Positions 1-64,000 of a stretch of DNA of 64,000 nt are shown in pieces. A model generated the notes under the pieces. It ran no database searches and was not told the DNA's origin. It saw only the letters and a program-made list of their open reading frames with translations. The stretch is from an uncultured delta proteobacterium (GTDB lineage Bacteria; Myxococcota_A; Polyangia; Polyangiales; Polyangiaceae), in contig CAWAIF010000003.1 in the NCBI GenBank assembly GCA_963782055.1, positions 3,680,001 through 3,744,000 on the forward strand, read 5' to 3'. The position numbers were made by a program, and so were the translations under genes. The number at the start of each line of letters is the position of its first letter. Position 1 is the first letter of the stretch.

Positions 1-495
1 GCCGAGGATGGACCGAAGGGCGTTGCCGCCGTCCAGCGGCATGACCGGGAGGAGGTTGAGGACGCCCCAGCCCAGGTTCACCCAGACGAGCTCCTGCACG
101 AGCCTCCCCGCCATCCCCGGCAGCGGGTGGAGCGCGCTCGCGATCAACAAGAAGATCCCGAAGAAGATCCCCACCGCCGGGCCGGCCACGCTGATGAGGA
201 AGGAGCGACCGTGCCCCACGTCCTTGCCGCCGCGCCAGTAGGTGAGACCACCCAGACCGCCGAGGATGATCCCCGGCTGCAGCCCGAAGGCGCGACCGGC
301 GAAGGCGTGCCCCAGCTCGTGCGCGAGGATGGAGACGAAGACGATCCCCATGACCAGCGCCATCCAGGTCAGGTCGGTGATGGACCAGGAGCTCCCGCCG
401 GCCCCGGCGCCCAGCAGCACGGCGATGATGAGGAAGGAGGCCTGGACCCGCACCGGGAAGCCGAAGAGGGTGAAATGGGGGCGGGGGGCGTCCAT
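1..495 (-). CDS. Site-2 protease / M50 family metallopeptidase (3' end runs off window)
   Basis: Manual translation from ATG at 495: MDAPRPHFTLFGFPVRVQASF...ILAHELGHAFAG...AGP...NLLPVMPLDGG; HExxH and NLLPxxPLDG motifs. Confidence 0.9.
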   Translation of the reverse strand, partial: MDAPRPHFTLFGFPVRVQASFLIIAVLLGAGAGGSSWSITDLTWMALVMGIVFVSILAHELGHAFAGRAFGLQPGIILGGLGGLTYWRGGKDVGHGRSFLISVAGPAVGIFFGIFLLIASALHPLPGMAGRLVQELVWVNLGWGVLNLLPVMPLDGGNALRSILG

Positions 496-567
496 GCGTC
501 CCTCTAATTTCACCACGATCCGGCGGGTTGCAAGGGCAAGCGTCCGGGGCCGCGCGCGTCGCCGCGC

Positions 568-2865
568 CTAGCGGCAGCGATTGAGCAGGCGGAGCACCGC
601 CTCGCGCCGCCCGCCCGCGCTCCCCACGAAGGGCGAGTCGGGCGCCTCGACCAGGCCGCGCACGCGGTCGATGGCGGGCACGTCGTGGAGGGCGCACGCG
701 CAGACCGCCCGCTGCCGCAGCGCCTCCTTGCGCACGCGCTTCGTCAGCGGGGCATCTGGCGGCGCCGCGAGCACCTGGTCGAGCTCGGGTGCGGCCTCGC
801 CGTAGTAGCCGCCGATGAGCGCGTGCTTGGCGAGCAGGTACGCCGCCAGCGGGCTGCCGGTCTTGCCGTACCACTCGCCGATCATCGCCGCGGCGAGATC
901 GGGATCCGCCGGCCGGTCACCCGGCGCGGCGACGAGCAGCGTCACCACGGGGAGCCGCGCCTCGGGCAGCCGCGCGGCGATCGCCTTCACCTCCAGGGTG
1001 CGCGCGTGGTCCTCGTTGGGCACGTGCGCGGCCAGGTCGTCGTAGACCGGGGCGGCCCGCGCGCCGTCGCCGCGGGCGAGATCGGAGTCCGCCTCCGCCT
1101 CCCGCGCGTGATCGCGGAAGGCGAGCGGCACCTTGTCGTCCGCGATGAGGGAGTCCAGCTCCGCCCTGCCCTTCGCCGCGTCGCCGGAGCGGAGCTCCAT
1201 CGTGGCGCGGTCGAGGAGCGCGGGGTAGTCGTGGGGATCGCGCGCGAGCACGCCGGCGTAGCCCGCGCGCGCGCAGTCCAGGCGGTGGGTGTCGCGGCAG
1301 GCGTCGGCCTGGCCGCGCAGGGCGTCCACCTCGTGCGGGCACCGGCGACCGAAGACCGCCGGGCGCTCGAACCTGGAGGCCACGTAGGCGTCGGCGGAGG
1401 GCGGCAACGTCACCTTCTCCAGCGCCCTGCGGAAGTCGTCGTCGATGGCGTGCCACGACTGCCCGAGCAGCGCCTCGAGGGACGCGCCGCCGTACCAGGC
1501 GCGCACCGTCCCCCAGCCGTGGGTGTCCGCCAGCCACCGGACGAAGGCGCCCGCGAGGGTGTAGCTCTTGTGCGCCGACTCGCCCAGGAAGCCGAAGGAG
1601 AAGATCTGCTGCATCGGCGGGAGGCGGCCCTTGTCCATCATGGCGCGCGCCCACTCCATGTCGGTGAGCTCGTCCTGGTCGGGCGAGGTCGCCACGGCGA
1701 CGCCCTCGATGAGGCCGGGGTTGGGCCAGAGGCCGTGCAGCGCCCCGGCGATCCGGAAGGGCCCGCGTCCGAAGCTGCCGGCGACGACGTGGGCGATCTC
1801 GTGGCCGAGCACCGGGTGAGGGTAGCGGTCCATCTGCAGGTAGACCTCGTGGCGCCACGGCTTCGCGATGTACGTGTTCGCCGCGCCCATCAGGCGCTTC
1901 TTGTCCCCGGCGTCGCGGAAGAAGAAGGCGGTGATGCGCGACGGCCCGCGCGCGCCGACCGTCTTCTCGTCGGCGGCGATCTCCTGCTCGCAGTCGGCGA
2001 GCAAGAGCGCGGCCTCGTCCTCGCGCAGGGAGTCGGGGTAGACCACGTCGCAGCGCGGGCCGGAGCGCCGCCCGCCGAGGTCCTTCGCGATGCTGCTCGC
2101 CGTCGACCAGTGGCCGAGCGCCGCGCCCTCCGCGGCCATCACCACCCAGGTGGCGAAGCCCAGCAGCGCCAGGACGAGCCGCGGCGTCGCGGCGACGCCG
2201 GTGAGGTCGAGCGCGAGCCCGCGCCCCTCCCCCTTGCGCCGCAGCACCGAGGCGAGCAGCACGAGGCCCACGACGGCCGCCGCCGAGCGGACGCGGTAGG
2301 TGTACAGGGCGCTGCCCGGCTCGATGACGGTGTCGTAGAGGGTGCCGCTGAAGTAGCCGACGAAGGGATTGAAGGCGAAGATCATCGGCGAGCTGTAGAA
2401 GCGCCACACGCTCACCACCACGCCGCCGAGCGGCGCGGCCAGCGCGACGAGCACGGCGAGGAGCCGCCGGCGCTTCGCCCCGCGCGCGATCTGCCCGGCG
2501 ACGGCGCCCCACGCGCCCCCGACCACCGCGCCCGCCCCCGCCGCGAGCGTGAAGCCGAAGAGGCCTCCCCACAGATTGCAGACCCCGACGAAGAGGCCGT
2601 GGAGCAGGCCCAGCACCATCGCCAGCACCGCGAGCAGCGCGCCGAGCGCCAGGCCGCGGCCGACGCACGCGAGCGGCGGGGCGTCGCCGGCGGAGGTGTC
2701 CAGCGCGGTGGCGATGGCCGCGGCGCCGGGGAGCAGGAGCCCGCAGGCCAGGCCGTACTCGTAGCCCACCCCGCCGAAGAGCGGCAAGAAGCCCACGGCG
2801 ACGAGCACCACGGCGACGGCCGCGGCGGTGATGCGAACGGTGCGGCTACCGAGCAGCGGCGTCAC
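568..2865 (-). CDS. Multi-TM membrane protein with HExxH zincin-like domain and helical C-terminus
   Basis: 765-aa ORF; N-terminal hydrophobic helices; LGHEIAHVV followed by IEGVA; GTG start overlaps Lon stop. Confidence 0.7.
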   Translation of the reverse strand: MTPLLGSRTVRITAAAVAVVLVAVGFLPLFGGVGYEYGLACGLLLPGAAAIATALDTSAGDAPPLACVGRGLALGALLAVLAMVLGLLHGLFVGVCNLWGGLFGFTLAAGAGAVVGGAWGAVAGQIARGAKRRRLLAVLVALAAPLGGVVVSVWRFYSSPMIFAFNPFVGYFSGTLYDTVIEPGSALYTYRVRSAAAVVGLVLLASVLRRKGEGRGLALDLTGVAATPRLVLALLGFATWVVMAAEGAALGHWSTASSIAKDLGGRRSGPRCDVVYPDSLREDEAALLLADCEQEIAADEKTVGARGPSRITAFFFRDAGDKKRLMGAANTYIAKPWRHEVYLQMDRYPHPVLGHEIAHVVAGSFGRGPFRIAGALHGLWPNPGLIEGVAVATSPDQDELTDMEWARAMMDKGRLPPMQQIFSFGFLGESAHKSYTLAGAFVRWLADTHGWGTVRAWYGGASLEALLGQSWHAIDDDFRRALEKVTLPPSADAYVASRFERPAVFGRRCPHEVDALRGQADACRDTHRLDCARAGYAGVLARDPHDYPALLDRATMELRSGDAAKGRAELDSLIADDKVPLAFRDHAREAEADSDLARGDGARAAPVYDDLAAHVPNEDHARTLEVKAIAARLPEARLPVVTLLVAAPGDRPADPDLAAAMIGEWYGKTGSPLAAYLLAKHALIGGYYGEAAPELDQVLAAPPDAPLTKRVRKEALRQRAVCACALHDVPAIDRVRGLVEAPDSPFVGSAGGRREAVLRLLNRCR

Positions 2866-5243
2866 ACCCCGGCGGGAGCTTCGCGAGGCTCCTCCTCGTC
2901 GACCTTCGCCTCCGGCGGGGCCGGCGGGGGCTCGAGCACGAGGGGCAAGATCTCATCGACGCGCTTGATGAGGTGGATGGTGAGCTGCTCGCGGACGTCC
3001 TTGGGGATGTCCTCGAGGTCCCGCTCGTTCTTGGCGGGCAGGAGCACGGTGGTGATGCCGGCGCGGTGCGCGGCGAGGAGCTTCTCCTTGATGCCTCCGA
3101 CGGGCATCACCGTCCCGCGCAGGGTGATCTCGCCCGTCATCGCCACGTCGCGCTTGACCGGGCAGCCGAGCAGCAGCGACGCCACCGCCACGAAGAGGGT
3201 GACGCCGGCGCTGGGCCCGTCCTTCGGCGTGCCGCCCTTGGGCACGTGGATGTGCAGGTCGATGGTCTTCAGGAACTCGGGGTCGAGGTGGAGGCGGTCT
3301 GCCTTGCTGCGCACGAAGGAGAGCGCGGTGTGCGCCGACTCCTCCATGACGCTGCGCAGGTTGCCGGTGATGGTGACGTGCCCCTTGCCGGGCATCTTGG
3401 TGGCCTCGATGAAGAGGATGTCGCCTCCGGAGGGCGTCCAGGCGAGGCCGGTGGCGACACCAGGCACCATCTCGCGCTCGGCGAGGTCGGGCGAGTAGCG
3501 CGGCGCGCCGAGCACCTCCTCGACGAAGGCGGCGTCACCCGTCACGTGGACGTCCTCGCCCTCGGCGAGGCGCATGGTGACCGCGCGGCACACCGCGCCG
3601 ATCTCCCGCTCCAGCCCGCGCACGCCCGCCTCGCGGGTGTAGCGGTCGATGATGGTCTCGATGCCCTCGGTGGTGAAGTCGAGGCGCTCGTCGGTCAGCC
3701 CGTGCTGCGAGAGCTGCTTGGGCACCAGAAACTCCTTCGCGATGCTCGCCTTCTCGCGCCGGGTGTAGCCGGGGACCTCGATGACCTCCAGGCGGTCCCA
3801 GAGCGGGGCCGGGATGGTGTCGGGGTTGTTGGCCGTGGCGAGGAAGGTGATCTGCGAGAGGTCGAAGGGGGTGTCGATGTAGTGATCCTGGAAGGAGTTG
3901 TTCTGGGCCGGGTCCAGCACCTCCAGCAGGGCCGCGGAGGGATCCCCCATCACGTCGACGCCGAGCTTGTCGACCTCGTCCAGGACGAGGACGGGGTTCT
4001 TGCTGCCCACCTTCTTCAGACCCTGGATGATGCGGCCGGGGAGCGCGCCGACGTAGGTGCGGCGATGGCCGCGCACCTCTGCCTCGTCGCGCACGCCGCC
4101 GAGGGCGATGCGGTGGTAGCGCCGCCCCATCGACCGGGCGATGCTCCGGCCGAGGGAGGTCTTGCCGACGCCGGGCGGCCCGATGAAGCAGAGGATGGGC
4201 CCCTTCTTGTCCGCGCGCAGCTTGCGCACCGCGATGTACTCGACGATGCGCTTCTTCACCTTCTCCAGGCCGTAGTGGTCCTCGTCCAGGCAGCGCCGCA
4301 CGTCACCCGTGTCCAGCTTGTCGACGGTGGTCTTGTTCCAGGGCAGGTCCGCCAGCCACTCCAGGTAGTTGCGGGTGACGTTGTACTCGGCCGACTGCTG
4401 CTGCATGCCGGAGAGGCGCGCGAGCTGCTTGCGGGCGATCTTCTGTGCGTCCTCCGAGAGCTGGGCGCGGCGCAGGCGATCGCGCAGCTGCTCGACCTCC
4501 TCGTCCTCGCCGGCCTCCCCGAGCTCCTCGCGGATGTTGCGCATCTGCTGGCGGAGGATCTCCTCGCGCTGGGTGCGGCCCTCGCCCTCCACCATCGTCT
4601 GGACCTCGCGGCGCACGCGGAGCATGTCCAGCTGGCGGGAGACGAGGTTCAGCACCAGGCGCACGCGCTCCTTCGGGGTGAAGGTCTCCAGCACGCGCTG
4701 CTTGTCGGCGACCGACGCCTGGTCCACGCCCAGGTTGCCGGCGATGAGGTCCGCCAGGGCGCCGCTCTCCCGGACGTTGTCCAGGATGGCGGACGTCTCC
4801 TTCGGCAGCGAAGGCGAGAGGGCGAGCACCTCGCGCATGGACTCGCGCAGGCGCAGGCCGAGGGCGTCCAGGTCGGCGTCGCGCTCCAGGTCCTCCGGGA
4901 TGCGGGTGATGCGCGCGCGCATGTACGGCTCCAGCCCCGCCGGGGCGACCACCTGCAGCCGCCCCAGGCCGTGGAGCACGACGGAGTAGTTCTGCGGGCC
5001 GATGCGGATCACCTTCACGACCCGCGCGATCGTGCCGACGCCGTACAGGTCGTCGAAGACGGGCTCGTCGACGTCGGGGTCCTTCTGGCTGACGATGCCG
5101 ACGACGGCGCGCTCCTGGCCGAGGATGTCCTCGACGAGGCGCACGCTGCGGCGGCGCCCGACGTTGATCGGGACCACGCTCGCCGGGAAGACCACGCTGT
5201 TCCGAAGCGGCAGGATCGGGAGCGTCTCTGTCGGGGAGCTCAC
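2862..5243 (-). CDS. lon: Lon protease (endopeptidase La)
   Basis: LPILPLRNSVVFP N-domain, GPPGVGKT Walker A, LDEVDK Walker B, PKDGPSAG catalytic Ser, GGIKEKLLAA; GTG start at 5243 inferred. Confidence 0.97.
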   Translation of the reverse strand: MSSPTETLPILPLRNSVVFPASVVPINVGRRRSVRLVEDILGQERAVVGIVSQKDPDVDEPVFDDLYGVGTIARVVKVIRIGPQNYSVVLHGLGRLQVVAPAGLEPYMRARITRIPEDLERDADLDALGLRLRESMREVLALSPSLPKETSAILDNVRESGALADLIAGNLGVDQASVADKQRVLETFTPKERVRLVLNLVSRQLDMLRVRREVQTMVEGEGRTQREEILRQQMRNIREELGEAGEDEEVEQLRDRLRRAQLSEDAQKIARKQLARLSGMQQQSAEYNVTRNYLEWLADLPWNKTTVDKLDTGDVRRCLDEDHYGLEKVKKRIVEYIAVRKLRADKKGPILCFIGPPGVGKTSLGRSIARSMGRRYHRIALGGVRDEAEVRGHRRTYVGALPGRIIQGLKKVGSKNPVLVLDEVDKLGVDVMGDPSAALLEVLDPAQNNSFQDHYIDTPFDLSQITFLATANNPDTIPAPLWDRLEVIEVPGYTRREKASIAKEFLVPKQLSQHGLTDERLDFTTEGIETIIDRYTREAGVRGLEREIGAVCRAVTMRLAEGEDVHVTGDAAFVEEVLGAPRYSPDLAEREMVPGVATGLAWTPSGGDILFIEATKMPGKGHVTITGNLRSVMEESAHTALSFVRSKADRLHLDPEFLKTIDLHIHVPKGGTPKDGPSAGVTLFVAVASLLLGCPVKRDVAMTGEITLRGTVMPVGGIKEKLLAAHRAGITTVLLPAKNERDLEDIPKDVREQLTIHLIKRVDEILPLVLEPPPAPPEAKVDEEEPREAPAGV

Positions 5244-5352
5244 ACGGTGCGTATAGCACGCCGACCGGTGCGTACACAGGTGCTCGGCCCCGCGAGCTGG
5301 ACCGCTCCCAGGTCGCCCCGCGCCCCGGACATGTGCTAGTCCAGCGAGCAAG

Positions 5353-6018
5353 ATGCGCGTCCGTCCGGCGTCCATTTCGCTCCTTCTCTGCCTCGCGGTG
5401 GCGGGCTGCGGTGCAGCCCAGGCGGAGGACCCCGGCTCGACCCTTCGCGACTACGCGCTCGCCCTGCAGCAGGGTCGCGCCGACGACGCCTACCGCCTCC
5501 TCAGCGACGAGGCACGCCGCGGCGTGTCGCTGGAGGCGTTCCGGCGCATGGTGAAGGACAACCCGGCCGAGGTGCGGGAGATGGGCACCGCCCTGTCCCG
5601 CCCGACGGCGCCGCCGGTGGTGACGGCGACGGTCACCGGCCCGGACGGGCAAGAACTGCACCTGGTGCTGGAGAAGGGCAAGTGGAAGGTGGACGCCTCC
5701 GCCATCGACCTATACGCCCAGGACACCCCGCGCCACGCCGTGCAGGGGTTCGTCCGCGCGCTCGAGCGCAAGCGCTACGACGTGGTGCTGCGCTACGTGC
5801 CCGATGCCCACAAGGAGGGCATGGACGCCCAGAAGCTGAAGGCGAGCTGGGAGGGCGAGGAGAAGGCGGAGATCCAGCAGGTTCTCTCCGCGCTGAAGCA
5901 GGCGCTGCCCACCGCCCAGATCGACGAGACGGGGGAGCACGCGACGATGCCGTACGGCGCGGGCACCCTGGAGCTGGTGCGCGAGCACGGCCTCTGGAAG
6001 ATCGAGAATTTCGATTGA
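5353..6018 (+). CDS. Hypothetical lipoprotein with two repeated NTF2-like-looking halves
   Basis: Lipobox LAVAGC; each half ends in a similar motif (LVLEKGKWKV / LVREHGLWKI). Confidence 0.7.
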   Translation: MRVRPASISLLLCLAVAGCGAAQAEDPGSTLRDYALALQQGRADDAYRLLSDEARRGVSLEAFRRMVKDNPAEVREMGTALSRPTAPPVVTATVTGPDGQELHLVLEKGKWKVDASAIDLYAQDTPRHAVQGFVRALERKRYDVVLRYVPDAHKEGMDAQKLKASWEGEEKAEIQQVLSALKQALPTAQIDETGEHATMPYGAGTLELVREHGLWKIENFD

Positions 6019-6157
6019 CCGCAGGAAGGGCGCGGTTGGCGCGCCCGTTCGGGTTGCTTTACATGGGGGCCTCACGAGCGGCTTGCAGAGTGCAACCGGT
6101 TACGACGAATATCCGGCGTGGTGCTCTCGTCGAAAGAGGAACCCAAGGAGATCTCGC

Positions 6158-6865
6158 ATGCGTAAAGCCATGTTGGTGGCAGCCGTCTTGCTGGTGGGCT
6201 GTGAGGTGAGTGTCAACGGGTCGGGTGGGGCGCAGGACCCCTCCACCGCGAACACCGCCCCGCCCGCCACCGCCGCGCCCCCCGTCACCGCCGCCCCGCC
6301 CGCCACCGCCGCGCCCGTCGCCGGCGGCAACCACCGTGTGGCCTCGCGCGTGAGGCTCCGCAACGGCAGCGTGCCCGTCGTCTCCGGGACCGGAGTGTTC
6401 GGCGGCGCGCAGACGGCCGCTGACGACCTGCAGGGCCTCATCTACTTCCTGCCGGAGAACACCCCCAGGCTCCCCGACTACGCGACCCTCCAGCCGCAGG
6501 GCGTGCTCTACACCCGGCAGCTCGCCATCACCCCGCGCAGCTTCACCGCCGGCTTCCCCGGCGTGAACAACCGCTTCGAGTGGTTCGGCATCCGGTACAC
6601 CGGCCACTTCAACGTGGCGCAGGCGGGTTCGTACAACTTCCACGTGCAGTCGGACGATGGCTCCAAGGTGTGGATCGACAACGCCTTGCTCATCGACAAC
6701 GACGGCGTTCACCCGCCCCAGGACAAGACGGCGACGATCAGCCTGGGCGCCGGGCAGCACACCATCCAGGTGGACTACTTCCAGGGCCCGCGCGATCAGA
6801 TCGCCCTGCAGCTCTGGGTGACGCCCCCCGGCCGCCCCGAGATGCTCTGGTCGCCCAGCTTCTGA
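6158..6865 (+). CDS. PA14-domain lipoprotein
   Basis: AAGGAG RBS; lipobox LLVGC; Pro/Ala linker; WFGIRYTG...SDDGSKVWID...NDGVH...HTIQVDYFQG. Confidence 0.85.
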   Translation: MRKAMLVAAVLLVGCEVSVNGSGGAQDPSTANTAPPATAAPPVTAAPPATAAPVAGGNHRVASRVRLRNGSVPVVSGTGVFGGAQTAADDLQGLIYFLPENTPRLPDYATLQPQGVLYTRQLAITPRSFTAGFPGVNNRFEWFGIRYTGHFNVAQAGSYNFHVQSDDGSKVWIDNALLIDNDGVHPPQDKTATISLGAGQHTIQVDYFQGPRDQIALQLWVTPPGRPEMLWSPSF

Positions 6866-6889
6866 CTCGACGCGACGGGCCTGCGGAGC

Positions 6890-7537
6890 TCACGCACGCG
6901 TGAGATCCGGGGCGCGCACGTAGAGCGGCTCCAGCGTCGCCACGTCGTCCGGCGGGCGGGTCATCGCGATGCGCGCGACGGGCTCCGCCCGCGGCAGGTC
7001 GTGAGGCGGCTCGCGCGCGTAGCGCACCGCCCCGCCCGCAGGCAGGTGCGCCTCCAGCTCGGCGGACGCCTCCCCCACGATCACCACCCGGGCCGCCGCG
7101 CGGGCGGCGATCGCCTCCGCCAGCGCCGGCGCGGGCAGGTGCACCGGCTCCGCGTCGCCGAGGCGCGCGTAGAGCTCGCCCTTGCCCGCGGCGATCACCG
7201 CGATCACCAGCTCGTCGTCGGCGCGCTCCAGCCCGTACGCGAGCGCGTCGAAGCCGGTGACGCCGACCACCTCCGCCCCCGTCGCGAGGGCGATGCCCTT
7301 GACGGTCGCCACGCCGATGCGGACGCCGGTGAAGGAGCCAGGCCCCACGCCGACGCCCCACCGCCCCACGTCCGCGGGCTTCCAGCCCGCGTCCCTCGTC
7401 ACGCGGTCGACGAGCGGCAAGAGGGACTCGCCGTGCGCGTTGGACACCCGCTGCTCCGCGGCGGCCACGAGCCTCCCGTCCTCCAGCAGCGCCACGCTGC
7501 CGAGCGCGGTCGACGTATCCAGCGCGGCGACGCGCAT
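6890..7537 (-). CDS. tsaB: tRNA t6A biosynthesis protein TsaB
   Basis: ALDTST, HGESLLP, GVGPGSFTGVRIG, C-terminal EPLYVR. Confidence 0.93.
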   Translation of the reverse strand: MRVAALDTSTALGSVALLEDGRLVAAAEQRVSNAHGESLLPLVDRVTRDAGWKPADVGRWGVGVGPGSFTGVRIGVATVKGIALATGAEVVGVTGFDALAYGLERADDELVIAVIAAGKGELYARLGDAEPVHLPAPALAEAIAARAAARVVIVGEASAELEAHLPAGGAVRYAREPPHDLPRAEPVARIAMTRPPDDVATLEPLYVRAPDLTRA

Positions 7538-7540
7538 GCC

Positions 7541-8722
7541 CTAGAGCTGCGCGAAGCGGCCGCTGCGGAAGGCGGCCTCCAGGAGCTGATCGACGCGGCG
7601 CGCGAGCTCCGGCGCGCGCGGGTCCGGCGAGGCGGCGAGCGCCGCCTTGATCTCGTTGAGCGCCTTGAGCTGGCTGAAGAGCTGCACGTCGCCCAGGCCG
7701 CCGGCGCCCGTGAGCACCTGCCGCACCCTGTCGATCTCGGCGGCGAGCGCCTCGATGCCCACCCCCGAGGCCCCGACGCGCCGCGCGTTGGGGTGGTCGC
7801 GGTAGTGAGCCTCGAGCACCGGCCCGACGATGGCCTCCAGGATCGCCGCCTGGTCCTCGTTGTTCCAGATGTGCTTGAGGACGAAGAAGTCGCTCGCGTC
7901 GGGCTGCGCGCGCCCGTCGAGGAAGGCGCTCGCGGCGAAGAGCTTGAGGAGCTTGACCACGCGACGGTCGGAGAGGCTGACGCCCTCGGCGCGGATCTGG
8001 AAGACCAGGCCCTTGTACTGCGAGAAGAACTCCTCGGAGAAGCGCATGCGCTGGGCGAAGCCGCGGTGGAGCTCGGCGATCTCCCGGGCGCTCGCCAGCG
8101 GCTGGACGGGCGCGTCGGTGAGGCCCATCACCTCGTTCATCAGGCCCTTCTGGAGCAGGTCCTGGAAGTGGTAGGCGTCCAGGTTGTCCGACCGGATGCG
8201 CAGCAGGAAGCGATCGAAGATGGCCGTCAGGGTCTCGTCCGACGGAACCTCGTTGGAGGCGCCGAAGCAGGAGAGCAGCGGGCAGCGCAGCACCTGGCCG
8301 CCGCTGGTGTACTTGCGCTCGTTGAGCAGCGTCAGCAGCGCGTTGAGGATGGCGGAGTTGGACTTGAAGACCTCGTCCAGGAAGACGATCTCCGACTCGG
8401 GCAGCATGTTCTCGGTGCGCCGCTGGTAGCGGCCCTCCCGGAAGGCGGCGATGTCGACGGGGCCGAAGATCTCGTTCGGCTCGGTGAAGCGCGTGAGCAG
8501 GTACTCGAAGTAGTGCGCCTGCAGCAGCTTGGAGAAGGTGCGGATGAGGGCGCTCTTCGCCGTGCCCGGCGGGCCGATGAGCACCGCGTGCTCGCCGGCG
8601 ACGACGGCGATGAGCATCAGGCGGATGACCTCGTCCTTGCCGAGGAAGCGAGACTCCAGAGTCTGGGCGATCTGGGCCAGTCGGTGGGTGAGCGGTTGCG
8701 CTTGCGGGGCAGTGGCGGCCAT
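7541..8722 (-). CDS. MoxR/RavA-type AAA+ ATPase
   Basis: GPPGTAKS, FEYLLTRFTEPNEIFGP, FLDEVFKSNSAILNALL, ASNE, DRFLLR. Confidence 0.9.
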   Translation of the reverse strand: MAATAPQAQPLTHRLAQIAQTLESRFLGKDEVIRLMLIAVVAGEHAVLIGPPGTAKSALIRTFSKLLQAHYFEYLLTRFTEPNEIFGPVDIAAFREGRYQRRTENMLPESEIVFLDEVFKSNSAILNALLTLLNERKYTSGGQVLRCPLLSCFGASNEVPSDETLTAIFDRFLLRIRSDNLDAYHFQDLLQKGLMNEVMGLTDAPVQPLASAREIAELHRGFAQRMRFSEEFFSQYKGLVFQIRAEGVSLSDRRVVKLLKLFAASAFLDGRAQPDASDFFVLKHIWNNEDQAAILEAIVGPVLEAHYRDHPNARRVGASGVGIEALAAEIDRVRQVLTGAGGLGDVQLFSQLKALNEIKAALAASPDPRAPELARRVDQLLEAAFRSGRFAQL

Positions 8723-8747
8723 ACGAGCCGGCTAGCGTAGCCGAAGT

Positions 8748-9479
8748 TCACCCGCTCCGGCGGGTGAAGCGATAGACGGCCGCCGGCTTGCTCGGGGTGA
8801 TCCGCCGGCCGGGGGCCCGCTCGATGAGGCCGTCGTCCAGGAGCCGCTGGAAACGGCGGCGGAAGTTGCCCGGGTCCACCTTCTTGCCCGTCACCACCTC
8901 GTAGGTGGCCCGCAGCTCGGGGATGGTGAAGGTCTCCTGCACCAGCTCGTAGGCGATGTCGGAGTACTCCAGCTTGCCGGCGATGCGGGTGAGGGCGGTC
9001 TCCAGGATCCGGCGGTGGTCGAAGGCGAGCTCCAGCTTGCGTGCATTGTGCACGGAATACCAGCGCACCCGCGAGACGTCGCCGCCTGGCCGCACCATCG
9101 GCACCAGGTCCGGCCGCACCAGCGCGTAGTACGCGACGGACACCACGCGCATGCGCGGGTCCCGCCCCGCGTCGCCGAAGGTGTAGAGCTGCTCCAGGTA
9201 CACCTGCGACGGGGAGAGGCCCGTCTCCTCCGCCAGCTCGCGCGCGGCGGCGGCGTCCAGATCTTCCCCCTGCCGCCGGGCCGTCGGCCCCACGCGCAAG
9301 AAGCCGCCGGGCAGGGCCCAGTCGCCCTTGAAGGGGTGCTCGTCGCGCTGCACGAGCAGCACGCGCAGCTCGGCGTCCTTCACCGTGAGGATGACGATGT
9401 CCACCGCGACCGAAGGGCGCGGAAAGTCCCCCGGCCGGTAGCGAGCGAGGAACGCCTTCTCCGAGTTGTCGCGGGGCAT
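8748..9479 (-). CDS. nrtR: Nudix-related transcriptional regulator NrtR (Nudix + winged helix)
   Basis: WALPGGF...AARELAEETGL, EQLYTF...RDPR, LAFDH, FTIPELR...NFRR; located in NAD salvage operon. Confidence 0.88.
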   Translation of the reverse strand: MPRDNSEKAFLARYRPGDFPRPSVAVDIVILTVKDAELRVLLVQRDEHPFKGDWALPGGFLRVGPTARRQGEDLDAAAARELAEETGLSPSQVYLEQLYTFGDAGRDPRMRVVSVAYYALVRPDLVPMVRPGGDVSRVRWYSVHNARKLELAFDHRRILETALTRIAGKLEYSDIAYELVQETFTIPELRATYEVVTGKKVDPGNFRRRFQRLLDDGLIERAPGRRITPSKPAAVYRFTRRSG

Positions 9480-10450
9480 CAGAGGGGGTCGGTCGTGCGC
9501 ACGACGTTCATGCCGGCGCGCGCGAAGTCTTCCATGGCGCGGGCGGCCACGGCGGGAAAATCGAGCGCGGGCGGGAGCGGGTCGATCGGCGGCGCGGGCA
9601 CCGGGCTCATGGCGTCCTCGAGGACGTAGACCTTCCGCGCGAGGGCGGGGTCCCGCGCCTGGATGTGCGCCTGCATGTCGCGCAGGGTGGAGAGCACGCA
9701 GTGCGACTTGGCCTGACCGAAGACGTAGACGCGGTCGAAGCGCATCAGCGCGTCGAAGAGAGACTCATCGAACCCACCGACGGCGCGGCCGCCCAGCTCC
9801 GTCACCTCCGGCGAGAGGACGGAGTAGTTCTCGGTGAGGGGGCTCTGCCCCTTCTGCCGGAAGACGGTGGGCGTGTCGCGGGCGATGGCGTGGAAGATGG
9901 CCAGCTCCATCATCGCGGGGACGAGCGCGTGCGAGGCGCCGCCGAGCAGCGCGTGGTACGGCCAGATGGTCAGCACGTACTTGCCTCCCTCCTCCAGCTT
10001 GCGCACGTACTCGAGGCACGCCTCGCGCTCGCGCGCGGGGACCCAGCGGCCGCGCTGCACGTCCGCCCGGGTGATGGGCGTGAGGGGCGGCGGGTGGCGG
10101 CCCTCGGCGTCGACCCAGAAGCACGGGTGAAAGATCTGGTGGACGGCGTGCGTGTCGAGGGACAGGTAAAGCGCGGTGATGCGGCCGAGGTGGCCATAGA
10201 GGAAGCGAAGGGCGCGCGCGGTGTCCTCCTGCGCGCCGGGCACGAAGAGGCTGCCCTCGGGGTGGCAGAAGGCGACCTGCACGTCGATGCCGAAGGCGGC
10301 GATCTTCCGCGTGTCCTCCCGCGCGGGGGTGATGGCGTGCGCGCGAGCGAAGCGCTCCGCCTCTGCGGCGACGAGGCCGGCGCGCTCGACGTAGAGCTCC
10401 CCCACCCGCTCGGGCTCGAAGAAACCGGGCATGGGCAACATGACGCTCAT
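9479..10450 (-). CDS. Nicotinamidase-like cysteine hydrolase (isochorismatase family)
   Basis: IDVQVAFC..GSLFVPGA, SLDTH, IWPYH, KG, GQAKSHCV; ATG at 10450 overlaps upstream stop. Confidence 0.8.
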   Translation of the reverse strand: MSVMLPMPGFFEPERVGELYVERAGLVAAEAERFARAHAITPAREDTRKIAAFGIDVQVAFCHPEGSLFVPGAQEDTARALRFLYGHLGRITALYLSLDTHAVHQIFHPCFWVDAEGRHPPPLTPITRADVQRGRWVPAREREACLEYVRKLEEGGKYVLTIWPYHALLGGASHALVPAMMELAIFHAIARDTPTVFRQKGQSPLTENYSVLSPEVTELGGRAVGGFDESLFDALMRFDRVYVFGQAKSHCVLSTLRDMQAHIQARDPALARKVYVLEDAMSPVPAPPIDPLPPALDFPAVAARAMEDFARAGMNVVRTTDPL

Positions 10451-11880
10451 CCTCTCTCGGCAATCTCGCGCTCGAAGACGTCTCGCGTGAGGCGGCGGGC
10501 GAGCGCGCCCGTCTCCTCCGAGAAGGCGACCTCCGCGTCCCCCGGCGCCGGGCGGCCGCCGGGCGCATCGGGGGCGCCGCTCAGAAGCGTGTATCCTGCA
10601 CGTACCGGCTCCCCCTCCTGCGCGATCACCCCGAGCGGGCCGCTGCCCGAGACGCGACGCCAGACCACCGGCTTGCCGGGGAGCGAGCGCTTGCCCACGT
10701 CGTTGGAGAACTTCATCACCGGGCCGCCGGACCAGCAGAGCTTGTAGGCCGCGGAGACACGGTCGCGCGTGAGGCCGCTCGGCGAGGGGCCGGCGACGAG
10801 CCACCCGCCGTAGCCGTAGAACTGCTCGTCCGGCCGGACGCCGTGCTCCTCGCGGAGCGACTCGAAGCGGCGGGTCTGCGCGGCGTCGAAGCCATCCTCC
10901 AGGATGTGCACCGGGCGCACGCCGAGACGCGCGGCCTCCCGCACGGCGACGGCGTACTGCGCCTCCTTGTCGCCGGAGTCGTAGCGGATGGAGTCGTGGG
11001 CGGAAGGGTCCTCCGCCATCAGCGCGAGCGCCTTGGGGAGGCCGGAGCGGAGGGTGTCGAAGGTGTCGAGCAGGAAGCTGGAGCGCTGGGGGCGGCGCTC
11101 CTTCATCGCGCGGAAGGCCGCCTCGTCCGCGCCGTAGCGCATGACGTGCTCGTGCCCCATGGTGCCGACCGGGATCAGCCCCAGGCGGCGGGCGCCGAGG
11201 ACGTGGCTGGTGCGGCCGATGCCGGCCTGCTTGCACGCCGCGAGGGCGATCATGTGCTGCGGGGCGCACGAGGCGGAGCGAAGCCCGACCTCGAACAGGC
11301 GTGCGCCGTCCTCCACGATGCCCACCAGCTCCGCCGCGCGCGCGGCGACGCGGGCAGCGTACTCCTCCTCCCGCGCCTCGATCGGGGGCGCGGACACACC
11401 CACGGCGTCCAGCGTCTCGCGGGCGATCTCGGCCTCGCGGGGGCAGGTGACCCACGCGAGCGCGCGGGCGAGCGCGGCGGGATCGGTGACGGCGAGGGTG
11501 GCGAGCTGGAGCCGGTAGTGGAGCTGCAGGACGAGCGGCTCCAGCCAGGAGACCAGGGCGGACGGACCGGAGAGGGTGAGCACAGGCTCGCCGCGCAGCA
11601 CCCAGGCCCCCCGCGGCGCGCCGCGCACCACAAGGGACGCGCCGCCCTGCACCGCCGCCTTGAAGCCGGCGCCCATCTCGTACTGGTTGGCGGCGAGGTA
11701 CTCGTAGTCCCCCGCGGCCGGCGCGGGGAGCATGGCCGCGATGGCGGCGGCGAGGTCCGTCGGGACGAGCTGGGGACCTCCGCGGCGGTGAGCGTAGTAG
11801 AACGTCTCGCGACGTAGCGGCCAGCCCGCCTCCGCCATGCTGAACTTGTAGCCGTCGGTGGTGAGAAGCGACGTGGTCAT
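10447..11880 (-). CDS. pncB: Nicotinate phosphoribosyltransferase-like protein
   Basis: LLTTDGYKFSM, FEVGLR, GTMGHE, LLDTFD, IRYDSGD, K..LPGK. Confidence 0.82.
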   Translation of the reverse strand: MTTSLLTTDGYKFSMAEAGWPLRRETFYYAHRRGGPQLVPTDLAAAIAAMLPAPAAGDYEYLAANQYEMGAGFKAAVQGGASLVVRGAPRGAWVLRGEPVLTLSGPSALVSWLEPLVLQLHYRLQLATLAVTDPAALARALAWVTCPREAEIARETLDAVGVSAPPIEAREEEYAARVAARAAELVGIVEDGARLFEVGLRSASCAPQHMIALAACKQAGIGRTSHVLGARRLGLIPVGTMGHEHVMRYGADEAAFRAMKERRPQRSSFLLDTFDTLRSGLPKALALMAEDPSAHDSIRYDSGDKEAQYAVAVREAARLGVRPVHILEDGFDAAQTRRFESLREEHGVRPDEQFYGYGGWLVAGPSPSGLTRDRVSAAYKLCWSGGPVMKFSNDVGKRSLPGKPVVWRRVSGSGPLGVIAQEGEPVRAGYTLLSGAPDAPGGRPAPGDAEVAFSEETGALARRLTRDVFEREIAERG

Positions 11881-11910
11881 CGGGGCCTCGCTTCCGAAGG
11901 TAAGTCGGGA

Positions 11911-11933
11911 GAAAGAGTCGTCAAGACTTTTTC
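11911..11933. promoter_or_regulatory. Candidate NrtR operator
   Basis: AT-rich imperfect palindrome GAAAGAGTC-GTCAA-GACTTTTTC with GT-N7-AC core, ~30 bp upstream of the operon start. Confidence 0.75.
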
Positions 11934-11982
11934 TTCGGAACCCCGCCGCCGGCGGGCGGCCTCGGCTACGATACCCCTCGCG

Positions 11983-12222
11983 GTGCCCCAGTCGACGCGT
12001 CTCAACATCGTGAAGACGGCCCTCGCCGACATCGTCGAGCGGCTGGCCGAGATGGAGCTCACCCCGCGGGTGCGCGAGCTCCGCATCGAGGCGGCGGCCT
12101 GCTCGCGCATCGTCCGCTCCTGGGATGCCCAGTCCCCCAGCGAGGCGCAGCGCTCGGAGATGATGAGCAAGGTGCTCGATCTCAACGTGAAGGTGATCGC
12201 CGAGGGTCGAGACCGGAGCTGA
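11983..12222 (+). CDS. Small helical hypothetical protein
   Basis: 79-aa ORF with strong GC3 bias and protein-like composition. Confidence 0.6.
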   Translation: MPQSTRLNIVKTALADIVERLAEMELTPRVRELRIEAAACSRIVRSWDAQSPSEAQRSEMMSKVLDLNVKVIAEGRDRS

Positions 12223-12245
12223 CCGTCACGCGCCGTCGTGCGGCG

Positions 12246-12743
12246 TCACGCCGGCAGCAGCATCGGGATGTCGACGCGGGTGGCCGACAGGGCGGAGGGC
12301 GGCACCGGGCGCAGCTCCGGGGCCCTCTCCGCGGGCGGCTCGCGGCGCGGCGGCCGCGCCCGCACGAAGGCGAAGGTGGTGGAGGTGAGCGCCACCTGAC
12401 ACTGCCGCTCGCCGCCGGCGCGGGGCCGCCAGAGGATGGCGCGCGCGCCGGGTCGCCAGGCGTGCACCACCAGCCGATCGCCGTCGTGGTCGACCACCCA
12501 GCCCATGAGCTGCATCCCGAGCATGGTGTTCTCGTGATCGGGGTCCTCGTCGCGACGAGCGACCTCGGTGCACACCGCGTCGACGAAGACGTAGACCGTC
12601 CGCATCGTCTCCACCCGACACCGACCGTCGAGGGAGGGCGGCAGGACGCGCGTCATCCACGCGCAGTCGGAGGCGGTGGCCAGCTCCTTGAGCCAGGCGC
12701 GACTGGAGGGGGAGGAAGTCATGGACGGTAGTGTCGTACCCAT
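12246..12743 (-). CDS. Hypothetical protein (start 12743 or 12722)
   Basis: Protein-like core (VETMRTVYVFVDAVC...VALTSTT); preceded by sigma54-like motif. Confidence 0.55.
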   Translation of the reverse strand: MGTTLPSMTSSPSSRAWLKELATASDCAWMTRVLPPSLDGRCRVETMRTVYVFVDAVCTEVARRDEDPDHENTMLGMQLMGWVVDHDGDRLVVHAWRPGARAILWRPRAGGERQCQVALTSTTFAFVRARPPRREPPAERAPELRPVPPSALSATRVDIPMLLPA

Positions 12744-12754
12744 ACCCACCCAAG

Positions 12755-12770
12755 AGCACCTTCCGTGCCG
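12755..12770 (-). promoter_or_regulatory. Candidate sigma54 promoter
   Basis: Minus strand CGGCACGGAAGGTGCT fits GG-N10-GC with GGCACG. Confidence 0.4.
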
Positions 12771-12925
12771 GGAGGTTTCCTCCGAAATTGCAGCGTTTTC
12801 AGGCAATACCCCCAGGGTGCATCGCCCATTTCTGGGTGACGAGCGATCCACCGCGACCAGCCGCGGGCATCGCGCCGGGTCGCGTGACCGGAGCCCGGCG
12901 GCGGTTTGCACTAGGCTACGCGGCC

Positions 12926-15640
12926 ATGCGTGCATGGCCCCTCCTCATGATGCTCGCGGCCGCCTGCGCGGCGGTGCCCGCGGCGACGCCGCCCGCGCGA
13001 CCTCCCCTCGTCGCCGGGACGGCGCAGCCGCGAAGGGCGCCGCCTCCCCCGCCGCAGGCCAACGGACGTCTACCCGCGCTGGCCCGTCCCCTCCGCTACG
13101 CGCTCGACCTCCACGTCGACCCGGCTCGCCCCCGCTTCACGGGGGAGGCGACCATCTTGCTGCAGGTGCCCGCTCCCACGCGCTACGTCGTGATGAACGG
13201 TCGCGATCTGCACGTGACCGCGGTGACGCTCCGCACCGGCGCGAGGGAGATGGCCGGCACCGCCAGCTCCAGGCCCGCGGCCGGAAGCAAGGTCGCGAGC
13301 GAGCTGGTGCTCGCCTTCCCGCAGCCGCTCCCCGCGGGGCGTGCGACGCTGACCGTCGACTACGACGCCCCCTTCGGCGACGCGCTCTCCGGGCTCTACC
13401 GCGTGAAGGACGGCGGGCGCTGGTACGCCTTCACGCAGTTCGAGGCGGTGGACGCGCGCCGCGCCTTCCCCTGCTTCGACGAGCCCTCCTTCAAGACGCC
13501 CTTCGACGTCTCCGTGACCGTGCCCGGGGGGATGATCGCGGTGGCCAACGCGCCGGAGAAGGCGCGCGAGCCCGGCCCGGGCGGCACGACCTTCCGCTTC
13601 GCCACGACGCCCCCGCTGCCGAGCTACCTGGTGGCGCTCGCCGTCGGCGATCTGGACGTGCGCGAGGGCAAGAAGACGCCCGTCCCCGTCCGCGTCATCA
13701 CCACCAAGGGCAAGTCGGCGCTGGGCACGCAGGCGCTCGCCGCCGCGGCGGACCTGGTGGCGCTGCTCGGCGACTACTTCGGCATCCGGTACCCCTACGA
13801 GAAGCTGGACGTGGTGGCGGTGCCCGACTTCGCCGCCGGCGCGATGGAGAACGCCGGGCTGGTCACCTTCCGCGAGGAGGCGCTGCTGCTCGGCGAGCAC
13901 CCCAGCGTGCAGGCGCGGCGGCGGCTGGTGGGGATCGTCGCGCACGAGCTCTCGCACCAGTGGTTCGGCGATCTGGTGACCATGCGCTGGTGGGACGATC
14001 TGTGGCTCAACGAGGGCTTCGCCACCTGGATGGCCACCAAGATCTCCGCCCGCTACGAGCCGGCGATGCGCGCCGGGCCGCGCGCGGCGGCGAGCGCGGA
14101 GTGGGTCAAGGATCAGGATGGCCTCGTCTCCGCGCGCGCGATCCGGCAGCCGGTGTCCACCGTGGCGCAGGCGATGGATGCCTTCGACGGCATCACCTAC
14201 GACAAGGGCGCCGCGGTGCTCCGCATGCTGGAGCACACCGTGGGGGAGGACGCCTTCCAGAAGGGCGTGCGCGAGTACCTGCGCGCGCATGCGTGGGGCA
14301 ACGCGCGCGCCGACGACCTGCTCGCCGCGCTCGACCACGTGTCCGGGAAGGACACCCGCGCGGTGGCCGCGGCCTTCCTCGACCGCCCCGGCGTCCCCGA
14401 CGTGGTGGTGGACGAGACGCGGTGCGCAGCGGGCGGCTGGCACCTGCGCGCCCACGAGGAGCGGTGGCGGCCGCTGGGGAGCGCCCTGGACGCCGGCGCG
14501 CACTGGCGCGTCCCGATCTGCGCGCAGTCGGCGACGAAGGGCGACGCCGCGTGCGGCGCTCTGACCGACACGCCGCTGGTGCTGGACGGCAAGGGCCCCT
14601 GCCCTCTGGTGGTCAACCCCGGGGCCACGACGTACGCGCGCGTCGCGCTGCCGAAGGACGCGCTGGAGGCGCTGTTCGCGCCCTCGCGCGGTCGCGCGCC
14701 CTTCGAGGCGCTGGACGTGCCCACGCGCATCGCCACGCTGGGCAGCGCCTGGGCGGAGGTGCGTTCGGGGCGGCTGGACGCCGGCGCCTTCCTCGGCCTG
14801 CTGCACACCCTCGACGCCGAGACCGACCGCTACGTCGTCCAGGAGGAGATCGCCATCCTGTACGCGCTGCGCGACGCGACCGTCGACGACGCCACGCAGG
14901 CGGCGTTCGCCCGCTTCGCCGCGGCGCGGCTCCGCCCCCACGATCTGCGCCTCTGGCGCGTGAAGTCCCCGCTGGACGGTGACGGGCGTCTGCTGCGGCG
15001 ATCGGTGGACGCGGCGCTCGTCGAGCTCGCCGGCGACAAGGTGACGCTGGCGCGCCTCGCGAAGGTGGCGTCGACCCACCAGCCCGCCGACCCCGATCTG
15101 CAGCAGCTCGCGCGGGAGGTCGCCGGGCGCAGCGCCACCGTCTCCGACCTGCCCGCCCTGCGCCAGGCGGTGGCGAAGGCCGCGACGCCGGAGGACCGGG
15201 TGACGGCGCTCCGCGCGGCCGCGGCGGTCACCGACCCCGCGGCGGTGCGCGCGCAGCTCGACTGGATGGTGAGCGGCGCGGTCAAGACGCAGGACGTCCA
15301 CTACGTGCTGGGCACGCTGGCGTGGCACCGCGCCTCGCGCGACGCCACCCTCGCCTGGGCGCGCGCGCACTGGGACGCGCTGCGCGCCAGGCTGCCCGGC
15401 CCGCTCGCGCGGGGCCTGGTGTCAAACGCCGGATACGCATGCACGCGCCCCGATCTGGACGAGGCGCGTGCATTCTACACACAAAAAGCGCGGGACATCG
15501 AGGGCACGGAGAGGCCGCTCGCGCAGGCGCTCGAGCAGGCCTCCCTGTGCGTCGCCCTGCGCGAGGCCGCGGGCCCCGCGGTGCGCAAGGCGCTCGGCGT
15601 GACTACTGCTTCAGCAGCGGCCGCCCCTGCGCGTCGGTGA
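12926..15640 (+). CDS. M1 family aminopeptidase with ERAP1-like C-terminal domain, probable lipoprotein
   Basis: [29 protein letters not shown]...WLNEGFA, YDKG; N-terminal LAAAC. Confidence 0.95.
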
Positions 15641-15821
15641 ACTTGCCGGTGACGATCATGATGAGATCGATCAGCGTCCAGATGCCGCACCCACCCAGGG
15701 TGAGGAGCATCGCGATGCCGCTACCGGTCTTGCCCACGTAGAAGCGGTGGACGCCGAGGCTGCCCACCAGCACACAAAGAAGAAGGGTCGTCATCCAGGG
15801 CTTCTGCTCGCCGTTGCTCAT
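15603..15821 (-). CDS. TM2 domain-containing small membrane protein
   Basis: MSNGEQKPW...[40 protein letters not shown]. Confidence 0.85.
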
Positions 15822-16007
15822 TGGTCTCTCCCCGAGGCATTCTGCGGCGGACGCGCCGCGTTTGGTTTCGCTGGCCATGTACGGCGGCACCCGCTGGACC
15901 TTCCCCGCCGCCGAGGAGGGGCATCCTGCCGCAGCGGGTCGCGGGGCGTCAAACGGGAACCGACCGCCCGTGCGACGGGAACGGATCCGGGAGCATCTCC
16001 AGAGACC

Positions 16008-18500
16008 ATGCGGACCACGCTCACCCGAACGCTGCCGGAGGGCCTCGAGACGCTGGCGGAGCTCGCGCTGGACCTGCGCTGGATGTGGAGTCACTCCGGC
16101 GACGCGCTCTGGCGAGAGCTCGACGCGCAGGCGTGGAAGCGGACGTCCAATCCCTGCTACATCCTCCAGAACGTCCCGCAGGACCGACTGGATGCGCTCG
16201 CGCGGAGCGCCACCTTCGGCACCGAGCTCGCGAGGTTGCTGGCGGAGCGCCAGGCCTACCTGGAGGGGCCCACCTGGTGCGCCGACGAGGCCCCGGGCCT
16301 CGTCGGCGAGACGGTGGCCTACTTCTCGATGGAGTTCGGGCTGGGCGAGGCGCTCCCCCTCTATGCCGGCGGGCTGGGCATCCTCGCCGGGGACTACCTG
16401 AAGACCGCGAGCGATCTCGGCCTGCCCGTCGTGGGCGTGGGGATCCTCTTCCAGGAGGGTTACTTCCGGCAGACGATCGACATCGACGGGCGGCAGCGCG
16501 AGACCTACCCGTACAACGATCCGTCCTTCCTGCCGGTGCAGCCTGCGTCCGCGCAGAAGGGCGGCTGGCTGCGCGTGTCGCTGGACCTGCCGGGCCGCAC
16601 GCTGTGGCTGCGCGTGTGGCGCGCGCGCATCGGCCGGACCGACCTGTATCTCCTGGACGCCAACGATCCGGTCAACTCCCCGCGCGACCGCGGCATCACG
16701 ACGCGCCTCTACGGGGGCGACCAGGAGATGCGCCTGTTGCAGGAGATGGTGCTCGGCATCGGCGGCTGGAAGGCGCTGGTGGCGCTGGGCATCGAGGCGG
16801 GGGTGGCGCACCTGAACGAGGGGCACGCGGCGCTCGCCGTGGTGGAGCGCGCGCGGCAGCTCATGAGGCGGCAGCGCCTCAGCTTCGACGAGGCGCTCTG
16901 GGCGACACGCGCAGGCAACCTGTTCACCACGCATACGCCCGTCGCCGCGGGCTTCGACGTCTTCGACCCGCGCCTGTTCGCCACCTACTTCCCCCCGTTC
17001 GGCCCGTACGTCGGGGAGGCGGGGATCCCGCTCGATCGACTCATGGCGCTCGGCCGGCGCGACCCGCGCGACGCCGCTGAGCCGGTCAACATGGCGTATG
17101 TGGCGCTGCGCGGGTGCGCGCGCATCAACGGCGTGAGCCGCCTCCACGGCGAGGTGAGCCGCCAGCTCTTTGCGCCGCTCTTCCCGCGCTGGCCGCTCGC
17201 GGAGGTGCCGGTGGATCACGTCACCAACGGCGTCCACGTGCCCTCTTGGGACTCGCCGGAGGCGGACGCTCTGTGGACGCGCGCCGGCGGCAAGGGACGC
17301 TGGCGCGGCTCGGTGGAGGCCATCGGCGACGTGGTGGGCACGCTCGCCGACGCGGACCTGTGGGAGATGCGCGCGGCAGAGCGGGCGCGGCTCGTGGACC
17401 AGGCGCGCGAGCGCCTCGCGGTGCACCTGGCGCAGCGCGGAGCCGGGCCGGAGGCGGTGGCCGGCGCCACGCAGGTGCTCGACCCCAACGTCCTCACGCT
17501 CGGCTTCGCCCGGCGATTCGCCGAGTACAAGCGACCTACCCTGCTGCTGCAAGACCCGGAGCGCTTCGCCCGGATCCTGCTGGACGCGAGGCGACCCGTG
17601 CAGATCGTGGTGGCGGGCAAGGCGCACCCCGCCGACGAGCACGGCAAGGGCATGATCGCCGAGTGGGTCGCCTTCGTCGCCCGGCCCGACGTCCGCCGGC
17701 GCGCGGTCTTCCTGGAGGACTACGACATGGTCCTCGCCGAGCACCTCGTGGAGGGCGTGGACGTGTGGATCAACACCCCGCGCCGGCCGTGGGAGGCCTG
17801 CGGCACCAGCGGCATGAAGGTGCTCGCCAACGGGGGGCTCAACCTCTCCGAGACCGATGGTTGGTGGGCCGAGGCCTCCTCGCCGGAGGTGGGGTGGGCG
17901 CTGGAGGCCGGAAGGGACGACGCCACCGCGCTCTACGAGCTGCTGGAGCGCGAGGTGGTGCCGGAGTTCTACGACCGCGGCCCGGACGGCATCCCGGCGC
18001 GCTGGGTGGAGCGGATCCGCGCGAGCATGTCCCGGCTCGCCCCCCAGTTCAGCAGCAACCGCATGGCCCGCGAGTACGCCCAGCTCTACGAGCCAGCGGT
18101 GGCCGAGTACCGCCTGCGCACCGCGGGCGGCGCGGGCCGCGCGCGGGAGCTCGCGCTCTGGGAGCGCGAGCTGTCGAAGCGCTGGGGCGAGATCCACTTC
18201 GGCCCGGTGACGAAGGCCGAGGTCGACGGGCAGACCGAGCTCCGCGTGGATGCCTACCTCGGCGGCCTGGCCCCGGAGGCCGTGCAGGTCGAGCTGTACA
18301 CCGAGCGGCCGGCGGGGGCGGAGGCGTGCTGCGTGGTGATGGACGATCTGGCGCCGCTCTCCGGCGCGACCCACGGACGGGTGTACGTCGCTCGGACCCC
18401 GCCCGGGCGCGTGGCCGAGGACTACACGCCGCGGGTCGTGCCACGGCGCGACGCGGTCCGGATCCCTGCCGAGCTACCGCTGATCCTCTGGCAGCGCTAG
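16008..18500 (+). CDS. glgP: Alpha-glucan (glycogen/starch) phosphorylase
   Basis: [50 protein letters not shown]. Confidence 0.95.
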
Positions 18501-18670
18501 TCGACGTTCTGGTCACCCCTCCGCTGCCCGCGCAAACGGCTCGCAAGGGCGCAAGAACCTCTCTACAGGCGCTGGCGGCGGGGGCGCGCGAGCCACCAGG
18601 CGACTGGACACAACCTCTCCACAACCGGACCCGCAAGGCGCGCGCCGGCGACCTGCGCAGCAGCGGCGTG

Positions 18671-18686
18671 GGGCACGCGTCATGCT
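18671..18686 (+). promoter_or_regulatory. Candidate sigma54 promoter
   Basis: GGGCACGCGTCATGCT fits GG-N10-GC, ~20 bp before ATG 18707. Confidence 0.45.
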
Positions 18687-18706
18687 ACCGATGGACGGTG
18701 GAGACG

Positions 18707-20293
18707 ATGGGAACGCTGAAGGACGACCTGCTTCACGCCGGGGCCTTTCCGGGGGCCGAGGGGGAGATCGAGCTGGCGGAGACGCACGCGTCGTGGGTGT
18801 TCCTCGTCGGCGGGGAGGTCTTCAAGGTCAAGAAGCCGGTCGACTTCGGCTTCCTCGACTTCTGCACGCGCGAGCGCCGGCGCGCGGCGTGCGAGGCGGA
18901 GGTGTCCCTCAACGCGCGCCTCGCCCCCGACGTCTACCTGGGCGTGCTGCCGGTGCGCCGCGACCGGAACGGGGTGCACAGCGTCAACGGGCCGGGGGAG
19001 ACGGTGGACTGGGCCGTCCACATGGTGCGCCTCCCTGACGAGCAGCGGGCCGACCAGCGGCTCGCCCGCGGCGCGCTCTCCGGCGCCGACGTGGACGCCA
19101 TCGCCGCGCGCATCGCCGACTTTCACGAGCGCGCGCGGCACGATCAAGCCACCGCGAGCTTCGGCACGGCGGACGCGGTGGGCTGGAGCGTCCGGGAGAA
19201 CTTCGCGCAGACGCGCGGTGTGGTGGAGCGGTCCGTCGACCCCGAGGACGCGCGCGACATCGAGCGCTGGCAGACCGACTTCCTCCGCGAGCATACCGCC
19301 CTCTTCGACGCGCGCATCGCCGCGGGGCGCGTGCGCGATGGCCACGGCGACCTGCGGCTGGAGCACGTGTACCTGCGCCCGCAGGGCATCACCATCATCG
19401 ACTGCATCGAGTTCAACGAGCGCTTCCGCTTCGCCGACGTGTGCGCCGACCTGGCGTTCCTCTCGATGGACCTGGCGTACGCGGGCCGCGCAGACCTCGC
19501 CGAGCGCCTGCTCGCCCGCTATGCGCGCGACACCAACGACTTCGACCTCTACGCCCTGGTCGACTTCTACGAGAGCTACCGCGCCTACGTGCGGGCGAAG
19601 GTCTCGCTGATGCTGGCCGCCGACGAGGGCGCCGACCCTCGGCTGCGCGCGAAGGCCTCCGCGGAGGCGCGCCGCTACTTCCTGCTCGCCCTCTCGGCCG
19701 ATCGGCGGCCGCTGCTGGCGCCCGCGCTGGTCTGCGTCGGAGGCATCATCGCCTCGGGCAAGAGCACCATCGCCGCGCAGATCGCCGAGGAGCTGGACGC
19801 CCCGGTGGTGGAGGCCGACCGCACGCGCAAGCACATGATCGGCGTGGCGCCGCGCACGCCGGTGCACGACAAGGCGTGGAAGGGCGCCTACGATCCGGGG
19901 TTCACCGAGCAGGTCTACGCCGAGGTGCGCCGGCGCGCGCGCGTGGTGCTGGACTCCGGGCGGCCGGTGGTGATGGACGCGTCCTTCCGCTCGCGCCCCA
20001 TGCGGGCGGCGGCACGCGCGCTCGCCGAGGAGGCGGGCGTGCCCTTCCTCTTCGTGGAGTGCCGGGCGGACGCGGCGATCTGCAGGGAGCGCCTGGTGCG
20101 CCGTCGGCGCGAGACGGGCGTCTCCGACGGGCGGCTGGAGATTTTCGAGGATTTCTGCGCGCGCGTGGAGCCGGTGACGGAGCTCGGGGCGAGGGATCAC
20201 CTGGTGCTGGACACCTCGCTTCCGCTGGAGGAGAGCGTGGCGGCGCTGCGGGAGCGGCTGGCGGTGTGGCCGAGGGGGTTGGGGGGGCCTTAA
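18707..20293 (+). CDS. Bifunctional APH-like phosphotransferase / P-loop kinase (AAA_33-type)
   Basis: ETHASWVFL..KVKKPV, RDGHGDLRLEH, IDCIEFN; C-terminal GIIASGKST. Confidence 0.9.
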   Translation: MGTLKDDLLHAGAFPGAEGEIELAETHASWVFLVGGEVFKVKKPVDFGFLDFCTRERRRAACEAEVSLNARLAPDVYLGVLPVRRDRNGVHSVNGPGETVDWAVHMVRLPDEQRADQRLARGALSGADVDAIAARIADFHERARHDQATASFGTADAVGWSVRENFAQTRGVVERSVDPEDARDIERWQTDFLREHTALFDARIAAGRVRDGHGDLRLEHVYLRPQGITIIDCIEFNERFRFADVCADLAFLSMDLAYAGRADLAERLLARYARDTNDFDLYALVDFYESYRAYVRAKVSLMLAADEGADPRLRAKASAEARRYFLLALSADRRPLLAPALVCVGGIIASGKSTIAAQIAEELDAPVVEADRTRKHMIGVAPRTPVHDKAWKGAYDPGFTEQVYAEVRRRARVVLDSGRPVVMDASFRSRPMRAAARALAEEAGVPFLFVECRADAAICRERLVRRRRETGVSDGRLEIFEDFCARVEPVTELGARDHLVLDTSLPLEESVAALRERLAVWPRGLGGP

Positions 20294-20300
20294 GCGATTT

Positions 20301-20424
20301 GTGGGGTTGGGGCTGGGGTCGGGGTCGGGGTTGGGGGCTGGGGTCGGGGTCGGGGTTGGGGTCAGGGGTCGGGGCTGGGGTCGGGGTCGGGGTTGGGGTC
20401 AGGGCTGGGGTCGGGGTCGGGGCT
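20301..20424. repeat. G-rich hexamer microsatellite (GGGGTC/GGGGTT/GGGGCT)n
   Basis: About 20 degenerate units read directly. Confidence 0.95.
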
Positions 20425-20444
20425 TGAACCCGGGTGAACATGCT

Positions 20445-20614
20445 CGCCGCGCCCAGGGAATGGGCGGACGCGAGGGGTCGCGTCTTGGTCGGTCACGCCT
20501 TTGCGCGCAGGATTCCTGCCAGCGCTGGGCGCGGTGTGTGTACGATGCACGTATCGCACTGTCATGAATCCTGCGCGATGGGGGGGCATGACCGACCAAG
20601 ACACGACCCCTCGC
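20445..20614 (+). other. Structured leader D: long hairpin overlapping the start codon
   Basis: 20470-20499 pairs with 20585-20614 (28/30); 20504-20515 pairs with 20566-20577 (12/12). Confidence 0.8.
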
Positions 20615-20941
20615 TCTCTTCCTCATCACAAGCTGGTGGCCTATCGGGTCGCGGTGGAGCTGCTCGTCGCGGTGCGTGCGGCTGGCGTGCGCGACGCGAA
20701 GCTGCGCGACGAGGCGATGCGCGCCGCGAAGAGCGCGTGCCTCAACGCGGCGGAGGGCGCGGGACGGGTGACGCGGCGGGACAAGGCGCGGGCGTTCGCG
20801 ATCGCGCGGGGCGAGGCGGTCGAGGCGGTGGCTGCGGTGGAGATCGCCGCGGCCGCCGGCGAGGCGGACGCCGCTGCGGCGGAGCGGTGCGTGCGCATCG
20901 CTGATCGACTCGTGGCGCTGCTCACCGGCCTCACCCGGTGA
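20588..20941 (+). CDS. Four-helix-bundle protein (23S rRNA IVP / Avd-like), copy D
   Basis: HHKLVAYRVAVEL...LRDEAMRAAKSACLNAAEGAGR...KARAFAIARGEAVE resembles the family pattern L.dQ..Ra..S...NiaEG.gr......f..A.gS..E. Confidence 0.85.
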   Translation: MTDQDTTPRSLPHHKLVAYRVAVELLVAVRAAGVRDAKLRDEAMRAAKSACLNAAEGAGRVTRRDKARAFAIARGEAVEAVAAVEIAAAAGEADAAAAERCVRIADRLVALLTGLTR

Positions 20942-20967
20942 CACGCTCGCTCGCGCCTTTCGCTCAC

Positions 20968-21184
20968 GCGCTCGCGCCCGCGCCCGCGCTCGCCCTCGCG
21001 CCCGCGCTCGCCCTCGCGCCCGCCCTCGCGCCCGCCCTCGCGCCCGCGCTCGCCCTCGCGCCCGCCCTCGCGCCCGCCCTCGCGCCCGCGCTCGCCCTCG
21101 CGCCCGCCCTCGCCCTCGCGCCCGCGGCACCTGGGCTGGGGCGAGGGTCGGGGCTGGGGTCGGGGCTGGGATCGGGGGATGGGG
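20968..21184. repeat. C-rich hexamer tract (GCGCCC/GCCCTC/GCGCTC)n followed by short G-rich (GGGGCT/GGGGTC)n tract
   Basis: Read directly; junction CACCTGGGCTGGGGCGAGGGTCGGGG. Confidence 0.95.
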
Positions 21185-21246
21185 CTTTCGGGACCGCCCC
21201 GCGCGATGGCGGAAGCCGGCGGCGTGCCGGCTCCCGCGATCGCGGT

Positions 21247-21570
21247 TCAGTGGCCGCCGACCAGACGCACCAGCGTGCCGAGCACGTGATCGAACCGCCC
21301 GCGCAGCTCGGGGTCGAGCTCCTCCACGTACCCGAGCGCCGAGGCGACCTCGAAACACGAGAGCACCTCGCGCAGCGACCCCAGCGCGTTGTGATAGCGC
21401 GCCTTCCGGTTGCGACCCTGCGAGTACATGCCCTCGCCCACGTTCAGCGGCCCGCTCGCCAGCGCCCTGCGACACTGCCGAGCCAGATCCGGATCGTGCC
21501 TCTCGAGCTGCCGCACCATCGGCGCCAGCGCACGCACCAGTTCGAGCAACACCGGGTAGATTCGAAGCAT
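21247..21570 (-). CDS. Four-helix-bundle protein, copy A
   Basis: MLRIYPVLLELV...DPDLARQCRRALASGPLNVGEG...ARYHNALGSLRE; AAGGAG RBS. Confidence 0.88.
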   Translation of the reverse strand: MLRIYPVLLELVRALAPMVRQLERHDPDLARQCRRALASGPLNVGEGMYSQGRNRKARYHNALGSLREVLSCFEVASALGYVEELDPELRGRFDHVLGTLVRLVGGH

Positions 21571-21772
21571 CGAGCGACTCCTTGTTCGCGCCCGCGCCCG
21601 CTGCGCGGGGGCACCCGCCCAACCCCGCCGCGCGCAGGAGTCCGCAAGGCTGCGAGCGACAGCGAGCACCGCCCGGAGCCGCGCGCAGGGCGCGAAGCGC
21701 CCGAGCACGGCGAGGACGGCCCCGGCCTTGCGGACTCCGAGCACGGCGGGAGCATGCCCTCCCCCGAGCGAG
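21571..21772 (-). ncRNA. Conserved structured leader A (RNA or ssDNA element)
   Basis: Homologous to 57001-57162 and 58042-58242; perfect 14-bp stem 21637-21650/21725-21738. Confidence 0.65.
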
Positions 21773-21775
21773 CCC

Positions 21776-22074
<299 letters not shown>

Positions 22075-22075
22075 T

Positions 22076-22696
22076 ATGCTACGCCGCGTGACCCTCTCCC
22101 TCGGCTCCCTGTGGGATGACGGCGCGCTGGCCCGCGCGTTCGTCGTCCTCGCCGCGCTCGCCATCGCCGGTCTCCTCGCGGCGCTCGTGCGGTCCCGCAC
22201 CGGCCACATCAACGAGCCGGCGTTCGCTGCCCAGCTGCGCAAGCTGGTGACGGCCGGCAATCCGGACCGGGCGATCAAGCTGTGCCACGTCGCGGACTAC
22301 CCCGTCGCCCTCGTCGCGCGCGCCGGGCTGGAGGCGGCGCGCGCTGCGGTGCGCGGGGACGCGATCGAGCTCGGCGCGGGCTACCGGGAGCCGGGGGCCC
22401 GCGATCCGGCCTCCGTCGCTCGCGCCGCGATGAACGCGATGCGCGGCGACGCACGCGCCAACCCGACGCGCGGCTTCCTCCCCGCCAGGGTGCTGGGGGG
22501 GGTCGCCTGCGCGCTGGGCGTGGCCGTGGCGTGGCTGGAGCCAGGATCGACGCCGACGGCCATGCTGATGGTGTCGGGTATCGTCCTCCTGCTCTTCGTG
22601 ACCTGGCAGGTGGCGCGCTCCGACGCGCGCGGGATCGCCGCGGTGACCAGGACCGTCGCGGAGCTCGCCGAGCACCCGGGCATGCGCGCGCAGTAG
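22076..22696 (+). CDS. Membrane protein resembling the N-terminal part of MotA/TolQ/ExbB proteins
   Basis: TM helix, then INEPAFAAQLRKLVTAGNPDRAIKLC...PVALVARAGL, then two short TM helices. Confidence 0.55.
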   Translation: MLRRVTLSLGSLWDDGALARAFVVLAALAIAGLLAALVRSRTGHINEPAFAAQLRKLVTAGNPDRAIKLCHVADYPVALVARAGLEAARAAVRGDAIELGAGYREPGARDPASVARAAMNAMRGDARANPTRGFLPARVLGGVACALGVAVAWLEPGSTPTAMLMVSGIVLLLFVTWQVARSDARGIAAVTRTVAELAEHPGMRAQ

Positions 22697-22718
22697 CGAC
22701 GCGAGCCGACGGCGGAGC

Positions 22719-24309
22719 TCAGGCGAGCGGCCCGACCACCTGCTCCGCGGCGTCCACCAGCGACCGGTCGGCGACGATGCCGGCCACCGCCTCGATGTCG
22801 CGATAGAGCGGGCGGTCCTCGGTCATGGGGGTGACGTACCGGCGCACCTTCGCGAGGGCCGCGCGGACGCCCTTCGCCGGCACGAGCGGCTTGCGCTGGT
22901 CCAGGCCGGCCGCCGCCGTCATGATCTCGATGGCGAGCGCGCTCCGGACGTTGTCCACGATCGTCCTCAGCTTGAGCGCGCTGATCGAGCCCATGCTCAC
23001 GTGATCCTCCTTGCCCGCCGACGACGGGATGGAGTCCACCGACGCCGGGTGGCAGAGCACCTTGTTCTCGCTGACGAGGGAGGCGGAGGCCACCTGCGCG
23101 ATCATGAAGCCGGAGTGCAGGCCGCTGCCGGCGGCGAGGAAGGGCGTCAGGCCGGTGGAGAGCGCCGGGTTGACGAGCTGCTCGACGCGCCGCTCGCTGA
23201 TGTCCGCCAGCTCCGCCACGGCGATGGCGGCGAAGTCCAGCGCGAGGGCCAGCGGCTGGCCGTGGAAGTTGCCGCCGCTGATCAGAATCCGCGGCGCCGT
23301 CCTCGGTGAGGAAGACGCTCGGGTTGTCGGTCACGCTGTTCAGCTCGCGCGAGAGCACCTCGCGCACGAAGGCCAGCGCGTCGCGCGTGGCGCCGTGCAC
23401 CTGGGGCATGCACCGCAGGGAGTAGGCGTCCTGCACCTTCCCGCAGTGCTTGTGGCTCTCCATGATCTCGCTGTCGGTGAGCATGGCGCGGAGGTTCTTG
23501 GCCACCACGAACTGCCCCGGATGCGGGCGGGCGACGTGCAAGCGCTCGTCGAAGGGCCGTGCGGTGCCCTTGAGCGCCTCCAGGCTCATCGCGCCGGCGA
23601 CGTCCGCCGCGGTGGCGAGGCGCTCGGCGTCCAGCAGCGCGAGGGTGCCCAGGGCGGCCATGAGCTGCGTGCCGTTGATGAGGGCCAGCCCCTCCTTCGC
23701 CTCGAGGACCACAGGCTCGATGCCGGCGCTCTTCAGCGCCGCGGCAGAGGGCTGCCAGCGGGGCTCCGGGAGCCCCTCGACCCCGTGCGCGGCAGGGCCT
23801 TCCAGGTGCGCCGCCTCCCCCTCCCCGATCATCGCCAGCGCCAGGTGCGCGAGGGGCGCCAGGTCTCCGGAGGCCCCGACCGACCCACGCGAGGGGATGC
23901 GCGGGACGACACCGCGGTTGAGCATCTCCACCAGGACATCGACCACCGCGGGGCGCACCCCGGAGTGGCCGAGCGCGAGGACCTGCGCGCGAAGGAGCAT
24001 CATCCCGCGCACGACCGCGGGCTCCAGCGGAGCGCCGACGCCCGTCGAGTGCGAGCGGACCAGGTTCCTCTGCAGGGCGCGGATGTCGTGGGCGGAGATC
24101 CGCGTCTCGCTCAGCGCACCGAAGCCGGTGTTGACGCCATAGACGTTGGGCGCCGCGTCCCCGGCGGCGGCGATGGCGTCGACGGCGGCGCGCGACCGGC
24201 GCACGCGCTCGCGGGCCTCGGATCCGAGCTCCACCGGCCGCCCGCGACGCGCCACGTCCTCCAGATCGGCGAGCTGGAGGGGACGGCCTAGAGACACCGC
24301 GGACGCCAT
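22719..24309 (-). pseudogene. hutH: Histidine ammonia-lyase with a +1 frameshift near 23286 (real or sequencing error)
   Basis: YGVNTGFG, GSVGASGDLAPL (MIO), KEGLALINGT, QDAYSLRC in one frame; ISGGNFHG...KEDHVSMG in another; span is 3n+1. Confidence 0.9.
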
Positions 24310-24363
24310 GGCGCCGTCGTATACCATCGCCGCCGCGAAGGCGCCTGTACTATGCTGCGCGCG

Positions 24364-26145
24364 ATGGTGAAGACGGCCCGCCGCCTCGAAGCTGCAGCAA
24401 CGGCCTTCCTCTTGCTCGGTTTCGCGTCCGTGGTGCCCACGGCGGCCCGCGCGGAGGAACCCAAGGGAGCCGCTGCCCCACCCCCCGCCAAGGCGGTGCC
24501 GGCGGCTGCGGCGCCCACCGTCCCGGAGGACCTGCCGCGTCTGGTGGACGACACCGGCCGCTTCCAGTTCCCCAAGTCCAGGACCGACCGGCTCACCATC
24601 CAGATGCACGGCGAGATGCAGCTGCGCGGTCAGGTGATGGGGTCCATCCCGCTCACGCTCACCGCCGGCACGCTCGACGCGAACCCCGGCGCCATCGAGG
24701 GCTCGCTGGGCCAGAAGGCCTACATCACGCAGTGGGTGCGCCTCACGCCGGAGCTGCAGTACCGCAAGTGGCTGAAGGTCGTCGCCCAGCTCAACCTGTT
24801 CCAGGGCTACGTCTTCGGCGACCAGACGCACGAGGTGTGGGCGGACCAGCAGCCGCGCGACAACTCCGGCGACGCCTGGAGCTACGTGCAGCTCCGCTGG
24901 CTGTATGCCGAGCTGCTCACCAAGATCGGCCTCTTCCGCGTGGGCCAGCAGAGCAACCACTGGGGGATGGGGATCCTCGCCAACGACGGCGACCACCCGT
25001 CCTTCTTCGGCGACTACCACGGCGGCAACCTGGTCGAGCAGGTGCTCTTCGCCACCAAGCCGGCGGGCATCGACAGCCCGTACGTCCTCGCCCTCGGCGG
25101 CGACCTCGTCTACTCCGATCCGCAGGCCCGGCTGACACGCGGTGACATCGCGGTGCAGGGCGTGCTCGCCGGCTACTACCAGAAGGGTCCGAACCTGCTC
25201 GGCGTCTTTGCCACGATCCGCAGCCAGACCACCAGCAAGCAGTCCATGTCGGACATCTACGGCTACTCCGACGACATCGTCGCGGGGGTGGTGGACGTCG
25301 CCGGCCACTTCGCGCAGCCGGTGCCCGGCAGCCCGACGGCCTACGTCTACGGCGGGGCCGAGGCCGCCTTCGTGCTCGGGTCCACCAACGAGCTGCGTCA
25401 ACCCGATCAGGCCCTCACCGGCGACAAGACGCGCATCGCCTCCTACGGCGGCGCGGCCAGCCTGGGGGTCGTTCACGCGCGGCGGTGCGGCGACTGCAAG
25501 CGCAACCCCCCGGTGCCGATGCAGAAGTCCCCCCTCGCCGAGAGCGACGAGCCGGACACCTGGGGCGACGTGGCCGCGCAGGTGGAGGTGGGGTACGCCT
25601 CGGGCGACGCCAACCCCTACGACACCACCGAGCACCGCTTCACCTTCGACCCCAACCACCGCGTCGGTCTGGTCCTCTTCGACGAGGTGATGCGCTGGGA
25701 GACGGCGCGCTCCGCCGTCGCGGCGCAGGACCCGCTGCTGCAGAACGGCAACCGGCCGACGCCGGGCGTCAACCTGCTGCCCTCCAACGGCGGCGTCTTC
25801 GGCGCGCAATACGTGTATCCTACAATCGTCGTGCGACCGCGACCGTGGCTGGACCTCAAGGCGGGCGCCGTGTTCGCGCAGACCACCGCCGACCTCGTCG
25901 ACCCTTACCGCCTCGCGACGTCCGGGTCGTACGTCAACTACCGCGGTGGGGAGCCGCGCCGCCACGATCTGGGCATCGAGCTGGATGGCGGCTTCGAGTT
26001 CCGCATCCGCCTGGATCGCTCGCTGCGCCTGCAGCTCGGCGCGCAGGGCGGCGTCTTGTTCCCGGGGGGCGCCTTCGATGACGCCGCCGGCCAGACGATG
26101 CGTACGCCCTGGCTCGCCCAGGCGCGCGTCGGACTGCAGTTTTGA
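24364..26145 (+). CDS. Probable outer-membrane beta-barrel protein
   Basis: Signal peptide ending ARA; amphipathic strands; RVGQQSNHWGMGILANDG; C-terminal RVGLQF. Confidence 0.7.
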   Translation: MVKTARRLEAAATAFLLLGFASVVPTAARAEEPKGAAAPPPAKAVPAAAAPTVPEDLPRLVDDTGRFQFPKSRTDRLTIQMHGEMQLRGQVMGSIPLTLTAGTLDANPGAIEGSLGQKAYITQWVRLTPELQYRKWLKVVAQLNLFQGYVFGDQTHEVWADQQPRDNSGDAWSYVQLRWLYAELLTKIGLFRVGQQSNHWGMGILANDGDHPSFFGDYHGGNLVEQVLFATKPAGIDSPYVLALGGDLVYSDPQARLTRGDIAVQGVLAGYYQKGPNLLGVFATIRSQTTSKQSMSDIYGYSDDIVAGVVDVAGHFAQPVPGSPTAYVYGGAEAAFVLGSTNELRQPDQALTGDKTRIASYGGAASLGVVHARRCGDCKRNPPVPMQKSPLAESDEPDTWGDVAAQVEVGYASGDANPYDTTEHRFTFDPNHRVGLVLFDEVMRWETARSAVAAQDPLLQNGNRPTPGVNLLPSNGGVFGAQYVYPTIVVRPRPWLDLKAGAVFAQTTADLVDPYRLATSGSYVNYRGGEPRRHDLGIELDGGFEFRIRLDRSLRLQLGAQGGVLFPGGAFDDAAGQTMRTPWLAQARVGLQF

Positions 26146-26158
26146 GGCGGAGGTCACC

Positions 26159-29100
26159 ATGAGCATCAAGCGAATCCTCCTGCTCGGCGCCGCCACCGCG
26201 TGGCTCGGCACGTCGTGCACCGTGGACACCATCCCCGACACGCTGGGCGCCACTCCGTCCGGGCCCGGCGCCACCATCGTCTTCCAGCCGACGGCGCAGC
26301 CCCTGCCGCTGATCCCCCTGCCCAACGACGTCGCCACCTTCGCCGACCCGACGAGCCGCACCGGCCGCCGCATCAACGCGAGCATCTTCGCGCCCACGCA
26401 GATGGAGCAGATCGCCCGCATGGGCTTCGACGACATGGAGGGCTGGGGCACCTACGCGCCCATCACCGTCCAGTTCGACAAGCCGCCCGGCGCCGATCCG
26501 TCCAAGCCCGCGCTGGACCTGGACAACATCATCTCGCGGATGCAGCACGACGACTACCGCTTCGACAACGACCCGGTCTACCTCGTCAACCTGAAGACCG
26601 GCGTGCCGATGGTCCTGGACGTCGGGGACGGCAACTTCCCCTACACCGTGCGCGATCCGTACCGCTACTGGCCCAACGACCCGCACGTCGCCAGCGACAA
26701 CCTGCTCTTCGACCCGCGCGAGGAGGGCAAGGGCCTCTTGCCGGGCAACTACACGCCGGCGCTGGACACCGACTTCGACGGCGTGCTCGACCACCCCAAC
26801 ACCTGGGGCCCGGCCAAGCAGTGGGAGGGGATCGACAACCTCCTCACCTGGTACGAGCGGGAGACCGACACCCTCATCGTGCGGCCGCTGCTGCCGCTGG
26901 AGGAGAAGACGGAGTACGCCGTCGTGCTGACCGACAGGCTGACGGGCTCCGACGGCAACCCGGTCAAGAGCCCCTTCGCGCAGGTCTACCACCCGCAGCA
27001 GCGCGAGTCGGTCAAGGTGCTGGAGAGCATCCTCTCCGACGCCTCCCGCAAGAACTACTACGGAGACATCGCCGGCACCGGCCTGCGGCACGTCGCCTTC
27101 GCGTGGACCTTCACCACGCAGCCGACGATCGAGGACATGATCCTCCTGCGCGACGGCCTCTACGGAAAGGGCCCCTTCGCGCGGTTCAAGGACGAGTACC
27201 CGCCGAAGGTGACGCTGCTGCGCGCCGCGGGGAAGGTCAGCGGCGCCGACCAGCCGGCGGACTGGACGAGCGACCCCATCTGCGCGGAGCGCGCGAAGCA
27301 CCCGTACACGGTCTACATCAACGACGCCGACATCCATCAGAGCTTCCTCACGCTCTACAAGGAGGTCTTCGGCTACGACCCCGGCGACGTGAAGGCGCTC
27401 GACGAGGCCAACACCAACGTCGACCACGTCGTCATCGGCACCTACCAGACCCCCTTCCTGGAGGGTGACCCGAAGGGGCAGGACCCCGACGCCCGCTTCC
27501 ACCTGAACTTCAAGACCGGCGAGGGTGACGTCCGCCCGGACACGGCCAGCTTCATGATGGTCATCCCGAAGGCGACCAAGCAGTTCCACCAGCCCTTCCC
27601 CATCGCGCTGTTCGGTCACGGCGTGGGCGGCAACGACACCGAGGCGCTGCTCTACGGCGGCGACTACGCCCGCAACGGCGTCGCCACGGTGACGATCAAC
27701 ATGCCGCAGCACGGCCTGCCCGACGTCAACGACACGGTGCTCGCCAAGACGGAGCTGAGCCAGCGGTGCCTGGTGCCGTGGGTGGACGCCATCTTCACCG
27801 GCCGCGCGCTCGACCGGAACGGTGACGGCTTCGCCGACCCGGGCTGGTGGTGGTGGACGAGCCACATCGCCAACGTCCGCGACAACGTCCGGCAGGGCAC
27901 CCTCGACGAGATGCAGTTCACCCGCATCCTGCGCACCTTCGACGGCAAGACGATGAGCGGGCAGGACTACAACGGGGACGGCAAGGAGGACCTCGCCGGC
28001 GACTTCGACGGCGATGGCGTGCCGGACATCGGCGGCCCGGACGTGGGCATCTACGCCTCCGGCGAGTCGCTCGGCGGCATCATGAGCGAGGTCCAGGGCG
28101 GCATCGACCACCAGCTCACCGGCACCATGCCCATGTCCGGCGGCGGCGGCCTGACCGACATCGGCCTGCGCTCCTACGGCGTGACCGAGTCCTTCAACCA
28201 GCTCATGGGGCCGCTCGTCATCGCCATCCCGGCCTCGCAGCGCCCGCCGAACAAGGACGGCCCGCGGACGAACTGCACCGACACGCAGATGAGCGTGCGC
28301 ATGTTCGCCGAGGACGGCGACGACGTGCCGGAGGTGGAGCTCGCGTGCCTGAACGCCGACGAGGACGCCGCCAACATGACCGTGGTGGTGACCAACATCG
28401 CCACCGGGGAGCGGCACTGCGCGGGCACGCTCGCCGACGGCGGCTTCCGCGTGCCCATCGGCGCGACGTACCTCGACCCGCTCGACATCCAGATCTTCAA
28501 CGCGCCGAACGCCGTGGACTCCTGGGCGAAGTGCGACGTGCTCGACTCCGCGCCGGTGGGTCGCGACATCCGCAAGTTCGAGCAGAAGGCGTCCGTCTAT
28601 CACACCATCTCCGGTGACTCCGCCCCCTGCCCCGACACCGCGACCGAGGGCTGCGCGCAGTTCATGAACCGCTTCTTCCCGGTCGGCTCGCCGCTCGTCG
28701 CGGTGCAGGACGGCATGGGCTACGCGCGCAACACCCCGCAGTTCCGCCGCTTCTGGAACCTGGCGCAGGCCGGCGTGGATCCCGCCGACCCGATCAACTT
28801 CGCGCCGTACTACATGCTGCGCACGCTGCCTGATCCGGACGGCAACCCCTCACCACCGCGCGCGCTCATCGGCGTCAACACGGTGGGCGACGGCTTCGTC
28901 GACATCGAGACCGGCGTCGCCTTCGCGCGGGCGGCGGGGGCGATCCCCTTCCTCCCGCCGGACGATCTCGGCCTCTACCCGGAGTACGCCGACTACGTCA
29001 CCCCGAAGGCGCTCTACGATCAGTACGGCGGTCGCACGCCCAACCAGGTGCTCATCGACGACAACGTCGTCGAGGGCGTCGCGCGCCTGGCGCGGCACCC

Positions 29101-29608
29101 GGCGGGCCCTGCCTGCGGCGTCAACTACGACACCTCCGATCCGGTGACCTGCCCCAAGACGCCGGTACCCGACCCGACGACCTGCAAGAACACCCTCTAC
29201 GACGTGGACTGGGTGAGCGAGGGCCGGCAGAAGTACGACGCGCAGCACCCGCCGGTGCCCCTGCGCCTGGCGCGCATCGCCGGCATGCACGTCGACCCGA
29301 ACGACCCCTCGTCCCTGGAGCGGGCCTGGGCGCCGCGGCTGCAGGGTGTCCCCTTCTCCGCTGACGCCACCGCGTGGCAGGCGACCGACAAGGTGCTCGG
29401 CGTGCTCAACGTCTACGCCGAGCCAGGCGGCAAGCACACGTGGGACGCGCCGGACGCGTGCAAGCTCTGGGACGAGGCCACGTGGGGCGACAACCTGATG
29501 GGCCGCTTCTTCCGCAGCGGCGGGACCGATCCCTACTACCTGTCTCATCCGTCGACGCACGAGTGTCTGGAGACGCTCGACTGCGACTACATGCTCCAGC
29601 AGAAGTAG
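26159..29608 (+). CDS. Large lipoprotein with alpha/beta-hydrolase (lipase-like) core, paralog 1
   Basis: GGAGG RBS; lipobox LGTSC; PLPND; FGHG; GESLGG; GDGFV; GKHTW; several DxD/NGDG motifs. Confidence 0.75.
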   Translation: MSIKRILLLGAATAWLGTSCTVDTIPDTLGATPSGPGATIVFQPTAQPLPLIPLPNDVATFADPTSRTGRRINASIFAPTQMEQIARMGFDDMEGWGTYAPITVQFDKPPGADPSKPALDLDNIISRMQHDDYRFDNDPVYLVNLKTGVPMVLDVGDGNFPYTVRDPYRYWPNDPHVASDNLLFDPREEGKGLLPGNYTPALDTDFDGVLDHPNTWGPAKQWEGIDNLLTWYERETDTLIVRPLLPLEEKTEYAVVLTDRLTGSDGNPVKSPFAQVYHPQQRESVKVLESILSDASRKNYYGDIAGTGLRHVAFAWTFTTQPTIEDMILLRDGLYGKGPFARFKDEYPPKVTLLRAAGKVSGADQPADWTSDPICAERAKHPYTVYINDADIHQSFLTLYKEVFGYDPGDVKALDEANTNVDHVVIGTYQTPFLEGDPKGQDPDARFHLNFKTGEGDVRPDTASFMMVIPKATKQFHQPFPIALFGHGVGGNDTEALLYGGDYARNGVATVTINMPQHGLPDVNDTVLAKTELSQRCLVPWVDAIFTGRALDRNGDGFADPGWWWWTSHIANVRDNVRQGTLDEMQFTRILRTFDGKTMSGQDYNGDGKEDLAGDFDGDGVPDIGGPDVGIYASGESLGGIMSEVQGGIDHQLTGTMPMSGGGGLTDIGLRSYGVTESFNQLMGPLVIAIPASQRPPNKDGPRTNCTDTQMSVRMFAEDGDDVPEVELACLNADEDAANMTVVVTNIATGERHCAGTLADGGFRVPIGATYLDPLDIQIFNAPNAVDSWAKCDVLDSAPVGRDIRKFEQKASVYHTISGDSAPCPDTATEGCAQFMNRFFPVGSPLVAVQDGMGYARNTPQFRRFWNLAQAGVDPADPINFAPYYMLRTLPDPDGNPSPPRALIGVNTVGDGFVDIETGVAFARAAGAIPFLPPDDLGLYPEYADYVTPKALYDQYGGRTPNQVLIDDNVVEGVARLARHPAGPACGVNYDTSDPVTCPKTPVPDPTTCKNTLYDVDWVSEGRQKYDAQHPPVPLRLARIAGMHVDPNDPSSLERAWAPRLQGVPFSADATAWQATDKVLGVLNVYAEPGGKHTWDAPDACKLWDEATWGDNLMGRFFRSGGTDPYYLSHPSTHECLETLDCDYMLQQK

Positions 29609-29690
29609 CGGCCGGCGCGCGGGCGCACGACTTCTTTACGCGCGGCGCCCCGGCGACGGTACGACGCGTGCAACGCACCGCGGCACGACC

Positions 29691-30854
29691 ATGCGACGTG
29701 GTGAATCGACGAGGAACACGCCTGGCGACGCGCCCGCGGCGGGGCGTGGCGTGGCAGTGGTGAGACGCCTTGCCCGGGAGGTCGACCGGCGCATCACCCG
29801 CGGCAACGCGCTGCCCCTCGCGTACACCCTCACCTTCGCCTGCGGCGCGGGCGACTACTTCACCGGCGCAGACGTCGCCTTCACCCTCGTGTACCTGGTC
29901 CCGATCGCGCTGGCCACCTGGTACCGCGCGCGCGTCCACGGCACGGTCGTGGCCGTCCTCTGCGCGTTCTTCGCCACCGGCATCGACGTGGACGACGCCA
30001 GGGCGCAGCACCACTCCCTGGGGCAGCAGCACATCGTCTGGAACGACGGCGGGAGCCTGGTGCTCTTCGTCCTCTTCGTCCTCATCCTGGACGCGCTCCG
30101 CGTCTACGTGCAGCGCGAGGAGCAGGACAAGCGGCTGGCGATCGACCAGCTCCGCCACGCCGAGCGTCTCAACGTGGTGGGCAAGCTCGCCGCCGGCGTC
30201 GCGCACGAGCTGGGCACGCCGCTCAACCTCGTGCTGGGCAACGCCGAGCTCATCGCCGAGGAGGCCGACGCGCCGGAGCCGGTGCGCGCCAGGGCCCGCA
30301 CCATCGTCGATCAGGTGGGGCGGATGACCCGGATCATCCGGCAGCTCCTCACCTTCGCCCGGAAGCGCGGCACTGCGACGGAGTCGGCGGACCTCGCTGC
30401 ATGCGTGCGGGAGGGCACGGCGCTGCTGGTGCCCATGGCGCGCAAGCAGGAGCTGGAGCTGGTCACCGAGATCGCCGACGGGCCCGTCATGGTCCGCGGC
30501 AGCGGCGTGGAGCTCGCGCAGGTGCTGAACAACCTGGTGATCAACGCCATCCAGGCGACGCCCTCCGGCGGGGAGGTGCGCGTCGCGTGCGCCGTGCGCC
30601 CGGGGGACGCGCGGCACCCCCCCACCGCCGCGATGACCGTCTCCGACACCGGCACCGGCATCGCGGCGGAGAACGTGACGCGCATCTTCGACCCCTTCTT
30701 CACCACGAAGGAGGTGGGCGTGGGCACCGGCCTGGGGCTCTCGGTCACGTACGGGATCGTGGAGGACTTCGGCGGGCGGATCGAGGTGGACAGCCGGCTG
30801 GGCGAGGGGACGAGGTTCACGGTGACCCTGCCGCTGGCCGGCGAGGATGCGTAG
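29691..30854 (+). CDS. Membrane sensor histidine kinase (start uncertain, possibly GTG 29751)
   Basis: GVAHELGTPL H-box, NLVINA, DTGTGI, FDPFFTTK, GTGLGLS. Confidence 0.92.
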   Translation: MRRGESTRNTPGDAPAAGRGVAVVRRLAREVDRRITRGNALPLAYTLTFACGAGDYFTGADVAFTLVYLVPIALATWYRARVHGTVVAVLCAFFATGIDVDDARAQHHSLGQQHIVWNDGGSLVLFVLFVLILDALRVYVQREEQDKRLAIDQLRHAERLNVVGKLAAGVAHELGTPLNLVLGNAELIAEEADAPEPVRARARTIVDQVGRMTRIIRQLLTFARKRGTATESADLAACVREGTALLVPMARKQELELVTEIADGPVMVRGSGVELAQVLNNLVINAIQATPSGGEVRVACAVRPGDARHPPTAAMTVSDTGTGIAAENVTRIFDPFFTTKEVGVGTGLGLSVTYGIVEDFGGRIEVDSRLGEGTRFTVTLPLAGEDA

Positions 30855-30878
30855 CGCAGAGGACGCTCGCGCGAGCGG

Positions 30879-31427
30879 CTACTGCTTCTCGTAGGTCCCC
30901 ATCAGCTGCGTCTCGGCGAGGATGTGGCCGGTCATGGCGCGCTCGAGGGTCTGCTTGGTGGGGGCGTGGAGATCGCCCATGCCGGTGTCCAGCGCGTAGA
31001 GCTTGAAGTAGTAGCGGTGGCGGCCGACGGGCGGACAGGGGCCGCGGTAGCCGGGTTGCTTCCAGTCGTTGTTGCCCTCGCGCGCGCCGGTGGGGAGCGT
31101 GGCGTTGGTGGCCGCCTCCGGGAGCCCCGCGGCGAGCACCGGGATGTCGTAGAGCACCCAGTGGACCCACACCGTCCGGGGCGCGCGCGGGTCGGGAGCG
31201 TCGGGGTCGTCGACGATCAGGGCGAAGCTCTGCGTGCCTGGAGGGGCGCCGGTCCACGAGAGCGCGGGGGAGACGTCGACGCCCTGACAGGTGAACCGGC
31301 CGGGGATGGCGCCCTCGCTGGGGAAGCTCGGGGACGTGATGCGAAAGGACAACGGGACACCTCCTGTGGTCTCGGCGGCGCCGAGGACGGTCAGACACGC
31401 GCAGAGGAGCAGGGTCACCGCGTGCAT
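30879..31427 (-). CDS. YbhB/YbcL (PEBP, Raf kinase inhibitor-like) family protein
   Basis: SPALSW, DDPDAP, WVHWVLYDIP, YRGPCPP..HRYYFKLYALD. Confidence 0.92.
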   Translation of the reverse strand: MHAVTLLLCACLTVLGAAETTGGVPLSFRITSPSFPSEGAIPGRFTCQGVDVSPALSWTGAPPGTQSFALIVDDPDAPDPRAPRTVWVHWVLYDIPVLAAGLPEAATNATLPTGAREGNNDWKQPGYRGPCPPVGRHRYYFKLYALDTGMGDLHAPTKQTLERAMTGHILAETQLMGTYEKQ

Positions 31428-31575
31428 GACCTCCCGGAGCAGCAACTGCCGTTCCACACCGCCAGGCCGTCCGTCGCGACCCTGCGCGCCTTCCCGCGCG
31501 CAGCAGCGTCGCACTGGCCGCAAGCCCTGCGGGACGCGCTTCCGACCGAGCCCTCGGACGTGCGACACTGCCGCC

Positions 31576-34500
31576 GTGCCTCGCTTCCTCCTCCGGGTCG
31601 CCCTCGCCATCGGCGCGCTCGGCCTCGGCTGCACGGTCGACACCATCCCCGACGGCCTCCGGACCACCCCGCCCGGTGACGGCCCCACCGTCGTCTTCGA
31701 TCTCACGCGCCGGCCGCTGCCGGAGATCCCGGCGCCCAACGACGTCGCCACCTTCGCCGACCCGACGAGCCGCACCGGCCGCCGCATCAACGTCAGCCTG
31801 GTGGCGCCGACGGAGCTGGAACAGTCGGCGCGCGACGGCTTCAGCGAGATGGAGGGCTGGGGCACCTTCGCGCCCATCAGCGTGTCCTTCACGCGCGGCA
31901 AGGGCACGCCCGCCGGCCAGCCCGCCATCGACCTGGAGCGCGTGCGCGCGCACATGCGCCGCGACGGCCACGACTTCACCGACGACCCGGTCTACGTCAT
32001 CAACCTGCGCACCGGCGTCCCGGTGATGCTCGACGTGGGCGACGGCAACTTCCCGGTGCCCATCCGCGATCAGGACAACTACTACGCCAACGATCCGCGC
32101 GCCTCCGAGCAGAACATCGTGCTGGAGACCGCCGAGGAGGGCGCGGGCAAGACCGCCTACGACCCGGCGCTGGACACCGACTTCGACGGCGTGCTCGATC
32201 ACCCCGACACCCTGGCCAGCCTCATGCCCGCAACCGGTGGGGTCCACGGCGTCGACGACCTGCTCACCTTCTACGAGCGCGAGACCGACACGCTGATCCT
32301 GCGGCCGCTCTTGCCGATGGACGAGAAGACGGAGTACGCGGTGGTCCTCACCGACAGGCTCGTGGACGCGCAGGGGCGGCCGGTGCGCTCCCCCTTCGAC
32401 CTCGTCTACCACCCGACGCAGGTGGAGGCCGCCGCGCAGGTGAAGGCGATCCTGGGGGACGCCTCGCGCGCCAACTACTACGGCGACCTCGCCGGCACCG
32501 GCCTCGACCACGTGGCCTTCACCTGGTCCTTCACCACCGCCCCGGCCACCGAGGACCTGCGCCTGCTGCGCGACGGCATGTTCGGGCAGGGCCCCTTCGC
32601 CCGCCTGGCGACCGACTTCCCGCCGAAGGTCTCCATCTTCCGGGCGGCGGGGCTCACGCGCGACGTGAACGACGAGCCCGCGTGGAAGACCGACCCGCGG
32701 TGCCAGACCGTCTCCCCCACGCCCTACGTCGTGCACATCCCCGACGTGATGGAGATGCTCCACCAGGTCGTCGGCCGCGTCTTCTCCCTCAGCGGCCCGG
32801 AGGAGACCGCGCTCGAAGACTCCCTGAAGAACGTCGACCACTTCGTCATCGGCACCTACCCCCTGCCTTACTTCCTGGGCGACGACCCGGCGCACGAGCA
32901 GCCCACGAGCCGCTTCCACCTCAACTACCGGACCGGCGAGGGCCGGGTGACGACCGACGTCGGCCACTTCTGGCTGAGCGTGCCCAAGGCGCGCGGCGCG
33001 ATGAAGCAGCCCTTCCCCACCGTGGTGTGGGGCCACGGCACCACCCTCAACGGCGCCGAGATCCTCATCCGCGCGGGCTACTTCGCCCGCCAGGGGCTGG
33101 CGGTGATGGGCTTCGACGGCCCCGGCCACGGCCTGGTGCTCGATCAGGGCACGCAGATCCTCGCGCAGGGCCTGCTCTACAACGCGTGCCTGGTGCCGTG
33201 GATCGACGCGCTGACGAGCGGGCGCGCGCACGACCTGGACGGCGACGGCGTGGCGGATCCCGGCGGCCTGCTGTGGACGGCGAACATCTTCCACTCCCGC
33301 GACAACATCCGGCAGACGGTGCTCGACGGCATCCAGGCCGGGCGCGTCCTCATGAGCTTCGACGGACGCGTGGGCGACCAGGACTACAACGACGACGGCA
33401 AGCCGGAGCTCGCCGGCGACTTCGACGCCGACGGGACGCCGGACGTGGGCGGCCCCCTCTTCTCCTCCGGCGACTCCTACGGCGGCATCTTCGCGCAGAT
33501 CCACGCCGCGCTGGACCCCAACGTCGTGGCCGGCGGGTCCATCTCCGGCGGCGGCGGCCTCACCGACGTCGCCGCGCGCTCCTACGGCGTCGTCGACTCG
33601 GTCATCGAGCAGATCATCACCCCGCTCGTCATCGCCGTACCCGCGAGCGAGCGCTCCTCCAGCCCCAAGCCCGGCTCCACCGTGTGCAAGAGCACGCAGC
33701 GGAGCGTGCGGCTGGTGGTCAACGATCTCACCCACTCGCGCGAGATCGAGATCGCGTGCCTGGACCCGGGCGATCTCGGCCCGGGCATGACGGTGCTCGT
33801 GCACGACCCCGACGACGGCGAGACACGCTGCGCGCGCACCGGCCCGGACGGCCGCTTCCGGATGCCCATCCCCGCGAGCGCCAACGACCGCCTGCAGGTC
33901 CAGATCTTCGGGGAGCCCGACGCGGTCGACAGCTACGGGTCCTGCGTGGTGAAGGCGGACGCGCCGGTGGGCCGCGCCATCACCACCTTCGAGCAGCCGG
34001 CGGCGGCGTACCGACCGGTGGCGGACGCCTCGCAGCAGTGCCCCGACCCAGCAGGGTGCCAGCAGTACCGCACGACGTACTACCCGGTGGGATCGGTGCT
34101 GCGCACGCCGCAGGGCGGCCTGGGCCTGCGCCGGCAGACGCCGGAGGTGCGCAAGCTGCTGCAGCTCACGCAGGCCGCGCTGGAGCCCGCCGATCCCATC
34201 AACTACGCGCCGCTCTACATGCTGCGGCCCAACATCCTGCCCGACGGCTCGGTCGCCCCGCCCAAGCCCTTCCTGGACTCCATGACGGTGGCGGACGGCT
34301 TCGTCGTGGTGGCGACAGGGCACGCCTTCGCGCGGGCGATGGGCGCCCTCCCCTTCCTGCCGCCCGACGCCCTCGCCCGGATGCCCGACTACGCCGACTA
34401 TGTCACGCCGAAGGCGCTCTACGATCAGCTCGGCGGCAAGACCCCCAACGACGTCCTCATCGAGCACCACGCGCTGGAGGGCGTCGCGCGGCTGGCGCGT

Positions 34501-34992
34501 GAGCCCGCCGGGCCGAGCTGCGCGCCCAACTACGTCGAGAGCGCGGACTGCACCGGCTCCACCAAGCCTGACCCCACCACGTGCGCCGACACCGTCTTCG
34601 ACCCCGACTGGCACGCCGAGGGGCGCGATCTGTACGCCGCGCAGCACCCGGCGATGCCGCTGCGCCTCGCCCGGGAGGCCACCATGCGGGCCACCGACCC
34701 CGATAGCCTCGCCGCCTCGTGGGCGCCGCGGCTGCTGGGCGTCCCCTTCTCCGACGACGGCGGCTACACCCCGGCCGAGCCGCTCGTGGGCATGATGGAC
34801 GCGTACATCAGCCCGAAGGGCGAGCACGTGTGGACCACCGCCAACCCGTGCAAGGCGTGGGACGACGCGGTCTACTACGACGGCGTCCTCGCCCGCTTCT
34901 TCGCCTCGCGCGGGACCGACCTCTACTACCTGTCACACCCCAGGACCCACCAGTGCTTGATGGATCAATCGTGCGACTTCCTTCAGCCCTGA
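31576..34992 (+). CDS. Large lipoprotein with alpha/beta-hydrolase core, paralog 2
   Basis: Lipobox LGLGC; colinear with 26159-29608 (CTVDTIPD, PNDVATFADPTSRTGRRIN); WGHG, GDSYGG, ADGFV, GEHVW. Confidence 0.75.
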   Translation: MPRFLLRVALAIGALGLGCTVDTIPDGLRTTPPGDGPTVVFDLTRRPLPEIPAPNDVATFADPTSRTGRRINVSLVAPTELEQSARDGFSEMEGWGTFAPISVSFTRGKGTPAGQPAIDLERVRAHMRRDGHDFTDDPVYVINLRTGVPVMLDVGDGNFPVPIRDQDNYYANDPRASEQNIVLETAEEGAGKTAYDPALDTDFDGVLDHPDTLASLMPATGGVHGVDDLLTFYERETDTLILRPLLPMDEKTEYAVVLTDRLVDAQGRPVRSPFDLVYHPTQVEAAAQVKAILGDASRANYYGDLAGTGLDHVAFTWSFTTAPATEDLRLLRDGMFGQGPFARLATDFPPKVSIFRAAGLTRDVNDEPAWKTDPRCQTVSPTPYVVHIPDVMEMLHQVVGRVFSLSGPEETALEDSLKNVDHFVIGTYPLPYFLGDDPAHEQPTSRFHLNYRTGEGRVTTDVGHFWLSVPKARGAMKQPFPTVVWGHGTTLNGAEILIRAGYFARQGLAVMGFDGPGHGLVLDQGTQILAQGLLYNACLVPWIDALTSGRAHDLDGDGVADPGGLLWTANIFHSRDNIRQTVLDGIQAGRVLMSFDGRVGDQDYNDDGKPELAGDFDADGTPDVGGPLFSSGDSYGGIFAQIHAALDPNVVAGGSISGGGGLTDVAARSYGVVDSVIEQIITPLVIAVPASERSSSPKPGSTVCKSTQRSVRLVVNDLTHSREIEIACLDPGDLGPGMTVLVHDPDDGETRCARTGPDGRFRMPIPASANDRLQVQIFGEPDAVDSYGSCVVKADAPVGRAITTFEQPAAAYRPVADASQQCPDPAGCQQYRTTYYPVGSVLRTPQGGLGLRRQTPEVRKLLQLTQAALEPADPINYAPLYMLRPNILPDGSVAPPKPFLDSMTVADGFVVVATGHAFARAMGALPFLPPDALARMPDYADYVTPKALYDQLGGKTPNDVLIEHHALEGVARLAREPAGPSCAPNYVESADCTGSTKPDPTTCADTVFDPDWHAEGRDLYAAQHPAMPLRLAREATMRATDPDSLAASWAPRLLGVPFSDDGGYTPAEPLVGMMDAYISPKGEHVWTTANPCKAWDDAVYYDGVLARFFASRGTDLYYLSHPRTHQCLMDQSCDFLQP

Positions 34993-35189
34993 CGCTCCTG
35001 CTCGCCGTCGCCCCCTGGCGTGCCGGCGTCCTCGGGTGAGGCCGGCGGCTGCACGCCGGACCAGTCGATGCCGCGCCAGCGGATGTTCTCCGAGCGGGGC
35101 CGGCGGGCGGTGCGCCAGGTCATGCGCATGAGGAACATCGCCACGAAGAAGCCCACAGCGGCGATGAGGACGGGGTAGTGGATCGTCAC
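34983..35189 (-). CDS. Small single-TM hypothetical protein
   Basis: GTG start; YPVLIAAVGFFVAMFLM hydrophobic segment followed by basic residues. Confidence 0.5.
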   Translation of the reverse strand: MTIHYPVLIAAVGFFVAMFLMRMTWRTARRPRSENIRWRGIDWSGVQPPASPEDAGTPGGDGEQERQG

Positions 35190-35287
35190 GCGTCCAAGCC
35201 TAGCACTGCCCGCGCGCCGTCGCCCCGGGCCGGCTCGGGCGTTTGGGCGTGGCACGCGGCGGCGCGTTGTTCTAGCTTTCGCCGGCG

Positions 35288-35791
35288 ATGCGCTACTACG
35301 TCTCGACCGGCGGCAAGCCCGTGGAAGTGGATGTCCGGGAGCTGCCCAGCGGCCAGCTCGAGGTAGCCGTGGACGGCCGCCAGGTCGAGGTGGACGTCGT
35401 CCCCCTGCGCGCCGCCCTCTCGGTGCGCGTCGACGGCGTGGTGGTGGACCTCACCGTCGAGGGCTCTCCCCCGGAGCTCGGCGCTGTCGCCAGCGGCCAC
35501 CGCTCCTACGTGCGCGTGGAGAGCGAGCGCGAGCGCGCCGCCGCCGCCGCGGCCGGCCACCACGGCGGTTCGGGCGAAGGCGTGCTGCGCTCCCCCATGC
35601 CGGGCCGCGTCGTGAAGGTGCTGGTCGCCCCCGGAGACGAGGTGCAGCCCGGACAGCCGGTCGTCGTCATCGAGGCCATGAAGATGGAGAACGAGCTCAA
35701 GGCGAAGGCGAAGGCCACGGTGAGCGCGGTGCACGTCAAGACCGGCGAGGCGGTGGAGGGGAACGCCAAGCTCCTGACCTTCGCGTCGTGA
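35288..35791 (+). CDS. Biotin carboxyl carrier protein subunit
   Basis: SPMPGRVV...EAMKMENE. Confidence 0.92.
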   Translation: MRYYVSTGGKPVEVDVRELPSGQLEVAVDGRQVEVDVVPLRAALSVRVDGVVVDLTVEGSPPELGAVASGHRSYVRVESERERAAAAAAGHHGGSGEGVLRSPMPGRVVKVLVAPGDEVQPGQPVVVIEAMKMENELKAKAKATVSAVHVKTGEAVEGNAKLLTFAS

Positions 35792-36831
35792 GCCGCCTGC
35801 CCCGCCTCCACCTGATCTTCGCGCCCACGCCGGTGGTGCAGCGGCCTGCCCTCTCCGAGCTGATCGGTGTGGACCTGTGGATCAAGCGCGACGACGCCAC
35901 CGGCGGCGCGGAGGCGGGCAACAAGATCCGCAAGCTGGAGCTGCTCCTCGCCGACGCCCTGGCGAAGGGCGCGCGGCACGTGGTCACCTGCGGCGGCATC
36001 CAGTCCAACCACGCGCGCGCGACGGCGCTGGCGTGCGCGGGGCTCGGCCTGGGGTGCACCCTCTTGCTGCGCGTGCAGGAGGGGGCGTCCGGCCCGGAGC
36101 GCGACGCGCCCGCCGGGTCCCTGCCGCGCACCGGCAACGTGCTGCTCGACCGGCTCGCCGGCGCGCGCATCCGCACCATCACCCCCGGGGACTACGCGCA
36201 GCGCGGCGCGTGCATGGCGGCAGTGGCGGCCGAGATCGAGCGGCTCACCGGCGAGCGCGCCCACGTCATCCCGGAGGGCGGCTCCAACGGCATCGGCGCC
36301 CTCGGCTACGTGCTGGCCATGCAGGAGCTCCGCCAGCAGATGGACCTGGGGCTGGCAGGCGGCCGCGCCCCCTTCGACGAGATCGTCCACGCCTGCGGCT
36401 CCGGCGGGACCGCCGCCGGCGTGGCGCTCGGCGCGCGGGCCTCCGGCGTGGCCGATCGCGTCCGCGCGGTGGCCGTCTGCGACGACGAGGCCTACTTCCG
36501 CGGCGTGATCGACGGCATCGTCCGCGAGGCGCGCGCCGTCGGCGCGGGCGCCGGCCTCCTGCTGGAGGCGCCCGCGGAGCTCGTCGTCGACGACCGCTCG
36601 AAGGGCCCGCGCTACGGGGTGATGGACGACGATCAGCTCGCCTTCCTCGTCCGCGTGGCGCGCGCCTCCGGGCTGGTCCTCGATCCCGTCTACACCGGCA
36701 AGGCGCTCTACGGCCTGTGGCGCGCGGTGGAGCGCGGCGACGTCGCGCGCGGCGCACGCGTGCTCTTCCTGCACACCGGCGGGCTGCCCGGCCTGCTGGC
36801 GCAGGGCGACGCCGTGGAGGCCGCGCTGTGA
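35788..36831 (+). CDS. D-cysteine desulfhydrase / ACC deaminase family PLP enzyme
   Basis: KRDD, GNKIRKL, QSNHAR, PEGGS, GSGGT, LDPVYTGKA, FLHTGG. Confidence 0.92.
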   Translation: MSRLPRLHLIFAPTPVVQRPALSELIGVDLWIKRDDATGGAEAGNKIRKLELLLADALAKGARHVVTCGGIQSNHARATALACAGLGLGCTLLLRVQEGASGPERDAPAGSLPRTGNVLLDRLAGARIRTITPGDYAQRGACMAAVAAEIERLTGERAHVIPEGGSNGIGALGYVLAMQELRQQMDLGLAGGRAPFDEIVHACGSGGTAAGVALGARASGVADRVRAVAVCDDEAYFRGVIDGIVREARAVGAGAGLLLEAPAELVVDDRSKGPRYGVMDDDQLAFLVRVARASGLVLDPVYTGKALYGLWRAVERGDVARGARVLFLHTGGLPGLLAQGDAVEAAL

Positions 36832-37613
36832 GCGCCGCGGGCACCACGGCGGTGGACCGCAAGGCGGCCTTCAAGGACACGGCGAAGGTCGCCCTGTGGG
36901 GACTGGCGCTGTTCACGGCGGTCAGCGCGGTGGGCGCGTACCTCTCGCACAACCACTCCGGGGCGATCGTCGCGCAGCTCCTGCTCGCCGAGTTCGGGAC
37001 CGGGAAGCTGGGCGTGGCGTGGTCGGATCCGCTCGCGCCGCTGCCCACCTTCAAGGCCCTCCTGATGCGCGCCCTGCGTGGCATGGGCTACGGCGTCGCG
37101 GTCGCCGCCGTGCTGCTCGGCCTGGTGGTGATGACCCACCGGGCGGACATCCGCGCGGGCAGCCCCGCCATCGCGCCCATCACGATCGGCCTGCTCATGA
37201 CCGCCTTCGCCGCCGCGCGCGACGAGCTGCTGCTGCGCGGCCTGGTCCTGCGCGCCGCCGGGCCGACCGTCGGCCCGTGGGTGAAGCTCGCGCTGTGCGG
37301 GCTCGCCGCGGCGGCCTTCCGCTTCGGCGTCGACCCCTCCGCCGGGCCGTGGGGCGCCGCCTTCTCCGGCCTGCTGGGCGTGGGCCTCGGCGCGCTCTGG
37401 CTGGTCGACCGCGGGGCGTGGCTCGCGGTGGGGGCGAACGCGGCCTACGGCTTCGTCCTCGGCCCGCTGTCGGAGGGCGGCGTGCTGGACGTGCGGCCGC
37501 ACGGGGATACCCCGCTGGACGCGAGCGCGCTGGCGGTGGTCGTGGGGATCGTGGTGGCCGCGTCGGGGATCGCGCTGGTACGGCGGCGGCAAGATCACGC
37601 GGCGAAGAGCTGA
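36828..37613 (+). CDS. CPBP/Abi-like multi-TM membrane protein with degenerate motifs
   Basis: About 8 TM helices; ARDELLLRG resembles EExxxR; GTG overlaps upstream stop. Confidence 0.55.
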   Translation: MSAAGTTAVDRKAAFKDTAKVALWGLALFTAVSAVGAYLSHNHSGAIVAQLLLAEFGTGKLGVAWSDPLAPLPTFKALLMRALRGMGYGVAVAAVLLGLVVMTHRADIRAGSPAIAPITIGLLMTAFAAARDELLLRGLVLRAAGPTVGPWVKLALCGLAAAAFRFGVDPSAGPWGAAFSGLLGVGLGALWLVDRGAWLAVGANAAYGFVLGPLSEGGVLDVRPHGDTPLDASALAVVVGIVVAASGIALVRRRQDHAAKS

Positions 37614-37758
37614 GTTGGCTCAGGACGACGCCGCGCCCGTGTGGAACGCCGACGTCGCGGGAGGATCGGCGTGGCGGGAACGATTGTGCGATAGCGGCAT
37701 ACCTGGTTGATCCTGTCCGAGGATTGACTCTTGCGCGGCGATCACCTGCGGCCTACGG

Positions 37759-39741
37759 TTGAGTCATTGCGCGGGAGGGCGCCGATGGCGAAGCACGTCA
37801 GGTTCCTGGCTCCAGGCTGCTGGCGTTGGCATCTCCGTGTGCGGCGTCCTTACGGCGGTGATGTCCGGGTCTTGTGGACCTCCTGGGCCCGCAGGTCCGG
37901 ACATCCAGATATCGGCCAACAACACGCTCATCTGGGGCCAGAACGTCGGGCTCGATAGCTACTCCTGGGAAGGCCAGGCGCTGGGACCGGTGCCGGGCTT
38001 CTCGCTGGAGAACGCGCAGATCGGGATCCGCTTCCGCGACGTCGAGGAGCAGCAGGCCGTTTCCTTCGTCACGGGCCAGTGCTCGGGGCACATCTGCCCG
38101 AAATTCGTCCTTCGGCGGCGCCCGGAGCTCCACCTGTTCGAGCGAGATCCTCGCGTCCTCTACTCCGCCCTGACCCTCGACCCCCTGGACAACTCGTGGG
38201 GCGCGAACCTCCGGACCGCGGCCAACCAGGACGTCACGGGTGACGTGAACGTGGGCCCGCCCTACGGCCTGCCCGCCGACGTGGTCATCCCCTATGGTGA
38301 GGACTTCACCCTGATCCCGCAGTACCCGACGCAGGTGGCGATCCCGTCTCTCCAGGAGCAGGACTTTCTGCTTGCGCAGAACGGCTCGACGACACAGCTT
38401 TCGGACTGGCTCCCGGACGGCATCCACTCCATCAAGGGCACGCACATCAGGGCCGTTCGGCTGCTTACCCTGCCGGAGTGCTCGACCGCCGTGAACATCC
38501 AGAGAGACGTGTTCAAGCCCCTGGCCGACCAGGTCAACGGCGCGCTCCACTGCAAGCCGACGGAGATCGCCGGCATCTTCAAGGGGGAGGTGTTCCCCAC
38601 GCTCGTCAATCTCTACGCGGCGACGTACCTGACGCACCAGGACCCGACCGCGCCCGAGTCGCAGGCGATCCTCGAACCGGTCAACCCCTGGGAGGGCGTC
38701 TTCGGCGGCATCATGGTGCACGGGCAGGTGTTCGTCCACACGCAGGTCGACTACAATACCCTCAACTTCAACACCGAGGACTGCACGGTCACGTTCACGT
38801 ACGACCTGCGCTACGCCCTCGACGCGGATGGGATCTTCACCGTGACGCCGTACCGCGTGCAGCTCGACAGCACATCGGGCGTCGCCTGCCAGGGGAACTT
38901 CATCACGAACGACAGCGCGAAGCAGACCATCGACGATCTCTTCGAGAAGGACATCCCCAATTTCGCGCGCGGGACCGCGCTGCAGAAGCAGCAGATCTCG
39001 TTTCCATTCCTGAGCAACGGCACGACGCCAAACACCTCATGGGAGTGTCCGTTTCCTGCGCCCGACCCTGCGGCACTCACCGAGCCGGGAGGCAGTTGCT
39101 CGGGCGCTGCTGCGGACTTGGTGTTCAAGGTCGGCAAAGGCACTGGCACCTTGGGCTTCACCGACTCTCAGAAGGCCGCGGTAAACGCCGCGATCAACGA
39201 CTCCAGGAACTGGCGCTGCCGAGCCCCCAACGCGAACGATCTCACGCAACAATGCGCCCACGGGGGCCCGGTCCGGGGCATCTGCGAGTTCGTCGTGCCC
39301 GCCCAGTCGGTCATCGCAGAACCGGACGAGGTCAGGATCGGGTGGGCCCCACTGAACGACTACGAGAGCTCTTCCGAGGTTGGCCCCAGCACCGTCGCGT
39401 TTGCGGGCGCCGTCGCCGCAGGCGACTACAGGGCGCTGTGCACGCCACCAACGGAGGTATCGAGCGCGAGGCCTTTCTACGAGAGGTACTTCGCCACGCT
39501 CAAGCTCGGCCGCCAGCAGTGCACCGAGCCGCCGCCACCGTTACCCCCGCCGCCACCGCTGGTGTGCCCTTGCACGGGCGACAGCGAGTGCGTGAACGGC
39601 GACAAATGCGCCAGCGTCAATGGAACGAAGCAGTGCCTATTCGTTTGCAGGAACGACAATGACTGCGCAGCACGGGGCCTCTACCCGCACTGCTTCACCA
39701 ATACGGCGGTTCCAACATGTGTGCCACTGTCGCCACCGTGA
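37759..39741 (+). CDS. Large Cys-rich putative lipoprotein of unknown function (start uncertain)
   Basis: 660-aa ORF; hydrophobic N-terminus ending MSGSC; poly-Pro linker; Cys-rich tail; more A/T-ending codons than neighbours. Confidence 0.7.
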   Translation: MSHCAGGRRWRSTSGSWLQAAGVGISVCGVLTAVMSGSCGPPGPAGPDIQISANNTLIWGQNVGLDSYSWEGQALGPVPGFSLENAQIGIRFRDVEEQQAVSFVTGQCSGHICPKFVLRRRPELHLFERDPRVLYSALTLDPLDNSWGANLRTAANQDVTGDVNVGPPYGLPADVVIPYGEDFTLIPQYPTQVAIPSLQEQDFLLAQNGSTTQLSDWLPDGIHSIKGTHIRAVRLLTLPECSTAVNIQRDVFKPLADQVNGALHCKPTEIAGIFKGEVFPTLVNLYAATYLTHQDPTAPESQAILEPVNPWEGVFGGIMVHGQVFVHTQVDYNTLNFNTEDCTVTFTYDLRYALDADGIFTVTPYRVQLDSTSGVACQGNFITNDSAKQTIDDLFEKDIPNFARGTALQKQQISFPFLSNGTTPNTSWECPFPAPDPAALTEPGGSCSGAAADLVFKVGKGTGTLGFTDSQKAAVNAAINDSRNWRCRAPNANDLTQQCAHGGPVRGICEFVVPAQSVIAEPDEVRIGWAPLNDYESSSEVGPSTVAFAGAVAAGDYRALCTPPTEVSSARPFYERYFATLKLGRQQCTEPPPPLPPPPPLVCPCTGDSECVNGDKCASVNGTKQCLFVCRNDNDCAARGLYPHCFTNTAVPTCVPLSPP

Positions 39742-40499
39742 AGCGGACGGTAGCATTGCTGGCCATGGCTGCCCTCGCATGCGGCGGGCAGGTAGTGCCA
39801 GGCAACGGTGACGCGGGCGCGGACGGCGCGCCTGACGGTGCCGGGTACACCGACTGCACGTCCCCGAGCGGGTATGCCGTCTGTGGCGGCCCGAACCAAT
39901 GCGACTTCCACAACTGCATCAGCGCTTGCTCTTATGCGATCCCGCCCAGCGACTTCGGCTTCTGCCTTGGTTCGGGGCTACCGGACCCACTGAACGGGAA
40001 GGTCTGCGAACCAGGATATGGCGGCGATGTCTGCATCCTCATTCCCATCATCAACAGCACCACCGGCTGGGCGGATGCACCCTTCGAGATGGGGCCGCTG
40101 TTCGCCTCCAACGGCGCCGCCGACAGGGTCCGCTACGCCGACCTGAGCCTGTGGACGGGTGATCCGGTCCCGGATCCCCAGAGCTGCCCGGACCTCGGGG
40201 GCACACCGGCATGCGGCGGTGCTTGCGGAGCATGCCCGGCGGGGTTCACCTGTCGCGGCAGGTCGCCGCTTCATCCCGTGGGGTTCTGTTCGGACGACTC
40301 GGCGAACTGGGGCGCCAACTGCGGGGCGCCCCCCTCCGTCTATCACGGGGCGTGTCCCAAGTCTCAGGGCTGCTTCACGTATCTGGTGCAACCGGAGGTG
40401 CAGAAGGACGCCGACGACGCGGGCATGTGCCTGCCGATCGACCAGTGCAACGCCCTCGCCGCCGCCATGCCCGGCGGCGCGAAGTGCACGCCGCCGTAG
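39738..40499 (+). CDS. Cys-rich lipoprotein
   Basis: GTGA overlap; lipobox ALAC-GG; DAGADGA linker; many Cys. Confidence 0.75.
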   Translation: MKRTVALLAMAALACGGQVVPGNGDAGADGAPDGAGYTDCTSPSGYAVCGGPNQCDFHNCISACSYAIPPSDFGFCLGSGLPDPLNGKVCEPGYGGDVCILIPIINSTTGWADAPFEMGPLFASNGAADRVRYADLSLWTGDPVPDPQSCPDLGGTPACGGACGACPAGFTCRGRSPLHPVGFCSDDSANWGANCGAPPSVYHGACPKSQGCFTYLVQPEVQKDADDAGMCLPIDQCNALAAAMPGGAKCTPP

Positions 40500-40549
40500 T
40501 CTCGCCGACGGTGACGCGACGGCACGTGGCCTTGGTGTACGATGCCCCC

Positions 40550-41968
40550 GTGACCCAGGACGAAGGACCCAGCGCGTCGGTGCCGCCCCCGGCCGACTCG
40601 GTGCGCGAGATGGCGAGCGAGGAGTTCCTCTTCCACCTCTACCGCGGCGCCGAGATGCTCCAGGACGACCGCGTCCACGAGGCGAAGGAGGAGCTGGAGG
40701 CCGCCCTCGACCTGCAGCCGCGCGATCCGAAGGGTCAGGACCTGCTCGCGGTCGTCTACTTCCGCATCGGCCTCTACCCGCGCGCCATCCAGATCTACGA
40801 GGTGCTCCTGCGCGACAACCCGCGCGACACCTCGCTGATGATCAACCTGGCGCTCTGCTACCTGAAGACCGGCCAGAGCCCGGCGGCGCGCAGCGTGCTG
40901 GAGGAGCTGGTGCAGCTGGTGCCGGAGCACCGCCGGGCGTGGGGCTACCTGGGCCTCGCCTACGAGCGCCTGGGCGACTTCGAGAAGGCGGAGCAGTCCT
41001 TCGAGCGCGCCGGCCACGCGGCGATGGCGCGGCGCATGGCGCAGATGCGCCCGCAGAACTCGCTCCCGCCGCCCTCCGAGACGGAGCCCAACCGCGCCGA
41101 GCAGGCCGCCATCCGCGCCACCGCCGCCGTCGCCTTCCAGGAGCTGGACAGCGGCGAGCTCTCCTTCGCCCTCGCCGAGCCGGCGATGCGCCGGACCGAG
41201 TCGGGGACCTGGCGCGCGGTGGAGATCGGGGCCGCCGTGCGCACGTCGCCCTCGGTGCCCCCGCCCCCGCCCGCCGCGGCGCCCGCGCCCGCCGCCCACG
41301 CCTCCGAGCCCGCCGCGAGCCCCGCGCCGATGCGCCCGCCCCGGCCCTTCGGCGACGTGGTGCGCGACGGCCACCTGGTGCCGGCGCAGACCGACACGGT
41401 GACGATGCACCCCTCCGGCCTGGTGCTGGTGCAGCCCTCCGACTCCGAGCTCGCCGTGCGGATGGGCGCGGTGCGCAGCTACTCCGGCACGCTGCAGACC
41501 AGCATCCTGGAGCGACAGACCCGCACCCCCTCCAGCGAGCCCTTCGGCGGTCTGGGCGCGCCGCTGATGCGGATGAAGCACGGCGGCCCGGTGCTCATCG
41601 GTCCTCGAGCCGCCCACCGGCTGGTCCCGGTGCAGCTCGCCGGGGACATCGTCTTCCTGCGCGAGGACGTGGTGCTCGGCTTCGAGCTGCGCCTCACCTA
41701 CGAGAACGGCCGCCTCACCTTCGGCGAGGGCGAGACGCTCGCGGTCGTGCAGTTTCGCGGGGAGGGCGCGGTGCTGCTGGAGCTGCTCGATCCCATCGTC
41801 GCCCTGGACGTCACCTCCAGGCGCAGCGTGGTGGTGCGCCGCGAGTCCATCGTCGGGTGGCAGGGGCGCCTTCTCCCCCGCGCCCTCCCCATGAGCGAGG
41901 CGCCGTCCGGTCAGCGCGGCCTGCTCAGCTTCTCCGGCGACGGCGCCGTGCTCCTGTCGGGTCGGTGA
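40550..41968 (+). CDS. TPR + AIM24-like domain protein
   Basis: N-terminal TPR pattern (LAVVYFRIG, LALCYLKTG, YLGLAYERLG), Pro linker, beta-rich FLREDVVLGFE..YENG..VQFRGEG domain. Confidence 0.7.
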   Translation: MTQDEGPSASVPPPADSVREMASEEFLFHLYRGAEMLQDDRVHEAKEELEAALDLQPRDPKGQDLLAVVYFRIGLYPRAIQIYEVLLRDNPRDTSLMINLALCYLKTGQSPAARSVLEELVQLVPEHRRAWGYLGLAYERLGDFEKAEQSFERAGHAAMARRMAQMRPQNSLPPPSETEPNRAEQAAIRATAAVAFQELDSGELSFALAEPAMRRTESGTWRAVEIGAAVRTSPSVPPPPPAAAPAPAAHASEPAASPAPMRPPRPFGDVVRDGHLVPAQTDTVTMHPSGLVLVQPSDSELAVRMGAVRSYSGTLQTSILERQTRTPSSEPFGGLGAPLMRMKHGGPVLIGPRAAHRLVPVQLAGDIVFLREDVVLGFELRLTYENGRLTFGEGETLAVVQFRGEGAVLLELLDPIVALDVTSRRSVVVRRESIVGWQGRLLPRALPMSEAPSGQRGLLSFSGDGAVLLSGR

Positions 41969-42633
41969 TGGCGGACGCGGTGGACACCAAGAGCCCGGCG
42001 CAGCCCGGGGAGAAGCGGCCGCGACGCCGCTCTCTCGCCGAGGACGCGGTCAACATCCCCAACCTGCTGACCTTCGGGCGGATCGTGATGATCCCCCTCT
42101 GCCTCTACTTCCTGAACCTGGACACCCCGAGGGGCGGCTACTGGGCGTGCATCGTCTTCACCCTCGCCGCCATCACTGATCTGCTGGACGGCTACCTGGC
42201 GCGGAAGCTGGGGGTGGTGAGCGTCCTCGGCAAGCTCCTCGATCCGCTCGCCGACAAGCTCATCGTGATGGCGACGCTGGTGTGGATGGTGCCGATGGGC
42301 CGCATCCCGGTGTGGGTGGTCATCCTCCTGCTCGGCCGCGACATCAGCGTGACCGGCCTGCGTGGCGTGGCGGCGAGCGAGGGCGTGGTCATCGCCGCGG
42401 GCGAGGAGGGCAAGACGAAGACCGCCCTGCAGATGATCGGCATCATCGCCCTGCTCCTCGGCTACCCCTACCACCTTACCTACGCGGGCATCGACCTGGG
42501 CGCGCTGGACATGGTCCACGTCGGCCGGATGCTCGTCTACCTCTCCATCATCTTCAGCCTGGCGAGCGCCGCGCAGTACGTCCGCCTCTTCGCCCTCGCG
42601 GTGGAGGCGAAGCACGAGAAGGGCGCCGGCTGA
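41968..42633 (+). CDS. pgsA: CDP-diacylglycerol--glycerol-3-phosphate 3-phosphatidyltransferase
   Basis: NIPNLLT..R, TDLLDGYLARK....S.LGKLLDPLADK, GKTKTALQM. Confidence 0.93.
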   Translation: MADAVDTKSPAQPGEKRPRRRSLAEDAVNIPNLLTFGRIVMIPLCLYFLNLDTPRGGYWACIVFTLAAITDLLDGYLARKLGVVSVLGKLLDPLADKLIVMATLVWMVPMGRIPVWVVILLLGRDISVTGLRGVAASEGVVIAAGEEGKTKTALQMIGIIALLLGYPYHLTYAGIDLGALDMVHVGRMLVYLSIIFSLASAAQYVRLFALAVEAKHEKGAG

Positions 42634-42639
42634 GCTCGA

Positions 42640-44514
42640 TCAGGTCGCGTCCACGAACTCGCGGAACCAGAGCTCCAGGACCAGCAGCGTCCAGACGCGG
42701 TCGACGCTCCCTCGCCCCTTCTCCATGGCGTCGACGAGGTCCGCCACGTACTTGGGGTCGAAGAGGCCTCGCTCGCGGGCGCGGCGGTCCAGGAGCACGT
42801 CGCGCGTCATCTCGCGCAGGTCGGTGCGCATCCAGCGCTCCAGCGGCAGGGCGAAGCCGCGCTTGGTGCGGTAGAGGATCCGCGCCGGCACCAGGTCGCG
42901 CATCGCCTTGCGCAGCAGCCACTTGCCGCGCAAGCGCATCAGCATCCGCGCGGGCAGCCGCGCCGCGAGCTCCACGACCCGCCTGTCCAGGAAGGGGCAG
43001 CGCACCTCCAGGGAGTGGGTCATGGAGGCGATGTCCACCTTCACGTTGATGTCGTCGATCATGTACGTCTGCCAGTCCAGATCGCAGAGGCGCGCCATGG
43101 CGCTGGTGCCGCCGCTCTCGCCGAGCACCCGCGCGAAGCGGCGGACGGTGGCGTCGGTCGCCGCCTCGCGCATCGGGTCGAGGTACAAAAGGCGCTTGTC
43201 CTCGATGGCGAACTGGCCCACCAGGCGCGAGTAGCGCGAGGCCTCCCCCTCCTCGAGCCGGTCGGCGTACTGCGCCAGGTGGGGGACGAAGACGCGGCCG
43301 AAGGCGCCGAGCCCCACGCGGAAGGCCCCCTGCGCCGCCGCCGGCAGCGCGTCGTGGGCGTGGCCGAAGCGGGCCGTGGTGTAGCGTTTGTACCCGGCGA
43401 AGTCCTCGTCGCTCGCGTCGCCGGAGAGGGCGACGGTGACGTGCTGCCGCGTCATCTTCGCGAGGTAGTACATCGCGACCGCCGAGCTGTCGGCGAAGGG
43501 CTCGCCGTGGTGGCGCACCGTCTCCACCACCACGTCGGTCATCTCCGGGGAGACAATCTCCTCGTGGTGGTCGGTCGCGTAGCGCTTCGCCACCAGGCGC
43601 GCGAAGCGCACCTCGCTGTCGTCGGCGTGGGGGAAGCCGATGCTGAAGGTCTTGACCGCCCGCGTGCTCTGCGTCGCCATCAGCGCGACCACCGTCGAGC
43701 TGTCGACCCCGCCGGAGAGGAAGGCGCCGAGCGGCACGTCGGAGACCAGGCGCCGCTTCACCGCCGCGGCCAGCGTCTCGCGCAGCTCGCGCGCCAGGTC
43801 CTCCGCGCTGCCGCGCAGCTCCGGCCCGTGCGGCTTGCTCCAGTAGCGCACCGGCTCGGGCAGCGGCCCGCCGGGCTCGAAGACGGCGTGGTGCGCCGCC
43901 GGGAGCTTGAAGGTGCCGGCGTAGGCGGTCCGACGCGAGGGCACGTACTGCAGCGTCAGGAACTCGTCGATGGCGCCGAGGTCGACGTCGGGCCGCCGGT
44001 CGGGGAAGGCGCGCACCAGCGCCCCCACCTCCGAGGCGAAGGCCACGCCGTCGGGCATGCGGCGGTAGAAGAGGGGCTTCTGTCCGGCGCGGTCGCGCGC
44101 GGCGAGCAGGCGCCCGCGCGAGGCGTCGTAGAGGAGGAAGGCGAACATGCCGTCCAGCCGCGCCACGCAGCCCTCGCCGTGCTCCTCGTACAGGTGCAGC
44201 ACCACCTCGCTGTCGGAGTGCGAGCGGAAGCGGTGCCCCTTCTTCTCCAACTCGTCGCGCAGCTCGCGGAAGTTGTAGATCTCCCCGTTGACCACCACCC
44301 CGACCGTCCCGTCCTCGTTGAGGAGGGGCTGGTTGGCCTCCGGGCTCAGGTCGATGATGGAGAGGCGCCGGTGGCCGAGGACGCACGGCCCGCTCGACCA
44401 GAAGCCCTCCGCGTCAGGCCCGCGGTGGCGCAGCGCGCCGGCGATGCGCCGCACCGCCTGCTCGTCGCCCGCCGCGCGCCGGTCCAGGGCCAGGAAGCCC
44501 GCGATCCCGCACAC
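42640..44514 (-). CDS. asnB: Asparagine synthase (glutamine-hydrolysing) family amidotransferase
   Basis: MCGIAG, HRGPD, HRRLSIID, NGEIYN, FLSGGVDSS, EVRCPFLD. Confidence 0.95.
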   Translation of the reverse strand: MCGIAGFLALDRRAAGDEQAVRRIAGALRHRGPDAEGFWSSGPCVLGHRRLSIIDLSPEANQPLLNEDGTVGVVVNGEIYNFRELRDELEKKGHRFRSHSDSEVVLHLYEEHGEGCVARLDGMFAFLLYDASRGRLLAARDRAGQKPLFYRRMPDGVAFASEVGALVRAFPDRRPDVDLGAIDEFLTLQYVPSRRTAYAGTFKLPAAHHAVFEPGGPLPEPVRYWSKPHGPELRGSAEDLARELRETLAAAVKRRLVSDVPLGAFLSGGVDSSTVVALMATQSTRAVKTFSIGFPHADDSEVRFARLVAKRYATDHHEEIVSPEMTDVVVETVRHHGEPFADSSAVAMYYLAKMTRQHVTVALSGDASDEDFAGYKRYTTARFGHAHDALPAAAQGAFRVGLGAFGRVFVPHLAQYADRLEEGEASRYSRLVGQFAIEDKRLLYLDPMREAATDATVRRFARVLGESGGTSAMARLCDLDWQTYMIDDINVKVDIASMTHSLEVRCPFLDRRVVELAARLPARMLMRLRGKWLLRKAMRDLVPARILYRTKRGFALPLERWMRTDLREMTRDVLLDRRARERGLFDPKYVADLVDAMEKGRGSVDRVWTLLVLELWFREFVDAT

Positions 44515-45696
44515 CTAGTTGAGCTCCGCCTCTCCCCGCCGTGACCGTGCCGGGCTCGCGACCACGCCGCGCGCGGCGAGCACCCGCTCGTAGACGTCCA
44601 TCGTGCGGCGCGCCATGCGCGCCACGCCGAAGCGCGCCGTCGCGTGCAGGTGCCCAGCCTGCCCCATCGCCGCCCGCTCTTCCCGCGAGAGCGCGAAGAA
44701 GCGCTTGAGCGCCCGCGCGATGCCGCTCGCCCGGTTCTCGTCGCAGACCACGCCCTCGGTGCCGTCGGTCACCAGCCTGTCGGTGTTGGCGGCGTCGGAG
44801 ACGATGACCGGGGTCGCGCACGCCATGGACTCGATGACGGCGTTGGGCAGCCCCTCGTAGTTGGAGGCGAGGAGCATGCCGTCGGCGGCGCCGACGAGCT
44901 TCTCGATCTGCTTCACGATGCCGAGGAACTCGACGTGCGCGCCCAGCCCCCAGAGCGTCGCGTAGGCGCGGAGCGCCTCGCCGTAGATGGGCGGGGAGCC
45001 GCGGCCGGCGAAGAGCACGCGCACGTCGGGCGGGAGCTCCCCTGCCCGCTCCAGGCGGTGGAGTGCGCGCAGGATCTCCAGCTGGTTCTTCTGCTCGCAG
45101 ATGCGTCCGGGCACGACCAGCGTGCGCCGCCCGTCCATGCCCCAGATCCGCCGCTCGCGCGCGACGGTGGCGGCGTCCAGCGGGCGGAAGCGCGCGAGGT
45201 CCACCCCGTTCTCGATGACGTCGATGCGGTCGGCCGCGATACCGGCGCGGCGTACCAGCTCGTCGCGGATGCCGACGGAGTTGACGATGAGGGCGTCGGC
45301 CATGCCGTGGGTGATGCGCTCCCCGATCACGTGCTTGCGCGGCAGGCGGGTGCAGCGCACCGAGCTCACCACCGCGCGCACGCCGGCGAGGCGCGCGGCG
45401 ACGCGGCCGAAGATGTTCTCCCACCCCATGTACGTGTGGACGACGTCGGTCCCGAGATCGCGCAGCTCCCGCGTCAGCTTCTGCACCGAGAGCGGCGACG
45501 GGAACATGGGCGCGTGCAGGTGTCGCACGCGGTCGACGGGCAGCTTGTACCCGAGCTGATCGCGTTCGATGCAGGTGATCAGGCTCGGCTCGTAGCGCTG
45601 CAGGTCCAGCCTGCACATCAGCTCCGCGAGCTGGCGCTCCGCCCCGCCCTGCTCCAGCGAGTTGATGAAGAAGGTGACCCTGACCCTCGGCGCCAC
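44515..45696 (-). CDS. GT4 (GT-B) glycosyltransferase, paralog 1
   Basis: GGAERQL, IENGVD, KNQ, EGLPNAVIESMA. Confidence 0.92.
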   Translation of the reverse strand: MAPRVRVTFFINSLEQGGAERQLAELMCRLDLQRYEPSLITCIERDQLGYKLPVDRVRHLHAPMFPSPLSVQKLTRELRDLGTDVVHTYMGWENIFGRVAARLAGVRAVVSSVRCTRLPRKHVIGERITHGMADALIVNSVGIRDELVRRAGIAADRIDVIENGVDLARFRPLDAATVARERRIWGMDGRRTLVVPGRICEQKNQLEILRALHRLERAGELPPDVRVLFAGRGSPPIYGEALRAYATLWGLGAHVEFLGIVKQIEKLVGAADGMLLASNYEGLPNAVIESMACATPVIVSDAANTDRLVTDGTEGVVCDENRASGIARALKRFFALSREERAAMGQAGHLHATARFGVARMARRTMDVYERVLAARGVVASPARSRRGEAELN

Positions 45697-45812
45697 GCGG
45701 GGGTCGTATCACACCGCCACGCTCGACTGAAGTCCGGGAGGGTGAAGGTTTCCCGGGTCACACCGCGACCCCCCGAATACGCGCGAAGTGCGGGGTCGGT
45801 TGCATCGGACGC

Positions 45813-46700
45813 CTAGCCGAACACCCCCACCTTCGACGGCATGGATTGGGGGTTGAGCACCGGCACCGCCCGGTCCAGCCTCCGCTTGGCGTCGCGCACC
45901 CTGCGCCGGAGCCCCTGCGGCTCCTCCACGCGCGCCTTCTCCTCCCACTCCCGCACGTACTGCCCCTGCTGCGGCACCTTCCCGGCCGTCGAGCGCTCCG
46001 TCTTCTCCACCACGAACCACAGCCCCGCTACCGTGACGCCCGACGCGCGCACGTCGTGGAAGCGGGCCGTCACGCCGTCCAGGGCACCCGGCGCGTAGCG
46101 GTAGACGGTCCAGGGGGACTCGAAGTCGCGCGCCTGGAAGACGTAGGCGGTGACGATGTCGTAGTCGTTGGCGGCGTAGTAGTCCCAGAAGAGCGCGGGC
46201 GAGAAGGAGTAGAAGCCGTGGTCGATCTGGTTGGAGCAGGGCGCCATGTGGATCGCGCGCCCGCCAATCTTCAGCGCCGCGTGGACGTTGCGGAGCGCCG
46301 CGGGCAGGTCGAAGACGTGCTCCAGGGTGCCGCCGTTGTAGGCGAGGTCGAAGCGGCCGTGCAGCGAGGTGGGGAGCGGCTCGTTCAGATCGCACACGAG
46401 GTCGGCGCCCTCGAAGGCGGACGCGTCGACGCTGCGCACCTCGTCGAAGCCGAGGGCCTCGAAGAGCTCGCCGTCGTCCATGCCCAGGCTCCCCATGGTG
46501 GCGCGCCGCCGATCGCTCCCCTTCTCCTCCACCCTCGCCAGCGTCACGCCGCGCGCGGCGGCCCACGCCGCGAGCTCCTCGCGCGTGAAGACGCAGTCCT
46601 GCCGGCCCAGCTCCAGCGCCGCCCCGGAGAACGGCCGGCGCGCATGCTCGGCCAGGAGGAGCTGCGCCGCCGCCTTCGCGATGCCCATCGGCGCCACCAT
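45813..46700 (-). CDS. Class I SAM-dependent methyltransferase
   Basis: ALELGRQD, SVD, CDLN, GGTLEHVFD, LKIGG. Confidence 0.8.
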   Translation of the reverse strand: MVAPMGIAKAAAQLLLAEHARRPFSGAALELGRQDCVFTREELAAWAAARGVTLARVEEKGSDRRRATMGSLGMDDGELFEALGFDEVRSVDASAFEGADLVCDLNEPLPTSLHGRFDLAYNGGTLEHVFDLPAALRNVHAALKIGGRAIHMAPCSNQIDHGFYSFSPALFWDYYAANDYDIVTAYVFQARDFESPWTVYRYAPGALDGVTARFHDVRASGVTVAGLWFVVEKTERSTAGKVPQQGQYVREWEEKARVEEPQGLRRRVRDAKRRLDRAVPVLNPQSMPSKVGVFG

Positions 46701-46738
46701 AGCGCACCGGCTGCCGGCCTGTGCTACGCCGCAGGCCC

Positions 46739-47539
46739 ATGACCGACCGGGCCGGCCGCGAGTACTGGGAGCGCGCGTGGGACGAGCGCGGCCTGCCCCC
46801 GCCGCTCGACCCCTTCGGCGAGAACCTCTCCTGCTTCGTCGACCGGGAGATGGACCGCTTCCTCACCCGGGCCTTCGCGGGCCTCCAGCCCGGCGCGCGC
46901 TTCCTGGAGGTGGGCTGCGGCAGCTCCGCCTGGCTCCCGTACGTGGCGCGGCGCTTCGGCTTCCAGGTGAGCGGCGTCGACTACGCCGACCTGGGCGTGG
47001 CGCAGGCGGAGGCGATGCTGCGGCGGGAGGGCGTGGAGGGGCGGATCGTCAAGGCGGACCTCTTCGACCCGCCCGCGGACCTCGTGGGCGCCTTCGACGT
47101 GGTGCTGAGCAACGGCGTGGTGGAGCACTTCGAGGACACCGCCGGCGTGCTGCGCGCCATGGCCCGCTTCGCGAAGCCGGGCGGGCGCGTCGTCACGGTG
47201 GTGCCCAACATGCACGGCGCGCCGGGCGCGGTGCAGCGCGTGCTCGACCGCGACGTGTTCGACGTGCACGTCCCCCTCTCGCGCGAGCGCCTCCGGGCCG
47301 CGAACGAGGAGGCGGGGCTGCGGGTCGAGATCGCCGAGTACCACTTCTTCGTCAACTTCGGCGTGTGCAACGTGCCGGAGTCGGCGCGAGGAGCGGGCGC
47401 GACGGCGCGCAGGGCGCTGCACAAGGCGCTGGTGGACGCCTCGCGCCTGGTGTGGGTGCTGGAGACGCACACCCGCCCGCTGCCGGCGAATCGCTTCCTC
47501 TCCCCTTACGTGGTGGCGGTCGGGCGGGCCGACCGCTAG
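46739..47539 (+). CDS. Class I SAM-dependent methyltransferase
   Basis: FLEVGCGS, GVD, FDVVLSNGVVEHF, KPGG..V.VVPN. Confidence 0.9.
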   Translation: MTDRAGREYWERAWDERGLPPPLDPFGENLSCFVDREMDRFLTRAFAGLQPGARFLEVGCGSSAWLPYVARRFGFQVSGVDYADLGVAQAEAMLRREGVEGRIVKADLFDPPADLVGAFDVVLSNGVVEHFEDTAGVLRAMARFAKPGGRVVTVVPNMHGAPGAVQRVLDRDVFDVHVPLSRERLRAANEEAGLRVEIAEYHFFVNFGVCNVPESARGAGATARRALHKALVDASRLVWVLETHTRPLPANRFLSPYVVAVGRADR

Positions 47540-47812
47540 TAGACCCTCCCCGTCCCCCAGTGGAAGCCGACGCCCAGGTGAGGCCCGTGAATGGTCGCGC
47601 TCAGTCCCACCTGACGGACCGGAATGCGCGCAGAGAGCCGACCGCGCGCGAACGCCGCGGTCGGCGCTCAGGTCCCCGGCGTTCACCGGCGTGCCCGCGA
47701 CAGGGCCCCGCCCGCGGTCCGCCGCGGCATCGGACTCACCGGACAGGCCACAGCACCGCGCAGGCGCAGAGCCCGGCGGCCAGCACCGTCAGCCCGCAGC
47801 GGCGAACCGCGG

Positions 47813-48682
47813 TCACGTGGGCACCGCGTGCGCGACGCGGGCGTGGTGCCGTCTGGACCACACCTGGTAGGGCAGCGTGACGAGCGCGGCCACGACCAGA
47901 TAGAGCAGCAGCGCGGCGACGAGGGGCCGCTGCTCGACCGCCGTGGCCGACGCGACGACGAAGGCGACGCCGGGGTGGCGCGTGGAGGTCATCAGCGCCA
48001 GGGCGGATCGCTCGTCGGAGTCCGGGCCGCCGAGCAGGTGACCCGCCACCAGCCCGACGACGACGAAGGCGACGATGGCGGCGAGCGTCCCGTTGCCGAG
48101 CAGCGCGACCATCGCGGGGGCGAGGACGACCAGCACCGGCACGGCGCCCGCGACGAGCAGCACGAGCCCCACCACGGCGACCGGCTTCGCCGCGCGCCCG
48201 GCGAAGCGCGCGGCGAAGCGGCGAACCAGCATGCCCACCGCGAGCGGCACCAGGATCGAGAGGGCGACCACCGCGACCAGCCTGGACAGCGAGACGTGCA
48301 CCGTCTTCCCGAACAGCGCGGCCATCCCATCCACCGCCAGCGGCACGAACACGATCGCGAGGGCCGTCGCCGCGACGAGCAGACCGACGATGTACGCGGA
48401 CCCGCCGCCGGACTTCAGCGCCTTGCGCGGGAGCAGCGGCGGGATGGGCGCCACGGCCAGGGCCATCAACGCGACGGCGACCGCGGGGCGCAGCTGGAAG
48501 AGGAGGGCCAGCCCCACCGCGAACGCCGGCATGATCACGTTCATCGCCAGCAGCGCCTTGCCCAGCTTGGCGGGTCGCTCGACGAGGTACGCGGCGTCGC
48601 CCCTAACCGCGCCGAGGCCGAGCGCGAGCACCGTCAGCACGACGCCCAGCTTCACCGCCAGCATGATCAACGTCACCGCCAT
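47813..48682 (-). CDS. Bile acid:Na+ symporter (BASS) family transporter
   Basis: About 9 TM helices; LAMNVIMP, APIPPLLP, GHLLGGP...ALALMTSTRHPGVA. Confidence 0.8.
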   Translation of the reverse strand: MAVTLIMLAVKLGVVLTVLALGLGAVRGDAAYLVERPAKLGKALLAMNVIMPAFAVGLALLFQLRPAVAVALMALAVAPIPPLLPRKALKSGGGSAYIVGLLVAATALAIVFVPLAVDGMAALFGKTVHVSLSRLVAVVALSILVPLAVGMLVRRFAARFAGRAAKPVAVVGLVLLVAGAVPVLVVLAPAMVALLGNGTLAAIVAFVVVGLVAGHLLGGPDSDERSALALMTSTRHPGVAFVVASATAVEQRPLVAALLLYLVVAALVTLPYQVWSRRHHARVAHAVPT

Positions 48683-48711
48683 GGGCACCTGCCTCGCCTG
48701 CGTCCCGGGCG

Positions 48712-48727
48712 TGCAGCGGGCGTGCCA
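48712..48727 (-). promoter_or_regulatory. Candidate sigma54 promoter
   Basis: Minus strand TGGCACGCCCGCTGCA, 30 bp upstream of ATG 48682. Confidence 0.6.
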
Positions 48728-49142
48728 CCATGCGGAGCACGCCAGGCGCTTGCCTTGCAAGCGCACCGCACCGTCTGCACCGGACGGAAGCCCTCGCGCA
48801 CCGCGGCGTGGACTCCTTCTGGAGCATCACCTTCGCGGCGCCTCCCGCGCGACCGCGAGGTCCTCGTCACGCGCCGGTCCGGCCAGCGCGCGTACACCGC
48901 CACGCGCATCCATCCTGCTGCAGCACGGGTTCTAGGCGCGCAACCTCGTCGACGGGACGCTCTCCCGGGCGATGCTTGCGTCCGGGTGAGCGGCCGACAG
49001 GTGATCCGCCTCCAGGGCCCGCCGAGGGCGCCGGCCGTGGTGTTTCGCCCCTGCGCGCGCGAAGGCGTGGCGAACGGGGCCCGCGACGCGCGCGCGCACT
49101 CCACATGGCGAGGCATTCCTCGGGCGCACGTCGCCTCCCGAG

Positions 49143-49158
49143 CGGCGCGCGCATTGCA
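49143..49158 (+). promoter_or_regulatory. Candidate sigma54 promoter
   Basis: CGGCGCGCGCATTGCA fits GG-N10-GC with TTGCA, 18 bp upstream of ATG 49177. Confidence 0.45.
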
Positions 49159-49176
49159 AGCCTGACGCGTCACCCC

Positions 49177-50562
49177 ATGGCCCACGACACTCTCCCCGAC
49201 ACCGCCCCGCCCGCGTTCCACTTGCTGGCCAAGCCGAGCGGCTCCACGTGCAACATCGACTGCAAGTACTGCTTCTTCCTGTCCAAGGAGGCGCTCTACC
49301 CGGACGACGACCACCGGATGTCCGACGAGACGCTGGAGGCCTACATCCGCCAGCTGCTGCAGTCGCATCGCACCCCGGAGGTGACCGTGGCATGGCAGGG
49401 CGGCGAGCCGACGCTGATGAAGCTCCCCTTCTTCGCGCGCGCGGTCGACCTCGTGGAGAAGTACCGGCGCCCCGGCCAGGTGGTGCAGCACACCTTCCAG
49501 ACCAACGGCATCCTGCTCGACGACGCCTGGTGCGCCTTCTTCAAGAAGCACGACTTCCTCGTCGGCCTGAGCGTGGACGGCCCGCGCGAGCTGCACGACG
49601 CCTACCGCGTCGACCGCCGTGGCCAGGGCACCTTCGACCTGGTGATGAAGGGCTGGCGCCAGCTACGCCGCCACAGGGTCGAGTTCAACGTCCTCTGCAC
49701 CGTCAACGCGGCGAACGAGGAGCACGGCCGGGACGTCTACCGCTTCTTCCGCGACGAGCTCGGCGCCAGGTGGGTCCAGTTCATTCCCATCGTCGAGCGG
49801 GCGACCCAGGACACGATCGCGATCGCCAACATGGGCTGGAGCAAGGACCGCAAGGGCAAGCGCCTGCTCTACACGCAGTCCGGTGACCTGGTCACCGATC
49901 GCACCGTCGGGCGCGAGCAGTACGGCCGATTCCTCGTCGACGTCTTCGACGAGTGGGTGCGCCACGACGTGGGCGAGGTCTTCGTCCAGCTCTTCGACGT
50001 GACGCTGGAGGCCTACTTCGGCCGTCACCTCCTGTGCGTGCACGCCCCGACCTGCGGCGACGGGCCCGTGCTGGAGCACAACGGCGATCTCTACTCGTGT
50101 GATCACTTCGTCGAGCCGCGCTACCGGCTGGGCAACATCCACGAGACGCCCATGCTGGAGATGATCGCCTCGCCGGAGCAGCGCAAGTTCGGCGACGACA
50201 AGCGCGACACGCTCACGGCGCAGTGCCGGGGCTGCGAGGTGAGGTCGCTCTGCAACGGCGGCTGCCCGAAGGACCGCTTCTCCGCGTCGCGCGACGGCGA
50301 GCCGGGCCAGAACTACCTCTGCCCCGGCCTGGAGCTGTTCTTCACCCACACGCGCCCCGCGATGCGCGTCATGGCGGAGCTGCTGCAGCGAGGCCGGGCG
50401 CCGTCGGACGTGATGGCGTGGATCGCGCAGGAGGACGAGCAGCACGGGGTCCACCGGCCGTGCCCCTGCGGGAGCGGCGTGGCGTTCCGCGCTTGTCACG
50501 GCAACGAGACAACCGTGGGGGAGTACGCGTCCACTGTCGTGGAGCGAGCGAATCATCCCTGA
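49177..50562 (+). CDS. Anaerobic sulfatase-maturating radical SAM/SPASM enzyme with C-terminal SEC-C motif
   Basis: KPSGSTCNIDCKYCFFL, WQGGEPTL, QTNG, YSCDHFV, CRGC..LCNGGCPK, CPCGSG..F..CHG. Confidence 0.92.
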   Translation: MAHDTLPDTAPPAFHLLAKPSGSTCNIDCKYCFFLSKEALYPDDDHRMSDETLEAYIRQLLQSHRTPEVTVAWQGGEPTLMKLPFFARAVDLVEKYRRPGQVVQHTFQTNGILLDDAWCAFFKKHDFLVGLSVDGPRELHDAYRVDRRGQGTFDLVMKGWRQLRRHRVEFNVLCTVNAANEEHGRDVYRFFRDELGARWVQFIPIVERATQDTIAIANMGWSKDRKGKRLLYTQSGDLVTDRTVGREQYGRFLVDVFDEWVRHDVGEVFVQLFDVTLEAYFGRHLLCVHAPTCGDGPVLEHNGDLYSCDHFVEPRYRLGNIHETPMLEMIASPEQRKFGDDKRDTLTAQCRGCEVRSLCNGGCPKDRFSASRDGEPGQNYLCPGLELFFTHTRPAMRVMAELLQRGRAPSDVMAWIAQEDEQHGVHRPCPCGSGVAFRACHGNETTVGEYASTVVERANHP

Positions 50563-50674
50563 CCACGGCAGGAAGCCGGGCGCCCTGGCGCTCCGACGCG
50601 TTCGTGAAGTCCCCCCTCGCCGGAGGCCTGCGTCCTTCAGAGCAGCCGGGACCACCGAGCCCGCTCGGCAACGG

Positions 50675-52189
50675 TCAACCTGGGCGCGACAGGCGCGCGA
50701 CGGCCCACCGCCGGACCGCCCCGAGCGCCTCGCGCTCCTCCGGGCCGAGGCCGAGCACCACCAGCAGCACCACGTAGACCGCTGCCGCCACGCCGACGCC
50801 GGAGAAGAACCTCGCCGCCAGCCCCGCCGGCACGGCGACGAACACCGCCCGACCGGCGAGCAGCCCCCCGCCCGCCGCCGCCACCACCCGCAGCAGGCCC
50901 GCCGACAGGCCGTGCACGCCGGTGAGCTTGTAGGCGAACGCCATCTGTACCCCCTGCGCGATCACGATCCCGCTCGCCGACGCCACCGCCGCCCCCGTCA
51001 GTCCGAGCCTAGGCACCAGCACCGGCAACAGGACGCTCTGCAGCGCCACGCTGGTCAACGCCGCGTACGTCCCGAAGCGCGCGTGCCCGCTCATCGGCAC
51101 CGCATACGCCGCGAGCGACAGCGCGTTGACGGTGTGGCCCACCGCCAGGATCGCCATCGCGGGAGCGCCCTGCGTGAACTCCTTGCCGAAGATGGCGAGC
51201 AGCCCGCTGCCGAAGCCGGCGAAGAGCACGCAGAGCGGCAGCGCGGCGAGCGCCACCCACCGCGTCTGCCGCTGGATGGACCTGTTGAGCTCCGCCACTT
51301 CTCCCCGCGCCAGCGCAGGCGGGATGAGCGCGCACACGACCGGGTCGAACGCGCCGCGGATCTGGCTGATGCTCGCCACGTACAGCCCGCACGCGGCGTA
51401 GGCGCCCATCTCGTCGCTGCCGCGGTAGTGGTCGAGGAAGAAGGCGTCGATGCGCCCCTGCAGCGCCCACACCATGTTGGTGAGCACCAGCGGCACCGCC
51501 AGCCACATGGTCTCGCGGTCGAGCGGGCCGCTCACCACCGCGCGCAGCGTGGGGCCCAGAGGCAGCTCGCGGGAGTAGAAGAAGGCGGCCGCCACGGCGA
51601 CCAGACCCATGCCGCTCGCCACCGCCACGCACGCCGCCGGGACCCCGCCGCCGTTGCGCAGCACCAGCGTCGTCAGCGCCAGCAGCGCGAGCGGCTGCAG
51701 CACCCCGCGCGCCCAGAAGCCCCAGCGCATCACGCCGCGCGCCTGGGTGGCGACGATGAAGACGGTGCTCCCGTGGTAGAAGATGGGCACCAGCGCGAGC
51801 AGCCGGAGCGGCGCGGTGAGCTGCGGCTTGCCCTGGAAGGCCGCCACGTACGGCGCGGCGAAGAAGATCCCCACGCCGACCAGCACGCCGGAGGTGAGCA
51901 CCACCCGCAGCGCCGTGCCGACGGCGGCGACCGTCCGCTCCTTCTCCGCCTCCGCGTGCGCCAGCGCCAGCGCCACCTGCCGCTGGACCGCCTGGTCCAT
52001 ACCGAACAGGGTGATGATGGAGAAGAGGTCGACGAAGGTGTTGGACCAGGTGTAGTCGCCGTACCCGCCGGCGCCGAGGAAGCGCGCGAGCTGGACGTGG
52101 AACGCCGGGAGCGCCGCGTTCGCCACCAGGGTGAGCATGTTGACGCCGATGCCGCGCGCCTCCGTCTTCGCGCTGCTCTTCGCGGTCAC
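50675..52189 (-). CDS. Oligosaccharide flippase (Wzx/MOP family)
   Basis: More than 12 TM helices; LARFLG..YG, RIDAFFL....MGAY, LVPRLGLTGAAVA; GTG overlaps upstream stop. Confidence 0.85.
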   Translation of the reverse strand: MTAKSSAKTEARGIGVNMLTLVANAALPAFHVQLARFLGAGGYGDYTWSNTFVDLFSIITLFGMDQAVQRQVALALAHAEAEKERTVAAVGTALRVVLTSGVLVGVGIFFAAPYVAAFQGKPQLTAPLRLLALVPIFYHGSTVFIVATQARGVMRWGFWARGVLQPLALLALTTLVLRNGGGVPAACVAVASGMGLVAVAAAFFYSRELPLGPTLRAVVSGPLDRETMWLAVPLVLTNMVWALQGRIDAFFLDHYRGSDEMGAYAACGLYVASISQIRGAFDPVVCALIPPALARGEVAELNRSIQRQTRWVALAALPLCVLFAGFGSGLLAIFGKEFTQGAPAMAILAVGHTVNALSLAAYAVPMSGHARFGTYAALTSVALQSVLLPVLVPRLGLTGAAVASASGIVIAQGVQMAFAYKLTGVHGLSAGLLRVVAAAGGGLLAGRAVFVAVPAGLAARFFSGVGVAAAVYVVLLVVLGLGPEEREALGAVRRWAVARLSRPG

Positions 52190-53325
52190 GCCGGCTCCCG
52201 CCCGAGCACGCGCTCGTAGACCGCGCACGTGCGCCGGACCATGCGCGCGACGGTGAAGCGCGCGAGCGCCGTCTCGCGGCCGCGCAGGCCCATGCGCCGC
52301 CGCTCCTCCTCCGGGAGGGCGAAGAAGCGGGCGAGGCTCCCTGCGATCGCGTGCGGACCGGCCCCCTCCATCGCCAGGCCGGTCTCCGCGTCGCACACCA
52401 GATCGTCCACGTTGGCCCCGGGGCTCACGATCGCCGGCGTTCCGCACGCCAGGCTCTCCAGCACCACGTTGGGCAGCCCCTCGAAGATGGAGGGGAGCAC
52501 CATGGCGTCGGCCGCGCCCAGCAGCTCCTCCACCTCCCGCACCACGCCGGCGAAGCGCACGAGATCGCCGGTGCGCGTGAGGGCGATGGCCGCGCGCAGG
52601 TACGTGCCGTAACGGGTGTGGGCCTCCTGCCGCCCGGCGAAGATCACCCGCACGTCCGGCGGGAGCTGCCCGCGCGCACGCAGCAGCGCGAGCGCGGCCA
52701 CCAGCGCGATCTGGTTCTTCTGCGACGAGATGCGGCCGGGCACGACCAGCGTGGTGCCGGTCATCCCGAAGCGCTCGCGCGCGGTCCGGCGCTCCTCCGC
52801 CGACGGGGGCCGGAAGCGGCGCGTGTCCACGCCGTTCTCCACCACGTCGATCCGGTCCGCCCGGACGCGCGCCCGGCGCACCAGCTCCTCGCGGATCCCC
52901 ACCGAGTTGACGATGAGCGCGTCGGTGAGGCGGTGGGTGAGCCGCTCGTGGCGGATCGCCTGCGCGGGCAGGCGCGTGCAGCGCACCGACCCGACGGCCT
53001 TTCCGATGCCGGTCATGCGCACCGCGAGGCGGCCATAGAGGTTCTGGTGCCCGAGGTAGCTGTGGAGCACGTCCGGCCGCACCTGCCGCAGCACGCGGGC
53101 GAGGCGAAGGAGCGTCGCCGGCTCCGGCCCCTGCGGCGATCGCAGGTCGGTGCGGGTGACGAAGGGCAGATCGTAGCCGAGCTGGTCCGCCGGGTTGCAG
53201 ACGGCGAGGTGCGGCTCGTAGCGCGCGAGGTCCAGCCCGGCGACCAGCTCGGCGACCTGACGCTCCGCGCCCCCCTGTTCGAAGGACGAGACGAAGTAGA
53301 GGACCTTGACCCGGCGACCCGGCAC
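52186..53325 (-). CDS. GT4 glycosyltransferase, paralog 2
   Basis: GGAERQV, VENGVD, EGLPNVVLESLA; colinear with 44515-45696. Confidence 0.92.
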   Translation of the reverse strand: MPGRRVKVLYFVSSFEQGGAERQVAELVAGLDLARYEPHLAVCNPADQLGYDLPFVTRTDLRSPQGPEPATLLRLARVLRQVRPDVLHSYLGHQNLYGRLAVRMTGIGKAVGSVRCTRLPAQAIRHERLTHRLTDALIVNSVGIREELVRRARVRADRIDVVENGVDTRRFRPPSAEERRTARERFGMTGTTLVVPGRISSQKNQIALVAALALLRARGQLPPDVRVIFAGRQEAHTRYGTYLRAAIALTRTGDLVRFAGVVREVEELLGAADAMVLPSIFEGLPNVVLESLACGTPAIVSPGANVDDLVCDAETGLAMEGAGPHAIAGSLARFFALPEEERRRMGLRGRETALARFTVARMVRRTCAVYERVLGREPA

Positions 53326-53789
53326 GCCCACCGCGTAGCACAACTTCCCCCCGCACGCGTGCCCGCGACCCGCCCCGGGCTGGGAGGGGACGCGCCCATG
53401 CCCCGCCCACTCGATCGCACGAGGCAGCCCTCCGCGACCTCACGCCCCCGCTCCGGGTGGCGCGTGAAGTGCCTGAAGGCTTCGGCCTCGCGCTCGCGGT
53501 CCCTCCTCACATCCTCCGTCGACTCGGGTGTGCGACGTGCCCGAGTCGGCCCCCGCGCGACGGCGAGGCGCGCGCTCCCCCGACTGCTGGACGCGTCGCG
53601 CTGGTGTGGGAGAGCCGTCCAGAACTGCTCCCGAGGAACCGCTGCGGTTCCCTCCGGGGTGGCGGTCGGGTTTACGGATTCGTCACCAGACGACGATTGA
53701 CGACTATCGCGATCCGATCTGTAGTGGTCTTGTCGGGGGACTGAGCCGCAAGTCGCCTCCGACGTCGACTTCGACGCGAGGAGGACTCG

Positions 53790-55282
53790 ATGGACCACAT
53801 GCCCCCCCCGGACGTACACGCACATACTCTAGCTCTGCTGCCGAGCTCGTTCCGCTCGCGCTCGCACTGACGCTTTCGATGGCGGCTTCGCTCGGGTGCA
53901 GCCCCGCGCCGCTTCCCAGCCCCGGACCGGAGCAGCTCGTCGACAACAACGGGGACGAGACCTCCGCGGGCTTCGCGCCGGCGAGCGTCGGCGAGGCGGC
54001 CGGGATCCCGGTCGCCTTTCCCGCGACGGCCGTGTCCTCGTTCAACGAGTTCAGCGTGCCTACCACCAACGGCGGCTCGCTCTTCGGCTATGCTTGGACG
54101 GTGGACGGCATCAACTGGACGAGCTGCAACGCGGACCAGTCGGGGCCTTGCTTCGTTCCCAAGCACCCGTCGCAGAAGAACTGGCGTGGAGACCCCGCCA
54201 TCGCCGCCGCGCCGCAGGGTGGCGGGATCGTCGTCGCGGCCAACCTGGCCAACACCACCGACGACTCCGGCAACCCGAACATGATCGTAGCGGCGCTCTC
54301 CTTCGACGGGGGGCGCTCCTACGGCAACACCCAGTGGGTGAATGGCGATGGCTGCACGGACGGCGATCAGGACCAGGAAGCCATCGCCTTCGACCCGACC
54401 ACGACCGAGCCGACCGTGTGGATCGCCTGGCGGCACAACGGGGCCGCTGGTCTCTCGGGGACGTACGGGATCTGCGTCCGCGGAGGCACGGTGAACGCTG
54501 CGGCGCACACCATCGACTGGTTCGGCCCGTCGGAGGAGATGCAGAACCTCGACCGCGCGCCCTTCCACGGCGCCGGCGGCCTGCTGATCCAGCCGGCACA
54601 CGACGCCGTGACGGTGATGTACTCGAACACCGACCGTGCGGACACGTCGATCTTTTGCAGCACGCACGACACGCAGGTCAAGTGGTTCACAGGCACGACG
54701 ACCGATGCCGGGGCGAGCTGGTCGTCGAGCCACTTGGTCTACGACACCCAGACCTTCCACTGGTGCACGTCCGGGTTGCACTACCAGAACGGACTGCGGG
54801 CCTTCGGCTTCGTGCGCGACTCCTATGGTGACCTCTGGGCTGCCGTTCACGACAGCCCCGGCACCATCCGCACCTTCACCAGCACGGACGAAGGCACCAC
54901 GTGGATCGCCAACAGGGTGATCTCGGTGATCGGATTCCCCGATCTCCTCTTTCCGACGCTCGCCGCGGGCGCGGGGGGACGAGTGGGCCTCACCTTCTAC
55001 GGCAGCGAATCTGCGGAGCGAACGATGCGGATGTTCTTCACGGCCAAGGGCTACGATCCCGCGCAGCCTCAGCGCTGGAGCTTCCCGCTGGCGTACGGCA
55101 ACGTGTTCCTGGCGTCGGGGCTGCTGAGCCGATCGCTCGGCGATTACCTCGGGATGACCGTCGTGCCGAGCGGCTCCTTTCACTTCGGCGACGACGAGAC
55201 CTTCCTGCCGCTCTACACCGACGGCGGCGGGGCGGGCTTTCAGGTCTCGTCGGCGCTCATCGACATGCCGGGGACGCTGTGA
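53790..55282 (+). CDS. Asp-box (BNR) beta-propeller lipoprotein; likely start 53790 is out of frame across a C8 run
   Basis: Asp-box-like WTVDGINW, SFDGGRSY, TTDAGASW, STDEGTTW; lipobox SLGC; GAGGAGGA RBS before ATG 53790. Confidence 0.65.
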
Positions 55283-55677
55283 TCGCTCCGCGCCGTTGCA
55301 GCGCATTCCTTCTCGCCTGTGCAATCTTCGGGCTGGGCGCCGCCCCGGCCTGCGGGGGCCGAACCGGCGACGGTACGGACGCCGGTGTCGACGGGGCGGC
55401 AGACGCCGGTGCGGAGGCTGGACCCTGCGACCCCAATGTCCCGAGGCTGCCTCAACAACCCTGCACCGCCGACCTCGTCAAGATCTGCCAGGACTGGGCG
55501 GCCCAGGCGGCCGCACCCGCCGGCGCTTACGGCTCCGCGACCTGTGATGTGGACGGCGTCACAGGCCACACGGGCTGTGTGAGCACGTGCAGCGGCGACT
55601 GCCAGAGTCCTGCGGTCTGCGCGAGCGACACGCCCGGCGGCCCCCTGCACTGCGTGACCGCCTGCAAGGGGCTCTGA
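55279..55677 (+). CDS. Small Cys-rich lipoprotein
   Basis: GTGA overlap; APAC-GG; DAGVDGAADAG linker; about 10 Cys after the linker. Confidence 0.7.
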   Translation: MIAPRRCSAFLLACAIFGLGAAPACGGRTGDGTDAGVDGAADAGAEAGPCDPNVPRLPQQPCTADLVKICQDWAAQAAAPAGAYGSATCDVDGVTGHTGCVSTCSGDCQSPAVCASDTPGGPLHCVTACKGL

Positions 55678-55679
55678 GC

Positions 55680-56123
55680 GTGCGGCGCCTTCGTCTACTC
55701 GCCGTGCTCCTCGTGACGGCGTCCGCTGCCTGCGGCGGCGTCGTGGTGGACGACGACGGCGGCGCCAACTCGAACGGAGACGCCGCCCCCACGGGGGATG
55801 GCGCGCCGGACGACGCCGCCGGTGTGCCCCCCTTCCTCGACGCCTCGTGGGACAGCCCCTGCTACACCGTCAGCTACTCCTTCGGGGACGGCAAGTGCTC
55901 CCCGGAGCGCGACGCCATCTGCGAGGCCAAGGCAATGCGTGCCGCCGTCGACGCCTATGCGCACTCGCGATGCCTGAACGGCCTCTGCACCCGCGGGGAC
56001 TACTGCTACGGCAACCCCGTCGTGTGCGCCTGCTCGCCCAAGGTCATCTGCGCGGCGGGGTACGTCTGCTACAGCTTCACGCCCGACGGCGGCGCGCACT
56101 GCAAGGTGGAGTGCACCCCCTGA
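55680..56123 (+). CDS. Small Cys-rich lipoprotein, diverged paralog of 55279-55677
   Basis: SAAC-GG; shared VCxSxTPxGxxHCxxxC C-terminus. Confidence 0.7.
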   Translation: MRRLRLLAVLLVTASAACGGVVVDDDGGANSNGDAAPTGDGAPDDAAGVPPFLDASWDSPCYTVSYSFGDGKCSPERDAICEAKAMRAAVDAYAHSRCLNGLCTRGDYCYGNPVVCACSPKVICAAGYVCYSFTPDGGAHCKVECTP

Positions 56124-56195
56124 CGCGCCCGCCAACGACGCCGTCACCTGTACAGACGCCTTGACAGGTCGCCGCGACGTTGGCGAGATGCGCTC

Positions 56196-56774
56196 GTGCA
56201 AGGGGACGTCCGGGACCTCGCCCGCCGCTGGGAGCGCTCGCTGCGGCGCGCCCTGCCCGCGGTCCGGCGCGAGGCCCTCCGCCTCGAGCGCGGCGCGCTC
56301 CGGAGGCCGGAGCGCTTCCACGATCTCGGCGTCGCGCTGGACGCGTGGCGGCGCTCCGGGCGCTTCCGCCTCCTCGGCTTCCGCTCCTTCACCGCGTACC
56401 TCCGCGCGCGCGGGGGGATGAGCCGCGCGACGGCGTACAAGCTCATGGCGGTGGCGTCGGGCATGGACAGGGCGACGGCGAACGCGCTCGGTCTGGAGCG
56501 CGCCTACGCGGCGACGCGCCTCGGCCCGCGGGGCACCGCCCTCGCCGCCGACAGCTCCGTCCGCGCCCTGCGTGCCCGCGCGACCGCCACGCCGGGCCGC
56601 GCCGCCGGCGCCGCCGCCCGCGCCCTCGCCGCGGCCCTCCGCGCGCCGCTCGGTGACCGCGGGCGCGTCCGCGCCTCGCGCCGCGGCAAGGGGTGGCGGA
56701 TCGCGCTCGAGCTGAACGTCGAGGACGCCCGCACGCTCGCCCGGCTCGTCCGGGCGCCGCGCCGATCGCCTTGA
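56196..56774 (+). CDS. Basic hypothetical protein with HTH-like segment
   Basis: FRLLGFRSFTAYLRARGGMSRATAYKLMAVA; very Arg-rich. Confidence 0.5.
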   Translation: MQGDVRDLARRWERSLRRALPAVRREALRLERGALRRPERFHDLGVALDAWRRSGRFRLLGFRSFTAYLRARGGMSRATAYKLMAVASGMDRATANALGLERAYAATRLGPRGTALAADSSVRALRARATATPGRAAGAAARALAAALRAPLGDRGRVRASRRGKGWRIALELNVEDARTLARLVRAPRRSP

Positions 56775-56823
56775 CGTCCCGTCCCCCGGCCAGGAGGGAA
56801 CGGACACCCGCGCACGTCGCACG

Positions 56824-56995
56824 TTCCCATTCCCTTCCCCTTCCCATTCCCTCCCCCTTCCCCTTCCCCTTCCCCCTTCGCGTTCGCACTGCAGGCGCGT
56901 GGGCGGGCGCGGGCGCGGGCGCGAACGCGGGCGCGGGCGCGAACGCGAGCGCGAGCGCGAGCGCGGGCGCGGGCGAGGGCGAGGGCGGGAGAGGA
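56824..56995. repeat. (TTCCCC)n tract followed by (GGGCGC/GAGCGC/GAGGGC)n tract
   Basis: Read directly. Confidence 0.92.
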
Positions 56996-57000
56996 GGGGG

Positions 57001-57162
57001 CTCGCTCGGGGGGAGGTCATCGTCCCGCCGTGCTCGGAGTCGGCAAGGCCGGGCCGTGCTCGCCGTCCTCGCCGTGCTCGGCCTTGCCGACTCCTGCGCG
57101 CGGCGGGCTCGGGCGTTCGCCCCCCGCGCGAGGGTGCGCGGGCGCATGCAAGGAGTCGAACG
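57001..57162 (+). ncRNA. Conserved structured leader B (shorter inner region)
   Basis: Homologous to leaders A and C; stem 57036-57049/57081-57094. Confidence 0.65.
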
Positions 57163-57487
57163 ATGTTGCGTATCTATCCTGTGTTGCTGGAGCTCGTGCG
57201 GACGCTGGCACCTCTCGTGCGGGAGCTAGAGCGGCATGATCCAGAATCTCGCGCGGCAGTGCCGGCGGGCGCTGGCGAGCGCACCGCTCAACGTGGCGGA
57301 GGGAATGTACTCGCAGGGGCGCAACCGGAGGGCGCGCTACCACAACGCGCTCGGCTCCCTGCGGGAGGTGCTGGCGTGCTTCGAGGTGGCGGCGGCGCTC
57401 GGCTACTTGCCCGGGCTCGAGGACGGGCTGCGGGACCGCGTGGATCACGTGCTCGGCACGCTGGTCCGCCTCGTCGGCGCGCGATGA
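57163..57487 (+). pseudogene. Four-helix-bundle protein copy B with a +1 frameshift near 57245
   Basis: MLRIYPVLLELVRTLAPLVRELERHDP, then LARQCRRALASAPLNVAEG in a shifted frame; 325 nt versus 324 nt for copy A. Confidence 0.85.
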
Positions 57488-57539
57488 GGCGCGCGATCGG
57501 CGACGTCGCCGGAAGATCGGCGACGTCGCCGATGCGCCT

Positions 57540-57652
57540 GGGCGCGAGCGCGTGGGCGGGGGCGGGCGCGAGCGCGGGCGCGGGCGCGGGCGCGTGGGCG
57601 GGCGCGGGCGCGTGGGCGGGCGCGTGGGCGCGTGGGCGAGCGCGAGCGCGTG
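57540..57652. repeat. (GGGCGC/GCGTGG/GAGCGC)n tract between convergent four-helix genes
   Basis: Read directly. Confidence 0.9.
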
Positions 57653-57714
57653 GCCGGAACCGGGCGGGCGCGATGAGACAGGACATCGCGCCCGCCGGGC
57701 CTGCGGCCGGGCCT

Positions 57715-58041
57715 CTAGTGCGCGCCCGCCAGCCGCACCAGCGTTCCCAGCACGTGCCGGAAGCGCGCCTCGAGCGCCGCCTCCAGCTCCGGCATGTAGC
57801 CGAGCGCCGCCGCCACCTCGAAGCACGCCTGCGTCTCGCGCAGCGAGCCCAGCGCGGTGTGGTAGCGCGCCTGCTTGTTGCGCCCCCGCGCGTACGCGCC
57901 CTCCGCGACGTTGAGCGGCACGCTCGCCAGCGCCCGCCGGCACTGCCGCGCGAGATCCGGATCGTGCCGCCCGAGCTCCCGCAACCGCGGCCCGACCTCG
58001 CGCACCAGCTCCAGCACCACGGAATAGATTCGAAGGTTCAT
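57715..58041 (-). CDS. Four-helix-bundle protein, copy C
   Basis: MNLRIYSVVLELV...DPDLARQCRRALASVPLNVAEG...ARYHTALGSLRE; GAGGAG RBS. Confidence 0.88.
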   Translation of the reverse strand: MNLRIYSVVLELVREVGPRLRELGRHDPDLARQCRRALASVPLNVAEGAYARGRNKQARYHTALGSLRETQACFEVAAALGYMPELEAALEARFRHVLGTLVRLAGAH

Positions 58042-58242
58042 CACGCGCTCCTCGGCAACGCCCCGCGCACCGCGCGCGGGGGGCCCAAGCCCACACCCGC
58101 CGCGCGCAGGAGCTGTCGAGGCTGCGCGCGAAGCGCGCACCGCGCGCAGCCGCCCGGAGGGCGCGAAGCGCCCGAGGACGGCGAGCACGGCCCGGCCTCG
58201 ACAGCTCCGAGCACGGCGGGACCATCCCCTCCCCCGAGCGAG
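58042..58242 (-). ncRNA. Conserved structured leader C
   Basis: Homologous to A and B; stem 58109-58122/58195-58208. Confidence 0.65.
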
Positions 58243-58245
58243 AGC

Positions 58246-58460
58246 TCCCTTCCCGTTCCTTCCCCTTCACCTTCCGCGCCAACGGGGGGGATGACGCAAG
58301 CGCGAGGGCGAGCGCGGGCGCGAGGGCGAGCGCGAGCGCGAGGGCGAGCGCGAGCGCGGGCGCGTGTGGGGAGGGCGTCACCATCCCCTTCCCCTTCCCC
58401 TTCGCCCTTCCCTTCCCCCTTCCCCTTCGCCCTTCCCGTTCCCCTTCGCCCTTCCCCCTC
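58246..58460. repeat. Alternating (CCCTTC)-like, (GAGCGC/GAGGGC)n and (CCCTTC)n tracts
   Basis: Read directly. Confidence 0.9.
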
Positions 58461-59438
58461 TCAATAGGCCGACAGACCCAGCTCCAGCGCCAATCCCAGC
58501 GTCTCCACCCCCGCCGTCCCCGCCGTCCCCGCCAGCGGGTGCTCCGGACCGACCTGCACCAGCCACACGCCCAGCACGCGCAGCTCGGCGTCGCTCATCG
58601 CCGCGAAGGGCGCGGGCAGCCGCGGACGCACCGCGCGGACCTCGCTCTCCGGCACCACGTGCGTCGTCGCCGCCCACGCCGTCCGCAGGCCGTGGCGCTC
58701 GCCCAGACCGAGGAGCGCGCCGGCGCGCACGCGGTTGGGCAGGTCCAGGTGCGACGCCATCCTCCGGTAGACGCGCGCGGGGAAGAGCAGGAAGTCCAGC
58801 TCGTTGTCGAAGCGCGTCCCGTGGCAGCGCAGGTCCACCTTGTGGATCGCCACCGCGCCGGGCGCGAGCACCGGGGCCAGGTCGTCGAACAGGGCGTCCA
58901 GATCGTGCACGTGCTCCAGCACGGCGCGGGACAGCACCAGATCGTAGCGCCTGTCCTCCCGCGCCGCGCCGCGCAGGTCCCGCAGCATGCGCGTGGACGA
59001 GAGCAGCTCGCCCACCGAGGCCGGATCGCGTCCCTCCCCCCGCGCCAGCGGCGCGTAGATGGCGCGCTTGTAGGCCTCGTCGCGCGACTCGATGTCGAAG
59101 GCGTCGACGCCGTCCCAGCGCGCCGCGCCGCGCAGGAGCGTCAGCAGGCCCACCGCGCGGGTATCACCGGGCCCCAGCTCCAGCACGCTCCGGCCGCGGT
59201 ACAGCGGCCCGTCGATCCCCGCCGCGCGGGCCACCGCCTCGTAGTCGTCGGCGACCGCGCGGAAGTAGCGCGCCCCCGCCTCCCCGTCGCGCCCCTCCCC
59301 TCGCCCGGTCGCGCCCGCGCGCCGCTTGGTCCAGTCGTGCAGCCGCGGCACCCTGCGTGCCAGCTCGTTCTCCCAGGCGAAGCCGAGGAAGGTGCGCGCC
59401 GCCCAGGCGAGCTTCCGCGAGGACCCGAGCGCGCTCAT
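58461..59438 (-). CDS. Class I SAM-dependent methyltransferase
   Basis: VLELGPGD, YDLVLSRAVLEHV, LAPG..AIHKVDLR.H. Confidence 0.85.
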   Translation of the reverse strand: MSALGSSRKLAWAARTFLGFAWENELARRVPRLHDWTKRRAGATGRGEGRDGEAGARYFRAVADDYEAVARAAGIDGPLYRGRSVLELGPGDTRAVGLLTLLRGAARWDGVDAFDIESRDEAYKRAIYAPLARGEGRDPASVGELLSSTRMLRDLRGAAREDRRYDLVLSRAVLEHVHDLDALFDDLAPVLAPGAVAIHKVDLRCHGTRFDNELDFLLFPARVYRRMASHLDLPNRVRAGALLGLGERHGLRTAWAATTHVVPESEVRAVRPRLPAPFAAMSDAELRVLGVWLVQVGPEHPLAGTAGTAGVETLGLALELGLSAY

Positions 59439-60775
59439 CCGCTCCGCAGCGCCATCCACGCCAGCACGAACGCCAGCCCCGCCCCCGCGCCCATCGCCGC
59501 GTAGAGGGCGATGCCCTTCGCCTCGCTGGGCCTCCGCGGCAACGGCGTGGCCGAGGTCGTGCGCACCAGCGCCGCCGACGGCGTCGTCGGCCCCGCCGGC
59601 GCCTCGATCCGCACCAAGAAGTCGCGCGGTCCCTCCGGGAGCTCCGGCTCTGCGGGGGGCAAGAGCTCCCGCACCGGCGGCAGGTCCTCCTCCTCCAGGT
59701 CCTCCGGCGGCAGCAGCGGCACGCTCGGCTCCAGCGGCGGCACCTCCGCAAGCGGCACGCTGGGAAGGAACGTCGTGCGCTCCCTGCCCGTCGCGAGGCT
59801 GAGCCAGTCGGCCTGCTTCTCCGCCTCGCCGGGGAACAGCTCCGCCACCAGCATCGCCAGGTGCGCGCGCAGCTCGGCGTCGGAGGTCGAGCCGATGACC
59901 TCATCCAGATCGTCGGCCATCTCGCCGGCGGAGGCGTAGCGCGTGTCGCGATCGTGGCGCAGCGCGCGCTCGATGACGCGCCAGAGCGGCGCGTGGAAGT
60001 CCTGGATGAAGGTGCGCGGGTCGGGCACCTCGCCCCTCTGGATGGCGCGCACGGTGGCGACGTCGGTGTCGCGCTTGAAGAGGCGCCGCATCGTCGTCGT
60101 CTCCCAGAGCGTCGTGCCCAGGGCGTACAGGTCGGAGCGCCCATCCAGGTTGTCCTCCTTGATCTGCTCCGGCGAGAGGTACGGGATCTTGCCCTTGATG
60201 AGCCCGCGGGTGCTCTTGGTCTGCCGCTTGCGCGCCTTGGCCAGGCCGAAGTCGATCAGCTTCACGCTGCCGTCGTAGCCGATGAAGATGTTGCTGGGGT
60301 TCACGTCGCGGTGGACGATGTTCAGGCGGTGGTGGTCGTCCTCGTCGACGAGATCGTGGGCGTGCTGCAGCCCGCGCGCGACCTCCCGCGCGACCCACGC
60401 GGCGACGTCCAGCGGGACGCGCTTGCCCAGGCTCGCCGCCATCTCCCAGACGTCCAGCAGCGTGCGGCCCATCAGCAGCTCCATCGCGATGAACCACGCC
60501 CCGGCCTGCGAGCCGAAGCCCACCGTGCGGATCACGTTGGGGTGATTGAGCCGCGTGAGCAGGTGCGCCTCGTCGAGGAACATCTTCTCGTAGGCCGGGC
60601 TCTGGACGAACTCGCCCTTGACCACCTTGAGGGCCACCACCTCCTGCCCCGGCGGCGGCTCCTCGCCGGGCGCGGCCACGTAGCGGCCCAGGTAGACGGA
60701 GGCCATGCCGCCGCCCCCGATCTTCGGACCGAGCGCGAACGGTCCGAGGACCTCGTGCGACGGGGCGAGCGTCAT
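59435..60775 (-). CDS. Ser/Thr protein kinase with C-terminal TM helix
   Basis: GGGGMASVY, VALK, HRDVNPSN, DFG, YLSPEQ, DLYALG. Confidence 0.95.
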   Translation of the reverse strand: MTLAPSHEVLGPFALGPKIGGGGMASVYLGRYVAAPGEEPPPGQEVVALKVVKGEFVQSPAYEKMFLDEAHLLTRLNHPNVIRTVGFGSQAGAWFIAMELLMGRTLLDVWEMAASLGKRVPLDVAAWVAREVARGLQHAHDLVDEDDHHRLNIVHRDVNPSNIFIGYDGSVKLIDFGLAKARKRQTKSTRGLIKGKIPYLSPEQIKEDNLDGRSDLYALGTTLWETTTMRRLFKRDTDVATVRAIQRGEVPDPRTFIQDFHAPLWRVIERALRHDRDTRYASAGEMADDLDEVIGSTSDAELRAHLAMLVAELFPGEAEKQADWLSLATGRERTTFLPSVPLAEVPPLEPSVPLLPPEDLEEEDLPPVRELLPPAEPELPEGPRDFLVRIEAPAGPTTPSAALVRTTSATPLPRRPSEAKGIALYAAMGAGAGLAFVLAWMALRSG

Positions 60776-60866
60776 GGCGAAGAGAGCGTAGCCGAACCCG
60801 GAGACGTGTCCAAAGTGGCGGAGCGCTCCTCGCCCGACGCGCAGCGGAGGGCCCGCGTGGGGTGGG

Positions 60867-60956
60867 GCCCCAATGAATTCACTTCATTGGGGCGGGGCGG
60901 CGCGTGCCGCCCCGATGACAAGTGAAAGACCTGTCCAGCATCTCTGGACAGGTCTT
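60867..60956. other. Three tandem perfect hairpins in a divergent intergenic region
   Basis: 11-, 9- and 13-bp inverted repeats with 5-, 4- and 5-nt loops. Confidence 0.8.
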
Positions 60957-60994
60957 GGAGCCCGCGGCCGGGCGGTTTGCTACATTGCCCCACC

Positions 60995-61927
60995 GTGCGC
61001 AGCGACGTCGTGAGCCTGGTGATGGCGGCCTACAACCGCGCGCACACCCTCGACCGCGCCATCGAGAGCGTGCTCCGGCAGACCTACCCGCACTGGGAGC
61101 TGGTCATCGTCGACGACGGCTCCACCGACGGCACCGACGAGGTGCTCGGCCGCAGGCGCGACGAGCGCATCCGGGTCGTGCGCCACGATCGCAACCGCGG
61201 CGTCACCGCCGCCAAGAACACCGGCTTCGACCACGCCCGCGGCGACTGGATCGCCACGCTGGACTCCGACGACGAGATCGTCCCGCAGGCGCTCGCGGTG
61301 CTCCTTCGCCCCCTCGACGAGGTGGACCCGGACCTGGACGCGGTCGGCTGCAACTGCTTCGACTCGCAGACGGGCACGCTCACCGGTCGCGGCCTGCGGC
61401 GCGATCAGTTCATCAGCGTGCCCATCATGCTGGACGTGCTGCGCGGCGAGCACTGGGGCATGTTCCACCGCCGCATCCTGGGCAACCGGCGCTTCAACGA
61501 GCGCATCCGCGGCAGCGAGGGGCTGCTCTGGTGCCGCATCTACGACGGCGCCAAGTGGTACTACGTGCACCGTGGGCTGCGCGTCTACCACACCGAGGGC
61601 GACGACCGCCTCACCTCCAGCGCCGCCCCCGCGCGCGATCGCGAGCGCCGCCGCTACGAGATGTACCGCGCCATCTTCGACGAGGAGTCGGCGCTGCTCC
61701 ACCACATCCGCCGCCTGAGCGTGCGCGAGTACCGGAGCATCCTGCGGGAGGCCGCGCGCTCCTTCCTGCTCGCCGGCGACGGCGAGCGCCTGGGCGAGGC
61801 GGTACGCAACCTGGAGGAGAGCGGGGAGCACCTGCGCCCCGGCCTGCTGCGCGCCGGCGCCCGCCTCTCGCCCCTCCTCCGCGCCCTGCGCGGCCCGGGG
61901 CCGGTGGAGAAGGAGATGCGGCGATGA
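60995..61927 (+). CDS. GT2 glycosyltransferase, paralog 1
   Basis: VSLVMAAYN, VDDGSTD, LDSDD. Confidence 0.92.
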   Translation: MRSDVVSLVMAAYNRAHTLDRAIESVLRQTYPHWELVIVDDGSTDGTDEVLGRRRDERIRVVRHDRNRGVTAAKNTGFDHARGDWIATLDSDDEIVPQALAVLLRPLDEVDPDLDAVGCNCFDSQTGTLTGRGLRRDQFISVPIMLDVLRGEHWGMFHRRILGNRRFNERIRGSEGLLWCRIYDGAKWYYVHRGLRVYHTEGDDRLTSSAAPARDRERRRYEMYRAIFDEESALLHHIRRLSVREYRSILREAARSFLLAGDGERLGEAVRNLEESGEHLRPGLLRAGARLSPLLRALRGPGPVEKEMRR

Positions 61928-62820
61928 TCTCGCTGGTCATGCCCACCTTCAACCGCGCGCACGTCCTCGGCCGCGCGGTGCGCAGCATGCTGGCGCAGAC
62001 CCACGACGACTGGGAGCTGGTCATCGTGGACGGCGCCTCCACCGACGACACCGAGGCGGTGGTGCGCGCCTTCGGCGATCCGCGCATCCGGCTGGTGCGG
62101 CAGCCGGAGAACACAGGCCACATCTCCGGCCGCAACCTGGGCCTGGACGAGGCGCGCGGCGAGTGGCTGGGCATGCTGGACTCCGACGACGAGCTGGTCC
62201 CGCAGGCGCTCGGCATGCTGATGCGCGCCCTGGACGAGGTGGACCCCGAGCTGGACGCCATCTCGTGCAACTGCTTCGACGCCCGCACCAGGCGCTTCAC
62301 CGGCACCGGCCTGCGGCGCGACGGGTGGCTGACGGTGGGCCTCTCCCTCGACCGCTGCCGCGGGGAGCACTGGGGCATCTTCCGGCGGCGCATCCTGGGC
62401 TCGCGCCGCTTCGACGAGCGCATCCGCGGCTACGAGGGCCTGCTCTGGTACCGCATCCACGACGGCGCGCGCTGGTACTACCTGCACAGGGGCCTGCGCA
62501 TCTACCACCGCGAGGGCGCCGACCGGAACAGCATCCAGCCAGGCACCGACTACGGCCTCTACAAGTCCATCTTCGACTTCGACCCAGGGTACGTCACGCG
62601 CCTGCGCACCTGGAGCCCGCGCGCCTACCGCCGCTTCAACTTCAACGCCGCCGGTCAGTTCCTCTACGCCGGCGACCGCGAGCGCTTCGAGCGCGCCCTC
62701 GCCAACCTGCGCGCGAGCGGCGACGCGATGCGCCCGGCGGTGCTGCGCGTCGGCATGGGCGTCTACCCGGTGCTCAAGCCGGCGATCTTGCGCGCGAGTC
62801 AGTACCTCGACAGGAGGTGA
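61924..62820 (+). CDS. GT2 glycosyltransferase, paralog 2
   Basis: ISLVMPTFN, VDGASTD, LDSDD; ATGA overlap; colinear with the upstream gene. Confidence 0.92.
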   Translation: MISLVMPTFNRAHVLGRAVRSMLAQTHDDWELVIVDGASTDDTEAVVRAFGDPRIRLVRQPENTGHISGRNLGLDEARGEWLGMLDSDDELVPQALGMLMRALDEVDPELDAISCNCFDARTRRFTGTGLRRDGWLTVGLSLDRCRGEHWGIFRRRILGSRRFDERIRGYEGLLWYRIHDGARWYYLHRGLRIYHREGADRNSIQPGTDYGLYKSIFDFDPGYVTRLRTWSPRAYRRFNFNAAGQFLYAGDRERFERALANLRASGDAMRPAVLRVGMGVYPVLKPAILRASQYLDRR

Positions 62821-63779
62821 AGCGGCGCGCGCCCGACGTCCTCCGGGCGGAGGCGCGCCGCCGCGGACGCCATCGGGTGCGCCGGCCCCACCTGCACCAG
62901 CCACACCCCGAGCACGCGCAGCGCGGCGGGCGGCATCAGCCGGAAGGGGTGCGCCAGCCGGTCGCGCACCGCCAGCACCTCGCCCTGCTCTACCACATGC
63001 GTCGAGCTCGCGTAGACGAGCGCGAGACCCTGCCGCCGCCCCAGCTCCAGGTACTCAGGCAGGCGCACGCGGTTGGGGAGGTCGATGTGCGAGCTCATCG
63101 CGCGGTAGACGCGCTCGGGGAAGAGCAGGAAGTCCAGCTCGTGATCGAAGCGGTTGCCGTGGCAGCGCAGGTCCACCTTGTGGATGAGCACCGCGTCGTC
63201 GGTGGCGACCTCGCCCAGGTCGGCGAAGAGCGTGTCCAGATCGCCCACGTGCTCCAGCACCGCGCGGGAGATCACCCGGTCGAAGCGCTTGCCCCCGGCG
63301 CGGAGCGCCGCCGCGGACGTGTGCACGCTGCACCCATCGAGGAGCTCCTGGGCCCGCCCGTAGGACGCATCCTCCCCGGCGCGGCGCAGGAGCGGGCCGT
63401 AGATCGCCTCCAGGTAGCGGTCCTTGCGGGACTGGATGTCGTAGGGGTCGTAGCCCTCGCACGCCGCCGCCCCACGCAGGCGGGCGAGCAGCGCCACCGA
63501 GCGCGTGTCGCCAGGGCCGAGCTCGAGCACCCGCCGGCCGCGGAAGAGGTCCTCGCCGGGGCGCACCACCCCCACGTGCTCCGCCATCGCCTGGTAGTCG
63601 CCCGCCACCGCCTCGAAGTAGTCCGCCCCCGCCTCCCCGTTGCGATCGTCCCCGCGGCCCGTATCGCCCGTGAGGCGCTGCAGCGCGGCGGACACGGCGG
63701 GCGCGCGCCGCGTGAGCTGGTTGTAGGCGGCGTGGTACGCGAAGGAGCGACCCGCCCAGAGGGCCTTGCCGAGACGCAT
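62799..63779 (-). CDS. Class I SAM-dependent methyltransferase, paralog of 58461-59438
   Basis: VLELGPGDTR, SRAVLEHV, IHKVDLRCHG..F..ELDFLLFP. Confidence 0.85.
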   Translation of the reverse strand: MRLGKALWAGRSFAYHAAYNQLTRRAPAVSAALQRLTGDTGRGDDRNGEAGADYFEAVAGDYQAMAEHVGVVRPGEDLFRGRRVLELGPGDTRSVALLARLRGAAACEGYDPYDIQSRKDRYLEAIYGPLLRRAGEDASYGRAQELLDGCSVHTSAAALRAGGKRFDRVISRAVLEHVGDLDTLFADLGEVATDDAVLIHKVDLRCHGNRFDHELDFLLFPERVYRAMSSHIDLPNRVRLPEYLELGRRQGLALVYASSTHVVEQGEVLAVRDRLAHPFRLMPPAALRVLGVWLVQVGPAHPMASAAARLRPEDVGRAPLHLLSRY

Positions 63780-63904
63780 GGACCCCCGCGCTATAGCCGA
63801 AGCGGCGCCCGATGCCGAGGCCGCCGGGCGAACGCCAGAAAGCCGGCGCCGGGCGTGCGCTCGCGCTTCAGTTGGACTACAACCCCGGCTGCGAGGAGGC
63901 TTCC

Positions 63905-64000
63905 GTGAAACTCGTTGCTTTCGGCGCCGGATACGTGGGGCTCGTCACCGGGACGGGCCTCGCCGAGCTCGGCCACGACGTGCTCATCGTCGACATCGAC
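63905..64000 (+). CDS. UDP-glucose/GDP-mannose dehydrogenase family protein (5' part only)
   Basis: GAGGAGG RBS; VKLVAFGAGYVGLVTGTGLAELGHDVLIVDID. Confidence 0.85.
   Translation, partial: MKLVAFGAGYVGLVTGTGLAELGHDVLIVDID

Follow-up and report, generated by a model that had tools for sequence, protein, structure and literature searches.

A hairpin leader with split sigma54-type boxes before two multicopy gene families of Polyangiales: a candidate single-strand promoter

ORF D, which encodes a 117-aa four-helix-bundle protein in the 64,000-nt stretch of DNA analysed here (the window), is preceded by a leader that is a real, order-wide and modular element. The leader folds into a long hairpin of two stems, both of which covary, and it is shared by the genes of two families. 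We slightly favour the reading that the leader is an Frpo-like sigma54-type promoter, which would be assembled only in the single-stranded template strand of the gene, with occlusion of the start codon as a second layer. The initial annotation had noticed the hairpin over the start codon and had offered three guesses, namely translational occlusion, a double-strand RNase substrate reminiscent of intervening sequences, and a structure acting on the opposite strand. The last of these is the best supported, and the acting structure is most likely DNA and not RNA.

Architecture, conservation and distribution of the leader

The features of the leader and its surroundings, in window coordinates, are as follows.

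20302..20423, no strand assigned: GGGGTC-type hexamer repeat tract between the upstream AAA_33 gene and the leader
20445..20456, plus strand: claimed pseudoknot partner of 20525-20536, present in this copy, not conserved, judged to be chance
20470..20499, no strand assigned: left arm of the outer stem, which mirrors the start region and, in the bottom-strand hairpin, would be the non-template partner from about -2 to +29
20500..20503, no strand assigned: internal loop between the stems, short side
20504..20525, minus strand: left arm of the inner stem, carrying a minus-strand sigma54-type box from 20520; GGCA in this copy
20526..20555, no strand assigned: variable loop, conserved in neither length nor sequence
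20556..20577, plus strand: right arm of the inner stem, with a sigma54-type box from 20561, GTCA (T at -24), 27 nt 5' of the ATG
20578..20584, plus strand: internal loop, long side; predicted place of the transcription bubble, taking the bubble position outlined in PMC7057263
20585..20614, plus strand: right arm of the outer stem, with the predicted start site near 20586, the mismatched ATG at 20588 and the first nine codons
20588..20941, plus strand: ORF D, 117-aa four-helix-bundle protein (PF05635, TIGR02436, like Xcc0516, PDB 2gsc)
20967..21177, no strand assigned: two more tracts of simple repeats, separating ORF D from the convergent gene
21247..21570, minus strand: convergent partner, a four-helix-bundle gene of 107 aa, the leader of which differs from that of ORF D

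When the pairings given in the initial annotation were recomputed, 20470-20499 and 20585-20614 indeed proved reverse-complementary at 28 of 30 positions, the latter covering the ATG and the first nine codons, and the inner 12-bp stem joining 20504-20515 with 20566-20577 paired perfectly. Beyond these 12 bp the inner stem extended to 20525/20556 with three mismatches. On either strand, none of 200 shuffles folded as well as the region itself (z -7.35 for the sense and -10.97 for the antisense strand). The two mismatches of the outer stem were C-A on the sense strand, at 20481/20603 and 20496/20588, as had been annotated; the antisense G-U opposite the ATG, however, was one option among several, as the mirror codon was ATG in 33, GTG in 28, AGG in 19, CTG in 14 and another in 4 of the 98 anchored leaders, which are related loci forming 39 clusters. 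A pseudoknot or switch between 20445-20456 and 20525-20536 had also been suggested. The pairing is possible in this copy (11 Watson-Crick pairs and 1 G-U), but it is not conserved: it was gone in the second copy, on contig C2, and the best such pairing over 96 loci had a mean of 6.78 nt, compared with 6.77 nt in mismatched controls.

The profile matches of ORF D were PF05635 (E 3e-10), TIGR02436 (E 4e-11) and Xcc0516/2gsc (E 2e-6). Compared with 12 homologues from other genomes, the altered share was 0.12-0.19 at amino-acid-changing sites and 0.48-0.66 at silent sites. Since the former is far below the latter, ORF D is under purifying selection and the protein is kept. The records of its relatives were those of Polyangiaceae, Labilithrix, Myxococcales and Anaeromyxobacter, and a comparison of ORF D with 72,556 plasmids gave no match.

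An inverted repeat across the start codon was found in 43 of 49 loci homologous to ORF D (score of at least 12); five of the other six had no ATG usable by the script and one had no repeat. The homologs of ORF D thus keep complementarity between leader and start region, the loss of which would have refuted the initial annotation. The homologous loci showed two designs, a long D-like one with an inner stem and a short-loop one over the ribosome-binding site and AUG, the latter often with a separate hairpin upstream. Thirty-one leaders from both gene families were aligned, and a covariance model was built from them. In this alignment both stems covaried, with 84.8% of the cells paired, compared with 62.7% in shuffles and 32-44% in slid controls; the two-sided changes numbered 308 against 98.7 in shuffles, although the relatives are not independent. 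Genome-wide, 53 long inverted repeats were detected, of which 40 passed low-complexity filtering; 20 of the 40 were this leader, and the covariance model matched the same 20 places. Of these copies, 17 preceded genes of the DUF559 endonuclease family, intact or as remnants, and three preceded D-type genes. The leader is thus not restricted to copy D but stands before an unrelated gene family as well.

The covariance model and the anchors were derived from the counted features, and the match counts, which lean towards those features, were 62 of 150 genomes of the family, 13 of 127 genomes from outside the family but within the order, and 3 of 150 from the phylum at large. Downstream of 92 non-redundant matches, which came from 89 loci and are part of the matches listed, there were 56 four-helix genes, 29 DUF559 genes and 7 genes that were cut or broken. 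Among the matches examined, only the four-helix (PF05635) and DUF559 families followed the leader. No transposase adjoined the classified matches, and around 16 DUF559 copies there was neither a consistent target duplication nor a sharp common end. No empty site was found among the AAA_33 orthologues in same-genus genomes, which have other neighbours. Six matches to the right-arm pattern were obtained in viral contigs, where they opened short unrelated frames.

Eighteen of the 20 leader copies lay on the 7.0-Mb dif-bearing contig. A dif-like site is located at C3:3558741, where the GC skew and the KOPS direction switch, and the window lies 120 kb beyond it. With respect to replication, 10 leaders were head-on and 8 co-oriented, and thus no link to direction was seen. 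A convergent partner gene was present at 29 of 49 D-type loci, and most partners had a hairpin of their own, so that either strand would carry one usable unit.

Several further observations were made on the neighbouring genes. In the second D copy, a 1516-bp insertion sequence (C3:2531903-2533418), which we take to be IS66-like, lies in the outer stem and separates the leader from the gene; 14 full copies of it are present in the genome. Two four-helix copies, at window 57236-57250 and in the C3:6183489 region, are frameshifted at the same gene position. At L104, L132 and L133 (G156) the four-helix genes are paired head to head, each with its own leader and with repeats between them. An A-C-type leader at window 21571-21760 (minus strand) carries a second motif, GYGCTCGG ... 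CCTGCGCG with T-N-C loops, which also occurs upstream of DUF559 leaders and has no split box.

Sigma54-type boxes and the geometry of the fold

Judged by its sequence, each arm of the inner stem holds a sigma54-type box; the two boxes are mirror images, and each usually deviates from the host consensus by a single base. The sigma54 consensus is given as yTGGCACGrnnnTTGCw in the part of PMC12754779 that treats it. The gene-side arm has the pattern G-T-C-A-Y-G-N4-Y-T-K-C-G-C, the first G of which (20561) is taken as offset 0; the pattern of the mirror arm, read on the opposite strand, is G-G-C-G-S-G-N4-K-T-K-C-G-C. At -25/-24 the gene-side arm of the 98 leaders had GT in 90, GG in 7 and GA in 1, whereas the mirror arm had GG in all 98. 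The 92 model matches gave the same picture: G-G-C on the left in 92 of 92, T in 83 and G in 8 at -24 of the right arm, and A in 92 at -22, where the mirror side had G in 75. The mirror box was GGCG in 87 of 98 leaders and the normal GGCA in 10, including this copy. Altogether the GTCA/GGCG pair was found in 81 of 98, and 17 departed from the split pattern. Among the short-loop loci, four had a fully normal gene-side box and several had the spacing shifted by 1-2 nt.

The gene-side box started 26-27 nt before the ATG in 89 of the 98 anchored leaders. In this genome, GGCA-N7-TGC peaks 26-28 nt before the ATG, with 18, 68 and 27 occurrences compared with mostly 1-9 elsewhere. Half of the 115 host matches belong to one 57-copy family; without that family, GGCA-N7-TGC-W was still found 39 times against 6.9 expected. 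The GT form at the host promoter distance was found 0 times against 0.7 expected, compared with 39 for the GG form. The gene-side box is thus correctly placed, but one of its bases is not used by the hosts, and the right-arm motif was rejected as the promoter of a host regulon, as no host gene has it at that distance. In a looser hairpin scan, 15 of the 16 GTCA matches were these elements. According to the relevant part of PMC12096077, wild-type sigma54 of E. coli prefers GG, and an R456L change is needed for a GT preference. In 6 of 6 genomes checked, rpoN was a single copy with a normal RpoN box and both arginines; hence a second, GT-reading sigma54 was discarded as well.

In the -12 box, the -13 G was present in 60 of 98 leaders (T in 23, C in 15), and the loss of this G is not repaired by folding because both arms change together; host support for the T and C forms was little (3 vs 2.5 and 7 vs 3.5). 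The -12 C was kept in 97 of 98. At -11, 97 of 98 leaders had G, whereas the hosts prefer A or T. The GGCG form of the mirror box is weakly tolerated by the hosts (30 vs 20.5).

Near-leaderless sigma54-type promoters are common before host genes, for example universal-stress and response-regulator genes. The 57-copy family is a third multicopy small-gene family, presumably MarR-like, and its members (e.g., at C3:1345895 and C2:429901) have a fully normal sigma54-type box 26-28 nt before the ATG, together with an upstream hairpin of their own and a C-rich mirror tract.

When folded as DNA, the bottom strand was predicted to be paired to offset 15-16, and open at 17-21, with pairing resuming at 23-24 and reaching about 50 (median end +26). 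The predicted fold would thus be a duplex through the boxes, with a loop at the predicted -8 to -4 and about 26 bp of duplex downstream of the predicted start. According to PMC7057263, activators open 5-6 bp, and the bubble of sigma54 extends from -12 to +1.

The AUG lay within the stem in 120 of 146 distinct leaders, and the other 26 had no ATG at offsets 24-30. In 22 of the 146, the box, loop and outer stem were at the usual offsets and the gene started at 59-76, beyond the stem; in these long-leader variants a ribosome-binding site preceded the start, and by eye it was covered in about 12 and accessible in about 10. The remaining 4 of the 26 were weak or reverse-read. Mismatches at offsets 26-30 were found in 21 of 24 scored variants with no AUG there and in 86 of 113 leaderless ones, and those at offsets 33-37 in 1 of 24 and 16 of 113, respectively. 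Since the geometry and the mismatch cluster persist without an AUG there, the outer stem is measured from the box and not from the codon. Moreover, because 22 loci keep the geometry with the start codon outside the stem, burying the AUG is not the core purpose of the leader, and the translational occlusion guessed initially may be a side effect of it. Where the AUG does lie in the stem, its pair was broken in 24 of 39 clusters, compared with 9 of 190 other A positions. The long-leader variants L070, L160, L172, L183, L193 and their kin have an arm at offsets 25-56, directly following the predicted start, that is itself a small palindrome; in the RNA it is predicted to form a hairpin at the 5' end, before the ribosome-binding site.

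Several properties of the stems point to DNA. Of 1666 outer-stem cells, 1558 (93.5%) were Watson-Crick and 16 (1%) were sense-strand G-U. The bottom strand was the more stable one in 95 of 98 leaders by DNA energies and in 71 of 98 by RNA energies. In the related short-loop hairpins, the bottom strand had a C-GNA-G end in 19 of 27, a motif that PMC13037366, in the part concerned, describes as an extra-stable DNA mini-hairpin; UNCG RNA tetraloops were rejected for these hairpins since the register fits triloops. The outer-stem mismatches were C-A in 18 cases against 2 T-G, and A-C in 5 against 4 G-T, although this C-A excess is no proof of the strand because base composition, together with GC-biased change confined to the left arm, would already produce it.

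The single-strand promoter reading and its rivals

We compared four settings, namely the duplex read rightward, the duplex read leftward, the top-strand hairpin and the bottom-strand hairpin. Provided that sigma54 reads the G at -24 on the non-template strand and the T at -22 on the template strand, only the bottom-strand hairpin has both bases (81 of 98 leaders). Its template leads into the ORF. On the favoured reading, the template (bottom) strand of the gene, when single-stranded, would fold back on itself into a complete promoter. The left arm would act as the non-template strand and supply the -24 G missing from the gene-side box; the T opposite -22, which the mirror box lacks, would come from the gene-side arm. 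The unpaired loop would play the part of a bubble that is already partly open, and the outer stem of 25-30 bp that of the downstream duplex required by the polymerase. In ordinary duplex DNA the gene-side box would be off, and in most copies a read-through RNA would additionally bury the start. In short-loop loci the occlusion is real, because the second stem always covers the ribosome-binding site and the AUG in the transcript.

If sigma54 reads the leader in this way, the promoter may fire without its activator, and DNA uptake or transfer would presumably be the source of the single strands. The uptake proteins ComEC and DprA were found, yet 10 of 14 control genomes have them too, so that their presence gives weak support. 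The fuller proposal is a portable sigma54 promoter that works in single-stranded DNA only, with a split -24 box and a pre-opened bubble, that needs no activator, fires briefly on cell entry, and serves two chromosomal multicopy families; this we put forward tentatively and with more doubt than belief. According to the portions of PMC7057263, PMC10083551 and PMC2715252 that deal with it, wild-type sigma54 depends on an activator ATPase, and the work with pre-opened templates has used bypass mutants. The need for an activator, the -13 G in only 60 of 98 leaders and the G at -11 count against the single-strand promoter, as do the normal gene-side GG (7/98), the normal mirror GGCA (10/98), the normal boxes and shifted spacings of some short-loop loci, and the negative results on replication direction, transposases, target duplications and empty sites. 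In a literature search confined to top-ranked results and few subscription journals, we found no sigma54-type or chromosomal multicopy promoter of single-stranded DNA, nor this leader.

It is unlikely, in our estimate, that the leader is a deliberately weak sigma54-type promoter of duplex DNA, from which a leaderless or short-leader mRNA without the left arm is made while the mirror arm insulates the gene against read-through RNA. Such an arrangement would fit the AUG lying in the stem in 120 of 146 leaders, with the ribosome-binding site covered in about 12 more, and the short-loop forms that cover both signals, and it has precedents in IS200-type control and sigma54-promoter insulation, as far as these are set out in PMC4513863 and bioRxiv 10.1101/086108. 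The upstream host gene was co-oriented in 38 of 52 classifiable loci (46 of 98 were unclassifiable); however, this is near the background of 241 of 403 (60%), or 12 of 19 in this genome, and an enrichment for read-through was therefore rejected. Moreover, both signals are free at about 10 loci, the AUG pair is preferentially broken, and insulation gives no account of the invariant mirror G-G-C opposite the mismatch, the fixed place of the loop and the scarcity of G-U. The strand-asymmetric mismatches and GNA loops could also suit a bottom-strand hairpin that is a handle by which the cassette is moved or copied, either a recognition or cutting site for a nuclease or transposase acting in trans or a signal at which polymerase would make no more than a short primer for second-strand synthesis, with the likeness to a promoter secondary. 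Multicopy genes in unrelated flanks and the endonuclease-family domain of DUF559 speak for such a handle, and Frpo has also been described as a primer source, going by a title cited in PMC11541004. Nevertheless, in the matches examined the hairpin always stood at promoter distance from the start codon or 5' leader, never alone and never at both ends, no target duplication or sharp common end was seen, and no transposase adjoined the classified matches; we regard a handle as distinctly improbable.

The antisense RNA folds better than the sense RNA (z -10.97; 71/98), and convergent partner genes would supply such RNA; the functional molecule might thus be an antisense-strand RNA or a long RNA duplex that RNase III cuts, in the manner of the ORF-bearing intervening sequences of rRNA, the ORF family of which in 23S rRNA is the same protein family (PMC4990558, in the part that describes it). 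This is very unlikely. The element lies outside rRNA, between protein genes, and its stem does not bracket the ORF; a search of Rfam with the leader gave two weak microRNA matches far under the cut-off and nothing else; the triloops and the Watson-Crick purity fit DNA better; and the match to the host promoter spacing would be left unexplained. The intervening-sequence role suggested in the initial annotation is thus not borne out. The least probable reading, in our view, is that in duplex DNA the mirror box acts as a sigma54 promoter directed leftwards, producing a small RNA or blocking incoming polymerase, or that the segment inverts or converts to restore a gene-side GGCA. The GG of the mirror box in 98 of 98 leaders, its GGCA in 10 of 98 including this copy, the weak host tolerance of GGCG and the gene-side GGCA in 7 of 98 would be in keeping with it, and this copy may fire leftwards in duplex DNA because its mirror side has the normal GGCA. 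Inversion, however, was discarded, as none of the 92 matches was flipped; in addition, the gene-side A at -22 is invariant while the mirror has G in 75, and the length of the mirror frame is not conserved (4 to 360 codons). Two DNA sequencing runs with a small share gave scattered pieces and no joints, and thus spoke neither for nor against it.

If the leader is a single-strand promoter, sigma54 would be switchable by DNA shape alone, and the leader would be a natural counterpart of the pre-opened templates of the laboratory. It would also be the first testable clue to when the widespread and unexplained PF05635 four-helix and DUF559 genes are expressed, which would be in a single-stranded phase and not during growth.

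Comparison with known systems

With the intervening sequences of 23S rRNA (S23p, PF05635), as portrayed in part of PMC4990558, the leader and its gene have in common the protein family, long stems and the expectation of little or no steady-state translation. In contrast to these, the leader is outside rRNA, has a stem at the 5' end only and is common to DUF559 genes, so that only the protein family is really shared. The 5' stem-loop of IS200 tnpA and the insulators of sigma54 promoters, in the aspects covered by the sources given above, resemble the leader in that an internal inverted repeat hides the start signals when the RNA has both arms. However, the leader has no transposase and includes 22 variants with the AUG outside the stem, although the two overlap in most copies; furthermore, its AUG pair is selectively broken and its promoter-like mismatched bases are invariant.

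The leader shares with sigma54 (RpoN) promoters the G-x-C-A-Y-G ... T-x-C pattern with the right spacing and a host-like distance from the ATG. It differs from them by the gene-side T at -24 in about nine of ten leaders, the -13 G in 60 of 98, the G at -11 and the mirror copy upstream. The known single-strand promoters are of the sigma70 type and belong to the leading regions of plasmids. In Frpo, the folding of single-stranded DNA restores -35/-10 boxes, as recounted in sections of PMC9849209 and PMC11541004, and in the Frpo/ssi elements of conjugative plasmid leading regions, as far as those sections describe them, a long imperfect inverted repeat before small genes folds in single-stranded DNA into a mimic of a duplex promoter. 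The predicted single-stranded stem-loop of our leader is likewise upstream of the gene and on the template strand. Its boxes, however, are of the sigma54 type (-24/-12) and not -35/-10, and no TTGACA/TATAAT-like conservation was seen in the leader alignment. Unlike Frpo/ssi, the leader is chromosomal and multicopy and stands before PF05635 and DUF559 genes instead of in a plasmid leading region; it also has a loop built in at the predicted position of the bubble, and its promoter activity is a prediction.

What the first reader, a model, noticed from the sequence alone, without database searches (positions are those of the whole stretch)
21571..21772. Leader shared by copies A, B and C with fully compensatory base-pair changes
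In gene orientation all three read CTCGCTCGGGGG(G)AGG-N~7-TCCCGCCGTGCTC-[stem]-inner region-[stem']-TGCGCGCGGCGGG...CCCCCGCGC...AGGAG...ATG. The 14-bp stem is GGAGTCCGCAAGGC/GCCTTGCGGACTCC in A, GGAGTCGGCAAGGC/GCCTTGCCGACTCC in B (57036-57094) and GGAGCTGTCGAGGC/GCCTCGACAGCTCC in C (58109-58208). Five of six central pairs differ between A and C, yet pairing is perfect in each copy. An invariant outer stem CCCGCCGTGC/GCGCGGCGGG and a possible closing G5-6/C5-6 helix flank it. B lacks about 45 nt of the inner region but keeps the stem. This points to selection on structure. I do not recognise it as a known RNA family.
Basis: seen in the sequence. Interest (0 to 1): 0.88.

Follow-up and report, generated by a model that had tools for sequence, protein, structure and literature searches.

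The report
Conserved RNA hairpin leading cassette genes
Each copy of a small, unexplained four-helix-bundle gene in this bacterium is preceded by the same long folded RNA leader, and the same fold also sits in the guide-RNA regions of a family of jumping genes, which links two poorly understood genetic elements.

Summary
All three window copies have the stated stems, at the stated places. The genome holds 18 leader+gene copies with three stem "alleles"; 15 of 18 pair perfectly.

The fold is under selection. In 72 distinct homologues from this order, 94.9% of cells pair and 22 of 24 pairs show double (compensatory) changes. Slid controls give 36-47%. A closing helix P0 also covaries.

No Rfam family matches.

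The gene downstream is a ~107-aa PF05635 / "23S rRNA intervening-sequence protein". It is under purifying selection, with median dN/dS 0.25.

New here: the same hairpin, with the same conserved internal loops, lies inside the non-coding ends of IS110/IS1111-type insertion sequences in Sorangium and Alphaproteobacteria. Published work places their bridge/seek RNAs there.

Best reading: a modular structured RNA acting in cis on the cassette mRNA, in processing, stability or translation. This mechanism is inferred, not shown.

A role as a guide RNA for the cassette's own flanks found no support.

This scan has already noted repeat-flanked four-helix-bundle cassettes with a folded leader on other myxobacterial DNA. 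The sequences of those notes were not available, so identity with this leader is untested.

The parts
21571..21775 (-). Copy A leader RNA, from the 5' box to the base before the ATG
   Evidence: CM hit 21616-21758, 58.5 bits
21761..21766 (-). A: P0 5' strand (CGGGGG), within the conserved 5' box GCTCGCTCGGGGG
   Evidence: P0 covariation across genomes
21741..21750 (-). A: P1 5' strand CCCGCCGTGC, followed by the unpaired TC at 21739-21740
21725..21738 (-). A: P2 5' strand GGAGTCCGCAAGGC (stem allele 1)
21651..21724 (-). A: distal domain, holding a nested second copy of the P1/P2 internal-loop module (5' half at 21702-21711, 3' half at 21679-21688) and a GGGCGC/GCGCCC hairpin
21637..21650 (-). 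A: P2 3' strand GCCTTGCGGACTCC
21624..21633 (-). A: P1 3' strand GCGCGGCGGG (21634-21636 form the 3' side of the conserved internal loop)
21606..21611 (-). A: P0 3' strand CCCCCG
21578..21583 (-). A: Shine-Dalgarno AAGGAG
   Evidence: read from the sequence
21247..21570 (-). A: PF05635 / TIGR02436 four-helix-bundle gene (107 aa plus stop)
21190..21246 (-). A: strong hairpin directly after the stop codon (approximate bounds)
21781..22057 (.). Hexamer tandem arrays upstream of leader A: (CTCTCG)n at 21781-21938 and (GGGTCG)n at 21958-22057
20967..21177 (.). Period-6/12 arrays downstream of gene A
57000..57162 (+). Copy B leader: P0 57007-57013 / 57120-57126; P1 57024-57033 / 57098-57107; P2 57036-57049 / 57081-57094 (allele 2); inner 3' halves deleted
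   Evidence: (72.3 bits)
57163..57487 (+). Copy B gene, a frameshifted pseudogene
58042..58245 (-). Copy C leader: P0 58231-58236 / 58077-58083; P1 58211-58220 / 58096-58105; P2 58195-58208 / 58109-58122 (allele 3)
   Evidence: 55.7 bits
57715..58041 (-). Copy C gene (108 aa plus stop), convergent with B
56824..56987 (.). Hexamer arrays left of the B/C twin: (TTCCCC)n and (GGCGCG)n
57534..57657 (.). Hexamer array between the convergent genes B and C
58295..58459 (.). Hexamer arrays right of the twin: (CGCGAG)n and (TCCCCT)n

Best explanation
The feature is a genuine, conserved RNA structure. It is the roughly 200-nt 5' untranslated leader of each PF05635 (four-helix-bundle, "rRNA intervening-sequence protein") gene cassette.

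The leader folds into one long rod:
- a closing helix P0;
- a large internal loop with conserved bases;
- P1 (10 bp, with a near-invariant U.G pair);
- a small conserved asymmetric loop (5' GUGC-UC-GG, 3' CC-UGC-GCGC);
- P2 (14 bp, whose middle varies freely by compensation);
- a variable tip, which is a three-way junction in relatives and nested extra copies of the P1/P2 loop module in this genome.

The Shine-Dalgarno site follows within 17-73 nt of the hairpin.

The same RNA module is also built into the non-coding ends of IS110/IS1111-type insertion sequences. It is therefore a portable module of multicopy or mobile genes, not a device private to this protein.

Most likely mechanism (inferred, not shown): the module works at the RNA level and in cis. 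Its 24-26-bp near-perfect duplex and conserved loops would be recognised by a factor common to all these hosts. The best candidate is double-strand-specific processing of the RNase III type, as shown for the rRNA intervening sequences that carry this gene family. That processing would set the 5' end, the stability and the ribosome access of the cassette mRNA. In some lineages P0 itself covers the Shine-Dalgarno site.

I put about 0.9 on "real, selected, sense-strand RNA structure" and about 0.4 on this particular mechanism.
For: Shown:
- There are 18 leader+gene units in the genome. Three P2 alleles occur (6, 3 and 9 copies) and 15 of 18 pair perfectly.
- Covariation is strong. Alignment A1 gives 95.8% paired and 15/24 double-change pairs; alignment A2 gives 94.9% and 22/24. 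Slid controls give 32-47%, and 0/500 shuffles reach the observed covariation score.
- P0 covaries. Perfect helices of >=8 bp occur in 14/68 cognate against 50/1360 non-cognate pairs, always at -8..-20 and +4..+17 relative to the hairpin.
- Position and strand are fixed relative to the gene. All 14 covariance-model hits in this genome lie before PF05635 genes.
- Of 72 distinct hits in the order, 62 have a tblastn match to the gene downstream on the same strand. Sixty of these start 17-73 nt after the hairpin and two lie further away. Two more hits are followed by a divergent MLRIY homologue.
- The wobble bias favours the sense strand in this clade: 25 G.U against 4 A.C, with 18 of the 25 in one near-invariant U.G column.
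- In three lineages P0 is a 12-13-bp anti-SD:SD helix with compensatory differences.
- The loop module is duplicated inside the hairpin. Seven of 10 window matches of its 5' half lie in the three leaders, against 1.4 expected.
- The gene is under purifying selection: median dN/dS 0.25 over 75 pairs, and 13 of 18 copies are intact.
- The same module lies inside IS110-family non-coding ends. It is 5' of the DEDD transposase gene in Sorangium and in L153. It is 3' of the transposase gene, and inside the element boundary, in an alphaproteobacterial IS with at least 6 copies. It is also 3' of a DEDD ORF in Bradyrhizobium.

From papers (passages seen):
- rRNA intervening sequences that carry this gene family have a 28-bp stem with one mismatch and one bulge, and the stem is cut by RNase III (PMC4990558).
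- RNAs from the non-coding regions of IS110/IS1111 elements are processed to shorter forms and bind the transposase (PMC11187229).
Against: - No transcript data exist, so the 5' end, any processing and even transcription of the leader are not shown.
- The loop sequences are conserved across phyla more strongly than RNase III alone would need. That points to a more sequence-specific partner or to an intrinsic RNA activity.
- SD sequestration by the 5' box is not general: helices of >=7 bp occur in 6/55 cognate against 43/1100 non-cognate pairs.
- In the alphaproteobacterial set the wobble test does not choose a strand: 95 G.U against 79 A.C.
- Folding energy of single copies is only modestly better than shuffles (z -2.5 to -2.8), because the sequence is 78% G+C.
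- Within this genome the three P2 alleles are shuffled relative to the two protein subtypes. Gene conversion therefore spreads them, and they count as few independent events.
Confidence: 0.42

Rival explanations
1. Guide-RNA scaffold. The leader would be a bridge/seek-RNA-type molecule. The cassette would be an IS110-like element whose recombinase gene has been replaced by the PF05635 gene, moved or rearranged by a DEDD recombinase supplied in trans. The large P0/P1 internal loop, or other segments, would pair with DNA.
For: [quoted passage not shown] Published work puts the guide RNAs in exactly those places (PMC11187229 and PMC11208160, passages).
- A stem with a prominent internal loop capped by a stem-loop is the published architecture of a binding loop.
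- The cassettes are multicopy, dispersed and partly decayed. Solo copies of the RNA occur.
Against: - No DEDD transposase gene lies in or next to any cassette.
- The genome has one IS110-family gene, far away, with no such hairpin near it.
- The loop bases between P0 and P1 are partly conserved across elements with different flanks.
- Loop-to-flank matches are no better for cognate than for non-cognate cassettes: means 6.1 against 5.9 and 7.2 against 7.2 (a weak test).
- Structure has been kept by compensation in a genome that lacks a cognate recombinase.
Confidence: 0.2
2. Autoregulatory operator. The cassette's own PF05635 pentamer would bind the repeated internal-loop modules of its leader and control its own translation, or form a stable RNP.
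For: - The family is related to Avd, which works with a structured RNA in diversity-generating retroelements (PMC10053308, passages).
- The closest solved structure is deposited with five chains (2GSC), and PMC4990558 describes it as a homopentamer.
- The loop module is repeated two or three times per leader.
- Leader and gene stay strictly linked in this order.
Against: - The same module works in IS110-family and other elements that encode no PF05635 protein. That argues for a partner common to the hosts.
- Stem alleles do not track protein subtypes.
Confidence: 0.15
3. DNA-level hairpin. The inverted repeat would act in DNA, as a cruciform or single-strand hairpin. It would serve as a recombination site or as a preferred landing site for insertion sequences and group II introns, rather than as RNA.
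For: - IS110/IS1111 elements are known to target palindromic repeats and attC sites (PMC11187229, passages).
- A group II intron domain lies 200 nt after one copy (L143).
- In the alphaproteobacterial set A.C mismatches are nearly as common as G.U pairs.
Against: - In the two IS families whose boundaries were mapped, the hairpin lies inside the element, not in the target.
- The orientation is always that of the adjacent ORF.
- There is a near-invariant U.G pair: 58 of 72 and 81 of 82.
- P0 pairs with SD-proximal sequence.
- In this genome no copy occurs away from a PF05635 gene.
Confidence: 0.08
4. No selected function. The shared leader would simply reflect recent duplication of the cassette, and the perfect arms would arise from template-switch correction of quasi-palindromes.
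For: - Within this genome there are only three stem alleles.
- The leaders are about as similar to one another as the genes are.
Against: - Covariation holds across many genomes with 22 of 24 pairs compensatory, while primary sequence has diverged beyond blastn reach.
- The unpaired loop bases are conserved.
Confidence: 0.03

Closest known systems
Non-coding-end RNAs of IS110/IS1111 insertion sequences (bridge RNA, seekRNA)
   Same: - The P1-loop-P2 hairpin, its conserved loop bases and the closing helix occur inside the non-coding ends of DEDD-transposase elements. They lie on the transposase strand, 5' in IS110-type layouts and 3' in IS1111-type layouts.
- The general shape is a stem, a large internal loop and a capped stem-loop (PMC11208160, passages).
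   Different: - Here the adjacent gene is a 107-aa four-helix-bundle protein, not a recombinase.
- Only one hairpin is shared, not a two-loop RNA.
- The downstream GGGAC.../CGAAC... segment of the IS copies is replaced by the gene's ribosome-binding region.
- No loop-to-flank complementarity was found.
- I could not run the published bridge-RNA models, so I do not know which part of a bridge RNA, if any, the hairpin corresponds to.
ORF-bearing intervening sequences of 23S rRNA (Coxiella burnetii helix 45, Leptospira and others)
   Same: - Same protein family (PF05635).
- A long, near-perfect RNA stem with one small irregularity next to the gene. The IVS stem is 28 bp with one mismatch and one bulge, and RNase III cuts it.
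- Short tandem repeats lie beside the ORF (PMC4990558, passages).
   Different: - The leader is not in rRNA. The single 23S gene found is 2958 nt with no large insert, and the leader shows no meaningful similarity to it.
- The stem closes upstream of the ORF instead of enclosing it.
- The repeats are hexamers that flank the whole unit in direct orientation.
Avd accessory protein loci of diversity-generating retroelements
   Same: A PF05635-like four-helix-bundle protein working beside a structured RNA (PMC10053308, passages).
   Different: - No reverse transcriptase is part of the cassettes.
- No template or variable repeat pair was looked for.
Repeat-flanked four-helix-bundle cassettes noted earlier in this scan (e1-7342815, e1-6554997 and others)
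   Same: The layout is hexamer arrays, a folded leader, the gene, a 3' hairpin and more arrays. The units are multicopy and often occur as convergent twins. I saw the same layout here.
   Different: - Those notes are unchecked AI notes on other genomes.
- The notes returned by my look-ups mention no tie between these leaders and IS110-family non-coding ends.

Membership tests
Any Rfam 15 family | Covariance-model match at or near the gathering score | tested here: not met
   - 0 matches in the window at gathering score.
- 0 at E<=10 around copy A.
- Only chance-level hits near B and C, 18-23 bits against gathering scores of 65-78.
- On 20 loci from other phyla, only a group II intron domain beside one copy.
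IS110/IS1111 bridge or seek RNA | Encoded in the non-coding end of an element that carries a DEDD (IS110-family) recombinase gene | tested here: not met
   - The window copies precede PF05635 genes.
- The genome has one Transposase_20 hit, at C3:5525325, with no hairpin nearby: best 15.6 bits, E 0.38.
IS110/IS1111 bridge or seek RNA | Structural homology to the RNA region of bona fide IS110-family elements | tested here: met
   - The model built from the leaders hits IS non-coding ends at 43.9-71.6 bits.
- DEDD_Tnp_IS110 and/or Transposase_20 domains are confirmed in the adjacent ORFs.
- The hairpin lies inside the mapped IS boundaries.
IS110/IS1111 bridge or seek RNA | Loop segments complementary to the target and donor DNA of the same element | tested here: inconclusive
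   - For the 18 cassettes, loop-to-flank matches are equal for cognate and non-cognate pairs.
- For the Sorangium IS only the left junction was in hand, and no match of 8 nt or more was seen.
- This is a weak test.
23S rRNA intervening sequence (IVS) | Inserted in a 23S rRNA helix and excised from the rRNA | tested here: not met
   - The one LSU rRNA hit is 2958 nt for a 2925-position model.
- The leader copies lie between protein-coding genes.
- The best leader-to-23S match is 16 nt at E 0.048 among many queries.
23S rRNA intervening sequence (IVS) | Terminal stem encloses the PF05635 ORF | tested here: not met
   P0, P1 and P2 all close upstream of the start codon. The gene has its own separate 3' hairpin.
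23S rRNA intervening sequence (IVS) | ORF belongs to PF05635 | tested here: met
   - PF05635 at E 1e-8 and 2e-12; TIGR02436 at E 1e-9 and 3e-12.
- 2GSC at E 1e-4.
23S rRNA intervening sequence (IVS) | Cleavage of the stem by RNase III | not testable with these tools
   Needs an in vitro or in vivo assay.
Diversity-generating retroelement | DGR-type reverse transcriptase next to the Avd-like gene | tested here: not met
   - 13 RVT_1 hits in the genome, none inside a cassette.
- The 8 identical 642-aa-frame copies were not typed.
Integron attC / gene cassette | Co-oriented cassette arrays next to an integrase, with the hairpin 3' of each ORF | tested here: not met
   - The units are single or convergent pairs.
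- The hairpin is 5' of its ORF with fixed spacing to the SD.
- No search for an integron integrase was made.
REP / MITE-type dispersed repeat | Copies dispersed independently of any one gene | tested here: not met
   - In this genome 14 of 14 model hits precede PF05635 genes.
- The remaining 4 of the 18 units were found by blastn.
- In relatives, 5 of 72 hits are orphans.
- In Alphaproteobacteria the module does travel inside IS copies.

The most novel reading that the evidence does not exclude
The PF05635 cassettes would be recombinase-less relatives of IS110-type elements. Their leader would be a working bridge/seek-RNA-type scaffold. The small four-helix-bundle pentamer, a relative of the retroelement cofactor Avd, would be its RNA partner. 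Cassette spread, the twin arrangement and the flanking hexamer arrays would then be products of RNA-guided DNA rearrangement, either with a DEDD recombinase supplied in trans or by a mechanism not yet described.
Probability: 0.12. Interest if true: 0.9.

Novelty: new variant of a known kind. Interest (0 to 1): 0.72.

Why it matters
PF05635 ("rRNA intervening-sequence protein", four-helix bundle) is a very large family with no known function outside its retroelement relative Avd. Here its genes come with a roughly 200-nt RNA domain that has textbook-quality covariation and is absent from Rfam. That gives a concrete handle for experiments: probing, processing assays, binding assays and reporters.

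The same RNA module also sits in the guide-RNA-bearing ends of IS110/IS1111 elements in several phyla. This ties the enigmatic cassettes to the recently discovered RNA-guided recombinases.

It also suggests one of two things. Either there is a shared processing or stability module used by different mobile genes, or there is an evolutionary link between the two kinds of element. Either outcome would be useful for annotating GC-rich genomes, where these repeats break assemblies, and for understanding how bridge RNAs are made.

Tried and rejected
- **rRNA mimicry or an IVS origin in this genome.** The 23S gene has no insert. The best leader-to-23S match is 16 nt at E 0.048, in an ordinary conserved rRNA stretch. 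Dropped.
- **Expression data.** No RNA holder is listed for the locus.
- **DGR or retron link.** Neighbouring ORFs gave no Pfam or NCBIfam hits. The cassette proteins match no PADLOC defence family.
- **General SD sequestration by the 5' box.** This holds only in a few lineages.
- **The 5' box as a promoter.** Dropped because the box pairs with downstream RNA.
- **Duplex-energy test of P0.** Only a modest difference: -32.5 against -29.3 kcal/mol, 47 of 67 cognate pairs better, Wilcoxon p 0.001.
- **Guide-loop complementarity to cassette flanks.** None found.
- **IS110 transposase genes beside orphan hairpins in relatives' loci.** None found within the roughly 1.5-kb flanks held.
- **blastn of the leader in 60 relatives.** Only weak partial hits. 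The covariance model was needed.
- **Literature.** Three full-text searches found no description of an RNA motif upstream of PF05635 genes. The first of these was too broad to be useful.
- **Earlier-notes look-ups.** Look-ups by place and by sequence gave nothing relevant.

Full report
**What is there**

- A 5' box GCTCGCTCGGGGG.
- About 10 nt of spacer.
- CCCGCCGTGC, then TC.
- A 14-nt arm, an inner region, and the complementary arm.
- T, then GCGCGCGGCGGG.
- A G-rich stretch, CCCCCG, a Shine-Dalgarno site and ATG.

The arms are GGAGTCCGCAAGGC in copy A, GGAGTCGGCAAGGC in B and GGAGCTGTCGAGGC in C. Each pairs perfectly with its partner. Single-sequence folding gives the same long hairpin in all three copies. 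The energy advantage over shuffles is modest (z -2.5 to -2.8) because the sequence is so G+C-rich.

**The unit it belongs to**

The ORF behind each leader encodes a protein of about 107 aa.
- It matches PF05635 ("23S rRNA-intervening sequence protein") and TIGR02436 ("four helix bundle protein").
- Its closest solved relative is 2GSC from Xanthomonas. PMC4990558 describes that structure as a toroidal homopentamer (passages).

blastn of leader plus gene finds 18 units in the genome, plus fragments.
- 13 of the 18 genes are intact. Copy B is frameshifted.
- Across 75 usable paralogue pairs the median dN/dS is 0.25, so the protein is under purifying selection.

Each unit has the same layout:
- tandem arrays of period 6 or 12;
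- the leader;
- the gene;
- a strong 3' hairpin;
- more arrays.

The genome holds 90 such arrays at TRF score >=60. Of these, 30 lie within 1.5 kb of the roughly 20 loci. Arrays on the two sides of a unit, or of a convergent twin such as B/C, are in direct rather than inverted orientation.

**Within-genome variation**

- The 18 leaders carry three P2 alleles: 6, 3 and 9 copies.
- 15 of 18 pair perfectly. One exception is a pseudogene with one mismatch, one is a hybrid with two mismatches, and one has its 3' arm disrupted by an insertion.
- Alleles do not follow the two protein subtypes (MLRIY... and MNLRIY...). They are therefore exchanged between copies and count as few events.
- The inner region is built from nested extra copies of the same module that forms the P1/P2 junction. 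The 5' half is GCCGTGCTCG and the 3' half is CTGCGCGCGG.
- A and C each have two nested modules. Three long copies elsewhere have three. B has lost the inner 3' halves.

**Covariation in other genomes**

- The protein family is multicopy in relatives: 27 of 61 genomes at E<=1e-10, with 7-17 matches per genome in the same genus. The genes often form convergent pairs.
- blastn barely finds the leader there. Reading upstream of the genes shows the same architecture with different helix sequences.
- A MAFFT alignment of 21 hairpins from ten genomes (nine relatives plus this one) gives 95.8% paired cells for P1 (10 bp) plus P2 (14 bp). Fifteen of 24 pairs have changes on both sides. The covariation score is 0.49 against 0.03-0.11 for slid partners, and 0 of 500 shuffles reach it.
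- A covariance model built from this alignment finds 14 hits in the own genome, all in front of PF05635 genes. The four long or disrupted copies are missed.
- The model hits 21 of 101 genomes sampled evenly from the order, with up to 18 copies each.
- The 72 distinct hits collected from loci give 94.9% paired, and 22 of 24 pairs are compensatory.

**What follows the 72 hits**

- 62 have a tblastn match to the gene downstream on the same strand. Sixty of these start 17-73 nt after the hairpin; two lie further away, at +165 and +493.
- 2 are followed by a divergent MLRIY homologue.
- 5 are orphans.
- 3 are artefacts or lack downstream sequence.

**Conserved unpaired and wobble positions**

- A U.G pair in P1 is present in 58 of 72 sequences.
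- The loop 5' UC against 3' U..C is conserved.
- The words UCAAGG / CCUUGA close P2.
- G.U pairs outnumber A.C mismatches 25 to 4 in the first alignment, although 18 of the 25 come from one column.

**The closing helix**

- A word 8-20 nt before the hairpin pairs with a word 4-17 nt after it.
- The words differ between genomes: CTCGGAAG/CTTCCGAG, TCTCTCGGG/CCCGAGAGA, TGCTCGTG/CACGAGCA and others.
- Perfect helices of >=8 bp occur in 14 of 68 cognate pairs against 50 of 1360 non-cognate pairs. For >=7 bp the figures are 24 of 68 against 172 of 1360.
- In three lineages P0 is 12-13 bp long and covers the Shine-Dalgarno site. This is not general.

**The wider family**

A pattern made of the conserved loop and stem-end bases, with free helix positions, was scanned over one genome per species.
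- Most hits are in Alphaproteobacteria: Bradyrhizobium, Caulobacteraceae, Rhizobium, Novosphingobium, Nitrobacter and Mesorhizobium.
- Others are in Acidobacteriota, Myxococcota, Ignavibacteriota and Binataceae.
- Of 81 instances in the 80 loci fetched, only five are followed by a PF05635-like ORF, and all five are labelled as Myxococcota (Nannocystaceae, Polyangiaceae, Myxococcales) or 'delta proteobacterium'.

In five genomes reached through these loci the hairpin is present in 6 to 60 copies, many with identical scores. That is the behaviour of an insertion sequence.
- In Sorangium it lies about 175 nt inside the left end of an element and 5' of a gene with DEDD_Tnp_IS110 and Transposase_20 domains. 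A solo copy of the RNA region also exists.
- In an alphaproteobacterial genome it lies in the 3' non-coding region of an IS110-family element, 169 nt from the right end, in six copies.
- Two further loci show it 5' and 3' of DEDD_Tnp_IS110 ORFs.
- In Bradyrhizobium it also ends a multicopy element whose ORF has HTH and IS481-type zipper domains.
- The 82 distinct sense-strand hits of this set keep the structure (90.6% paired), with free covariation at the unconstrained positions. Here A.C mismatches (79) are nearly as frequent as G.U pairs (95).
- In the IS copies the hairpin is followed by two direct 7-9-nt words, after GGGAC and after CGAAC. These words change together from element to element. 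I could not explain them.

**What the papers say**

Published work puts the guide RNA of these elements in exactly these non-coding ends.
- The region is upstream of the transposase gene in the IS110 type and downstream in the IS1111 type.
- The RNA is essential, is bound by the transposase and is processed to a shorter form (PMC11187229, passages).

Rfam has no model that matches either the leaders or 20 of the IS-type loci.

**Reading**

Three things are shown.
- There is a selected RNA-type structure.
- It has a fixed position and strand in front of a gene that is itself under selection.
- The same module sits inside IS110-family non-coding ends.

The mechanism is not shown. The module serves elements that encode quite different proteins (a four-helix bundle, a DEDD recombinase, an HTH protein). 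Its partner is therefore more likely a host factor, or the RNA itself, than the cassette protein.

The 24-26-bp near-perfect duplex, and the precedent of RNase III cutting the stems of rRNA intervening sequences that carry this gene family, make double-strand-specific processing the best single guess. Such processing would define the 5' end, stability and ribosome access of the mRNA.

The strong conservation of the loop sequences is the main argument that something more specific is involved.

**The bolder reading**

The bolder reading is that the cassettes are recombinase-less IS110-like elements and the leader is a guide-RNA scaffold. Two things count against it.
- The genome has a single, distant IS110-family gene with no such hairpin.
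- Loop-to-flank matches are no better for cognate cassettes. That test is weak.

**Limits**

- There are no transcript data.
- The alignment used for the largest count was fitted to the model, though the MAFFT-only alignment gives the same picture.
- Same-genome and same-genus copies are not independent.
- The pattern scan fixed 25 bases, so only the free positions of that set are informative.
- IS boundaries were mapped for two elements only.
- Supplements of the bridge-RNA papers, which hold their covariance models, were not seen.
- Earlier notes of this scan describe the same kind of cassette with a folded leader on other myxobacterial DNA.

Noticed in passing
window 20302-20422, 20967-21177, 21781-22057, 56824-56987, 57534-57657, 58295-58459: Tandem arrays of period 6 or 12 flank every cassette, in direct orientation. 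Thirty of the genome's 90 such arrays (TRF score >=60) lie within 1.5 kb of the roughly 20 cassette loci. Relatives have arrays of other hexamers at the same place. Their origin and role are unexplained.
   Followed up: partly
window 57163-58041: Copies B and C form a convergent twin separated by a hexamer array, and B is a frameshifted pseudogene. The same twin recurs at C3:2575378/2576663, and convergent pairs are common in relatives.
   Followed up: partly
loci L140-L218 (e.g. L165, L262, L266), 20-110 nt after the hairpin: In the IS-type copies two direct 7-9-nt words follow GGGAC and CGAAC. They change together between elements, for example GGAAGAATG/AAAAGAATG, GGAGAAAC/AAAGAAAC and GAGGAGATG/AAGGAGATG. 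They might be guide segments or alternative pairing partners. This is not resolved.
   Followed up: partly
L162, L163, L174 and L110, about 110-200 nt after the hairpin: A 7-codon ORF with a good SD is followed by a conserved TGATCCCAAG...CCAAACCGGGGCAAGTCC stretch in four unrelated records. It may be the end of another element.
   Followed up: no
G000:C3:1993752, 2003506, 2765038, 3170145, 4456120, 5274567, 5379624, 6984743: Eight RVT_1 hits with identical scores sit in open frames of 642-692 aa, probably one group II intron in eight copies.
   Followed up: partly
L143:720-954: A group II intron D1-D4 domain (133.9 bits) starts about 200 nt after a copy of the hairpin in Bradyrhizobium. This could be intron homing next to the structured element.
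   Followed up: no
G000:C3:2534326-2534637: One cassette has an insertion of about 70 nt that replaces the inner part of the 3' arm of P2. The gene behind it is intact and 99% identical to copy A.
   Followed up: no
L077, L078, L079, L083, L075 (more distant genomes of the order): More distant PF05635 genes lack this hairpin. Each is instead preceded by a different, long, nearly perfect hairpin that ends at or over the SD, again behind hexamer arrays. The design appears to be conserved beyond the sequence family.
   Followed up: no
L263 / L277 (Bradyrhizobium): A multicopy element (identical in six copies over at least 560 nt) has an ORF with HTH and IS481-type leucine-zipper domains but no detected catalytic domain. 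The ORF runs into the hairpin, and the element ends about 300 nt after the start of the hairpin.
   Followed up: partly
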